Shown here piece after piece: positions 1-64,000 of a stretch of 64,000 nt of DNA (its first letter is position 1; each line of letters starts with the position of its first letter). The notes under the pieces were generated by a model. It searched no databases. It was given only the letters and a program-made list of their open reading frames with translations, and was not told where the DNA came from. The stretch lies in NCBI RefSeq assembly GCF_036321535.1, contig NC_087436.1, positions 63,242,001-63,306,000 on the forward strand. The letters run 5' to 3'. The position numbers and the translations under genes are program-made. This DNA comes from Camelus dromedarius. Lineage: Eukaryota.

Positions 1-885
1 TCAAGAATATAGTAGCCTTCATCCCATCAGTACTCATGAGTAAGATATACTGATACCAGAAATATAAATTACTATGCTCTTGTATGCATACTCAAATGAT
101 CCATACTTCCTCGAGCTGACAAGAATCTCTTAGACTACAAACGCTTGAAAGTGTTGAAATCTTTCTATGTAAGCTTAGTTTTCTAGGAGAGGAAAGCCCA
201 TTCCTCCTGTGATTCCATTTATCTCCTCAACCTGTGGAATCTGTATCCAGTCTCAGGGGATCCTCAGATACTTGACCAAGTGCCATTTCTGTCACAGTCA
301 CTTGATTGTTCCATGTAAAGTCATTCTATTTACTATGCATGGTTCTTCTATAACAATATAATTATGCTTTTAGAAAATTTATATTAGCACAAAATGGCTA
401 TCAGCAAAAGAGGATTAGAACATAGATGGTTTCTTAGTAACAAAATTAATTTTTCTACAAAATTTTTCTAAGGTTCTGTTAAAATGAATTCACAGTAGCT
501 AAAAGGTGAGTTAAAAGCAAGAAGCAATACAACTTAAATGTACCCATCATTTCAGAAAACTTACTTTTGCCTAAGAGAAATGGCCTTTAGTTTTCTTTCA
601 AAAGAAGAATTATTTTAAATTCAGAGCCTCTTACATATTTATATTTACCATTATGGTCTTTTTCAGTGACTGTCATCCTATCAACAAGTGAAATAGCTGG
701 AAACCTTTTCCTACATATTTAGCATCAATATACATTTATGATTATGTATAATGCAGAGTTGTTCCAAGAGGATTGCTAAAGCTAAATTCAATTACTCTCA
801 TAAAAATTGAGCAACAAGAGAATTTTATATGCTAACCAACAATGTGGTCTCTAGTGACATTAACCTGAGAAATGACACTACAGAT

Positions 886-1246
886 ATGTGGCGGACAAAC
901 CCTGCACAAACCACCGAGGATGTCTACTTCCTGGTGCTCTTGCTTTTGTGTGATTCTCTCTCTTCCTGGGTGTGATTGGGTTCTATGACTTGCTCCTAAC
1001 CCCTAGAATACGGCAATGGTGAGGGAATTTCTCTCCCATGACTAGCTTACATTTTACAGCAAAAGTAAAGAAATGTCACTTCTGGCATCATAGCATATGA
1101 ATCTCCATTTGTTGAGAGAGACACTAAAGTCACTCTTTCTGCTGGCCATGAAAAAGCAAGAAGCCATTTTGTCAACTGCCTGTGGAGAGGCCTTCAGGAC
1201 AAAGAACTGTGTGATAATTTGTTATGCAAATATAGAAAGCTAATAT
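886..1246 (+). mobile_element. MaLR (MLT1-type) solo LTR, degenerate
   Basis: Starts TGTGGCGGAC; contains MLT1-like 'tatgacttgctcctaacccctagaatacggca' and the terminal 'tgtgtgataatttgttatgcaaatatagaaagctaata'. Confidence 0.7.
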
Positions 1247-1267
1247 GTGATATTATTTTCCTTCATA

Positions 1268-1878
1268 CCGGTGTATTCAGGACAACTATAATGTAAGCAA
1301 TATTTGTTATTTATAAAACAGCAAAAAGAAAAAGGGAAAACTATTTTAGTAATATATTTTATTTAATATATTTATATGTTATTTATTATTTGTGTTTATA
1401 TAGTATATTTTAAAATATTATATAATTAATTTGAATAAATATTATGTGATATATATTTATAATTTTTGTATATTATATATTTATATTTCATTTGACCCAA
1501 TATAGTCAAACTATTATCATTTTAATATGCAATCAATATAAAGACTGTTTATAATACATGAAAATTATTTTCCACATCAGATCTTCAAAATCCAATGTTT
1601 ACTCACACATAGTGCTGAATTAACCAATTCAGACACTAGATTTTTGTTAGGAATATTTTATCTATTTAAATTTTACAAAATTTATAGTTGAAAAAATAAG
1701 TTCACATAACAAAGTTGTTCCAAATATATTTAAACATTTTACAGTATCTCTGTAAGTTTTTTAAGTTAATTATGATTATATAAAATTACAAATTCTGTTC
1801 TTCATACACCAGAAATAGTTTGAGAACTCAATAGCTACAAATGATTAGTGGCTACTGGCCACCATATTAAACAGCAAA
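1268..1878 (+). mobile_element. hAT-Charlie DNA transposon (MER33/Charlie1-like) with internal AT-rich expansion
   Basis: Matches recalled MER33 segments 'atttgacccaatatagtcaaactattatcattttaatatgcaatcaatataaa' and the 3' end 'ctcaatagctacaaatgattagtggctac...atattaaacagca'. Confidence 0.6.
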
Positions 1879-2409
1879 GGTTTAGACCATGGTTTAGACC
1901 ATGGAATTCATGGCCCTGTTTTCTCGGGCTTTTGTTGATATGTCACATCTAAATCAATTGCCTAAATGTAATGAAACATAAAGGGTACTTGTTTCCAGTG
2001 CACTTTACCAGAGCTCCACCCACTCACTCTGTTCTGATTCTGGTATTTGAATTAGGTAATTATGATGCAAGCGATCCACAAATCACACTCTGAGAAAGTA
2101 ATGCTGATGGAAGTTAATGGGGACAGGGATGAGGTAGTGGGAGTGGAGACTGGTTTGTTTTAATGCCTAGAGTTCCTCTGGGTATTGTATACCCAGACCC
2201 TTCTGGATAAAGATAGCATTTTGGTCCTAAGAACATATTCCTGGAAAATAAAAGAAAAATCAAAGAAACAAATCCCAAAATGGAGACCATTCCCATGTCT
2301 TATGCAGAAAAATAACATTGCCCTTTAAGTAGACTCATCCTTAATGGAAATATATTAGTAAAGAGGAACACTGAGTTCCAACTATTGTTTGGAGTGTGCT
2401 TTTTTATCT

Positions 2410-3400
2410 CTGTTCTCCCTTGCTTTTATCCCATTTCAATTACTTCCTATTTCATTTTCAAGTTCCCATTCCTCCACCTGACCCTTAAAAGTAAATGTAG
2501 AGCAGAGCTTCATCCTCAGCTTTAGGTTCTTCAAGGTTTCTATCCAAATCTTCAGCTATCTCATCTACCTCAAGACTTCTGCTATCATTTATACAATGAT
2601 GATTTTAACATTTTATTTATCTAGATCCGTATTTCTAAATTCTACCCTCATGTTATCATCACTTGACTGACTCACAGATATCTCAAACTCAGTGTCTCCA
2701 TTTTTACATTCAATTTTTCTTAATTGTTCCTTATTTTCTCTCTTTCTAAATGTACTATGATTCACACAGCTAAAGCCAGACATCAAGGATTCATCCTTAC
2801 AAGTTTCTACTGTATAGCACAGGGAACTATATTCAATATCATGTGGTAACCTATAATGAAAAAGAATATGAAAACAAATATATGTATGTGTATGTATGAC
2901 TGAAACATTATACTGTACACCAGAAATTCATGCAACATTGTAAACTGAAAATACTTCAATAAAAATTAAATTAAAGAAAGGATTCATCTTTGATTATTTT
3001 TCCTTCTCAGTTTCTCCTTTAGTTATCAAAGCCTAGCATTTTATTTGTTTACTATTTCTTTGACCCTTTTCTTCCTCTCCATTTCCACTGTTATTGCGTT
3101 GTCCATTGTATGACTACTTTATAAACTTTCATGTTAATTCATTGATTGATAATCCCACTTATTTTCTTGCCTTTAATTTCATCCTGCATGTGTCTGAATA
3201 ATCTATATAAAACACAGTGCTATCCCTCATTGTAGCTTCTTCAGAAAATGGCACCTCATACTTTTCAGGAAAACTTTAATTTCCCTGGTGTAAAACAAAA
3301 CCACTCATGATATAAAACTCACTTATATCTCTGGCTTGATTGTTCTGTGCCTTGTACAGTTCTTGCTTCATATTATGTCCTCAATAAATTCTGAAGGGGT
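2410..3400 (+). mobile_element. L2 LINE fragments, interrupted by a young L1 3' end
   Basis: Pyrimidine-rich L2-like motifs such as 'ctcacagatatctcaaactcagtgtctcca' and 'cacacagctaaagccagacatcaaggattcatc'. Confidence 0.55.
2799..2977 (+). mobile_element. 5'-truncated lineage-specific L1 (3' UTR end only) with 14-bp TSD
   Basis: 'tatagcacagggaactatattcaatatc...gaaaaagaatatgaaa...tgtacaccagaaatt...acttcaataaaa' followed by an A-rich tail; flanked by AAGGATTCATCCTT (2785-2798) and AAGGATTCATCTTT (2978-2991). Confidence 0.9.
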
Positions 3401-3704
3401 ATTTGGTTTCTTTTACAAGAATCAGAGAACATACATTTTCACTCTTTTTCATTTCACTTTTATTGATTTTTCAAGTACTCACTTAACATTAACCAGGAAA
3501 TTTACTTGAGAATGGCAAGTATCTGATTGTACTCCCTGTATGCGGTAATTTACAAATCTATAACATTATATAAATAAACTATTTATATACTATAAACTAT
3601 AAACTCATATAAACTATTATCTTAATATAAGCTTAAAAGAAAATGTCTTATTAGCAGATTTTAAAAAATTAATATTATGTTTTTATTATACACGCAGGCC
3701 CATG

Positions 3705-3870
3705 AAATAGTGAACAGAATAGTAGACTGGGAGTCAGAAAACTTCAGTTTTGGCTGTAATTTTGCCAATAGCTAGCTTTATAACTTTTTTCAGATAAACT
3801 AGCCTCTGTAAGTCTCAGCTTACAGCTTTCTTATCTGTGAAATAAGTTGGTTAAACTAAATAATCTTTAT
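3705..3870 (+). mobile_element. MIR SINE
   Basis: 'agactgggagtcagaaaac...ctagcctctgtaagtctcagc...ttcttatctgtgaaataag' resembles the MIR core. Confidence 0.65.
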
Positions 3871-5069
3871 TTCTCTTTCTACTTTATTATATTCAGGTCA
3901 GAAATGTTAAACAGAATAATGCCTTCTGCCTCAGAAGACTTTATCAATTACACTCTTAAATATAACCACTAGAATCCTTTATCAAGGGTTTTCCATATGT
4001 TAAACCTAAAACTATTTTATGTTCTTGATACAAGATAGAGACAAAATAAAATGCATATTTGAGCAGCAGATTGACAAATTATATTTGCTTATAGTGAATA
4101 AAACTGTAGAGTATTTACAAATAACATATGAGGAATTTAGCCCTCAGCTCTCATAACTCTTCCAGATAGCATCATTAAAAATCATTATCACCCACTCAGC
4201 CTTGTTATTGTTTTTTCCTAATAGGAAAATTTATGTATTTCATTAGCACTCTTTTATTTTATGGTGAATTTATTGGTCAAAATAATTGTCGTCCAGAGTC
4301 TGAATATCCTTAATGTTTTCTACAGCAGTAAATTTCAGTAAAATTTTCAAGAATTTTAAATAATAATAGTAGGAATGAAAAATGTAAAAATCCACATTAC
4401 AATTTTTTAAATGAAAATATCCTCTAGCTAATATATAAAAAGCATATTTCATTTGAAATAGTGAACTCCACAATAATTAGACCAGACTTCTCATTTTAAA
4501 AATATAATGGTAGTTTCCAACTTTGTCAACTTAGTAATTAAGTGTCTGATAATTGATAATGGCATTCCATATTATTCCTTATTACTCTTGATGGAAAAAT
4601 CACTGTAAGGTAATAAAAAGGGGAGTCCATAGGAAATAATGTGCTTCTAATGAGATAGAAAAAGATTTCAAAGATGTTACTAGAAGCAGTACTGACAAGG
4701 AATTTCCTATGTTGGATTCTTTTGTTGTATTAATTCAATCAATTAATGAAGTATTTCTTAATTGTTAGATTTACAATCTGAAATTTCATCAAGAGAAAAA
4801 AAATTCTAATGAGTACTCCTAGTCATTCAGCGAGAGAAATAAGAGGAATACTTACTATAAAAAAAACTAGGTAGAAAAAATACTATTAAAAAAATGCATG
4901 GCATAAATTTTACAGTCAACTCACTTCCCTGGGATTTTACCATTTGCTCTCAGAGTACCTTTTAAAATATTAGAGGACAATTTCTCAGGATAACAAAATA
5001 TATTTTACTCTTGTCCCCAGTGAAAACGCATATTACATAGTATTGATTTGCTGCCTGGAGAGTTTACGT

Positions 5070-5460
5070 TGTGAAATCTGAAACTGACCCATACACAGAG
5101 GGCAGGCAAAAAGAAACAGAGGAAAGAGGCAGACCCCTCCAGATTGGTAGGTGGAAGTTTAATGAGGAAGGAAACTTTCATAGGAAGCTTGTCTTGGGCA
5201 GCCTCAAGACAACTAGATCTCCGCACCTGCCGGATAAATCTTAAGAGTTTACTTAACTGAGTTCAGTCACACTTATAGTACAGATGGTTTCAATAACATA
5301 TTGCTTTTTCAAGGCTGCAACCTTGAAGTGGCTCCTAGGGCAGGAACAATGAGTGGAATATACATTCCAAGAACTGGGGATGTGGTGAAGAACCTCTTGT
5401 TGCCCAGGTCCAGCTCACAGGTTAACTGCTGGTCGTGTTCTTATGATGACCTTCAGAACT
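5070..5460 (-). mobile_element. 3' LTR of the ERV-L element
   Basis: Homologous to 7900-8210; directly preceded on the - strand by the PPT at about 5460-5470. Confidence 0.75.
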
Positions 5461-6099
5461 TCACCCCTCATGGCTGGTTCTTACAATCTTATATGTCCCC
5501 TTCTTCGAAAATGTGCCCTGAGAATTCAGCAAGGGGTTTCATTATGATTGAGGTGGTTCATTTGTCAGCTGTCTGGCTACACTTGTGGCCTGATCCTTAG
5601 GTGTTAATGGGACTGCAGTTTTAGAAATTTGACCTGGTTTGGGCACTGTACATGTTAGCCACTGGGGGAGGCTCACTGATAGGCTTGAGGAGACAGACTA
5701 GGAGTAAAATATGCCAGACCAGGACTCCCACATCCTCCCTGCTTTCAATGGCACAGGTTCCATTCCAGGTAGAGTGCATTTCAAGAGGCCCAGCTTGCAG
5801 CAGTGGAGACTGAGTAGTTCTCCCTTACCCAAGGGTACAAAGTAACTCATTCTGGTGGGACATCTCATTGCAAATTCCAGTAGATGCCTATCCAAGGCAT
5901 GATGGGCTTGGTGTTCTCAGCAAAATAGCACTTTGATCCACAGTGAGATTCAGGACAAAGACTATCTCTCCTGACTTCTATACCTTTAGAGTGTTGATTG
6001 TCTCAGCAGGAGTTCCCAATCTGGTATATGGGGCATCAAGCCCTACTGGTTGATCATTAAAGTATTTAAATGTATTAAAGCCTGGGATAGTGTATTAGT

Positions 6100-7460
6100 C
6101 CACCCAGCCAAGGTGATTTTACTTGTTGGTAATTTAATCTGCTGGTTTAACATTCCATTTTTCCTTCTACCAACACTGCTGCTTACAGATTACAACCTAT
6201 ATAATTCTATAGGAAAGCTGGAACCTCCATTCAATGTCATGTTCAATCACTCAGTCTTGCATAGCATTACATTTGAAATGTGACCCACTGTCTATTCAAC
6301 AAGGGTATCTGTACGTGACCTTCAGCTTCTTCAATCCCCTAATGGTGGCAGCCTATTTTGTGTGGCAATAAGGAAAAGCTTGGGTTATGCCAGAAATGAT
6401 GCCCAAGCGTCCACACAAAATGAGACATTCTTAGAATACTCACTTGCAAGGAAGGAGCCGATATAATCAATTTGCCTATCCCTCAACAGTTGGGAACTCC
6501 AGTGGATGGCACCGGACTCTTTTGGCAGTGTCTCGGGTGTTATGTAAAACACATGGGACACGCTGTTACTGCATTAACTAAGTCACTGTATTTCAGGGGC
6601 AATACAGCATCCTTGGCAATATCCCATCTCACCAAGAACTACAGTAGCTGTTCTTCCTATGCATCCAACCTGCTGTGTCTTCTAAAGGGTTAGTTGCTAG
6701 AGCTTGTATATGGGCTAGAATGTCAGCTTCCTGATTGCAAGGGAGAGTCAGAGCCTTAAAAGCTGAGACATGGTAAACAGTGAGGATTACTGAGGCTTTT
6801 AGAGATGAACCCAAATGCCTTTTCACATATACTGACCCCACAAGGGCCCACTTTATGATCATCTACGCTCACCTTAGAATCACCCAACTGTCCATGTAAA
6901 AGGTTAATGGCCAGAGCTCATGAGTGATGGATGACCAGTCAAACCATTGAGTTCAGCCACTACCTACTGTGGTTCATTCCTATCTCCACCCAGATGGTAT
7001 CAATGTTGGGCTGAATAGTAATGGCCATCCACTTGAGTGGTTTCCCTGACCAGACCCATCTGTGTACCAGGCACTAGTGAGAATTTCCCCCATTCCCTCT
7101 CCACAGGCTGTGGGGGTCACCATAGGAATATGAGTGGGGGCATTTATAGGATCTCTGTTTTCTGCAGGGTCTAGCCGAGCCTGCATTCTAGAGACAGCAG
7201 GCTGCAGGACAGGGTGCTCCCCTGCTGCAAATAGGCTGCCATTTAGTCAAAGTGGGAGTGTGAGCCGTGGCAGAGGTGGGTGGAACATACTCTCAATTTA
7301 ACCTTCGACAGGAAGGAAGGTTCTTATTATGACACGCCATTACTTTGTGAGAGGATCTACCTGTAGGAGTACTGCATACATTGCTAGGAGCTGCTGCTCT
7401 GTGGAGATATATTGGGTTTTAGCAGTTTTTCAGAGTTGGGATCATACCAGTTCCCAAAAC
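6100..7460 (-). pseudogene. pol: Decayed ERV-L pol: RT connection domain, RNase H and integrase core
   Basis: Minus-strand translations: ...EQQLLAMYAVLLQVDPLT (connection domain, about 7345-7410); AWYTDGS (RNase H, about 7050-7075); YHVSA...NQEAD (RNase H C-terminus, about 6720-6780); RQIDYIGS (integrase first D, about 6455-6478); DSGSHF (second D, about 6275-6292); frameshifted VE.KNGML (E motif, about 6150-6175). Many stops and frameshifts. Confidence 0.85.
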
Positions 7461-7519
7461 TTGACAGCAGTGCCTGAGCCTTGAATCTCTGACAGCTTGT
7501 GCACCACACCCACCCCCCT

Positions 7520-7760
7520 GCTTTGCAAAATGGTACGCGATGGTCTCCAACTTAATTATCCTGCTCCCCAACCTTGTCTGCCAGTCCTGAAGCTAGTACA
7601 GTAGTAGACAACTGCATGTCCTTCTCTAACCTAAGTTCTTCTTCCCACATCCTAACTGGAGCTTCAGCCTCTGTTTGGGCATTGGTGGCCAGCAGAATTG
7701 CCCACAGTAGAGGCCAGGCTGCTGCACAGCCATTCATTTCCCTTCTTTGCTGCAGTGTGC
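7520..7760 (-). pseudogene. gag: ERV-L gag N-terminal remnant
   Basis: ORF 7552-7737 'AWPLLWAILLA...EEELRLEKD' resembles the ERV-L gag N-terminal W-PLL/coiled-coil region and sits immediately inside the 5' LTR. Confidence 0.5.
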
Positions 7761-7899
7761 TATGTGCAGTTTCTCAAACAAATGCATTAAACCAAACAGT
7801 GTTTGACCCTGTACTCTTGTGGTGGTCTACAAGCATCTAACCTATGGGCCACCCCTCCACACTTACAGGTCAGCGGCCTACCTGGGATTTCCTTCTTGG

Positions 7900-8210
7900 A
7901 TGCAGTTTTAATAAGCAAGAGAACTTCCACGTGAGGCTTATCTTTGTAACTGCAAGATCAGTAGACTTCTGTGCCCACCCTCCAGAATCTTGAGTTTATG
8001 TAGAAGTCTTAATGGGATTCAATCATGTGTACTGTCCTGATAATCTCAATAACACAGTACTCTCTCAAGGCTGCATCCTTAAAGAGGCTCTTGGTGTGGG
8101 AACAGTGGGTGGAACATGCATTCCAAGGACAGGGGAGAGCATAAGTTACCTCCAATTGCCCAGGACTGACTTAACTGGTCATCACATCCTCTTGATGACT
8201 TTCTCCAACG
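7900..8210 (-). mobile_element. 5' LTR (partial) of the ERV-L element
   Basis: Aligns by eye with 5150-5460 and ends 'gatgactttctccaacg' versus 'gatgaccttcagaac'. Confidence 0.75.
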
Positions 8211-9699
8211 CATAGGTGATAAAAATGAGGTCTAATGTGTGATTGTGTTTAATGATTATCTGGTCCTACTTTCTCAGATTTCATCTTGCTTAATTCCTCA
8301 TTTGAGTCGTGAATTTTTCCTACTTGCGACATAAACAGCAAATTTCACTGCTGTGAAATCTGACTAATTCTTCTCTATATCAATATCTTATAGGAAATAT
8401 GGTGTGGGGAACATTAAGGGGCTTTGAAATCAGAAGAACTATACTTTAAAATCTACAGGCTCAAAAGTTGAAGAGTAATTTTGAAATTCATTGACTGTAA
8501 ATTTCTGAAGCATTGGTCAGAATACTGTAATATTGTCAACAGAGAGCTCTCTTTTGATTTATAGTGAATCTATCTCCTTTCCTAAAAAAATCAGTGGAGA
8601 ATGGTGATTTTTTCCCCTTCGTGTAGTTCTGCCATTCTCATTAGTCCTTTAGATATTAGAAGAAAAGAATTACATAAAATCAGAAAATATGCTAGACTTT
8701 CTAAACCAGTTAGGAGAGAAACAGATAAATGAAAAAGGAAATTTTTTCATAGTTATTCATTTGTTTCTCCATCACAATGAGTATTGGAAGATAAAAGATT
8801 ATATGTGTAATGTTTTTTTGTTCCATGATAAGGTATTTCTTCCAATTTGAACAGAGGAAATTTTTGGCACAGTATATGCTATAGTTGTTTATAACATTTT
8901 TAAACATGGGAGGAAGAGTCTTTAATTATTGTAGTGAGATTTTTGAGGAAATGAGAGATAAACAATCCAGAGAGCAAAATAGGAGACAATTGGCCTTATA
9001 GATTTACTTACATACCATGAAAGAAAGGAAAAGACAAACACCTGAATGACCACACAGGTTAAGTGAAGCTGTAGTAATTTAAGTGAATTATTTTGAACAT
9101 CTATTATTTTTTTAAGGAGGAAGAAAGTCATCATTTTGGAAAGTGGAGAGATAGTTTAGAAAGAAAATGCTTTAGGATAGCAGAGAATTTAGGTAATCAG
9201 ACAAAGGTAGGTGATGGCCTTCACCTACAAAGAACAAAGGTAGATTATTTAAGAGTACTCTCATACAGAAGAATTCTAAATTGTAAAATAACACCACACA
9301 TTTTGACTAAGGCTAGTTTTCTTGGTGCCCAAATTCATCTTTACTCCTTTCCATAGTCTATAATGAAATATAAGCTTATCCTAACTGGATATTTCATGGA
9401 TATGTCCATATAACTAGAGCAGATAGCCCTGGGAATTTAGTCTTCCTTTTCCTCAGTGGTTGCTGTTCTTCATTGCTGACCTAACTTTCTTTGAAGTAAC
9501 TGGTCCAAAGCTTAAGAAGTTGCACATGAGTTAATATTTCTTATAAAAATGATGTTCTTTATGTTTTTATATAAGAAGGATATAAGTAGAAAAATAAATA
9601 AATTAACAAATAATAAGACACATACATTACAGGGAAGGAGGAAGTATTTACTTAAGTTGGATCAGCAGGGGAAATAAAATAAAGTGAGTATGTGAGTAT

Positions 9700-10795
9700 G
9701 TTAATTCCTTCCCTTTTCCCTTTCTACCATAGAGATGGCTACTGAAATTATTCCACATTCCTGAGAAAATTTTGGAAATTGGTGAAATTTTTGGAAATTA
9801 ATTTATTTTCTACTTCAATAAATTAGAAGTGAGAGAAATTGAGAGATCTGAGAAAAAAAAATTTTGTGAGTGGTGTATTCACTATTTTCTAACTGCCTTT
9901 TTTCAACAAAAAGATAAATAGTTTCCAGTTCAGATGATTGCTTGAAGTGGTACTAAAATCAAAAGAAGTTATGCCTGTGGCAATTTGTCAAAACTTTCAA
10001 CAGGCAAATTTTGGTTGCAGATGGTTGCAGATGCAACTATGGTTGCAGATGATGGGAAATAATGGAGAGGAAAATACATTAGTAAACTTAAGGAAATTCT
10101 GAGAACTGAAGACTATCAAAAAGAACAACATATGACATAAATGCTAACATATTACTTGGCTTAATTTCTTTATTTCATATTTCTAAAAATTTTAATAATT
10201 TTCCAATTTATCTTCCTATCCCCATTCTACATCATTCTAATTTCATGTCAATTTAACCACTAATAGACTTTTTAATTTGTTTTCAAATCTAACAAGTTTG
10301 TTAGAGATGTTAAGGATATTATTCAATTGATAGTTTTCCACGTCATCTTCAGTAAAGTTTGATAGTTAGCTCTACTAATAGAAAACTCCATTTTCATACC
10401 TAAATGTTGTGAATAAGGACTGATGACACTTGCTTCATTCCTCATTAACATATTTTTAAATGCTTAATTTGTATTTTGAAAAGATGAAAATGTTTTTGGA
10501 GGTGGGGTGGGGAAAGAACATAGAGCTCTTTTTGCAAGTCAACAATATGAACACTTTGCAAATTTCTAAGTTACATAAGCATAATAATCAGAAATAAATC
10601 AAGGGAGATAGTATTGCCATTGGTCAAAGCCCTCATAAGATCAGCTTTGAAATAGCTCCAGTTTTAGACTTTAACCCTAATGAAGAACAGTGACTCAAAT
10701 TCTTAAGAGAGTATAGAGGAGAGCTATAAGGTTTATTTGGGGATTAGGAGGACTGATTTTTGAGAAAAGGTTTCAAGAAATAAACTTGTTTCAAG
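9700..10795 (+). mobile_element. Ancient CR1/L3 LINE remnant (RT and 3' region)
   Basis: 10530-10790 'aagtcaacaatatgaac...aaatcaagggagatagtattgccattggtcaaagccctcataaga...ccagttttagac...gagagctataagg...tttgagaaaaggtttcaagaaataaacttgttt' follows the order of the L3 3' region. Upstream 'ttcagtaaagtttgata' resembles the FSKAFD motif. Very degraded. Confidence 0.5.
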
Positions 10796-11229
10796 GAAAA
10801 AAATGATAACTATAGATAACCATGAACACAGAGTGAAAGAAAATTTACTTAGAAATATGTAATTGAGGAATAAATGTTCTGATTCAAGTTCAGTACAAAT
10901 ATATCTGAGGAAAATAAAAATGAAAAAAATTCTCTCAAGCTTCTAATATATAAATTTCTAAAATTATTAATTTTTCAAAAGAGCCAACATTTTTTACTTG
11001 TGAGAATTACATAAACCAAAATACTTTTATTTCATAATAATATTAAATGGCAAGATTATACAAAATGATATTGAGTATAAAATAAATATCATATATAGAT
11101 ATGTATGTTCAATTTTTGATATTTGAAGTTTTTTTACAATATTTGATAAAATTCAGCATTATAATGAATCAATAAGTAACATTAACATGTGGATAAAGGA
11201 AATAAAGCAACAAGAAGTACAAATAAAAG

Positions 11230-12255
11230 TGTTAAAGAGAAAACCCCAGGCCCCAAATGGCCTCACTTGTGCCACTGGTGGCCATGATACCAAACCGAGA
11301 CTTAATCCCTGACTTAATTGCAGTTTCTACTTTCCTCAGAAATATAATCTTAATCAGCCAGTCTGGACTTTTCTGGTCAGTACTAATGAAGTAATCTGTC
11401 ACTCAGGCCCTCTCCATTGCTTAGAGGAAGAAAAGCCAATCTGCATGATAAAACCATGCCATTCCCTTCTCTTCAAAAAACATTTCCTGGCCTAAAAATA
11501 ATCCTTTCTTTTCTTTCACTAACAGTTGAGGAGAAAAAATAAAATGGCTGCACTTAGGCTAACAGATTGCTTTTTCTTAAGCTTGTTCTTAAAACAGTCA
11601 ACAAACCTGACTGGCCAGTTACTACTCACAGCTCCAGGCCCATTGTTAAAACTAAAGCTATTAATCTTACTATTTCTAGTTTATTCCCATTATCAAAAGT
11701 TATAATCATGCTTGGTCTCTGAGTTGATCTCTAGGGAGAAGGTGACAGGACTGTAACCTTACAAAATAGCCTGAATTACCAAGAAGGCCATGCCTTGGGC
11801 GCTTAAAGATAAAGAGATCGAAAGAGCAACAACCACTAGCCTCTATAGACTTGGTCACCTGGAAACACCAAGATGCCACTCAAGTCTTATGAGAAGAAAA
11901 TAATTCTTGATTGTTGATTGTTATCGATGCTTTATTGTTTAAGATATGGCTATACAGTCACCCTGCCCCATCCCCAAGATGGATTCACAGTTTTGAAGGC
12001 ATTAGCCTGCTGTGACTCCCCTTTGCCCGGCAAAGCAATAAAGCTGCCTCTTTTCATCTAAGCTCCAAGACCCTGTCTCTGAGTTATTTGGCTCCTCAGG
12101 GACAGGCTGATCTTTTGGCAAAAATAGCACTTTTGCCTCACCTTCCCCCTTGGAACACCCTTCCAGCCCCTAGATGGGATGCTGCCAGCTTCATGAATAG
12201 TCGAATAAAACCAATTAGATCTTCAAATTTGTTGGTTGAATTTTGCTTTTTAACA
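11230..12255 (+). mobile_element. ERV1-type solo LTR, split by a nested LTR
   Basis: Begins TGTTAAAGAG and ends TTTTTAACA (short terminal inverted repeat), with polyA signal 'gaataaaaccaattagatc' near 12203. Confidence 0.75.
11526..12123 (+). mobile_element. Nested ERV1-type solo LTR
   Basis: Has its own polyA-signal/R-U5 block 'ccctttgcccggcaaagcaataaagctg...ctgtctctgagttatttggctcctcagggacaggctgatcttttggca'; interrupts the previous LTR. Confidence 0.7.
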
Positions 12256-12454
12256 TAAGATTAAGATATTTAAAAGTTAAACAATGTAAGTTTTCTAGAA
12301 ACAAGACTGATACCAAACAAATCCTGCATAGTAAAACACTGTAGGGAAGGAAAAAATAATTTTTCTCTACACTTTTAGATTCTTGATCTAGACCTCCCTG
12401 TAATAAAGACAGATTAATAGGAGAAAAACAAACAGAAGTTTAATAATATGTATA

Positions 12455-12941
12455 TTTGAATGAACAATATTGCAAGCCATATCAGTAAACAAAGAATACT
12501 AAAACCATCAAGTCATCAGCCTCTGCTGCCACTCCCCAGTGAAGACAAGCCTGCAGCCCACCCCCTGCAGCCACTCACAATAGTGCATTCTGAATAAGAA
12601 AGGACAGGATACTGGCCCTAGATAGCTAGGTGCTTGTCAAAGGAATGATTTCAATGAGCCCAAATGTCTGCTCCTTCCCATATGTAAAAAAGCACTAAAC
12701 TCTTTAACTTGAGATGTCTGGTTTTATTCAGCTAACAAGTAAACTTCTAATGTTCCAACTATCTGGTTTTTGTTGGAAAACTCCTATATATCTTGGCTCT
12801 TCCCCTATCTCTTTGGAGCAGTCCCTCAGAGCGATTTGAGAGGCTATCATTCCAGGCTCAAAGGGGTTCGAATCCTCAGAAACATTCACCAAATAAAACA
12901 TAACTCCCAACTTTTAGGCTATGCATTTATTTCAGTCAACA
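12455..12941 (+). mobile_element. Nested solo LTR with 4-bp TSD (TATA)
   Basis: Ends TTCAGTCAACA and starts TTTGAATGAA (degenerate inverted terminus); TATA-like 'cctatatatc' at about 12783, AATAAA at about 12892; TATA flanks at 12451-12454 and 12942-12945. Confidence 0.8.
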
Positions 12942-12987
12942 TATACCTTCTGTATATATGGGGGATACTCAGGAAAATAGTAACTCC

Positions 12988-13643
12988 AGAAACCAAGTAG
13001 GATCCTGCAGGACCTTCTCAGGTACAAAAAGCCCCTCCATATTCCCTGTTTCTTGTTTGTAGGGAAAAAAAAGCTTTTAGTCTCCTAGGCCTTCCCTGAG
13101 TTCCATAGAGTAGGCACAAAAATGTAGAGAAGTGAAGGAATGCAGAAACAAAGGAAAAGCAGTCAGTCAAGAAAAGTAATGATAGCTTAAATAAATATTC
13201 AATGATAAAAGAGTCCTAGTTTCCCCTCAAGGGATATACATAGCAATCAGATGCAAATCTTTAAGTTATGCAACAGAGACTAGGACCTCCACCCAGGTGG
13301 AGGATGGTGACTACATCCTGACCACAAGCAACAGACTCAAGACTGGTTGGAACCAGAGGGCTGATGAGTAAGATTCCCAAAACATCACCCTGTTAACTCA
13401 TCATCAACCAACCAGAAGATAGTCCATAAGCTGATTATACACCTGCAAACTCACACTAATGTTGCCTTTAAAAACTCTTCCTTTGAAAGCCATCAGGAGT
13501 TTGGGTCTTTTAAACATGATCTGCCCATTCTCCTTGCTTGGAGCCCTGCATTAAATACTGTACTTTCCTTCACCATAACCCGTGGCCAGTAGATTGGCTT
13601 TGCTGCATGATGGGCGAGTCAACCCAAGTTTGGTTTGGTAATA
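12988..13643 (+). mobile_element. Nested solo LTR with 4-bp TSD (CTCC/CCCC)
   Basis: Starts (T>A)GAAACCAAG and ends GGTTTGGTAA(C>T)A; TATA-like 'cctttaaaaac' at about 13465 and ATTAAA at about 13550. Confidence 0.75.
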
Positions 13644-14253
13644 CCCCAGAAATGGCCCAAGACACCCCTGAATAACCTCTCCAGCTAAAGACAAAAGAAG
13701 ACATTTCAGGTGTGCATGGGCAGGAGAATTTTGAGAGGTTTTTAAGCAAAGCACAGTAAACTAAGGTATGGTTGCTATGCAGATTTAAGTCTCTGCCTTC
13801 TCTGTTGATAAGAGATTCTACCCTCCCTATTTATAGCAAGGAAGACACCTTTATAAGTGGAGATTTCCCTTCTAAATGTAAATGTCTCTTACAAAAGGGT
13901 AACTCCTACTGGATTTTAAGGGCTTCTCCTGTATCTACTGTTTCTTAAAAATAATCAGACTAAAATAATCCTATGCCAAAGAGACATATTTTAGGGGGAA
14001 GGGATAAATTCTGCTCCATTTTAATAAATACTTTATATTTGACCAGAATAAGAAAATTGAACTTCTTGATATGGAAAACCATTAAGAAGAACTCTAGCTG
14101 CACAGAAATAGATACAAAAGTATATAAATGATAGAGAATTTAAGGCAAATGTGGAAAATGAAATACAAAAACAATAGTTATTTCCATGTGATGAGATGAA
14201 TTTAGATGCATTAAACAAATGTCTTATGAAAACAGAAATATACTAAGATTTTA

Positions 14254-15410
14254 AATTAAGCTTATAAGCTTTTGCACAGCAAAGGAAACCACAGCAAAAC
14301 AAAAAGACAACCTACAAATGGGAGAAAATATTTGCAAAAGATGAGACTGACAAGGGCTTAATTTGTAGAATATACAAATAGCTCATACAATTTAATAATA
14401 AAAAAAAACCAAACAACCCAATCCAAAAATGGGTAGAAGGCCTAAATAAGCCATTCTCCAATAAAGACATACAAATGACCAATAGGCACATGAAAAAAAT
14501 GCTCAGTATCATTAAGTATCAGAGAAATGCATATCAAAACTACAATGAGGTATCAACTTACACCAGTCAGAATAGCCATAATTTAAAAACCCACAAATAA
14601 TAAATGCTGGAGAGGGTGTGGAGAAAAGGGGACCCTCCTACACTGTTGTCAGGAAGGTAGTCTAGTGCAGCCATTATGGAAAACAGTACAGAGATTCCTC
14701 AAAAGACAAAAAATAGACTTACCATATGATCCAGCAATCCCATACCTGGGCATATATCCAAAGGGAACCTTAATTCTAAAAGATACATGCACCTCATTGT
14801 TCAGAGCAGCACTACAGTAGCCAAGGCATGGAAACAACCTAAATGTCCATCAACAGATGACTGGATAAAGAAGCTGTATTATATTTATACAATGGAATAC
14901 TTTTCAATCATAAAAATATAATAAAGTAATGCAATTTGCAGCAACATGGATAGACCTGAAGATTGTCATTTTAAGTTAAGTAAGCTAGAAAGAAAAAGAA
15001 AAATACCATATGACATCACTTATATGTGGAATCAAGGGAAAAAAGGCAATTGAACTTATTTACAAAATAGAAATAGACTCACAGACATAGAAAAAACTTA
15101 CTGTTACCAACAGGAAAACAGGGTGAGATGGCATAAATTGGGAGTCTGAGATTTGCAGATGCTAATTCGTATATATAAAATAGATAAACAAGTTCATACT
15201 GTATAGCATAGGAAACTATATTCAATATCTTGTACTAACTTATGGTGAAAAGAATATGAAAGTGAATATATATATATATATGTTCGTGTATGACTGAAGC
15301 ATTATGCTGTACACCAGAAACTGATATAACATTTTAAACTGACTATACTTCTATATAATATATATTTTTATATATATATATATGTATATATTTCTATATA
15401 TATATAGAAA
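14254..15410 (+). mobile_element. 5'-truncated L1: ORF2 C-terminus, 3' UTR and (TA)n-converted tail
   Basis: Encodes the L1 ORF2 Cys-rich motif CWRGCGEKGTLLHC from 14605; 3' UTR is the same family as 2799-2977; (TA)n tail at 15352-15407. Confidence 0.92.
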
Positions 15411-16249
15411 ACAAAGAGAAAAATACATAGGGTTGGCAAAAATTGTTTCAAGAATAATACACTGTACATTTGACAAGTAAATCAGTATCAGAGTCATCAG
15501 AGTTATAAAAGTAAAATCATAAACAGTCAACATAAGCACAATCACAGACTTCAAAAAGGATGAAAGGATACAGTGTGCTCTTGTGTAGGTCTTCAGTATC
15601 TCTCCAATAAAGAAGATAATAAACCCCCTACTTAGTGCATTTTAAGAAACATTTTTGCCTGGATTTTCTCCTGGGGATACTTCTCTGTGCATGTCGCGTG
15701 CGCTTTTACTTCCAGCACTTATCGCTAGTCATGGTCTTTGCACAGGGCTGCTTAAAGACGTGTCTCTAAGTATCAGAGTACCATCAGTTTATTTCTATGA
15801 ATGATTTTGTTTTCCATGGTTATGCTCTTCAAACTGCCACCTGTTTATTGGATAATGCAAATGGCCAATTGACAATGCGATTCTTCATTTTTTATATCCT
15901 GAAATGCCTTTGTTCTTTCTGGTGGCTGCATTCTGCTTGTGTGAATAGCATGTTCTGCCATTGTTTACAATAAGAAAAGACAGTGTTTTCTTGATGGGAA
16001 AATCAGTCTCTGCTTAGAGAATAAACTGAGATGAATGTACCATTATATTATCTGTCCAATGTATTACTTTATATGCAATACATAATAGGAATTACAGTTT
16101 ACTTTTTATATGTAGGTAAAATAAAGATAGTACGTTCTCAGTGAATGTATTATTATTGTTGTTGTTATTTTACAGTAGTGTTGTTCTAGGAAAATGCTGG
16201 CTGATGTATTCTATTTAGAGAATCAATCCTTTCACAGCAGATTTTTTTA

Positions 16250-18000
16250 CATTTCTGTTTTTAAAAAATTGTGTAGATAGTTCAGGGACCACACTCTTCT
16301 ACCTCATGTGTCATCAAGGTGCATGTAAATCCCTTCTCTAGTTTTTTTTCCACTTCTGCCATCACCCCTCCAAAGGCAAGTACTCTAAAATATTTGATAT
16401 ATGTTCTTAGCTCGTATGTATCTCTGTAAAATAAGCAGTGACATTTTGCATGTTCATATGTATACAAATAACACTAAGGGTTGGCATTATTTTTTCCTAT
16501 TTTTCTCACTCAACAACTTGAGCTCTCTGTTGCTGTACCTCTGTTGTAAATTACTATTATGTTGCTTCCATCACGTGAATTCAGCACACTTCATTTAACT
16601 ACTCCCCTTTTAATGGATACCTAGCTGTCTTCAGAAACATGGAAAATGGCTTCATGATCAGTGATGCTCTTCTTTGATGAGAAATCTGGATAAAATTCAG
16701 CTTATCAGTTTTCATCTTATAAGGTCTGTTCTTTTGGCAATGAGTTTTCCTTTCCTCTAGGATACATATATTTTTCGTCTTCATTATTTTTATTCATTTT
16801 CCGAATCCTTCTTTATATATGGTGCAAAATCTAGGCCTGAGCTTATTTTCTCCACAGAAACTTAGTTTTCCCAGCTCCAGCTGCTAAACAATCTGGTATT
16901 TCTCCCTGTGTAGCACCTTCATTATCATGTATCAAGTACATATATAGACATTGGATTGCTTCTCAACATTTTATTCTTTGCATTGATCTGAGTCTTATAC
17001 TTTCATAAAGTGAACTGGTTTTATTCTACAACTTTTTAGTATAACACTCTACATTAAGGTAATCCTCCTTCTGTGACCTTCTTTTTCAAAGTCTAATAGC
17101 TCTTTCTTAACTATTATTATATTTTTTAAACATAAGAGTGAGTATAGAATTCCTAAAAAAAATCAAGCTAAGATTTTTTACTGGAAGATTTTAATTGTGA
17201 GGATATATTTACAAAAATAATTATGTGTCCCAGTAAGAAATATTGTATAATAATCAAATTAATTCAAATATTTCATGCACCTTAATAAGATTTAAAATGC
17301 TTTATCCATTAAGATATTTTCCATGCTTTTCAGGCTGATTACTATATACTGGTATTTTGCCTTAATAGTGAGAAAAGAGTCAATCTCTGTTTCAGAAATG
17401 TTGACATAGGAAAACATAGTTACTTACTGTAAGTTTAATTTTAAACATTGCATGTGTAAGAATTTACTAAGACTTGCTGATCTTGGTTACAAGATTTTTG
17501 TTTCCTCATTTTATTGCATTTTATTAAAGGAATAATTATGTAATTCACATATAATGACACTTTTCTTTTATTTTCTTATGTTTACATATCTGATACTTTT
17601 CATATAACATTGGTCACAGCCTCTAACACTGAACTAAAACACAGACACCATAGTGAGCATTATTATGGTGTATTTATTTTTAAAGATAATATGTCTAAAG
17701 ATTCTCCATCAGGTATATAAGCATTTTTACTCTCCTTATTTTGTCTAAGCATTCTTTTTATTTTTAGCTATAAACAGGGTAGAATTATATGTTTTAAAAT
17801 CTTGTTAATTATAAGACTTTTTATTAATATGATGAATTGCATTGCTAAATATTTTAATTATGACTCTTTTTACCTTTATGATATAGGCAACAGTTGATTA
17901 GAATTCATTTTTAATAGGCTATTAAATTCAATTAATTTGTATTTTCTTCAGACAGTTAACATTTATGTTTCTACATAAATTAGAGTTATAATATTTTCCT
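16250..18000 (-). mobile_element. Old L1 (L1ME/L1MD-type) fragments
   Basis: T-rich antisense L1-like text such as 'cttagttttcccagctccagctgctaaacaatc' and 'cattggtcacagcctctaacactgaac...agtgagcattatt'. Confidence 0.55.
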
Positions 18001-18026
18001 ATGATGGCATTATTTATATTAAGAAT

Positions 18027-18237
18027 ATGTCAGCCTCCTCATCTAAAAAACAGAAACAGACTTGCAGATATAGTAAACAATCTTATGGTTACTGGGAAAA
18101 ATGGAGTGGAAAGAGATAAATCTGGGAGTTTGAAATTTGCAGATTTATCCCTTTCCACTCCATTTTTCCCAGTAACCATAAGATTGTTTACTATATCTGC
18201 AAGTCTGTTTCTGTTTTTTAGATGAGGAGGCTGACAT
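18027..18237. repeat. Near-perfect inverted repeat: 98-bp arms (18027-18124 / 18140-18237), 15-nt spacer
   Basis: Base-by-base check: the reverse complement of 18140-18237 equals 18027-18124 except at one position (A18114 opposite C18150). Confidence 0.98.
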
Positions 18238-18332
18238 TTTTATAGATGAAAAAACAAATTACTTCTGTATAGCACAGGAAACTATACTTAATATCTTGTA
18301 ATTACCTTTAATGAAAAGAATATGAAAATAAA

Positions 18333-18384
<52 letters not shown>

Positions 18385-18458
18385 TGATGCTGTATACCAG
18401 AAATTGACACATTGCAACTGAGTATACTTCAATAAAAAAAGTAAAGGAAAAAAAAAGA
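18038..18458 (+). mobile_element. 5'-truncated L1 3' end carrying an internal inverted duplication, (TA)n tract and A tail
   Basis: Same 3' UTR family as about 15050-15350; TSD ATGTCAGCCTC (18027-18037) / ATGTTAGCCTC (18459-18469); (TA)n at about 18339-18381. Confidence 0.9.
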
Positions 18459-18729
18459 ATGTTAGCCTCATAAGAAAATTAAGCCCTTTTCTTTTTTGAA
18501 ATCTAATTGCTGATATAACTTGTATAAAATAGGAATTGTTGGTTCCTTTAAGTAGTTGGTAAAAATAATCTGTGAACTATTTGAGACATAAAGTTTAGGG
18601 TAGGAGATAATAAATCCCTCGTCTGTGTGAACACAAGCAGCCTTATTTGAAGTATGTTTGTCCATTCAGTCTGTTTTCTTTTTCTTTATACTCAGTGTGG
18701 TATTATAATTGAGAAGAGTTTATTATTGT

Positions 18730-18900
18730 TTTACTAGTACCAAGAAATGATCACACACATTAAGTTATTTAATCCTCAAAATAGTATGTACTGTTATTGT
18801 CAGAGAGGTTAATCAACTTGTCCAAGGCCACACAGCCAGTAAAAGGGCCACATAGATAACCAGCATTTGAATTCAGGTAGTCCATGGACTTTGTAGCCAA
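18730..18900 (-). mobile_element. MIR SINE
   Basis: 'cagagaggttaatcaacttgtccaaggccacacagccagtaaaagg...atttgaattcaggtagtc' is the reverse MIR core. Confidence 0.75.
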
Positions 18901-19239
18901 TACCCTAAAAGCCACCTCCTTAAAAATAAGATTTTAAAAGCCTGTGAAGTGTTGATTCATTCAAAATCTTTGAAATGTTTATTTATTCAAAATCTTGGCC
19001 TCAATATCTACTTTTATTTTTATTTATAGATTACCTCTTAGTCATCGTCTAGAACTACTCATCTCCTCCACATCTACCACATCTACACTTTATTAACCTT
19101 CAGCATCTGGATATAGGAGAACTACCTCTGCAAACATAGTCTTGAACATCATATGGCTGTGAGGTTGTGTAGGATATAGGATACAAGGTCAAATGCTCAC
19201 CATAACCCTACAGCATGCTTAGAGCAATCTAAGTGTGAC

Positions 19240-19460
19240 TATGTCCACAGATTCCAGAGTCCGTCTGGTCTGATCCTCACTCCCTACTTGGTTGTGTGGC
19301 TTGAATTACATATTTACATTCCCTGTACTTCAGCTTTCTCATTTGTTAAGTGGGGGTAATAATATCACTTACCATGCAGACCTTATGTTAGATTTAACAA
19401 ACCAATATACACAAAGAACTTAAAACAGTATCTAATAGTATATATTGCTTAAGTATTTCT
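19240..19460 (+). mobile_element. MIR SINE
   Basis: 'ttccctgtacttcagctttctcatttgttaagtgggggtaataatatcacttacc' matches the MIR core. Confidence 0.7.
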
Positions 19461-20671
19461 TATTCCCCTTAAGACATATATCATTTGGGCACTTCTATAA
19501 TCATTATTTAATTAAATGCCTTTTCCACCTGATAGGGTGTCAATGTTTGGTAACAGTGTGTTGTGTGTGTATGTGTGTGTATGCAACCCCCCTGCCCCAT
19601 ATCCAGAACCACTAGCTGCCCCAGCACCTAAAAACTCAACAAATAAATTGTGCATGTGTGAGTGAATGAAGACAACATGTTCACCATTATGCTTGTCCAT
19701 GTATTACTTACTTCATTTTCAGATACGTATTATTTTGTTTTTGCCTCCCTGAAAATTTAAGAGGAAAGAAGGGAGACATCCCATTACTGAAACAAAGAAT
19801 ACAGCAAGTCATAAATTGTAGAATTCAACTGACTTTATTCCATGTTTTAGTTCAGAAAACTACTGGAACAGTGATAATAAAACAACATTAATAGAACAAA
19901 ACTTCCATTTATTATTAAACTTCCTTCAAGTGTAAAATAGGTACAGGTTTCTTATTATTTGGAAATAAACCCCTGGAGATAAGCTGAACTTAAAAGAAGC
20001 ATTGGTTGGGTTTGTTATAAAAGTGAATGTTCCCAATACAATATTAAAAATTGGCAATCCAGGGACCTTGGATGATTCTTTGCAAGCCCACGGTAGTAGT
20101 GGGAGCTCTAATTTACCCTGGTTGATCTTGCTTTCCCCATTTCTTGTAGGGTTACAAAGTTCATGTCTCTGTCAGGAAACACTAGCTTGAGGCAAGAGCC
20201 TAAGGGCAATCAGATGGTAAGTAATTTAAGCCTCAGATCCTTCACTTTAAGTAATTCTATTCCATTAAAAAAAAATTAAGTTCTTCACATTGGTATTCAG
20301 TGCAAAAATGTTATGTTACAGATAAGGATATAAGGAGAATTGCTTATAAAAAAAGAACCACTGAGCAAGAGATTATGACTTAGATTTATTGTAAATTTTA
20401 AAATACACAAATTTTTGAAAATCAAAAATTTTAGAGATAAAAATATCTTTCAGAAAAAAATTTTATTTCAGAATTATCAGTGATATTCTTGATGAATTTG
20501 GAAGCAATTTCAGTGGTTATCTGTAGGACATTCCTCTAGCTTTGTTTCCAAATATTTTATAAAATGTTCATTATATGTGCCTACATCTTTCTTCTGAATT
20601 TAAGTAAGCTTAAGTTCTGAAAATGCACTACTTCTGCTTAACTTTCATCCATAAGAAATTTCACACCCTAA

Positions 20672-20950
20672 CTCATTCATTCAATTACTAAGCAGCTACT
20701 GTGTGCCAGACAGGTCCTGACTGCTGGGATTCAATATGGATAAGAACAGACATGTTTTCTGCCCTCTTACAAGTAGAGGAAGAAGAAGATATCAGTCAAA
20801 AACTTACACAAAGAGCAATACATACATCTGTGTCTGAAAAAAAAATGACAAGAAAAGAAACATGGGACTCTGAGACCATAAAAGAGGTATTTCTCCTAAT
20901 CTGAGTAATTAGGTAAAATTTCTCTAATGGATTAAAAGAATTCCTGAATC
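20672..20950 (-). mobile_element. L2 3' end
   Basis: 'cattcattcaattactaagcagctactgtgtgccagac...ctgggattcaata' is the reverse L2 terminus. Confidence 0.7.
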
Positions 20951-22039
20951 AAATAGGAAAATATTTAATCATATCATTAATCATCTTAATCTAATATTGG
21001 TTGTGTGTTCTATGATAAACCTGTAGAAATTATATTTCTTTAAACACTTACCATTATTAATTATTTATTAACAGTCTACTTTTATTCATCTAAAAATATA
21101 TTCAATATGGTCAATCTCTTTCTCTCTATATGTGTATATATACACACATAAGGTAAAACTAATGATATAAAACTAATATGAATCTTACTCTTGCTTACTG
21201 TGACTGAGTTTAGCCATCTGCATAAATTAAAAGAGCTAGTTTAGAGACTTAAGTGTGTTTGAAAATGTTAGGGGATCACTTATATTTAATAAATAACTTT
21301 GGCAAATGAAAAGACTTCATAGAAATTTACAAGATTTATTTTCTAACCAATAGCTACAGAATGTAAAAAATCAATTTTGACTGCTCCCAATGTGCAACAG
21401 AAACAAGCCACTGTATCTATTGGCTCTGGAAAGATGACAGCACACTATAAAATATAAACAAATAAATAAATGAGAGACTAACATTTCCAAGATAACACAA
21501 GACATTTAACTTGATTTTCAAAGTATATATAAATTTCTGAAGTATATATTTTTCATATAATGAATATACTAAATATTAAGAAATATTTAGGATATTTACA
21601 TCCTAAACATTCAGGATGTTTTCATAATTAAATTTTCACAAATACTATGACTTTTGGAAACTAAAGTCCTAGAAACACACATTATTTTGATAATAGAAAT
21701 ATTTATTTTGGTTAACTGCATAGTTTTTAGAAACATTTCTCAAAAATATGTTGAAAGAGAAGGTCATAAAGCATAAATGTTATATAAATGATAGATTACT
21801 AAAACATCAAAAATCTTACAGACAAATGTATTGTTTCTTACTGATTTAGATCACATTCATAGTAGCATGCTCCAAATTTGCCTTTAAATTATTTTAGGCA
21901 TATTTTAGCAATGTTAAAATCAGTTATCTTTTTAAACTTTCTAAAGATAAATCATTTATATTTCTAGAAATAAAAATATATTGCTTTTTGTATCTTCAAA
22001 ATTTCACAAAATAATAATAATAATATTTTTGTGTACTCA

Positions 22040-22250
22040 TGAAACTTCATGCACTTATTTAAATTTGTTATGGGTAGCAAATCATTTAAACCTCAAAACA
22101 ACTATATGAGAGAGATATTATGTTTATCCTAAATGTACAATAAGCAAATTGAAGAACAGGAGGTTTTATTAATTTGCTTAAAATCACACAACTCATAATG
22201 GTAGAGTATTTGTATTTAAGGACCTAGACCCAGAACTTGTACTTTTACTT
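22040..22250 (-). mobile_element. MIR SINE
   Basis: 'catttaaacctcaaaacaactatatgag...aatttgcttaaaatcacacaact'. Confidence 0.6.
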
Positions 22251-23200
22251 AGAGAAAGACTGAATTTCTATATTCATTTAATTAAATTACAATAATTATA
22301 TTTCAATAACTTAGATGAGAAGCAAGCATCACATGAGTCTTTGGGGCAAACACTGAATTTATATCAGTAAGAAAAAAGATGAAAATATAGTTTATATTTA
22401 TTGATATTTTAATCAGACCATAATTGACAATTCTCTATCAATCAAAAGTTTTATTGTCATAATAGATCTAGGTTTACAATGCTTCCTCAAAGTATGCACC
22501 ATATTATTGTGACCACCTAAAAAATTTAAAATATTTTAACAGCTCAGATTATAATTTCTATTTTTGCTTTAATTTTAAATTTATATCTGAATAGATTGAT
22601 TTAGTAGTTAGATACAATGAGTTCAAATTCATCTGTCAAAGACAAGAAAAGTCCAAACTGTGTTTCTGTAACATGGCTAACATGATTCGGCAAGTAGCAA
22701 ACACAGCATCATAGATTAAAGATGAAGTTGTTTCTTATCACTTCATCTAGTTGGTTCGGTAAGAACAGTATTAACTGGACTATATTGGTAAAAATATCTT
22801 TGAGTTGAACAGTTGAAAAAGATACTCATATGATTTAGACATAGATAATACACAAAAAGTTTGACAAATTGAGAACGGCTCAAAACATGGACACAACATA
22901 CTACAAATTAGAAAGCAAAAGTGAAGTAAAAAATATGAACAATACTGATAAGTATCAAGTCATCTAAATTTAAGAATTTTCTTTAAAACCAAAATATCAG
23001 ATAACTAGTTATAAGTTTTACGTTTTCCTTTTATTGTATTCATTGTAAATTTTACTTTATGTGAAATATCAAGTAAGAATATAATGTGTACATAAGTGAA
23101 ATCATTAGATTAAAATAATATGTATTGATCTTGCTAACTATCAGGACACTATTAGAGTTTTGAGGGATAATAAGATCTATGAAACATTATTCCTATTCTT

Positions 23201-23378
23201 TTTTTTAATTGAAGTATAGTCAGTTTACAATGTTGTGTCAATTTCTGGCGAATGGTGTAATGTTTCAGTCATACATATCTGTACATATATTCATATCATA
23301 TTCCTTATCATTATAGGTTATTATAAAATACTGAACATAGTTCCCTGTGCTATACAGAAGAAGCCTGTATATCTATCT
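23201..23378 (-). mobile_element. 5'-truncated L1 3' end (antisense) with 17-bp TSD
   Basis: Poly-T then 'attgaagtatagtcagtttacaatgttgtgtcaatttctgg...ttccctgtgctatacag'; TSD ACATTATTCCTATTCTT (23184-23200) / ACATTATTCCTACTCTT (23379-23395). Confidence 0.92.
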
Positions 23379-23569
23379 ACATTATTCCTACTCTTAATAA
23401 GTTTCTCAAGACTTACCTGGAATACTTTCACCTCCCCTCCTGTCATTCTACTTCACAAGGTGAAATTTCATCAATATTTTAAAGCTTCAAATGTCGTATT
23501 GTCATTTTAGTTACAAGCCTCTCGCTGACACACTTTAGAGTCAAATTTCTTATTCTCTTCTCTGTGCAT

Positions 23570-24118
23570 TTGTGAGAGAAAGACACTAGCGTGAGAAACA
23601 GAACTAGTGTGACTCTCCACGAGTCCCACTTCCTAGTGTTTATAATTTTGAGTAACCCTCCTCTCTGGAGTCTTGGAAGGACCCATGACTTGCTTTTGAT
23701 CAACTAAATAAACCAAAAATGATATGGTGTCACTTTGTAATTACGTTATGTCATATGAGACAAATTCTTAGCAAACTGTAGCTAGAGGTTTTTCTTATGA
23801 GTGTGATGGAGTAAAAAGCCAGGTTGAAGAAGCCCGCATGACAAGGAACAGGGAAAAACCCACTGTCCTCCATGAAGCTAAAATAAATTCTATTAACATC
23901 CTAAATGTATTTAAAAGTGGATTTTTTCCCAATGGAGCCTCCAGATGAGAACGCAGCCTGGCTAACACCTTGAGTGTAGCTTTATGAGACCCTGAGCAGA
24001 GGACCCACTTAAACCATGCCTGGAGTCCTGACTCACAGAAATTTCAAGACAGTAAATGTTATTGGTTAAGCCACTATGTTCCTAGTAATTTGCTACATAG
24101 CAATATCAAACTCATACA
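23570..24118 (+). mobile_element. MaLR MLT1-type solo LTR
   Basis: 'gagcctccagatgagaacgcagcctggctaacaccttg...gagaccctgagcagaggaccc...ggttaagccactatg...tttgctacatagcaatatcaaactcataca'. Confidence 0.85.
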
Positions 24119-24277
24119 CTTTCTTATACATAAAACACTTTCTTTTGACCCTTAAGTATTTGTATAACTACCTGTCTTTGACAGTAGGCTGGGAGCTACC
24201 TACAGGTTTGTTAATCATTCCTGATTTAGAAGATGAGTAGAAAACACTTGGCATGTTTATGTATTTTGAATATACCT

Positions 24278-24310
<33 letters not shown>

Positions 24311-24324
24311 ACACACACACACAC
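24278..24324. repeat. (CT)n(CA)n compound microsatellite
   Basis: Read directly. Confidence 0.9.
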
Positions 24325-25627
24325 GAGCTAACTCTATCTTGTAGCAAAATAGTATTCTATGTACGTTAATTGCATGAATGATTAAATAAAAAATGAGTGA
24401 GTTATTTATTACTTCCATTTTAATGATTAGGAAATTGAAGCCTGAGAATGTTATATGGCTTGTAAATAGCAAAGCCAGGATATGAACTAGAGCATCTGGT
24501 GATAAATCCTGTACTTCTTCTGCTACAAAATAGAATATACAACCTTATGTATTTCTATCATAGGATTATTGTGTTGTAGATTATGTGAAATGAAACAGAT
24601 AAATTGCTTAAAGGATTGCCTAATATGTAGTAGAATCTTAATGAGTCCTCAATAACTCTTACTATGCCTAAGCTCCCAGAAAACTGAAAACTCATATTTG
24701 TACTCAGTTATAATAGTCATGTCATCCTATCTCTAGAGTAATTTTATTTTTTCCTCCTTTTAAACTATGTTTGTGTCACTTTCAGGTGTGTATTTCAATA
24801 GTCCTATTTTATATGTCTATTGTTAACACAGATAGCTTAAAATTGTTAAGGGAAATAGGCAGGGTTAACAATATTTAAATAAATATGAAACTTTACTCAA
24901 TAGTGCATATTTTGCAGAATACTTTATGTACCAGACATTTAGAAAATCAAAACGCTTCTGACTGATGCAAATCTGTCTAACAGTTCATTAAATTCTAATG
25001 ACATACAATGGGAACACTGGTTTTCTGCTTCCTCAAATGCTTCTATTCAGCGGAAACTGAATCTATTTTCTCTGGCCAGACTTTTCATTTCAAAATTTGT
25101 AACACTTCTGACAGGTTTGACCCATTCAGAGTGGCGTGTCAATAAAGGTAGGACACAAATAGAAGGCTGAGAGTGTGATTTTTTTTTTCAGTTGTTAAAA
25201 CCACAGAATACCTGAGAATTAATCATTTTTATAATATGTGAGAGAAATCATATACAGTTAGACAGTGAAATTTTAAAATTTACATATAATCCTCATAACT
25301 TTGCATTTGTACACAAATTCTCCTGGATATTATTTTCCATGTAATATTTCCAGATGGAAAAACCACCACATTCCATTGCCTGCTCCAATTCCTCACTTCT
25401 GAGAAATAATAAAATACCAGACAATTATTCTTATTTATGAGTCATGTTAGAAATTATAGCAATCAGAAAATACTACATAGTGCCAATGTCAAACGTTATG
25501 TGCATGAAAGAATTCCTAGGCCATCTTGGCTTTCACCAATAAACACTGACATTCATTTATTTGCCTGAAGTGAATTTGAGTACCTGAGTATGTGTTGCTT
25601 TTTTTAAGCCATATAGTTTACCTCCTA

Positions 25628-26108
25628 TACTAGCTAATTACTGCTGCATAACAAATCACCCCAAAGTTAAAAAAAACATTCATTATTGTCATAGATCAGT
25701 TGGGTACATCTGATGATGGGGTTCAGACTTGTCTCTGCACCTGGGTTCACTTTGGGATCTGCTATCAGCTGGGGGTTTGAGTGGAGGCTGCAACTCTAGG
25801 TAAGTCAGTTTCAAGTGGTTATTGGTGATCTGGCTGTTATTGGAGAAGGCTCATCACACGGCAATGGTGGGATCCAAAAGAACACGTAGAAGAGCACAAG
25901 CTCTCTGAGATCAAATCTTGGAACTGGCACACCATTACTTTGTCTATATTTTATTGAACAAAGCAAGTTACAAGGCTAGCCCATATTAAAGAGGCGAGTA
26001 AATAGATTCTAATTTCTGATGAAACTATTGGAAGAGTAGCATTGCAAAGAATGGGTGGATATAGCAGTGGGTGGAGATTTGTGGTCATTTTTGTAAATGG
26101 TACACCAC
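25628..26108 (-). mobile_element. MaLR MLT1-type solo LTR (antisense)
   Basis: Starts 'tagctaattactgctgcataacaaatcaccccaaag', contains 'ttggaactggcacaccattactt...attgaacaaagcaagttacaaggc', ends 'acaccaca'. Confidence 0.75.
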
Positions 26109-26136
26109 AATGGCTTTCCAAGAATTTCACTGAAAA

Positions 26137-26228
26137 GGGGAGGGTATAACTTAGTGGTAGAATGCATGCTTAGATGCACGAGGTCCTGGGTTTGATCCCC
26201 AGTAGCTCCATTAAAATAAAAAAATTTT
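26137..26228 (+). mobile_element. tRNA-Ala-derived SINE (Vic-1-like, camelid) with perfect 12-bp TSD
   Basis: 'ggggagggtataacttagtggtagaatgcatgcttagatgcacgaggtcctgggtttgatccccagtagctcca' is close to tRNA-Ala(AGC) with A and B boxes; A-rich tail; AATTTCACTGAA at 26123-26134 and 26229-26240. Confidence 0.88.
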
Positions 26229-26494
26229 AATTTCACTGAATATGCTAGCTTTAGTTTTGTTTTTGTTTTCCAGTTCTTAGACTAGCTCAAAGCTGTGCCA
26301 AAATAAACTTAACATCTTGCCCCTATATACAGACTGTGTGTTGGAGGAGGACAGAAAATACTACAATCTATTCCAGATGACCGCTATTCCTCCCCTGCTG
26401 CTAGCCCCATTGCTCAAGTGTTAGTATTAGATCTGCTCCATTTCCCACTTCCCTGAGAATCCAGAAGTCACACAGTCATTGTTGGCTACCCAGG

Positions 26495-26710
26495 CTGTAA
26501 GAGCATGAACTTTGTATTTAAAGAGACCTGGATGTGAAACCCAGCCACTATCCCACTGAGTGACCCTAGACAGAGTTTATCCCCTCAGTGTCTGTTCCCT
26601 TATCCTGAAAAATGAGTTTAACAGTCCATATCCCACAGGTCTGTTGTGAGGATTTATTGATTGTAAATAGCGCAGGAGAGGGCTATTATATAGTAGGTGC
26701 TTAATACTTA
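26495..26710 (+). mobile_element. MIR SINE
   Basis: 'aagagcatgaactttg...agacctggatgtgaaacccagcc...gtctgttgtgaggattta...tagtaggtgcttaata'. Confidence 0.7.
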
Positions 26711-28360
26711 CTGATTCCCTCTATCCCCATGGTTTTCTTAAATTTTTTTCATTATAGGATATCTTGTCTCAAAAACAAAGCCCAAAATTGTTCACAAAGG
26801 AATATGCTTATAATTTTTAAATGTGGAAATATTTAGGCTGTAGAGTAAAATAAAAGAGTAAACTTAAGTCTCTATGTATTATTCTGAGGTTTATAATTTC
26901 CTTGAGGATATTTTCATGGCTTTTTCCCCATCACATATATCCCAAAAGTATATATTCCAACGATGAGTAATAAGAATAAAGAGGAAAATGCTGTTATTAG
27001 GTAGTAAGCATTCTTTGTGGATTCAAAGAATATTAATAACTCAATCATAGTCACTGTACACTGAAATGACATTATTAATCTTTTATATATTTGGGGGTCA
27101 CCTTTAATAAAGGGATATTGAAGTTATTAATACAAATGAAAAGAAAAGACATAAAAAAGTGGCATTGATTCATAGGACAGCAGAATATATTACTTGGTGC
27201 AAGGTAATTATTTAAATGGTCTCCACTTAAACTGATGAGGTTAGAACCTCCTCATTTCCACAGGTATGTCTCCTTAGCCAGGCTTTCCAAAACCCAGGAA
27301 GGGAGTGAAGAATTTATATTCCTTTCAACAGATATAATCCAGGTGAAGCATTCAATCTCAGTAATGAGATTTAAAGTCTAATTTCATTCCATCTGGGGGT
27401 GAGAAAAAGCAGATCATTTTAAAGTCACAGAGAAATGCTTGTAAGATCCTTTTCAAATATATGTCTTCTCTCATTTAAATAAACAGCCCCACATCCTGAC
27501 TCCTCTAAAGAGACCCTAAAGGCAAGGTGACTGGTAAACATCAGATTCAGACAAGTCATACAGCCAGCTATACATTATGGGAGCAACTCAACTCCCTGTA
27601 GCCTCATGAAATGGTCCATAAATCCATGCCTGTTCACTTCCTGTCAGAACTACTCTTTACAACACATGCCTAGTCTGAGCAGGTTGCTATTGTCCTGCAG
27701 TGACTCACTGACTCCTACCTTCACAGCACATTCAGACTGTTTCCTAGAACTGGCTTTTGCTATCCCAGGAGGTCTTTGCAAGTTTTCCGTCTGAGGTAAA
27801 TATCACGGCTCCTTCTACTTCTCATTGTCACTGCTGGCTCCTTTCTGATTTCTCAACTGCTTGTCTCATTTCTGACACTCATCTTGCTTGCATCTCTGGT
27901 ATTATGTATGGCCTGCTTCCATAAATTCTTGTAAAGCTTTTCCCCACGGCCTTGTCATCTATTTTGTCACCTGTATAAGCACTACATCTTGACTTCTCAT
28001 CTAACTCTGCCTCGACCACTGGCTTCTGGGAAAGGCCCGAGATCAGGGCTTCTCCTTGTCCGTTTTACCTGGACTTTCCCTGTCTCTCCAGCTGTTCTCT
28101 CTCTGTGAACAATACTCTCTCCTATGCCTGTTTTGATAAATTACATTTAATTCTTTGTGGATCAAAAGGGAGTTGCTAATTTTTTAATCACATAAGGTAC
28201 ATGTATTGTTATAAGGGCTCTCAAATGTAGAGGTCTGGTTTGTATCTCCAAAAATAGAGTAAGCGTTTATTTTCTGAAAATAAACAAGTCATTTTGATTT
28301 TAGCACTCCATTTATATGATGAGTTCCAACACTGTGTTATAAATGGGAGAGTAAATCCCC

Positions 28361-28816
28361 TTGTGGGGTCTTTAAGGGTCACTCCAAAATGACCATTGAA
28401 ATTACATGAGGAGAGGCGTATGACATTAAAGGATTTATTATCCTGTGAGGATAGGTCTTAGGGAGATACGGCATGCCCAGAGGGCTACACAAAGTCATGA
28501 GAAGCTCTAAGCTTGGTCATGGCAGGAAGGGAAGGAGCAGAGCAAGGACTCATGAGTACATGTCTGTAGTGTGGGTTCTGGGTGGGGTAGCTGCGGCATG
28601 CAAGAAGCATTTACATTGGGTAATTTGAATGTAACTGGGTCAACATGGAAAGAAAAGGAAGGACATGGGGAAATCGTCACGTGAATTGTTGCTTGAACAT
28701 ACATGTTGGAAAGGAGTACTTAGAGATAGGCAACAACTAGGTAAAAGTTCAAAACAAGCAAGGTGGGTGTCAGCACTCAGGGAACCATCAAGGCAACAAA
28801 TAATAACTCTACACCA
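28361..28816 (-). mobile_element. Old ERV LTR (antisense), family uncertain
   Basis: TG start, reverse polyA signal 'aaaggatttattat' at about 28430, GC-richer body than the flanks. Confidence 0.5.
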
Positions 28817-31800
28817 TAAATATATGAACCATTTAGCTTTCTCTCTCCTCTCTACCCTGGTTATTGTCCTGATTATATTTTGTAGAGCAACTCATTCTTT
28901 TATTTTAAAATACCTTTTTTTCTTATTAACACTATATACAACAAATTTAAAGATATACATTGAAGAAAGGAAATATTCTGAGCAAAAATCCTATTTTCTA
29001 TACTGAAAATAGCATTGGCAACATTTTGTTGTGGGCAAATGTCTCAATAAAATAATGAAGTTGTTACTTTCTCTTCTGCTGGCATTAAACAAGTCAATTT
29101 AAAATATTCAGACCCATAAAAAAGACTCTGCCAGAACTGCTGTCTCTCACTTTGAAGGCAAAACTGTTCCCTTAAAGACCTAAACACTTTTTGGAGATTT
29201 AACAGTGTTATAATATCCATAGGAGACTGGCAGTGACCATTTCATTTCTCTAAGGAAATCAGAAGGCTATCTGTGTCTTCAGCTGTGCCTCACATACGCT
29301 TTTTTTCTCATATGCTTTCTTTCTCAATGGCTCTTTATTTGCTATTCCCACATTTGAGCATTATTGTCCAAAACTGTTACATAGTTTGTTCCTTCATTTC
29401 ATTCATTGAGTTGTTTTTATTTTAAGTGCCACCTCAGAGAAGCTTTGGTTTATTACCTTATGGGTAGTAGCCCCTTTCACTTCCTATCTTCTCAATCTAA
29501 TTAATTTTTTCAAGGATTTGCCATTACTACACATTACTATACTCACACACACACAAACATGCATACATGTGTATGGTGTTATTACCTATACCCTACAACA
29601 GATTGTAAACGTCAGTGGGGCAGAAAGTCTTACATGGAAGAAAAGGTATCAAGTAGGTTTATCAGCAAACACACACACACAATAGTACAGGAAAGTCCTT
29701 TTTGAGGGTTGAGTCCTTGATACTTTACATAGCAGCAGCCATGCTCATAGACAACTTCCTGAATAGGTGATTAGGATTGCTAGCCAAAACCTCCCTGCAC
29801 GCGCAGCTAGGCAAAGGTGTCAGCTATGCTGTAAGTTAGTACTATGCTAAGTCCTTAAATAAGTTTTCAGGCCAGTCAGAATGGTTTCCTGCAAAAAAGC
29901 GATATTCAGTGAGTAGAGAGTGACTAATATTTTGTAGTTAGTGAATTTAACAAAACTACTAACAATTTTTAAATTATTAATGGAAAAAAGTTACAAAGAG
30001 GTGGTCAAATATTGAAGGAGGTAACTAATTTTTAATGAGAGTAATTACTACAGCAAAGGGTACACCCCACAATTATACCTATGCTTTATGACACAATAGT
30101 TACTATTAATTTTTCTAGGGCAGTTCCAGTAGCAAACTTTTTAAAAAATTTCTGAAGGTACACTTGCCTTCTCTGAACATTTGTCCTAAGTTCTAACTTA
30201 GAAAATAATAGGTGTTAATATAAGAAATGCTAACAATGAAGCATGCTTTAATAGAAGGCATTCTTAGAAGTTATTTTCAGATTTTTCTAATTGCTTTCAG
30301 CTCATTGAGTAAAAGAATAGAGAATTAAAAGTAAGAATTCTACCCACATTGTAACTATTTAAAAAATTATCTAAATCTTATAGCTCACCTTGTAGTACAA
30401 AAATATATTAATTTTATTATTCCACTCATATTTGTACAGTAGAAATAAATAGAACCATGACTCATCAGAAAATATTTAAACCAATCCTATATTTTAGAAT
30501 TGTGTCAAGCCTTCCTGAATCTCTTGTACACACTCATGGAATATGAATTTAGTTATGAGCTCTGTGTTCTTCACCTTGACCCTGAACTAACTCTGAAAAA
30601 ATTCTGTTTGAGAATAAATATATTAAGACATTGTGAGAGAATAGACCTCCTTTGTTCTAGATGAATTGCATGTGTTATTTTAACTGTAGTTTTAATAGTT
30701 TATTATCAAGTTGTAATTATATAAATCTGAGACCTATATGTAGAGTTTTAGGCAGAGATATTCATGATACTAAGAACCTGTGGAGGTAACTATAGTAGGT
30801 GACCATAGGTGGTTTGAATCATTGGTAGAGTCTGAGAGTGGCCTTCGTCCATCTTCTGTCAATGAACTCAGAATTGAAGGTCCTCAGAAACTTGAGAATG
30901 AGGTAAAAAAAATGGAGACAGTTTTGTCACAGCTTGTAGGTTTTGAGTAGATTTCTCCATTAGAGTATATGTGGTACATGATTCTTTGTGAAATGACCTT
31001 TCGGTTATTACCTGAGAATAGAGAATAATAATTTGTATCTTGTGAAACAATATTTTTATTGGGATCGAATATTGAGTTTGTTGGGGAAAAAAGTTGCCTC
31101 TGGTCAAATAAAGATAGAGAATCAGTTTAAACATAATTAAATGGGCTCTTTCACTGCAGAACTTTTTAGACCTATAATTATGCTGGTGTTAATCATGATT
31201 AGGCTACAAAATTCCATTTCATAAAGCATCATTTGCAACTAATATTCTGAAGAACACAGTTTGCAAAGGCCCTTACTTAAAACAACAAGAGAATAATGCT
31301 TTACTTCAAAGTAGAAGTAGACTTTAAAATAATGGTCAGTCAAAACCTTACAGGAAAGCAAAATGGTACAAAGATAAATGAGTAAGTGATAGGATTACAG
31401 AGACCGACACTCAGCATGGACCTGAAAGTAAAGAATATATATATACTTAGATGTGGTTCAGTATGCTGACTGTCACAGAAGCACAAATCTAGATGCAAGG
31501 ATAGTAACGCAAGACACAGAGTTATGAGAAGGGAAGTCTCATGCAGGTCTTCATTTAGCGATTAAGCAAATATTTATTTAGCACCTGAGATGTGTAATAT
31601 GCTGCTTTAGGTGCTGTAAATTCAGAGAGGAGCATGACAGACAGGACCAGTAACACCTAAATTCACTTAAAACAAATCTAAATACAACTCAGGAATGACC
31701 AATCTGTTACTTTTTTATATTTCTGGCACTAAGTAATTCTTCAAGTGATTCTTGATTTACTCACTATTTGTCACGATCTTTTAGTTACCAGCATTAAACC

Positions 31801-34800
31801 CTCTTAAAAATACAAAAGGTTGAGTATTCACTTTTTAGAATAGTCATTAGAGGAGAAATAGACATCCTACTTCCTGTTCTTTAGCAGCCTGTCAGCCTCT
31901 AGGCACAGGTCAGAGACTCAAGTGCAAAGGAAGAAAGTGGAAATTTGGAAAGAAAGGCAAAATGAGGAGAGTATCTGAAACCTATATACATACATAAATA
32001 TATATTTTTTTCTCATAAAATATTTCTAAATATATTTTCTTTAAAAATACATATATTTCCTTAAAAAAAAAAAGAAAACTACAAAATGAGGTTGATTTGG
32101 AATTGGTCCTGGGGAGGATACTTGGGAGCAAGAACCCAGCCTGTCTCTAGGGGCACACTCTCCATCTGTTACAATTTCTAGGATGTGCTGACTCAGTTAC
32201 ATTAGTGACTATTTTTCATTTTCAGGGTGGAAAGAAATTCTTCTGTTTGTTATTAGATTAACTGTAGAGAATACTGGAAAATTATCAGAACTGTAAATTA
32301 TCATCACTCCTGAATCGAAGTGATGATTATATCATCACTAAATAACTCTTTGCTGGGTTTTGAATGATTTTCAGTCCCTTGGTGATTTGTAAATTAGACA
32401 TTACAGTGCCTAGTCCTCATAATATGAACTGACAGTACAAGAGAGAATACTTGAAGATTATGTATTTTTTGTTTAATGTACCAAATGTCACCTGTCAGCA
32501 AAATATATGCCTGTAATCAGTTAGATAAGAAGTTAGTAAGGATCTTTTGAGTAGGTTGAACCATATAGTTTCCTGCTTTTTCAAAATACAGTTGAAAGGT
32601 GTACCTGCATGTTAGAATCATAAAAAAAAAAAAACCCTGCCATTTAAAGCCACTCACTCAAAGCATGAATATACTAACAAAACATGGGCAGAAATCAAAA
32701 GTTTAGAATTCCTTTATTGTGCTGTCATGAAGACAGACTTTTGTTTAAAAAGAAAATACAGTGGAAAACATAGTTCTTGTTACCAGATCCTGTAACAATG
32801 CTAAAGGATGTTTGCATTTTTTGCAAAGACCATGGACTATATAGTGCCAGGGCTCTAAAAATTGTGACAGTCCAAGTGCTAGCAAATACACAGGACTTAA
32901 TATCATGAAGCTTCACATAAAACGAGAAAAGAAAAGTGTGGTCGATGTTTCCTTTTTCTGTTACTTATATTTTGACTCTCTCCATTTTCCTTAGCTATCA
33001 AGCATGCATATACACACTTAGATTCAGACTTCAGTAAGTTGAAAATTTAAATCATGCATGTGAGTCAGGTATAGGCTGACAATGACTTTTTTTGTCTGCC
33101 AATACTCACTACTGCTTGGTGATGACTAAAATAAATAAATAAAATCACTGTATTTCACACATCCTTCACATATGTAGTCTTCCAATGACCTCAGTGGCTC
33201 ATCTACTCTAGTTTAGATGATCCAAGATCACTATAGACATTTTTTTTAAATAATTATTTTCATTTTCTAAAAATATGAAACATCGGAATTGGAAAATAGT
33301 AACAAAGAAAGCAAAATAAGTTTTTTTTTAATGTTGCAAAGATTTGTGTTTTCCTCCTACAGTCTGTTATCAATTTTCTCCCAAAAAATTTGCTGTTGTA
33401 GGAAAAATTAGAAGAAAAGAAAGTTATAGACAGTGATTCTAACTTTGTAGTGATATTCCAATTGACTGTATCACTAATGCTAGAAGAATTTTGTTAGTAG
33501 ACCAATCAAACTAATTATGTTTTGTCACAGATATTTCCAGTAGTTAAATTGAACATATAATAGATGAGGTTCACATGTTAACAGCTCCTCCTGTCATCGC
33601 TTACTTCTGAATGCCCATAAGACAGGAGATGCACTTAGACTTAGTGGCTATATATTACAACTGTGCAGCTCCCTCCTTAATAGAGTCAATGATCTGAACA
33701 CAGCCCAGTGCCACAAAGCAGAGGCTGGCATTCATTCATCTTATGTTTACTGGAGTCGACTATGTGCCTTAGCACCATGCTAATCATAATTAGAATATAG
33801 GCACTGTGGGGTGAAATCAGATAGTGAGATAAGTAGTTGGAGGAAACAACGTGAAATGAAAACAGGTCAATTCAAACCAATAGAAAAAATATCAGTACAA
33901 TTTCTGGATTACGTGTATATGAATAGAAACACATAGCTCAATTTTTTTAAGTTCATTTGTTAAAACAGTTTTTATTTGGAAGTAGGCATGATATGATTTC
34001 AGTATTAAAGTGTTTAGCTTTATAATTATTAAATGCTTTTATTTTTATTTTAAACATTTAACCAAAAGGATATTTTTCTAATGATCACAGAGATCTAAAT
34101 TCTTTTAGGGGATATAGAGTGTTATATACTCATTAGTTATACTCTGTGACAATACCAGACATTTAAAAATTATTGCAACTATTTGCCTAGCCACAAAATT
34201 ACCTGTCAAATTTGAATGCTTTTAAATTATTTGTATAATTTTAATTTTCAACTATTGCCACTTCCCACTAGCCTTGAGTGACCCCTTTATAAGGCCCTTT
34301 TTCCCTCTGCTAATATGTTACTTCTTGGGCTGAAAGGCCAAATCATCACACATATTAGAACTGTGTATAAAATAAAATAGACCTCAAGCAATATCCAGAA
34401 AGAACCCCTTGTAATAAAGAATAAGCTATTCCATCCATTGACTCTGTGACACTAATATTTCTTAACCAACTTATATTTTTTATTGATTGGTACTTAATTG
34501 CATTCATAAAGGAGATTTGCAGATTTATAAATTTCAGATAGGTGAGGTGTTATAAGATCTTTTACAGAAACAAGGGTGCCATGTTTATTTATAAATGAAC
34601 GTGATCATTGCAGAATAACTATAAACTGCTTAAATAGTAAAGAGTAATCTTACCACTTATGTGTGTGCAGGTGTGTGTAAATACCTACTCCGTGTTTTAA
34701 ATGAGCCTGGTGGATTGAGTAAGAAAAAATATACACATGGTCAAGAGACTTACTTATAGGTCCTTTAATGAAACTCTATTCTGAGAAAGATTTTTTAAAA

Positions 34801-34829
34801 TATACAAGTTGGACTCTCTGAAGTTCTTT

Positions 34830-35355
34830 ATGTACCATTTATAGATACCATGATCTGGCCTCAAATACACCTGTGCCTCTGTCTCATCCTATCATCCCTT
34901 CACCATGCCTTCCACCTTATAACAAAGCACACCATTAAACCTCGGTCCCTGTTGCTTGTTTCCTTTTATTTGCTGCTATCTTGCCCGTGTTTACACTGTT
35001 CTCATTATTGAAAGCATTTGTCATTACAAGATGTCATCTTCATCAGTTTAAACTTTATCCATCCTTTAGTACAGCCCCAATGTCAGGCTTCCCAATAAAT
35101 CATTCCAAATGTCTTTACTCAACATTAATCCCACTCTCTTCTGGGTTACACAGCATTTTGTTTGTATTTTTAGTACCACATATATCAATTCACCCAATAT
35201 TTTATATTTGTATCCATATCTGTTTCACCTGATGGGTATAAATTTTAAGGTCAATGGCCATATCTTGTTTATTTCTATTTACACAATACTACCAAGCATA
35301 GTGTCTTGCCAAAAGTAGGTGCTCAATAAATATTTGTAGGACTGCATTGAAATGA
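34830..35355 (+). mobile_element. L2 3' region
   Basis: Ends 'caagcatagtgtcttgccaaaagtaggtgctcaataaatatttgtagg'. Confidence 0.75.
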
Positions 35356-36514
35356 GACAACTGAATTAGCTCAAGGTTGGTATGCATTGTTTGTCTACTG
35401 TTCAGTAGACCTTGCTCTTGATTTACAACATTTGTCTCAGTTTTTGCTGTAGTTGAAAGCTGATATACTCTTAACTTAGCTCCATCTAAGTAAATTGGAG
35501 AGTGACATTTATTAATATTTGCATAGCTCAAACGCAGTTCATGCTGTGCAAAACACTCTACAAATTGGAAGTGCTATTTAAAAATAAAAGGATGTATAGT
35601 GACTTAAAGTGCAGCAACTTGGCACAATCAACACATCTCTTGAATTTTTCAGTGTTAAATTATAAGAAAGAAGCACCTGTTATACATCTCCTGAAACAAT
35701 GGGGCACAGTTTTATTTGCAAATGGTGACATTGTCTTGTTAAAAGAAAAATCTAAGAACAGTTGCTAGGGATATTGTATGCACTCATGGTGTCTATGGAA
35801 ACAGTCTGCACAAAATGTGTAATGAGGAATAAAGAGATACCTGGAAGAATGCCCAGTGTCAGAAAGACAATGAGAATATAACTTTTCAAAATTTATAAAA
35901 AGCAAAAGTAGAATAAGAAAATACACATACCTAGTGCCTTTGGGTGCCAGCAGAAGGGTTTAATTCTAGGAAAAAAATAAAAAGAATAGTAAAACAAAAA
36001 CGATTTTTTTAAACCTTGCTTTGATTTACTAACACATTACTAAAATTAGAAAAGTAATGTGGCCCCGGCTTCTCAGATGCTCATCGAAGTGACCCATGCT
36101 TGTGTATTATCTATAAACTATGCAAGAATCTCCTCATGTTCTGAAACAGCAGCACTTATATTTCAAAGATAAGGGAACACAATTATTTTCTTTTTGAAAT
36201 GTTGAACCCTGGCACATCTAATGATTCTGGACTTCATTAATTAGAACAGAATGCCATATCCTTGACCAGGCATCTAGTAGCTCACTTTGGTTGATATAAA
36301 TGAATCTTTGTCTGAAAGAATGGCTATCATTTAGAGAAGAAATAGATTTATCACTTGTCCTTATTTAACTAATGGCATCAAATGCAGTATTTCCACAGAA
36401 TTTCATCTGTCTCCAAATGATGGTATGAACACAATCGGACCTTTAAAATTAAAAAAAAATCTATTAGCAGTTGGTTTGGGTATAGTAAAGATTCTGAAAT
36501 AATGTATTATTCAT

Positions 36515-36720
36515 TGATTAATTTAATTTTAGAAAATTACTGTTTTTTATGTGTCAGGATTAAGCACTAGAAATAAATACCAGAAATTCAGAAACACCAG
36601 AAATAAAGAATCAGATAGCCAGTTGTAAGTTTACATAGACACAATCCCTGCCTTCCTGGACCTTACACATTAATGAGGAAGAGAGATCTTCATCAAACAA
36701 TCAGTAAAACATGTCAAAGA
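36515..36720 (-). mobile_element. L2 3' end
   Basis: 'ttcattgattaattta...tatgtgtcagg...acacaatccctgccttcctggaccttacac'. Confidence 0.55.
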
Positions 36721-37079
36721 TAGTCCTGAAAATGATACATCAGTATGTATTTTCAGCTAAAAGAGAGAACTTTAAGAGATTATATGTGTAGGAAAAATAT
36801 ACTTTGTGTTAATATTTTAAAAACAACAATAATTACTTTTCCACTATGGAACAATTAGAAAACATTTTAAAATACCTTCCATGCTGAGTTTCTTCCGTTT
36901 TATATGGTATTTGAAAAAAGAACTTGATTCCTGGTCACAGAGGGATATCTATAGATTTATATTTCGGGTAGCAGTGCTCTTGTTCTCAATTCACTCAGTG
37001 CTGAATAGCATATGTAGACTATATAATACTTTATTTTCCGATTTGCTAAGCAAATTCTTTAAATTCAAGAATTATTTAA

Positions 37080-37428
37080 GAATAGACGGGTCTTTTATAA
37101 ACACTCAGCCAATAGAACAACTCAATCGACCAGAACAGTGGACAGTAAACAAGAGAGGAGGGAAAATGTCGCACAAAGTAGCTAAGATTGGAGAAAATAA
37201 GAATTAAAATCCCTAGGGGCCAGTTGGGCCCTGTTCAAGTCCATTAGTTCAGGAAGAACTACTGGAGTTCAAACCGATCAATCATTTCTCACTCAACCTC
37301 ATGGGGTCAAACTCTTCCCTCAATTACACGCACCTAACTTTCATTCAAGTTGCAGGGAGTTATACACACATTCAGGAGGGCAGGCTCTGGCCCCGCACAT
37401 TGAATAGGGAGTAATTGATGGCTCTCTC
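37080..37428 (+). promoter_or_regulatory. Putative Pol II promoter (non-CpG-island)
   Basis: Repeat-free segment with CCAAT box (AGCCAATAG 37107-37115), EBF-like TCCCTAGGGG (37210-37219), PBX/ONECUT-like ATCAATCA (37277-37284), homeodomain CAATTA (37321) and TAATTG (37412), TATA-like TTGAATAG about 29 bp upstream of an Inr-like TCACT (A at 37429), and a local rise in GC and CpG. Confidence 0.55.
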
Positions 37429-37595
37429 ACTGCTCTGCCTGGCTCGGAGAGCACAGCCGGCAGCCGCAGCCAACAACCCTAAGCAGAGCAGGAGGGTGCT
37501 ACAAACCCTCCGCAGCCTTGAGTGCTGTACCAGAGCTTTGGCAGCTGTTCTTCACTTCAAGATCCAAGAAGGTCCACTTCACTAAGCATTAAGAT
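37429..37595 (+). other. Putative first exon (5' UTR) of an unidentified gene
   Basis: GC- and CpG-enriched leader ending at a donor AT|GTATGT (37596-37601), followed by an abrupt switch to T-rich intron-like sequence. Confidence 0.5.
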
Positions 37596-39239
37596 GTATG
37601 TATTTTCTCACATTTCTTTTCCTTAGTTTATTCCATTTTCTTGTCCCATCTCCATTCTATTTTCTTCTCCTTTAAGAAAGTGTTTCTTTTCCTTCTTTTT
37701 TTCTTTTTCCCCTACCATTGTTTTTAGGCTTTTACAAATATTAAATGAGACAAAGTGCTTAGAACAAGCTGTCACATGATGAGAGTTCAACAATTATTAG
37801 TTTAGTTGTGACAGTTATTTATGTTTTGTATGATCATTGCTATTGTTGGTATTATTTTTCTTTGATTCAAAGAGGTTTTGGATATATATAGGAAAGACAA
37901 TCCGTTAATTTTGATAAGATCTTACTTAGAAAATATTATTTTTTGTATATGTGTCTGAAACTGCTTGTTTCATACCAAACATAATTACATGCTGAATTTA
38001 TCTATGAAGAACATATGAATGATATTTCTTAGACATGATCCTTTTATGAGAAAAGTGATAGAAAAATCATTTAGCAACATTGAAAATACTCCCAAGAATG
38101 TGGCTGGCAGAGCCATAATACTTGACCTAATAAAACTCGATCTTCCTGAAGTGAATAAACTTTGAATTGATTTACTTGAAATAGGTAAAAATAGTACATT
38201 TTAATAACTGTACTTTTTATTGTAAGGTTTGTTAAGATAGAATATAATATAGGTTAATCTTTTGGATAGTATGTATAAAGCTTGAAAATATATAGGAAAA
38301 TATTATAATTTTAAGCAATATATAATATTTCAAATAATGTATATATAAATATATGTGTTAAGTATACTTCATGCAATAAATTATATACTTTAACATTCTG
38401 ACTGCTAGATGGCTTATTCTGCTATACCAACACACTCAGCAATATGAAAACTATAATATATAACTATAATAATAAAATGAAATAGTTTAACAGAACACAA
38501 TATATTTAAAATGTTTAAGTTTGGAATATGCATTATAAAAGAGGCTCTGTGAACACCTAGGTCCCGCCATTCCTCAAGTGACAATTTGTTCTATGTAGTT
38601 TCCTCTTCAGGTTCCATGTGCAAAAGCTCTGGTATTTGTTGCCTTCTGGTTCAATTCTCACAGTTTCTCAGCCTTCAAAGGAGTCCTTGGAACATGCTGA
38701 TTTTGGATTTACCTAAGAACCTCAATGAAAGCTTTCAACATTTTTGTAACTAGCTATTGAATGGCCACTATGAGCTAGGCATTGGTCTTGCTGCTTGCTT
38801 ATTCCTCAGAGTCTGCCCTTACACATGCCGCCCAGCCAGTCCTCAGGGCAGGTGGAATAAACCCACTCCTGTGTGATCTCCCAGGTTTTCTGAGTTCTAC
38901 ACAGTTCATGTTCCAATAATATATGAGGGGACTACTTTAACTCATATACCACAGCATTTCATCAAGAAGCTGAGAATCACTCTCTTTACCCGTTTTTGCT
39001 ATTATTCAGTCATCCATTAAAAGCTATGCCTTTTCATGTGTGTATACTACCAGATGTTGCTTCCCTTTTCCTTGAAAGGCATTTTACTGTCTAGTCAATT
39101 CATACTCTTTGTCTTATGTTATTGTACACAATGTTTAGAAATGGCTTCTTTTTTAATGTTTGGTCTAAAGTCTTTGTTGATTAATTTTATTATTTATGCA
39201 CTTATAGTCAAAGGTTACATTGACAGGTAGTAAACTTAT

Positions 39240-39470
39240 GACCAAAAGAATGGGCACTGAGACAGATTGCCTTGAATTTTGGTGCTGCAATTTTCTAGCT
39301 GAATATTTAACCCCTCTTCTTTCAAGTTTCTTATCTCTTAAGTGAAGAAAATAACTGCCTCATGGGATTATGAACAATATGCCAATATGCTAATAGTTTT
39401 CATATTCTAGTTAATATAAATACATCTAAAGGCATTTAGGACAATACACAAAGTTAGTATTCAATAAAAC
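39240..39470 (+). mobile_element. MIR SINE
   Basis: 'aatgggcactgagacagattgccttgaattt...tatttaacccctc...agtttcttatctcttaagtg'. Confidence 0.6.
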
Positions 39471-40016
39471 TAAATATAAATGAGAGGATCAGTGTTTCAT
39501 CAAAAACTTACTGAGAAAAATTAAAGTAAAATACTATATAGAAGTGAATATCCATTTCATGTAGAGTGGTCTCAAAATATTTTGTACTCTATAAAAACAC
39601 TAATTTTACAGGATTTAAATAAACTAACATTATATGAAAAAGTGTTCATTCTATCATTAGATAAATTGTAAAACTCAGGTTTAAAAAATATAAACATTTT
39701 AAAGCAGGATTTCACAGACCTACATGATGAATCTCCCAAAGAGATATAACTTATGTAATATTTCTGATACAAATTCTATTTTGAAACTCCTGCTATTTAT
39801 GGAGCATCTCACAGTGTGTCCTAGAAGATGTGATTTTGGGAAGGCTTGTTTCTAATAGAGTTTGAGTTTCAGTTCTATACCTGTGGATCAGTGTCATCTG
39901 AAATAAAATACTTACATTTTTGGCTTTAGAGGCCTGGCTAGACTTATTGTCCCTCTTCTAGTTAGGTAATATGGTCAATCATGTCTTTGACCAGGCTCCA
40001 AACAAATGATAAGATT

Positions 40017-40316
40017 ACAATGTCCAGTACATTAGACATTAGCCACATCTGGCCATTAATCACTTGGAATGTTGCTAGTCTGAATTGAGATATGCTGTAA
40101 GTGTAAATACACTACATATTTTAGTTAAAAAAAAACCTATCTCATTCATTATTTTATATTGATCACAAGTATACATGATAGCAATCTGGATATACTGGGT
40201 TAAATAAAACATATTAACATTAATTTCATAAGTTTCTTTTTACTTTTTTATATGCCTTCAAAAAAAGTTACAATTACTTAAGTGGTTCATATTCGATTTT
40301 TATTGGACAATGCTGC
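40017..40316 (-). mobile_element. MER33 (hAT-Charlie) DNA transposon
   Basis: 'tgtccagtac...tagccacatctggcc...ctagtctgaattgagatatgctgtaagtgtaaatacac...gggttaaataaaac...ttattggacaatgctg' follows reverse MER33. Confidence 0.85.
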
Positions 40317-41319
40317 TCTAGGTTTGGCCAAGATGCAGTAGCTCCAAGAACCACACTTGCCTCAATCCTGCCTCATGGACACTGACCCATAATATTCAGA
40401 ACACAGGGGACCAGAGAACAATTTATACAATGAGAATGGTAAAATTTCATTCTAAGTTCCTAAAAATAAAATTAATCACAGGTATAATTTTCAAGAAATT
40501 AACTATAAACTGTTGCCTTTTGCAAAGGACCTGAAAACCTTTTGGTGAACAAGTGATAAACTGAACTGTCTTTTTCAGCCAAAGAAGACAAATATACTTC
40601 ACTCCCAGGAACTGCACAGAAGGAATAAACTTCAGCCTAAAATGGCTAAATGAAAGGCTATAGATAATTATGGAAAAAAGAAATCTTCAAGTTTTTATTT
40701 TGATCTAGGTTTCCTAATGGCAAGCCACAAAGTTCACTTCACTGGAGTGAAACAGAAGAGATCTCCAGGGGGAAATGTAGAATGTAAGAAACATTGGGGT
40801 GAAATTTCAGTTAAACGGAATAGCAAATATAAGCAAGTTATATGAAAAAGTTCCTCAATGCTTGTCCAAGAAGAGATAATGGATGGATGGTTAAAAGACA
40901 GACAGAAAGTTAGGTAAGAGGTAAAGTATATAATAGAGTGAGTTATGATTCCAATTTAGTGGGGTTGTGTTTTGTAGATTTAGTTATTTGTATGTTTGAA
41001 GAAGTAAAAACTTATAATTACATATGTAATTCCTGGCTTAAGAATACTCTATGACAGAACTAACTGTATTTGCCCATTAGTGAAGTATGCTCTACAGATT
41101 GTTTTATTGATTCTCCTTCAGCTTGTGAATCCAGTGAAAAGATATTCAGAGTTGCCAGTTCACAGACGTGTGAAAGGGAAGTCAGGTAAGAGCTAACTAA
41201 CTCAGAACATAAATGAAGGTTATAGGAAGATAGCTGTATTCTGCAGCTGTAAGAAGAGTTTATCGTTGCCCTATAATATATCTTGGGAGTTATTATTTAT
41301 TCTTCTGAATTTGGTTAAC

Positions 41320-42142
41320 GTGGTAAACTGAATAATGGCCCCAAAGATGTCCTTATCTTAATCCTTAGAACCTGTGAATATTTTACCTTAATATGGCAGA
41401 AAGGAACTTTGTAAATGTGGATAAATTAAGAATCATGAGATGAGATTATCTTGGATTCTAGGGGTTAGCACAATGGGTTCACATGGGTCCTTACAAAAGG
41501 TGGACAAGAGGGTCACATGCACAGTATAGGCCATCGACAACAGAAACAGAGGGAGAAGAGGCAAATGTGTCATGGGGCCAGAAGCCAAGGAATGAGGGAA
41601 ATTTCTGTTACCCCAAAAGGGGAAAGGAAAAGACCCGACTTCTTGTCATAATGAAAGATAAGAATTCAGATGGGAGACAGAGTATTGTGTGGTGAAAGAT
41701 GTTAAAGGATTTATTTATCAAAGGGAAAGTACACCTCCAAGAATGGAAAGCAGGCTGATCCAAAGGTGGATAGCAGCTCCAGTCTTTGTTTGCCCCTTCT
41801 CTATACCCTCACTTGGAGGTGATCTTCTGATTGATTGATGGCTTTTCCCCCTGGAGTGCTTAATCATGTGTGTCCCCTTTTGCACATGTCTTTGCCCATG
41901 GTTTATACAGAAAAAAACATGGCGGGGGAGGGGTGCCAAACCGCAATGTTAATTATTTTACAGTGAGCATGAGGTTATGTCTGGTTAAGTCGTTGTCGCT
42001 ACTGCCTGCCAACAACATGACTTTAGTCCAGTGAGATCGATTTTGGCCTTTTGGTTCCTAAAACTATAAGACAGTAAATTTGGGTTGTTTTAAGCCACAA
42101 ATTTGTGATAATTTGTTATAGTAACAATAGGAAACTAATACA
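41320..42142 (+). mobile_element. MLT1D-like MaLR LTR, interrupted
   Basis: Start 'gtggtaaactgaataatggccccaaagatgtcc...agaacctgtgaatattttacctta'; end 'ttttaagccacaaatttgtgataatttgttatagtaacaataggaaactaataca'. Confidence 0.85.
41631..42004 (-). mobile_element. Partial ERV LTR (antisense) inside the MLT1D-like element
   Basis: Reverse polyA signal 'aaaggatttattta' at about 41705 and reverse TATA-like 'tctatacc' at about 41800; interrupts MLT1 homology. Confidence 0.55.
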
Positions 42143-43601
42143 GTGAATGAGGATAAATTTGCACCTCTGAATCTTTTGGCAGCAAATCTAAGATGGACTA
42201 ATTAGAATTTGGAATAAGGCCTATGACTTATTCATCTTTATATCCCTTCCATAATCCTGTGCACATAATAGAAGGTCAAGAGTATCTTGTTAAATGAAAA
42301 AATTAAAACTGACCCAAGTAAATTCATGATGAAATGTATTTACTACCAATTATATTACACTTAGATTACAGGTAAAAAGGTGACTTTGCCTACAAAGAAA
42401 AATGTATCCCTCTTTCCTAAACAATGAGTCTGCAGCTGACATGACCTTGAAGATTCATACTTTACTTATTCACCTTAGATTTGCTCTTAGCTCTGTGTAG
42501 CTCTTATCTTTCCCTCCATTCTTGGGTCTAGATGAAGCACCCTGGTTTGAGGCATGCTCAGTGGCTGTCCTAAAGAGTACAACTACTAGAAAATGTGCAG
42601 GAATTCTTTTAGCTTGAGGTTACATTTGACTAATGAGAGATAGGAGATGGCACATTCTTAAATCCCTTGCCCTTCCTTTTTGGAGATATTCCAGGAACAG
42701 CAATCAGTTTAGTGTGTTTAGTGAAGCTTTGAAGAAACTAGTAATGTATCACTTTGTATTTTTTCCCCTCCTTCCCAGGCTTACTCCCTTTTTTTCTTAC
42801 CTTAACTTTCCAGAGATTCTGCTCCACAATAGAGTTGACAATTGACTTTTGCCTCAGGCTGAGTTTCTTAACTCAGATGGTTTTCATCCTTAGAGTCCAG
42901 GGCTTGGGAAATGATGATTCAGTTCTGCAGAATCAATGGAAATTGCAAACTAAAAATCTTTTTCTCCAAATTGTCATGAAACAGTGTACAGTAACATCCC
43001 ACTTGAACCTAAAGAATAAAAAATATACTGGGACCTGAAACTCACATAGACCTGGAAGATCTCCTAAACAGAAATGAAGTTTTATTTAAGAGTTAGATTT
43101 GGGGAATTATAGGATAATTCATTCCCAGATATTTAAGCCAGACATGGCAATTTTGAACTTAACTTTGAGACCAAGAGTAATTAAACAGTAAGTGCTTTAT
43201 TTTTACTCACCAAATTAGAACATTTTCCATAGCCAATACATGTCTGACAGAAATTCCTATTTTTCCTTCAAATTCAATAACAAAATTTTACTTTAATTGT
43301 GTTCTTTTTGAGTCCATCTCAGGCCATTATCCAGTTGAATTTAAGAGAACTTTATGAAATCTGATGAATAGAATGTTTAACCCAATGATAAGAATATCCT
43401 GGATATTACTCCTAATTATATTATGCCTCTTTTTGAGTTTTAAAAGAGATAGCTTATAAGCAAAACATCCAAGTATTCCTAGACTTAAAGTCAACTTATA
43501 ATTACAGTTAAAATATTCAGGTAAGAAGCCTGAGCATAAATGAGTGCTATCCCAGTTAAGTGATTTATCCAAGGTAAACTAATATGATTGCCCTACACCC
43601 T

Positions 43602-43772
43602 CAAGGTCATCTTCATGGGTGCTAGGCAGTTGCACAGGAACCTGTTTAAGAAGGGTCCCCTTCTCGGTCCAGTGCAGAGCTATTGCCCTCTTAAAATTCT
43701 TAACGCTTTGGGTAAAGGGGCTCTGTATTTTCATTTTCAGTTAGGCCCCCACAAATTATGCAGCCAGTCCTG
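43602..43772 (+). mobile_element. MER45A (hAT-Tip100) MITE
   Basis: CAAGGTCATCTTCATGGG...AAATTCTTAA...TTTTCATTTT...GGCCCCCACAAATTATGCAGCCAGTCCTG follows MER45A; degenerate 8-bp TSD TACACCCT / TACAACTT. Confidence 0.85.
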
Positions 43773-44325
43773 TACAACTTAAAACTTGATGGTCGATTCA
43801 GCTCCATTTTTTAGCATGTATTTAATTCCAAGAGTTTGGAAGCCAAGGATTATAAGGTAGGTAAATCATTCTAATAATTCTGATATTTATATCAAAATAA
43901 TCTTGTCCCTCTCTCCATTCTGAATTTTGACTTGCCCCTGGCCTGGGTTCCCCAGGAGCAGGTCACTGCCTAGAAGCCCAGGGACTTGCTACCTCTGCCT
44001 CTTTGTGTTCGGCTCCTATCTGCTCTGTCCCCAGGAGCCTCATCATTTATAATATTACCTTTTGCCCCCGTGTATGTGGATCATGAATTCTTGTCCTATT
44101 TAGGATTTTTATATAAAAGAAACAGGTTTTTACAACTACCTCAAGACAAAAGGGAGATTAATTTTAAGATACATAAGGCTTCAATCTATGTCTTCTAGGG
44201 ATGGCCTAGTTTCTCTGTGAATCTCTTACTCTTTTGAAAGCCACATAGTCTCCTTTATTGTGTCTCTGGATATGTGAAAACAAGTGTTCTCTTACTATGA
44301 ATTCCTTATGGAACCCCATGGCTAT

Positions 44326-44368
44326 TCTTCCTCTTCTTCTTCTTCTTCTTTTTTTTTTTTTTTTTTTT
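44326..44368. repeat. (CTT)n plus poly-T tract, adjoining an old antisense L1 3' end (about 44370-44620)
   Basis: Read directly; followed by 'ttttcaaacacatacaataatacaatgatcatccatatactcatcacc'. Confidence 0.7.
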
Positions 44369-47344
44369 GTTCTTTTTAGCTATTTATTTTTTCCCACCAA
44401 ATCTTATAAAATATTTTCAAACACATACAATAATACAATGATCATCCATATACTCATCACCTAAATTGAACAACTATCAATATTTTGCTATACTTAATTT
44501 GTTTGTCGTTTGTCTCTCTCTGTCTCTGTCTCTCTCTTTCCCTTTCTCCTTTCTTTCTTTCTATTACATCATTTTATCCCCTACGCAACTCTAAAAACTA
44601 CAGATATTTTCTTACATAATTGGATAATGGTGTCTTGCTCTCTCAACTTGCAGGAACTATGCAGGAGAAATTCAAAGAGAGTATGGATGCTAACAAGCCA
44701 CAAAGAATCTGCCCTTGAAGAAGTTTCCATGCAAAGCCAGCGCACCCTCAGGCTCCTTTTTTGCCAGAGACAATACAGCAAATTTCTTATCCTGGTGCCA
44801 GGATTTAGGGATAGGTGAAACATGTCTGTTTGAATTGGAAGGTTTGAGTATGTATTTCCTTAAGAATTTAAGCTGATAATATATTAAAATTATTGTTTGT
44901 CAGTTAAAAAAAAATGCCTATCATACCTAACAAAATTAACAATTAATTGGTGTCAATACATATTCAAATTGCCCTGACGATCTTAAAAACATTAAGTCTT
45001 AAAAACATCCAGCTTTGGACACTGAATACAAAGAATGAAGCAATGCTTCCCCGCATATCGTGAATCCTAAAGGGAAGAAAGATATACTCAGACAAGTACA
45101 CTTCCTAGGAACTCTCTGTGAAGTTTTGGCTGAAAATGAAAGGCAGACACACAATGGCTGCTCTTCTTAGCTCTTTGCAGTTACAGCACACCCTGCAATC
45201 TGTATTAACTGTGTTGCTCATTTGGGGTCTCTTAAATTAAGTATCAGAGAGGGAACTTGTTTGGCCTACCTTTCCAAGGCAGGCTACGTCAAGGTGACTT
45301 CCCATCTATGAGTTGCCAGCCCATGAGCCCAAGGCATGTCCCAGGTAGCATCAGGCCTAATTAGTAAGTCCCAGGAATAAAACCATGTAGCATACATACA
45401 ACATGACTGCCAACCAAAAACAATGATTTCTATGAGAACTGGTTGTGAGAATGGTAGCAAATATATTTGACACAAAAGTTAAAAATCCTGATCCAGAATA
45501 TGAGTCCCAAAGTCCCCATGGAGTAGCTAGAATGCTCGTCCATGGACTCAACAGGACCCTCCTGGGGACAATCATGGTCTGTACAGATTTCTTGCTCTAC
45601 TTTTCAATAGCTGGTACAATTTTTCATGCTGAGCACCCATCACTTGAATTCCCATTAATTATTTACTTCTTGGAATCTTTGAAACAACCATCTTCTCTTT
45701 CTGGACTAATCTATTTCTAAATATTGTCCAGGCATGCTCTGACCCTCTGTCCTGCTAATCAGGTTCCACATAAGATGTATTTCCTTTGTTAAAAACGTTC
45801 ATCTGCAATTTAAAAAAGTCTTTCAGAAGTGCTTTCTTCAAGTAGTATATAATGATTTGAGAATAAAGTACCTATGTTTTACATTGACTTTTGGTTACTT
45901 CATTTACATGTAACACATCCCAGCAAGTTAGCTAATAAGAACAAACTGAAGTGTTTCTTTTAATTTTTAAAAAAAATTTTCCAACTATTTTAATGAAATG
46001 TTGTATCTTGAATTTTGACCTTAGACTTCTCTACTTTTTGCCCTATATCATGAGGTATTAAATTGAAGTTCAAGGTACCAAAAATGTCTATCATTGTATA
46101 ATCTTGTGGTCTACCTTAGGATATAACAATGTCTACTATTTTTAGGTTGTGTGTCCTCTGTCCTTTTCTTTAGACACAAGCTTAGTTTATGAATAATCTT
46201 AGTTTAATATCATTTACCTACAAAAGGATGCAAAAAAAATCAGGTTTAGGTATCACTAATAAGTAAAAAGTATTTTTTTCAGATACTGTGAGAATATTTT
46301 CTGAGAAAAATAAATTGAAGTTAAACACTATTAAGTAAAATAGTATGTACCCTAAAATATGTGTATACCTTTTGAGTATGAAAGTCAAGAGTATATGTAC
46401 AAAGATTTTATAAAGGAAAAAAGCACACGTTTACAGAAAACATGATTAAACACAGTTTTCTTGCATAATATTTGGAAATTATTTTACTAAGATAAAAATA
46501 ACTTTACAAATTATTTCAGAAGCAAAAGACAAAGATACAGATTAGCTGGGAAAAAACCTTTCAAGGAACATAAAAAGCAATAAGCCAGTTTTCTGTGTTT
46601 AAATACTATGTTGTATTTTTTGGTCTGTGTTTTGCCTCCTTTTAACAAAAAGCATCTTGGCTCCTCTCCTCAATTTCTAGCATTTGGTCATTTAGATAAA
46701 GGCACAGATGCTCACTTGCTTAAGTAATTTTATTCAGATGATTTTTATTGCCTAAAAATGATCTCACTGTTGGATATTGCCTATGGTTTAGAGTGTACAG
46801 CACAAGGCATTTAAATGATAAGGTGTTGCTTCCAACTTGAATCTTGCCTGAAGAGAGTAACAGGCAATGTCTAGCTTCATTATCTTTTAGAGGTTTAATG
46901 TACAATATTTATTAGTGTTGCTACTTTCTCAGCATCCATAACAATTCTTCTGTCCCATTTGGTAGTTGTTTGTGGTAAAATGCTCCTGTATACCTGTGGT
47001 TTGATAGTATTTCTACTATTTATCACCCACAGTAGTGTAAGAAGGTCTTTGTATACTCCCCTGAAATTTCTCTCTGTCATATCATAGGATATGTAGATAT
47101 ATATGTTGGAATGTGTGTATGTATACACACAAATAGATACATATATATGATGTATACATATGCACATTGTTCTTTTCTGTTGACTTTAAGAGAAGTTTTA
47201 AAAAGTTAGCAAGACAACATTATCCTTTCATACACAGGAATTAATTCAGTATAATCAATAAACAGTACTAGGCAATATCAAAATCACCAAGTGAAATAGT
47301 AAAGTTACTTTAAGACTATGTTTGCAAAGCAGATTAGTGTATTG

Positions 47345-47550
47345 ACAATCACACAGCACTAGGAATAAGACCTGAGTTGTAGTCTCTACTCATTTATAAT
47401 CTCTCAAACTTTAAGTTCCTTAATTTATCCAAGCCTCAGTTTCTTTGCCTATGAAATGGGATAATAAAATATTTTTAGAGCTAAATTTTTTTTCTATATT
47501 TCTATTGCAGGGTGCTCAGAATCTTGCAGAAGCTCAATAAATATTTGTTT
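47345..47550 (+). mobile_element. MIR SINE
   Basis: 'agacctgagttgtagtctc...aagcctcagtttctttgcctatgaaatgggataataa...ctcaataaatatttg'. Confidence 0.7.
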
Positions 47551-49329
47551 ATCAGACAGAATAAAGCAAGCAATTTTGACTGTAGCAGATAATCTTCTAA
47601 GGACTGTACTGGCTCAAAAAATAGTAAATTATTTATGATGTCACTTTTTCTCTTTTTGAAAGCAAGTAGCAGAAAAGTGTAAATATATACGATTAAAGGA
47701 AGACATTCTTTCAAGGATTCGTCTTTTGTGTCTAATGGCTTAGCCACTTTCTGAGGACTGAGGCTTCTGAGTTCATTTTGAAATGGTTTGTAATAAATAG
47801 AGATATTTCTTTTTGGATATTTAAGTCCACAAATTGTGGATATTTGAATAAGGTGAACTTTTGGTAAAACACTTTGAGAAAAATATATCATTATAGATGG
47901 TCTGCACAGTAAATGCACATATACTTTTTTTTTTTTAGATGTTCAAATTGAAGCTGCCTCTAATGGGCCAATAGAGCAGAAATTCTACTATCACTCTCTT
48001 TGCATTTGGCCTTCCCCTTAGATTTCCTCAAATTGTGGAAATGTATGAAGTGCTGAAAATTAAGCCACTCTTGTGAACCCAAATGGGGATTCTCTGAAGT
48101 CTGCTCAGTGGACTCCATTATTGCTTCTCAAGGCTGCATTATCTCACTACTGAAGCTCAGAGGAGTTGACCTACGGGGTTGTACAGATCTGTTGAGTCTC
48201 TTTATTTACCTGATTCCTCTGATAAACTCTGCCCACAGCGTCCCTTTCCTGTTCACATCTTTCTGTGCTTTTTAGGTCATTTAATCCCATGTACAGGTCT
48301 ACAAGATGCTGGTGGTCCCAGGGATGCTCTGTCCTTGTGGTTTCTGCATTAATCTTTTACCCAAAACTATTTTTATGTTTCCAGCCAGGAGATTGACCTC
48401 TAAACTTAAAACAGCATCACTTCTCTTTTGCCTTCCCAAATATGACCAGAGTAACTTTCTTGCTACTTGCTTGCTATAATAGTAAAAAATTCAAACAACA
48501 GAGACACCAGATGTTAAATCTTTAATAGGGCATCTTGCTAAAAATATTTTCAAAATTGACAGAAAAAGTATAAGCTTGCTGATATAAATATATATGTGTG
48601 TATATATGTGAGACAGGAAATAGTGTTTAAAGATTATTGGGTGTGTCTGTTATAGAGCTTGAAAACACTTCCCTCTGTAAATTTTAGGGTATTTCTATTA
48701 TTGTACTTGTTTAATGAGTTCTTTCATCAATTGAAAAGATCTTGAGGGCAGGGACTATATCTGCATTGCTGTATGTACAGCAGACTTCTTCCTCATAACT
48801 CGTACACAATAGATCCCCACACACATATTTAGTAGATAAATAAAATCTTCACCTATATTAATGGATAAATAAAATAAAGATTGATCAGCTAAAAATTTAA
48901 TTCAAGCTTCCTTTTTATGTCCCTATAAAATTACATGGCTTCTCTGTCTATGGAAATACTCTATCATACATAGGTTTCCAAGCTATATATAGAATTTATT
49001 ATTTTTCATCTAAAAGTTATCTCTATCTCTTCTACTTTCTAGCAATCTGTCCAAAAATCTGTCTCCTCTGTAAACTTCAGTGCTTCAGTCTACTGTCTTA
49101 CTATGATGGGTAGGTTAGCACTGAAAATTATTCTTGACCTCTTCTTTTATGTACACACCCACACACATGCATACCATCAGGAATGAGTTTTTTTAGTTTT
49201 TTCCACTATGTAAGGTATAAAAAGATTGTTTAACTTAAATCAGATTAAGAAGCAACATTTTCTTAAAGCATTAACTATGCTCTAGATTCTGTATACAGTC
49301 ATATGTATGCAGTGTCTCACTATATACTC

Positions 49330-49495
49330 ATAAAAGTGTACATAAGAATAATTATATTAAGTACATTTTACAGATGAGAACATTGAGGCTTACTGTGATT
49401 AAGTTATAAGCATATTCTCAGAGCTATTATGGCAGCTTAATATTTTTTCAGAAATATTTCTGATGCTAGAATCTATGCTCATAACCTGCACACCA
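49330..49495 (-). mobile_element. MIR SINE
   Basis: 'cattttacagatgagaacattgaggcttactgtgattaag'. Confidence 0.65.
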
Positions 49496-50401
49496 CTCAG
49501 CAGTTGGTCTTATGCTCCTTCAATTTTTATTAGATTTCATACTTTAAGAAGAAAAAAAGTTTTTGTTTTTGTTTTAACTGAAGAAAAACACTCCACTTTC
49601 ATTTTTTAGAATACCACCTATAGCAAACAAAGCAATGTGATTACTTGTTGGGTAAGTACACTTTCTTTCTTATTAGCCTGAAAGTACAGGCTAGTAAGAA
49701 TATTTGAGTTGTGAAGTCATATTTCTGAGGAAAAAATGACTAGGAGGAGATTATAAATCCACTACCATTTCTGCAATTAATTCTTTAACTTTCAACATAG
49801 ACCAAATCATTGAAATTATTTAATTCTCAAATTCTGTATGTCTAAATATCTAAAATGAAGATATTATGTTAGATTAACTCACAGTCTTTCAGCACAAATA
49901 TGTGTGTTTTTACATGTTTTAATGAAGACTTTCACGTAGATAAACTACTTGCTTAATTAAGAACTAGCATCCTCATCAAACTGATTCAATTAATTTTTTG
50001 CCAAATATTTATTTACTATAGTGCAGATATTTGACTCAATTGTGTATTTTTTGTGATCTTTAAGGCTTCTTTGTATTGAGTTACAGCCTTTTGATTGTCC
50101 CTGGCTTATCTAGGAGACCACTATGCAAATTAAAAATTCTAAAATAATTTAGGTATGATTGGTTCAAGATATTCTTAAATATTAAGGTTCAGGATTTGCA
50201 AAACAGCATAGACTTGAGGAATAACTGTTTATTAATAACCTTGTTAATTATTAGAAAGATAGTGTTTAGAACAATGTTTTTAAACATTCAGGAATTCGGG
50301 GTATTTTTCTATTATTTTTTCACCCTAATAATATGAATTTTAATATAAGAAGATGCGCTAGATTGTTTTGCTGGAAATCACATCTATACAGAGGAAACCA
50401 T

Positions 50402-50857
50402 TGTATATTGCCCATGCAAATAATCAATAAGCAATCTGCATTAGGACTAGAAAAGAGTTTTATTCAAGCCAAACTGAGACCATAGCCTGGGAGACACAGA
50501 TTCAGGAAGCACTCAAATTGTATCCTGCTGGACTGCAAAATGGGGGAGGCTTATATAAGCAAAACCTACAAAGTTACATGAGTTGTTTTGTCAAGAATTT
50601 GGATTGGAGCCAGCAAGAAGTAAGAATGCTTGTTAAGCAAGGATTTGTTGGGATCCAAAATGGTTGCACAGTTAAAGGAGGAGACCTTGAGACCATAAGG
50701 TTGCAACTGGCAGCTGCTAGCAGATATTGTTCTGAAAATGGTTAGCGGTCATTGAGTTTGATACAGTTTAGAAAATCAGGTTCTCAGTGACGCAGATTTG
50801 TGTCTGAAACCCTCTTTAAAATGGCCACCTGTCACCATTTTGGATGCCTGAACCACA
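50402..50857 (-). mobile_element. ERV1-type solo LTR (antisense)
   Basis: TG...CA termini, reverse polyA signal 'gttttattc' at about 50458, reverse TATA 'cttatataagc' at about 50550. Confidence 0.7.
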
Positions 50858-50874
50858 GTTTTATATCTTTTCAG

Positions 50875-51800
50875 AACAAAGAATAAAATCAGAGAATATA
50901 TCCAAAATATACAAGAACTCTTAAATTTCAAAAAAAGAATGCAGGAGAAAAATTGAAATGGGCAAAAGACCTCAATATAAAAATGGCAATGAACATATAA
51001 AAATGGCAAATAAACATATAAAAAAGATTCAACATCATTTGTGATTGGGGAAATGCAAACTAAAACATAATGAGATACTACTACATACACATTAGAATGG
51101 CTAAAAACCAAATCACAACAAGGACAAACAACAACAAAAATCGAACAATATAAATTGTTAGTGAGAACGTGGAGCAATAGGAACTCTCACTAACAGTGGG
51201 AATTAAGCCTGGTACATCCACTTTAGTACAAAATATTCTTACAGAGCTAAACATAATTTTGCCATAGGATTAAGCAATTATTCTGTTGGATATTTATCAA
51301 ACTTACTTAAAAATTGATTCCACAAAAAAACTTTAACATGAGTAAATATAGCAATTTTATTCAAAATCATCAAAAAGTGTAAGGAACCAGATGTCCTTCA
51401 AAGTGAATGGATAAACAAATTGTGATGCATCCATAAAATTAAATGCTATTCAGTGACAGAAACAAATGAGCTATAAAGTTACACCAAAACCTGGATGCAA
51501 TTTAAATGCATATTGCTAAGTAAAAGAAGCTAGTCTGAAAAGGTAACATACTGTTTATATGAAATTTTACAAAAAGTATAGCTATAGAAATAGTAAACAT
51601 ATGAGTGGTTACTAGGTGTTCTGGGTTGGGAAGAGTGAGGGAAGCGGGTGAAACAACTGAAGAAAAGGGATTTTTTAGGACAATATAACTATCCTGTTTA
51701 ATATTTAAGTGGTGGATATATCACACTCCACATTTGTGAAAACTCAGAAATTTATAGCACAAACAGTAAATCTTAATGTATACACTTTTTTAAAAAATTA
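50875..51800 (+). mobile_element. L1 (L1MB/L1MC-type) ORF2 end and 3' UTR
   Basis: 'gggaaatgcaaactaaaacataatgagatactactacatacacattagaatggctaaaa', 'gtgaatggataaacaaattgtg', 'ctaagtaaaagaagctagtctgaaaagg'. Confidence 0.85.
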
Positions 51801-51809
51801 GAAGGACAG

Positions 51810-54318
51810 ATAAATTTACTGGCGAATTCTACCAAATATTTAATGAAGAATTATCTTAATCTTTTTTACAGTCTTCCAAAAAATAAAAGAGGAGAGAACA
51901 CATCCAAATTCTTTCCAAAAGTCAGAATTACCATAAGGCCAAAATTAGACAAACACATTAAAAGAAAAGAAATTGCAGAACAATATCCTTTCTTAATATA
52001 AGAGCAAAAATCCCCAGAAAATCAATACAAATCATCAATACAAATCCTACAGCATGTAAAAAGGATTACACACCTTGACTAAGTAGGATTTAACCAAGGA
52101 ATGCAAGGTTATTTGGTATGAGAAAATGAGTCACTAAAATACACCATATTAGAAAAAAATCATGAACACTTCAATAGATATAGATTTTAAAAAATGACAA
52201 AATTCAATATCCTTTCATGATAAAAACACCAAAAAACTGGAAGGGAATTTCCTCAAAACCTAAGTCATACTTACTGGAGTAAGAATGAAAGCTTTCCCCT
52301 GAAATCAGGAATAAGGCTCAGTATTCTGTCATCTCTTTTCAACAATGTACTATAGGTTCTAAGCAGGACAGTTAGGCACGAAGAAAGAAATAAGGGTACC
52401 TAGATTATAAAGGAAGAAGTAAAATTATGTCTAGTTGGAGGTGGCATGATCTTATATATAGGAACTTTCTCAACTCCACAAATATCCATTAGAACTAACA
52501 AACAACGTTAAAAAAGTTGCAGGGCACAAGCTCAATATTAAAAAATAAGTTACATTTTGATACACTAGCAATAAACAATCTGAAAATGAGACTAAGAAAA
52601 TTCCATTTACATAGCATTAAGAAGAATAAAATTCTCAGGAATAAATTTGACACAAGGAGTGCAATACTTGCATGGTGAAAACTAAAAACATTGTTGAAAT
52701 AAAATAAATACCACCAAAAAAAGAAAAAAATCCCTTGATTATGGATTGAAAGGCATAATACTATTAAGACAGCTATACTCTAAAAATTGATCTACAGATT
52801 TAATGTAATACTTATCAAAATTCCAACTACTTTTTTTTCCCCCAGAAATAGAAAAGCTGATCCTGAATACTCAAGAAACCCAGGCCCCCAAAAACAATTT
52901 TGCAAAAGAACAAAGTTGGAGGATTTGTACTTCCCAATTTCAAAACTAAACTACAAAACTAGAGTAATTAAGACAGCATGGTACTGGCATAAAGATAGAC
53001 CAAAAAAACAATGAAATAGAATTGAGATTCCAGAAATAAACTTGTGGTCAATTGATTTTGACAAAGGTGCCAAAAGCATTGAATGAAGGTAGCATAGTCT
53101 TTTCAACAAATGGTTCTAGAACATCTGGATATCAACATGCTATAGAATGAATTTGAATCCCTACCTCACATTATATACAAACATTAACTAAAAATTGACC
53201 AAAATCCTGCAAATTATTGCTAAAACTATAAAGCCCTCCAGAGAAAATATACTTGTCAATCTTTGTAATCTTGAATGTGACAACAACAAAATAAGCAACA
53301 ACATAAAAATAGATAAATTGGACTTCACTGAAATTAGAAGCTTTTGTGCATCAAAGCACATTATCAAGAAAGTGAAAAGACAAATCTATATCCGATAAGG
53401 GCCTACCATTTAGAATATATAGACACGTCTTATATCTCAGCAATAAACAGGTAAATTACCCACTTACAAATAGACAGGATTTAGCTAGATATTTCTACAA
53501 AAAAGATATGCAAATGGTCAATAAACACACGAAAAGATACCTAACACCATTAGCAAAATGTAAATCAAAATTACAGTGAGATACCATTTTATACCCACTA
53601 GGATGGCTATATTCAAATGAATAAAAAATAACATGTGTTGCTGAATATGTGGAAAAATTGAAATTCTGACCTATTGCTGATAAGAATGTAAAGTGTTCAG
53701 GCTTCTGTGGAAAACAGTCTGGCTGTTCCTCAAAAAGTTAAACATGCAGTTGTCCTATAACCCAGAGATTCTTTTCTAAGCTCTGTACCCAAGACATATC
53801 CACATAAAAACTTGTAGATGGAGGTTTACAACAGCATTATTTATAATTGCTCAAAAATGGAAACAATGCAAGTGCTCATCAACTGATGGATAGATAAATA
53901 AATCATCATATCAACACAATGGAATAAATTCATTCAATGCAATAAAAAGAAATGAAATACTAATACATGCCATGACATGGATGAACCTAGAAAATATCCT
54001 AAGTGAAAGGGGCTAGTCACAAAGGCCCACATATTGAATGTTTCAGTTTATATAAAATATCCAGAGTAGACAAACTGTTCAAGAGAGAATGTAAATTAGT
54101 TGTTTCCTGGGGTTGGGAGTAGGGCAGAAACGGGAGTGACTACTACCTGATACAGAGTTCTTGTTATTGTTATTGTTTTTTGCAGTGGTAATAAAATATT
54201 CTGGAATTAGACAAAGGTGATGGTTGTACAGTCTGCCATACATACTAAAAATCAGTTAACTGTATACCTTAAAATAGGGAATTTTATGTTACATGAATTA
54301 TATCTCAGTTAAAAGAAG
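51810..54318 (+). mobile_element. L1MB-type LINE: decayed ORF2 (RT to C-terminus) and 3' UTR
   Basis: ORF fragments IYRFNVILIKIP and YKTRVIKTAWYWHKDR are L1 ORF2 motifs; degenerate KLSLFADDMILY at about 52420-52460; L1MB-type end 'tttatgttacatgaattatatctcagttaaa'. Confidence 0.9.
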
Positions 54319-57300
54319 TAATTTGTCATTTTTATATTACATAAGACTCTTGATAAAGAGTGTCACTAACATCAGTTACATGGTGAAAATAAAATGTGAT
54401 CTCACCAAATTAGAAATATTTTCCAGAACATGAATTATGTTTAAGTATAAAATTATGCTTCTCTAAATCTGTATAGAGGAAGAATTTGTTACACTGTACT
54501 GTGCCTTAATGCTAACCATACTTAATATTTATGGGTTTGGGCGATCCTGAAGAACCAATGCTGTGTCTCTTCACTTTGATTGAATACAAATGAATATTTT
54601 AGTGTTCATAATTTTTTAAAAGAGTTAAAGAAGTTCATTAATTTCGGGAGAATTTTTGGGATCTTGTGCACTGTGTTGAATGTGCTCAAGAAATGATCAC
54701 GACAACAACAGTAACATAAAATAATGTGTAATAAAAGTGTTTTATACATTCTCTAGTGCAACAGTGCATATAATCAGAAGATACAATACCCACTCCAGAA
54801 ACTCAGGTATTTAATGAATTAAAATTTTACTTGATTTTCTGTAACAATTTAATTGTCAATATTTTCATCATAGTCCATTCTTTGTGTTCACTTACATAGA
54901 CTGTCATTTCCCTGAGAGTTCAATTCAAGTTCTGGAAGCTTTTCAATGTGCTGAGGAGTTGCATATGAATATCTGGTTCTTAATGCCACCCAGCTGTCAA
55001 CAGAATGTAATTTCTGCAAAGGCAGGGATTTCAAGTGCATTGATCACTGCTGCTGTGCCTCATTGTCTATAAAGATTTGGCACCTAATAGAGGTTCACTA
55101 GATAATTGTCCAATTGATAGTGTATATGCTAGCATCTCCTAAGATGACCATTGTTTTTGTTGGTTCTTATTACTTGTGTACAAATGACTATTTTAAAGAG
55201 TTCTCCAGACCAAGTTTTGGGATAGTCTCTGAATCTTTTTAGGTCTTATATGGTGAGAGACATTACACATTCTTTTCTGGTCTCTGCATTCCTACCATCT
55301 CCCAAGGGCTCTTCACAGGAAATGAGAAACAGGTTTCTTTTATGCTTGAATATCAAAAATTTACCTGGGATTTGGCCAAAGAAAAGAGCACAGAGCCCCT
55401 TTCTCTAACATTCAGTACCACTTGCTTCACTCTACTTTGTTTCTGCTCAGGGAATCCTATTTCCCTCTAGGTTATGGGGAAGAAGCACGGGGAGGGAGTT
55501 CCTTGCCAGGAGTCACAGCATCCTTGCTCTTAATTTTTTTCCCCCAAATTTTATATCCTCTTTATTCCCTTTTGGGTATAGACTTTTGAAAATTAAAGTT
55601 TCAAAAGTGACTCACTTTTTTCTCTCATATTCTTTTCTTGAGGTAATGAGTAAGAATGACTATTTAAATATAGGAAAGGCAAAGAAGGCAATAATGCAAG
55701 TGAGAAATATTAAATAAGTAAATTTAATAAATACAAGCAATTATATTTATATGTATTAACATATACAGTATATGACAGCTTGAGTCAGGGGCAAAAAAAT
55801 TAATGTAATAAACTAAAATTTGATGTATAAAATCACCTGTCTAAACTGTGAAATCCTAAGTTATTTCAGTTGTTCTGCAAGATTATTAAAGAAATCTTAT
55901 TTAGAATATATAATTGAAGGAAGATAATCAATGAACATTTTCTCATGGAAATATCTACTCCTAGTGCAAGAATTAACTCCCCTCTAATTGAAGTTGGGAG
56001 AGAGGTATAACAAATTAGGTTAAGATGTAGATTCCCTGGTGCTCTTCTACTAATGGAAAGCCAGAAAGAATAATATTATAGAGGGCCCTGTACTCCAAAT
56101 TAAGGAGCTTGAACTGTGTCCTATATCAGGTAGTAAATAAAAAGTCATCTTGCTTAGTCAACACTGACTTTCTTTTCATTAAAACTACCAACAAAGACCT
56201 CATTCTGCTTTCTGTTTACCCTTGATATTCCACTGTAACATCTCTCCTTTCCTATTTTCAAGCAATTTAAAATTACCATCAAAATGGCCTTCTCTTATAC
56301 TTTAGGTGGACTGTTAGCTTGACAGTCTGATCACTTATACCTTCTTATTCAAGAATGACCACTAATAACTTAATGTATAGCACTAAACCCTGTTTTATTA
56401 TATCTTTGACGTTCGAAGTTTTTTCAGTAGATTGTTCTTTAGATAAATAACTAAAGGTTGTGATTTCTGGCACCTTGTACATTAGTGAGGATGACACTTT
56501 AACATATTTGGGGAAATTCTTATTTCCTTAGTCATTCTCTATATTTGGCTATACATTTCAATTTTATGTGAAACTGATCTTCCCTGTGAATAAAGGTCAT
56601 AGCCTACAAAATACAGGGCAAGGTAAATTTGATATCCCAAAAGTGACTGGCAAAGAATTAATTGAATTGCTAAAACAATATTTTATGTGATTGGCTAAAA
56701 ATAAATAATTGTATATATCATGAATATATATAAATAATCTATCTATATATTTTATATAAAATATTGCTAGATCCATAAAGTCTACTTATCTCAGTGTTAT
56801 TTCTGTCTTCAGTTTTAAAAAGAAAATGTTCAGCCTGATAAAAATGGATGCAAAAATTCAGTACAAATTATACACAAAAATCAGCTTAAGCTGTTTAACT
56901 AGTATGGTGTCTCATTTGTTGAAATTTAAATATTATAGTCCCCTCTTCATTTATTTATGCACTATTGTACTTATATATCTGTAGATACGTAGAAATAGTC
57001 TACTCTTTGAAAAAGTACAAGAACTCTGAAATTTTAGTTGGTATAATTTCATACACTTTCTATTAAAAAATATATATCAATAAATTTTAATTCACTTTAT
57101 CACATATATATGTATATAAATTATTTATTAATCTTCAGGTCAACTAATATCTTGCCACATTGTATCTTCCAGGTGTGTGTGTTAACTGTAAACTCTTGGA
57201 AGTAAGTGTATGGGAAGTTCAATCACCTCTGAAAGGACGTTGTAATGGCCCCAGATCTCAGTAAGAATATTACTACAATGTCAAAACTGGGAGTAGGCAT

Positions 57301-58283
57301 CACTTTTCTTCTAAGCAAATATTTTGAAAAGAAGCCCTAGGGAAAAGAGCATTTGGATGTCAATTTAGAACAGGTGGACAAGACAACAGGGGATCTCCAT
57401 CAGACAGGAGCCAGCACAGAGGCAGACAGGCCTGCTATTACTGTATACTGTGCCCATCAATTAACTCCTCAAAGAAATAAAATCACAGTACTAATCTATA
57501 TCATTGATTTCCTTGAAAAGAAGCAGTTCCAGCATATGTGATACAGTGGTGAATTATCAGGAAATTACAAAGTAAGATTCTACTGGACTTATCTTAAAGC
57601 TGAAATTCTTTGAAAATAGACTACTGTTTTAGTAACTTTTTTCCCAACTCCTTAAAGAGGTTTAAGAAAATTTAAGAAGCATGATGGCAGTGTCAATCTT
57701 TATAATGCCACTCAATTCCAGCCATTTTTAAAATTGCTAACTTTCCTAATCTAATTATATAAATGGTTATTACCTATAAAATAGCAATTAATTCTAAGAA
57801 GCACCTGTAAAGATGGACTTGCACTTATGAAGCCTGAAACCGGTAGGGATTTAAATTCATTGAAAACAATGGAGTGAAATCCTTGAAGTAAGCTACATAC
57901 TAAGGCCTAAGGTTTTAAACTTTCTAAACATGGTAGAATAATATTCCCTAGTTTACTTGAATTCCTCAGCTGTAGTGGTGAAGGATGTGACTAATTACTG
58001 ATGACTTTTATCCCAATGGTAGCTTACATGATTAGGCTTTCTAATATTTAATGTCTTTATTCTAACTATGCAAAAAAAAAAATGAATTTAATGGTAAGAA
58101 AAAGGCATGTAAGTAAAAAAAAGTTCAACCTCCCTTTCACTTGGTCCTGTCACATCAGAGCCAAGAATTTCAGCCAAACATTTTATGTACGTAGACTGGG
58201 TGACTAATGAGTTACCTGTTCCATGAATGTAAAGAGAAGAAGGAAATGATATGCAACAGGGCAAATCTAAAAATCTGTATGTA

Positions 58284-58485
58284 CAAGTAATTCTCAGCAA
58301 GGGCAGTCTTGTCCCTCCCCCAGAAGACCTGGCAATGTGCGGAGAGATGGTTTCATTTGTCACAACTGGGAGGGGAGCTGGCTACTGGCATCTAATGGTA
58401 GAGAGCACAGATACTGCTAAAGACACTATAGTGCATCAGAAAGCTCCGTTCCACAATTATCTTTCCATGATGTTAATAGTACCAT
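58284..58485 (+). mobile_element. MER20 (hAT-Charlie) DNA transposon
   Basis: 'ttctcagcaagggcagtcttgtccctccccagaagacctggcaatgtgcggagag...tgtcacaactggg...ctactggcatctaatggtagag...tgctaaagac' follows MER20. Confidence 0.85.
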
Positions 58486-61177
58486 CATGTGTGCCACTGG
58501 ATGCAAAGGAAGAGAAAATAATTAGTCAAACAAGCACCATCACAGGAAAAAGTCAAAGACATGGTAGAACCATGCTTAAATATGTTTTGGTAATGTAGTG
58601 CTGACATAAAAAAACAGTATAGATACATTAAAATCCATATTGTGAGTAGAAACCAGGAAATAATCATTTTGTGATAATTAGACATACATTGGAGTACTGT
58701 ATAGGATAGATATATTTAGACAACCTCTCTCAGAAACTGTATTTGCTAGAATTCCAGTTAAATTACTTACACTATCTCATCTCTTCATCTATAATTTATG
58801 GGCCCCTAATAAGGAAGGTTTTACAGCAATCAGTAGTTCCTGTCAAAAATCTTGGCAGTAATGTAGAGATAAATTCGTGAACTTGAACAGACCACTGGGA
58901 ACTCAGATCATTAATTCATCAATTAATGAGGCTTTGTTCTATCGACCTTTGGTTTTATCAGAAAATCCTAAAGTGAGGGTTTGAATCCTATCATCTTGAA
59001 CTAGAAGCTCTAATACTGCCACTGTGTAAACATTGGTTTATATCAGGGTTTAGATAGTGGTTTTCATTCCAAGAAAAAAAAGAACACATCTCCATTAAAT
59101 TATTTTCAGTGTGGAGGTATTTTATTGATCAAAATCTCCATTTGTGAAGATATTTATTCCTTTGAAATACATCCCTATTGTGCCACAGTCACACCAAATG
59201 ACTCTCTCCACTGTAATGGTTTTAACTCACTGATATGTGTCCAATAGTTGAGAATATCTCTTCACAAGGTGTGGAAAATTGACTCACTTCTGAGAAAGAC
59301 AATCACATACCACTTCACATTTCTTTCCTTCCAAATAGGCCTTCCTTCTTATAACCTGGACCATTTGAAAATCCTGGTGGAATGAAGACTCAGAGAAACA
59401 AAAAGGCAAAGAATCACTGATAAATCATATACAATCATAATCATATACAAAATATTATAAGATTGGGGGAATGATTAAAAATAAATATTTGTGTTGTTCA
59501 ATCTTGTAAAAACAAAAATACAAGGTGATTTAAATACCTACATTACTGCCAAGATTTTTGGCATGAACTACAGTGTCTAATGTATCAATTTTTTTATTAA
59601 GGGAATTTTCATAATTTACAAAGGATTAATTAAGAGAAGTTGCGTAATGAATTTGGTAGAAGCATGAAAGTGTATATGTAAGCAATTCTTTATTCTTTAT
59701 CATAAAATTCTATCAAGGAATATTGACAAAGATTGTTTTATATTTACCCATCTGAAAACCTTGTATTTACTTGTCCTATTTTGTTTTCAAAAAACCTCCT
59801 TCTATGGTGCAAACTTATCGGTGAAATTTGAAGATAAATTACAATTATTTACATATATACTAGGCACAATGAATCTAACTGCCTTATGCAGAATAATCCA
59901 GTAATTATATCTCATCATACAGTATATTTGTATCTAATGAGCCAGATGTTGAAAATGGAACTATTCAGCAAAGCATTGAGCAATTTATCACAAAATTCAC
60001 CATTTCATCTCCTTGCAAACAAGACTACACATGTTATCTTTTTCTATTGTTCTTTAAAGAAAACTAGGAAAGGAAAAATACATGTACATGTAGGTCCTGT
60101 TGCTCTGGAATTATTCCCTCAGGATTTCAGGTAGAATCACATGCAAGTCAGTAAGCTAAAATCATTCCCTTTATATGTTTGTTTCCTCCAACCATTCTCA
60201 TTTAATCAATTTGGTCTGAGACAATAGCAAAAAGCATCTTTACCCATAAAACTAAAATATGTAACTAAAAAAAAAATCTTAGCACGAATTACAGGTAACA
60301 TGAAAATGTTAATATATATTCTGTCGATTTCTTCTGCCTCTGGGTACACAGATTCATTTTTGATCATGGTAGGAGCTGTGTAAAGAATGTTCCCTGAGAA
60401 AATGATCCTCTAGGTACTGTGCTTCAGAGTTCTTTTATTATTGTTCATTGTGAGGCTTTACTGAGGGACAAACACTTATCACACCTATGCTTGCTTGAGA
60501 AGAGGACCCGTGGCCCTCTTCTGTCACCAGAGTGCCAGTGAGTGAGGATTCCAGGACAAGTGGAAAGCGATAGAAGAGTTTTCAGAAAGATCAAACTCTC
60601 TAACTGTGCTCAGTCAGAGGAGATGAGAGAAGAGGGTTCTGGATATGGAGGAGTAAAAGAGGAGAATGAGACACCCAGATAATGGAACTGTGCAGCCACA
60701 CTGGCTTTTCTAACCAGAGGACTCATACAGAAGAAGAACTATGTGAGTTATGCCTACACTTAGCATAATTGCAAATTATTGAAGTCAGATAATTATGCGT
60801 TAATATTTAACAGGTTTGCCGTGGTTATTATTGTTCAAATTAAAAGATCAAGAAAAGGAGAGATGGAGTTGTGTGAGTATCCACATGTCTTGCTTTTCAT
60901 GGCTGGAAATTAATATACATGATGTCAATTTTTTAAGTAGATTAGATAGTTGTATATAATGTGTAAGTTAAATTCATAAGAATCAGTAAATATGAACAAA
61001 ATTCAGTGCTTTCTTCAGCAAAATGGGGAAGTGAGTGTTGTTTTATACCTTTTGAGGATTTTTTTCATTTTTTTAATACAAACATGTTTTTCATATGTAA
61101 GAAACTAGTGTAATTAAAATGCAAAAAAGTCATCGGTTTTTAGACGTAGCAGCTAATACATAAAATACGGTGGTATT

Positions 61178-61612
61178 TATGGCAGATTATGTTATTGTTT
61201 GCAAATACCCACTCTTCCCTTCCCCTCTGCCACCCACACAAAAGCAGGACAGGCCCCTGACCCACTCATGTAAGTTTCCCTGTGATTTGCTTTGGCCAGT
61301 TGAATGTACCAGTGTGCCTTTTGTCACCGGAGGCTTTAAAAGGCACAGCGAGTTCCTTGGAGGCCTTACTATCTGCCATCTGTCGTGAGAAGTGCGTGCA
61401 TGCCCCATGTGCCTGCTAGCCCCAGAAAGTGTGGTAGGTAGCGTACATCTGAGTCCAGCTTGCAGCTGAGAACATATTTGCCTCAGCCACTCCACACCAC
61501 TCTTCTAAATTTAACAAGTTTGTGTGAGCTAGAAGCAAACGTGTGTTGATATAAGCTGCTGAAATGTTGAGGTTTGTTTCACAACATTACTGTAGTAAAA
61601 TATGGATAGTGT
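61178..61612 (+). mobile_element. MaLR MLT1-type LTR
   Basis: 'tatggcagattatg...tgtgatttgctttggccagttgaatgt...tataagctgctgaaatgttgaggtttgtttcacaacattac'. Confidence 0.75.
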
Positions 61613-61769
61613 AATCATGCGATCATATTTACCACAGAAGGTGAGTGCACTTTGCTTCCCCCAAAATGGGTAATGGAATTGTTTTCTCACCACCAAAATG
61701 GTTAGCAGGAATACCAGATGACAAGTAATCTATTTTGGGTTTCCTGTTTTGCTAAACTGATGACACTGA

Positions 61770-61990
61770 GGACATTATAAGGGCTTTAGACTGAGAGATA
61801 CTGGTTTTAAATCCTGGTTCTTCCATTTAACTCTCTGGTTAACTTTGAACAAGTTGCTTAACCCTATGCATTTTGGTTTCTTCATTTGCATTAAGGAAAT
61901 AATGCCAGTCTTATAAGCTTGAAAGAGTCAAATAAAAATAGCACTGAGAAGTACCTGGCACATTTTATGGTACATTGTAAGATCGATAGT
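61770..61990 (+). mobile_element. MIR SINE
   Basis: 'gggctttagactgagagatactggttttaaatcctggttc...actttgaacaagttgcttaacc...ggtttcttcatttg'. Confidence 0.75.
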
Positions 61991-62199
61991 TAGTTACTAA
62001 TAAACTGTATTTCATTGTTTTTCAAAAAGAAAAAAACAGTTTTAGGTAATATTGGATTCTAAGGTTTCTGATGTGAAATTTGATTCCTTAAGTAATCTAT
62101 GCCTCTATGGATTGTTGATTTTAGAATTGAAAAATTAGCACTTGGAAGATATAAAATAAGGAAAAGACGAAAGGGCAACGCAAGGAATAGTGTGTGGAA

Positions 62200-62685
62200 C
62201 ATGCGGTTGTTTTAGCTAAAAATAGCAGACAACTAAAATCAAACTAACTTTATTATAAGGAAACATATTACCTTATGCACATTGAATATATGGTAAGCTT
62301 CATAGCTGATTGGTCTTTTCATCTCTCCCATCTGCCATCCTCTGTTTTGCTAAATCTTTCAGATTGTTCCAAAATAGCTAAAACTCCTCCAGGTTTCACC
62401 TTCTATGGTCAGGTGAAGTGGGAAATCATCTCTTCCTGCAGTTTCCTCTAGAGACAAGAAAACTACTCCCAGCAGCTCCAAGCAGAATTTGTCTCATGTT
62501 CTACTGACCAGAATTTGGTCACATCTGAATATTAAGAAGATGAATGAGCTTACTTTAGAAATACTGAGCCCTCCACTGGAGCTGGTGGTGGCTCAGCTTC
62601 CTCTGATGTGCAAGGTACTATGATGGAGAGATAGTTACCTAAGACAAAGGCTCTGTTGGAAAACAGGAAGGGGAGTATGAGACAC
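62200..62685 (-). mobile_element. Old MaLR LTR (MLT1K/L-like), antisense
   Basis: 'agacaactaaaatcaaactaacttta', 'tctcatgttctactgaccagaatttggtcacat', 'caaggctctgttggaaaacaggaagggg'. Confidence 0.5.
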
Positions 62686-64000
62686 CTGACCATGTCTCTT
62701 AAAAGGTAAAAATGTACTTTATCTAACAAACCATTGCTCACATTATATAGGTGGTTATTTGTAATAAAGATCACTTTTAAAATATTAACTAATCTTAAGA
62801 AACAAAGAGAAACTTTTGAAAACGGCATACGACGTATTTTAGCCTGGTTAACCATTAAACCCATAATTGATTTGGAGTGCAGCCACCACAAGCTGTTCCA
62901 AGAAAGAAAAAATAAAGACTTTTTATGAAACACTCATCTAAGAATAGAAGTATGCATTTTTTCCTCTACGTGGGCAATGCGTATTATAGTATGTTCTTTA
63001 AAAACTCTGTAAGAAGTTAAAATGCAGCTGTAAAAGTACAGCCCAACACAATGGCCCTCTGTTAGTCATTTGCACTGGTTCTTGCATGTAAAAATATTTG
63101 GCTTTTAGGTCACCAACAGATAAGAAATTTCTGGGTCTTCAGAAGAAAAGACTGATTATTTTTACATACTATTCTAGTATAATCCCTTACAAGGACACGT
63201 CCAAGTGCATGTTCAATAATTTTACATATTTAAATTTAATAAATGGAAAAATATTTTCCATCTTCAAAAGTGGCACTTAACTCAAATCCACAGAACTGTA
63301 TTGCACTTCAACAGCAGGTAAAAATAATGCCTGCAAATAGGAATCTTATTGTTACTCGGTAACTTATTTAAAAAAAAAAAAAAGACATACAGAGCTGTTT
63401 AAATTTTTATTTCACATCTACAAAGATATGAGGTCTTATTAACAATTAAATGACCTCAGGTATATATGACTGAAAATACAGTAATAATACATAGTCATGT
63501 AGTGATGGGGACCATAATGCTACATGCTTTAAATCTTCAACTGCGGCACTGGTGTCTGCTAGTCTGCTTGAGATGTGCTATTGCTTCTGCTTTTCTGTCT
63601 TGGCCAAGGTCTAGTTTCCACTTGTCTACTTTTCTACCATTACAGATCTTCCTGGACAGCTTAGACGAGCAATGTCAAGGTTCTGAAAGCTGTTATGTGT
63701 ATTTAATCCCATCGTGCCCACAAGGATCAAGTAACTTAGCACAGGATGGGTCCTTGGACCTCTTTCAACCACCCTGAGATAGACCTCGGCCAGGATTTTA
63801 TTTCCTGGACCCCACATGTTCCCACTCAAGCTGTGTGGGGAAGGTATGATGGCATTTTGGGTCTCCTATGAGAGAGCTGTACATACAAACTTTAGCATTG
63901 CACAGTCCTTCTTTAGGGGTCCTAAGCTCTTCTTCCAGCAATGGGTTAAGTCTGAGAACTGACTTGGGTATGAAAATGATAGCCATGACCACAGACCTAT

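Follow-up and report, generated by a model that had tools for sequence, protein, structure and literature searches.

The dromedary genome carries a near-perfect palindrome whose two arms appear far younger than the old L1 copy in which they are embedded. We analysed a stretch of 64,000 nucleotides of Camelus dromedarius DNA (the window; G000:C1:63242001-63306000 of an assembly of 2.31 Gb in 171 contigs), which is AT-rich and contains several L1 remnants. The age gap between the arms and the element is our main new result, and it warns against calling inverted duplications at old L1 junctions products of integration. A single replication or repair template switch that took place late, well after the L1 had inserted, is the probable origin of the structure.

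The arms of the palindrome are complementary at 97 of 98 positions and enclose a loop of 15 nt; the single mismatch is formed by A18114 in the left arm and C18150 in the right arm. Recomputation reproduced exactly the arms, coordinates, identity and loop length given in the first-pass annotation of this DNA. An inverted-repeat scan of the 64-kb window (score of at least 16, spacer of at most 100 nt) returned the palindrome as the only inverted repeat that is not a microsatellite; the other repeat returned was an AT run. The fold lies inside the L1, 107 nt in, and 87 of the 98 arm bases are L1. Comparison with 31-50 relatives showed that, beyond the 5-bp fold, 11 nt of TSD core and 82 nt of L1 (93 nt) were copied backwards. 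The earlier claim that the inverted copy includes host target DNA and carries the C of the left TSD was borne out: the 11 host nucleotides are present and the C is kept. Folded as RNA, the palindrome yielded z scores of -31 for the + strand and -28 for the - strand, values equalled by none of 200 shuffles. As predicted in the annotation, all 98 pairs of the long stem close on the - strand, with the mismatch becoming a G-U pair. The features of the locus are collected in the table.

Features of the palindrome and of the surrounding L1 insertion (positions in the window)
Feature	Position	Strand	Remarks
Host DNA left of the insertion, ancient antisense L1 ORF2 remnant	16751..18020	-	extends shortly right of 18470
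Left TSD, probably 17 nt	18021..18037	+	begins at TT/AAGA endonuclease-type site; inner 11 nt (18027-18037) are the outer end of the left arm
Left arm	18027..18124	+	11 nt host TSD and 87 nt L1
L1 3' UTR segment A	18038..18144	+	5' piece of the 5'-truncated L1, from alignment with genomic copies
Loop, 15 nt	18125..18139	.	ordinary L1 sequence, closed by 5-bp inverted repeat 18120-18124/18140-18144
Right arm	18140..18237	-	takes the place of 20 nt of L1 family sequence
Templated reverse-complement tract in the right arm	18145-18237 (93 nt)		from 18142 (96 nt) if G18142 was copied
Four-T filler	18238..18241	+	return junction
L1 3' UTR segment B	18242..18454	+	resumed L1; (AT)n run 18328-18381, short deletion, degenerate poly(A) tail
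Right TSD, probably 15 nt	18455..18469	+	T allele, without one AT

The palindrome is real and is present in three individuals. Fifteen of the 24 sequencing runs listed contain 0.94-0.98 of the words from 16800-19400, and 11 of these 15 carry no possible-source mark. Contigs of four of the 24 runs were placed on the window, two from DNA (X12 and X13) and two of RNA type (X16 and X18). X12 and X13 stem from two studies, neither of them marked as a possible source, and each provided a 97-nt contig (18084-18180) with no differences that spans the loop, the inner junction (61 nt + 36 nt) and both mismatch bases. The check by independent data that the first-pass annotation had proposed is thus available, with the inner junction and the mismatch bases of both arms carried by spanning contigs from two studies. 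An artefact of assembly, or a fold-back made during library preparation, has a negligible chance of having created the palindrome. It would be in line with the depth of the loop contig, which is below that of the flank (5.4 versus 21.2 in X12 and 8.1 versus 12.5 in X13), and with the absence of the outer junction (18237/18242) among the 32 contig pieces listed for X12, X13, X16 and X18, with 2650 more outside the listing; the shallow loop contig may, however, reflect hairpin bias or heterozygosity. Against an artefact stand the recurrence of the same junction and mismatch in two independent studies, the word content of the 15 runs and the distribution of bases at the mismatch. There, the right arm holds the L1-family base (77% of 31 relatives), whereas the left arm holds the changed one; a single-molecule chimera would have copied the changed base. 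No palindrome-free allele was listed in the two DNA runs, and metagenome contigs gave no matches. Contig joints leading from 18138/18139 to 18263 we take to be paralogous L1 contigs because L1 resumes in them only past the locus-private base 18261 and because their depth in X16 is far above that of the flank.

The parent sequence was reconstructed from genomic relatives of the L1. Segment A shares 86-91% identity with the 39 other genomic copies listed (from 40 scored of 1768 candidates), and no sibling source element above 91% identity was found among these 40. With no close sibling, a divergent source element is an unlikely way to explain away the clock result given below, within a search that was not exhaustive. 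Family counts leave out L003, a near-duplicate of L002, as well as L038 and L058, which are the locus's own copies; score and coverage cut-offs retained 31 of 37 copies in one alignment and 50, 45 and 48 of 55 in others. Relatives of about 90% identity read ATTTG, 15 nt, CAAAT, 20 nt and then ATAGAT. At the palindrome, the family's 20 nt are gone and 93 nt of backward copy plus four T are found instead, which agrees with the roughly 20 nt that the annotation had reported as replaced. The segment at 15050-15190, which had served there as the intact paralogue, is only 73% identical and is superseded by the closer relatives of about 90%, with the 20-nt replacement left standing.

The 5-bp inverted repeat ATTTG/CAAAT and its 15-nt loop are native to the whole L1 family, and two intact copies fold in the same register. 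C18122 is present in 9 of 50 relatives and its pairing partner G18142 in 2 of 50. Of the 5-bp ATCTG/CAGAT microhomology originally proposed for the switch, the family-native repeat at the fold remains; G18142 was probably copied or corrected during the event and did not constitute pre-existing homology, and as little as 2 bp of homology may have served the switch. The left arm departs from the family majority at 9 of its 87 L1 positions, 8 of which it has in common with the right arm. The arm-shared alleles at 18046 and 18102 are private to the locus (0/50 and 1/50 relatives, respectively).

The insertion displays the hallmarks of L1 integration, namely an endonuclease site, a TSD and poly(A). 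The site TT/AAGA is a common variant of the L1 endonuclease site. The preference of the enzyme is given as TTTT/AA (PMC2912911). Alignment of the two flanks indicates that the TSD is probably longer than the 11 bp first assigned to it: its left copy would span 17 nt and its right copy 15 nt, and the two copies differ by one C/T difference and one AT indel. The content attributed to the left arm, TSD followed by truncated L1 3' UTR, is upheld. The host ORF2 remnant matches young L1s of the same genome at approximately 62-68% in DNA, a weak and patchy homology, and for the unique left flank no paralogue was found in the genome. The target site translates as YEADIFLI versus YQATITLI in young L1s. 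Both arms carry C, whereas young L1 ORF2 agrees at this place with the T of the right TSD; with this one distant outgroup as reference, the C common to both arms may be a change that postdates the insertion. Of the three copies of the TSD, two (the right TSD and the copy in the arm) may be missing the same AT, their other differences being confined to the outermost 4 nt. In all three alignments, made at a gap cost of 6, the host ORF2 remnant aligned ungapped to the left TSD, which has the AT, although the total scores for the left and right forms are near ties (63 versus 61, 63 versus 61 and 71 versus 72). The host reading frame thus leans slightly towards the left form as the ancestral one, and a motif search to polarise the AT indel by the host ORF2 remnant gave no match.

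To estimate the age of the element, we used the part of segment B ahead of the (AT)n run. In this tail (18242-18328), 5 of 73 conserved columns deviate from the family majority and 3 of 68 from a similarity-picked set; segment 18382-18434, with several differences beside the deletion, was excluded from the estimate. Other family copies average 4.6-5.4% difference in the tail. Judged by these differences, the L1 copy of the palindrome is of ordinary age for its family, with a tail that is approximately 4.5-7% diverged. Arms duplicated at insertion and left alone would be expected to differ at about 9-13 sites, but they differ at only 1 of 98. The probability of finding at most one arm difference is 0.0015 at d = 4.5%, 0.019 at 3% and 0.098 at 2%; the observed divergence amounts to approximately 0.5% per lineage (95% interval 0.01-2.8%). 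Together with the shared private mutations, this low divergence implies that a long time passed between insertion and the event that made the arms or last equalised them. We firmly conclude from these sequence comparisons that this event was late, roughly in the last tenth of the age of the L1 copy.

A late template switch would account for the structure as follows. A short L1 tail would have inserted normally at the endonuclease site and then aged for most of its history. A nascent strand would subsequently have stalled just past the family's 5-bp inverted repeat and moved to a reverse template, by folding back on itself or by crossing to the other parental strand where it lay exposed. Copying would then have run in reverse for 93-96 nt, across the 5' piece of the L1 and into the TSD. 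The nascent strand would next have added a few filler T and returned to the normal template 20 nt beyond its exit point; a later G>A change in the left arm would have given the sole mismatch. We infer the switch of strand, its timing as a single late event and its replication setting from the anatomy and the age gap, both of which are observed. Most simply, the event was an ordinary post-insertion template switch that is not specific to L1. The first-pass annotation had proposed fold-back copying after the 5' junction had formed. Its reverse copy across the L1-host junction, made after that junction existed, is retained here, and the arm clock places the event late.

In sequence terms, the product is best read as a 3-2-1-4 template-switch mutation, a known type of which this is an exceptionally long case. 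Sequence from just upstream reappears in the inserted tract as its reverse complement (97/98), and the switch points, read from paralogues, fall at 18027 (point 3), ~18119-18122 (point 2), ~18141-18144 (point 1) and 20 family nt further on (point 4). Switches of this order can result either from fold-back or from a jump onto the parental strand opposite, and the report that defines them favours the jump (PMC5453318). This and related studies describe a reverse copy of upstream sequence after a short spacer and a return downstream, which together make one inverted repeat, with little homology at the switch points and with chained switches among the cases (PMC5453318; PMC7954356; bioRxiv 10.1101/2021.11.26.470150). 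In these respects the palindrome is alike. It differs from the typical examples in that its tract measures 93-96 nt versus a median of 12 nt, in that its ancestral state comes from paralogues and not from an orthologue, and in that it crosses an L1-host junction, ends in a TSD and has a 4-nt filler. The literature gives tract lengths in apes with a median of 12 nt and a maximum of 128 nt, and longest tracts in unmasked human DNA of 97-180 nt per individual. A tract of 93 nt is rare and at the long end of the published lengths, yet inside the published ranges. Snap-back synthesis at a break would leave the same sequence product. Some observations speak against a late switch. Copying ended within the TSD, 6 nt short of the nick, for which a random late switch has no reason; a tract so far above the median is a rare event, and no palindrome-free orthologous allele was seen. 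The filler T need an extra step because one switch leaves the four T at 18238-18241 over. Three readings of the filler are at hand: a relic of a copy that reached the nick, an inversion of the family's AAAA, or renewed copying of the left-arm A-run. On the late-switch reading, the palindrome is ordinary in kind, a clean case among the rare long members of a known mutation class, and its main use is that many L1 relatives reveal the sequence from which it arose. The text of the open-access literature searched yielded no description of the locus or of its exact arrangement.

The position of the tract end is better explained if the fold-back occurred during L1 integration and the arms were homogenised later, which we regard as unlikely but as a serious contender. 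According to this scheme, the 5' junction forms, the second strand folds on the 5-bp repeat (or a hairpin is sealed on broken cDNA), the copy runs to the endonuclease nick, where the template ends, and rejoins the cDNA 20 nt on; later arm-to-arm switches then equalise the arms. The tract does end at or near the outer edge of the TSD. If the right-TSD form were ancestral, the four T would reach the nick exactly, with 3 of 4 matches, as expected for run-off; the AT that both the right TSD and the arm copy can be read to lack, with extra differences only in the outermost 4 nt, would fit this. There are also precedents: four somatic fold-back inverted duplications of 52-220 bp at L1 sites (PMC10191854), two L1-site cases with 2-bp homology (bioRxiv 10.1101/2024.12.14.628481), cDNA snap-back reported for R2, and documented homogenisation of inverted-repeat arms. 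The L1-site fold-backs resemble the palindrome in their length of 52-220 bp, their 5' position, a small hairpin, short homology and the retention of the TSD (PMC10191854; bioRxiv 10.1101/2024.12.14.628481). In the text of these papers, however, upstream genomic DNA is copied before the L1 is joined, although their figures may show cases that contain L1. At the palindrome, by comparison, the fold lies inside the L1, the copy takes in both L1 and TSD, the L1 then resumes, and the arms look far younger.

Several further points disfavour an origin at integration. It needs two processes, and a palindrome of about 100 bp has to survive for the whole age of the element. A duplication as old as the insertion is at odds with the single arm difference and is rescued only by homogenisation. 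The host ORF2 remnant aligns ungapped to the left TSD, though with near-tied scores, and the filler T have the two other readings given above. The most specific form of this explanation, a fossil of L1 second-strand synthesis that ran off exactly at the nick and whose arms were kept 99% identical by repeated arm-to-arm copying, is doubtful. Run-off at the nick as an outcome of integration was not described in the open-access text that entered the comparison. If true, the fossil would show directly that completion of the 5' junction precedes the end of second-strand synthesis, and it would be a natural, dated gauge of how a mammalian palindrome of 100 bp with a short spacer evolves in concert. 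If it proved as old as the insertion, the palindrome would bear on the order of L1 second-strand synthesis and on the germline homogenisation rate of short-spacer palindromes.

Inversion of L1 RNA-derived sequence by twin priming or one of its template-switching variants is highly improbable, although two observations would fit it. Another copy of the same L1 family, L020, has an ordinary twin-primed tail (348-620; G000:C5:23282147-23282438) with a breakpoint near the same site: its inverted piece starts at TTTGCAAAT, the fold site of the palindrome. Moreover, the return junction has 8 nt that read as the family sequence of that place in reverse complement. Twin priming and its variants share with the palindrome an antisense L1 piece in a TSD-flanked insertion and a small deletion at the breakpoint, but they place the antisense piece beside the TSD (twin priming) or invert L1 only (the variants) (PMC12016303; bioRxiv 10.1101/2024.08.27.596794). 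The palindrome, in contrast to such products, has the order sense-antisense-sense; its antisense piece comes after the sense copy of the same L1 segment and duplicates the whole of it, 11 host nucleotides lie in the inverted tract, and locus-private mutations recur in both arms. The argument made in the annotation against classical twin priming, namely that host DNA lies in the inverted copy and that the L1 segment is duplicated, is confirmed.

The annotation had also suggested a search for other copies of this L1 tail folded back at the same ATCTG/CAGAT, and none was found by motif search or anchor scans. The hairpin motif, with up to three mismatches, had 79 matches in the genome, and only the palindrome locus matched exactly. 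Twenty of the 79 loci were cut out and examined, and in the 19 besides the palindrome there was no self fold-back; one of the loci, L044, has a 53-nt inverted match 321 nt away. Scans for three segment A anchors paired with their reverse complements returned the palindrome locus twice and one other locus, L074, once. L074 was rejected as a second fold-back, having no long inverted match. The same scan with an anchor from an older family found no places. One tail anchor was found at 17 places, of which 15 were cut out; their inverted matches are 68-93% alike and were not accepted as fold-backs but read as separate L1 copies lying tail to tail, a reading checked base by base only for L072. Exact anchors miss most diverged copies, and the anchor scans accordingly yield no rate.

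Another tail anchor led to an independent fold-back at L080 (1495-1590; G000:C7:54287512-54287607), which has perfect arms of 35 bp, a 12-nt loop and then a second short fold-back. It lies in an older L1 3' UTR, far from any TSD, in a host copy approximately 18-22% different from the nearest relatives compared. L080 demonstrates that fold-backs of L1 tails need no junction and can be chained; the scan that found it demanded exact anchor matches in both arms, however, and so favours arms that are nearly identical. Among the other loci, L1 tails face each other tail to tail, less than 300 nt apart, in L059-L073. One of these, L072 (1443-1755), is a nested insertion that has a TSD to itself; in L073, two young L1s make up an inverted repeat of 90%, each arm at least 1.5 kb long. 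At L004 (471-518), a perfect 48-nt palindrome occupies the TA/TG/CA microsatellite part of an L1 tail.

The palindrome is most likely neutral. Selection for the hairpin as an RNA or DNA structure, with a putative role as a source of endo-siRNA, as an ADAR substrate or as a regulatory cruciform, is very unlikely, even though the fold is very stable on both strands. A transcript of the + strand would place A18114 opposite C, so that editing would restore the pair. An A opposite C is a favoured context for editing. Template switches did create human miRNA hairpins (PMC10710096), and these resemble the palindrome in their one-step perfect stem and a loop of more than 10 nt. The palindrome's stem of 98 bp is, however, about three times the approximately 35 bp preferred for pri-miRNA (PMC10710096). 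In addition, arm identity is explained by neutral late origin or conversion, and the locus lies inside dead repeats. In the window, Rfam gave no matches, and neither did Pfam for the 150 longest of 325 ORFs of at least 50 amino acids, a search of low sensitivity in which no coding exon was recognised. The RNA-type runs X16 and X18 list no contig across the palindrome; X16 covers 17795-17968 and X18 none of the flank, so they are uninformative on transcription. The processing by ADAR, Drosha or Dicer and the fragility that the annotation had raised stay putative.

Further L1 remnants of different ages are located at 2798-2972 (-), 14226-15358 (+), 23203-23379 (-) and 50898-54007 (+), and 51794-52801 gives a weak translated match to the RT region. 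A 34-nt inverted repeat (58833-58866 and 59538-59571) is 94% complementary over a distance of 671 nt and possibly represents either sequences flanking an inversion or the terminal repeats left by an old DNA transposon. Finally, a 91-nt direct repeat of 79% identity (5290-5380 and 8046-8136), possibly an old repeat element, surrounds a GC-richer stretch (5000-8000, GC 0.41-0.49).
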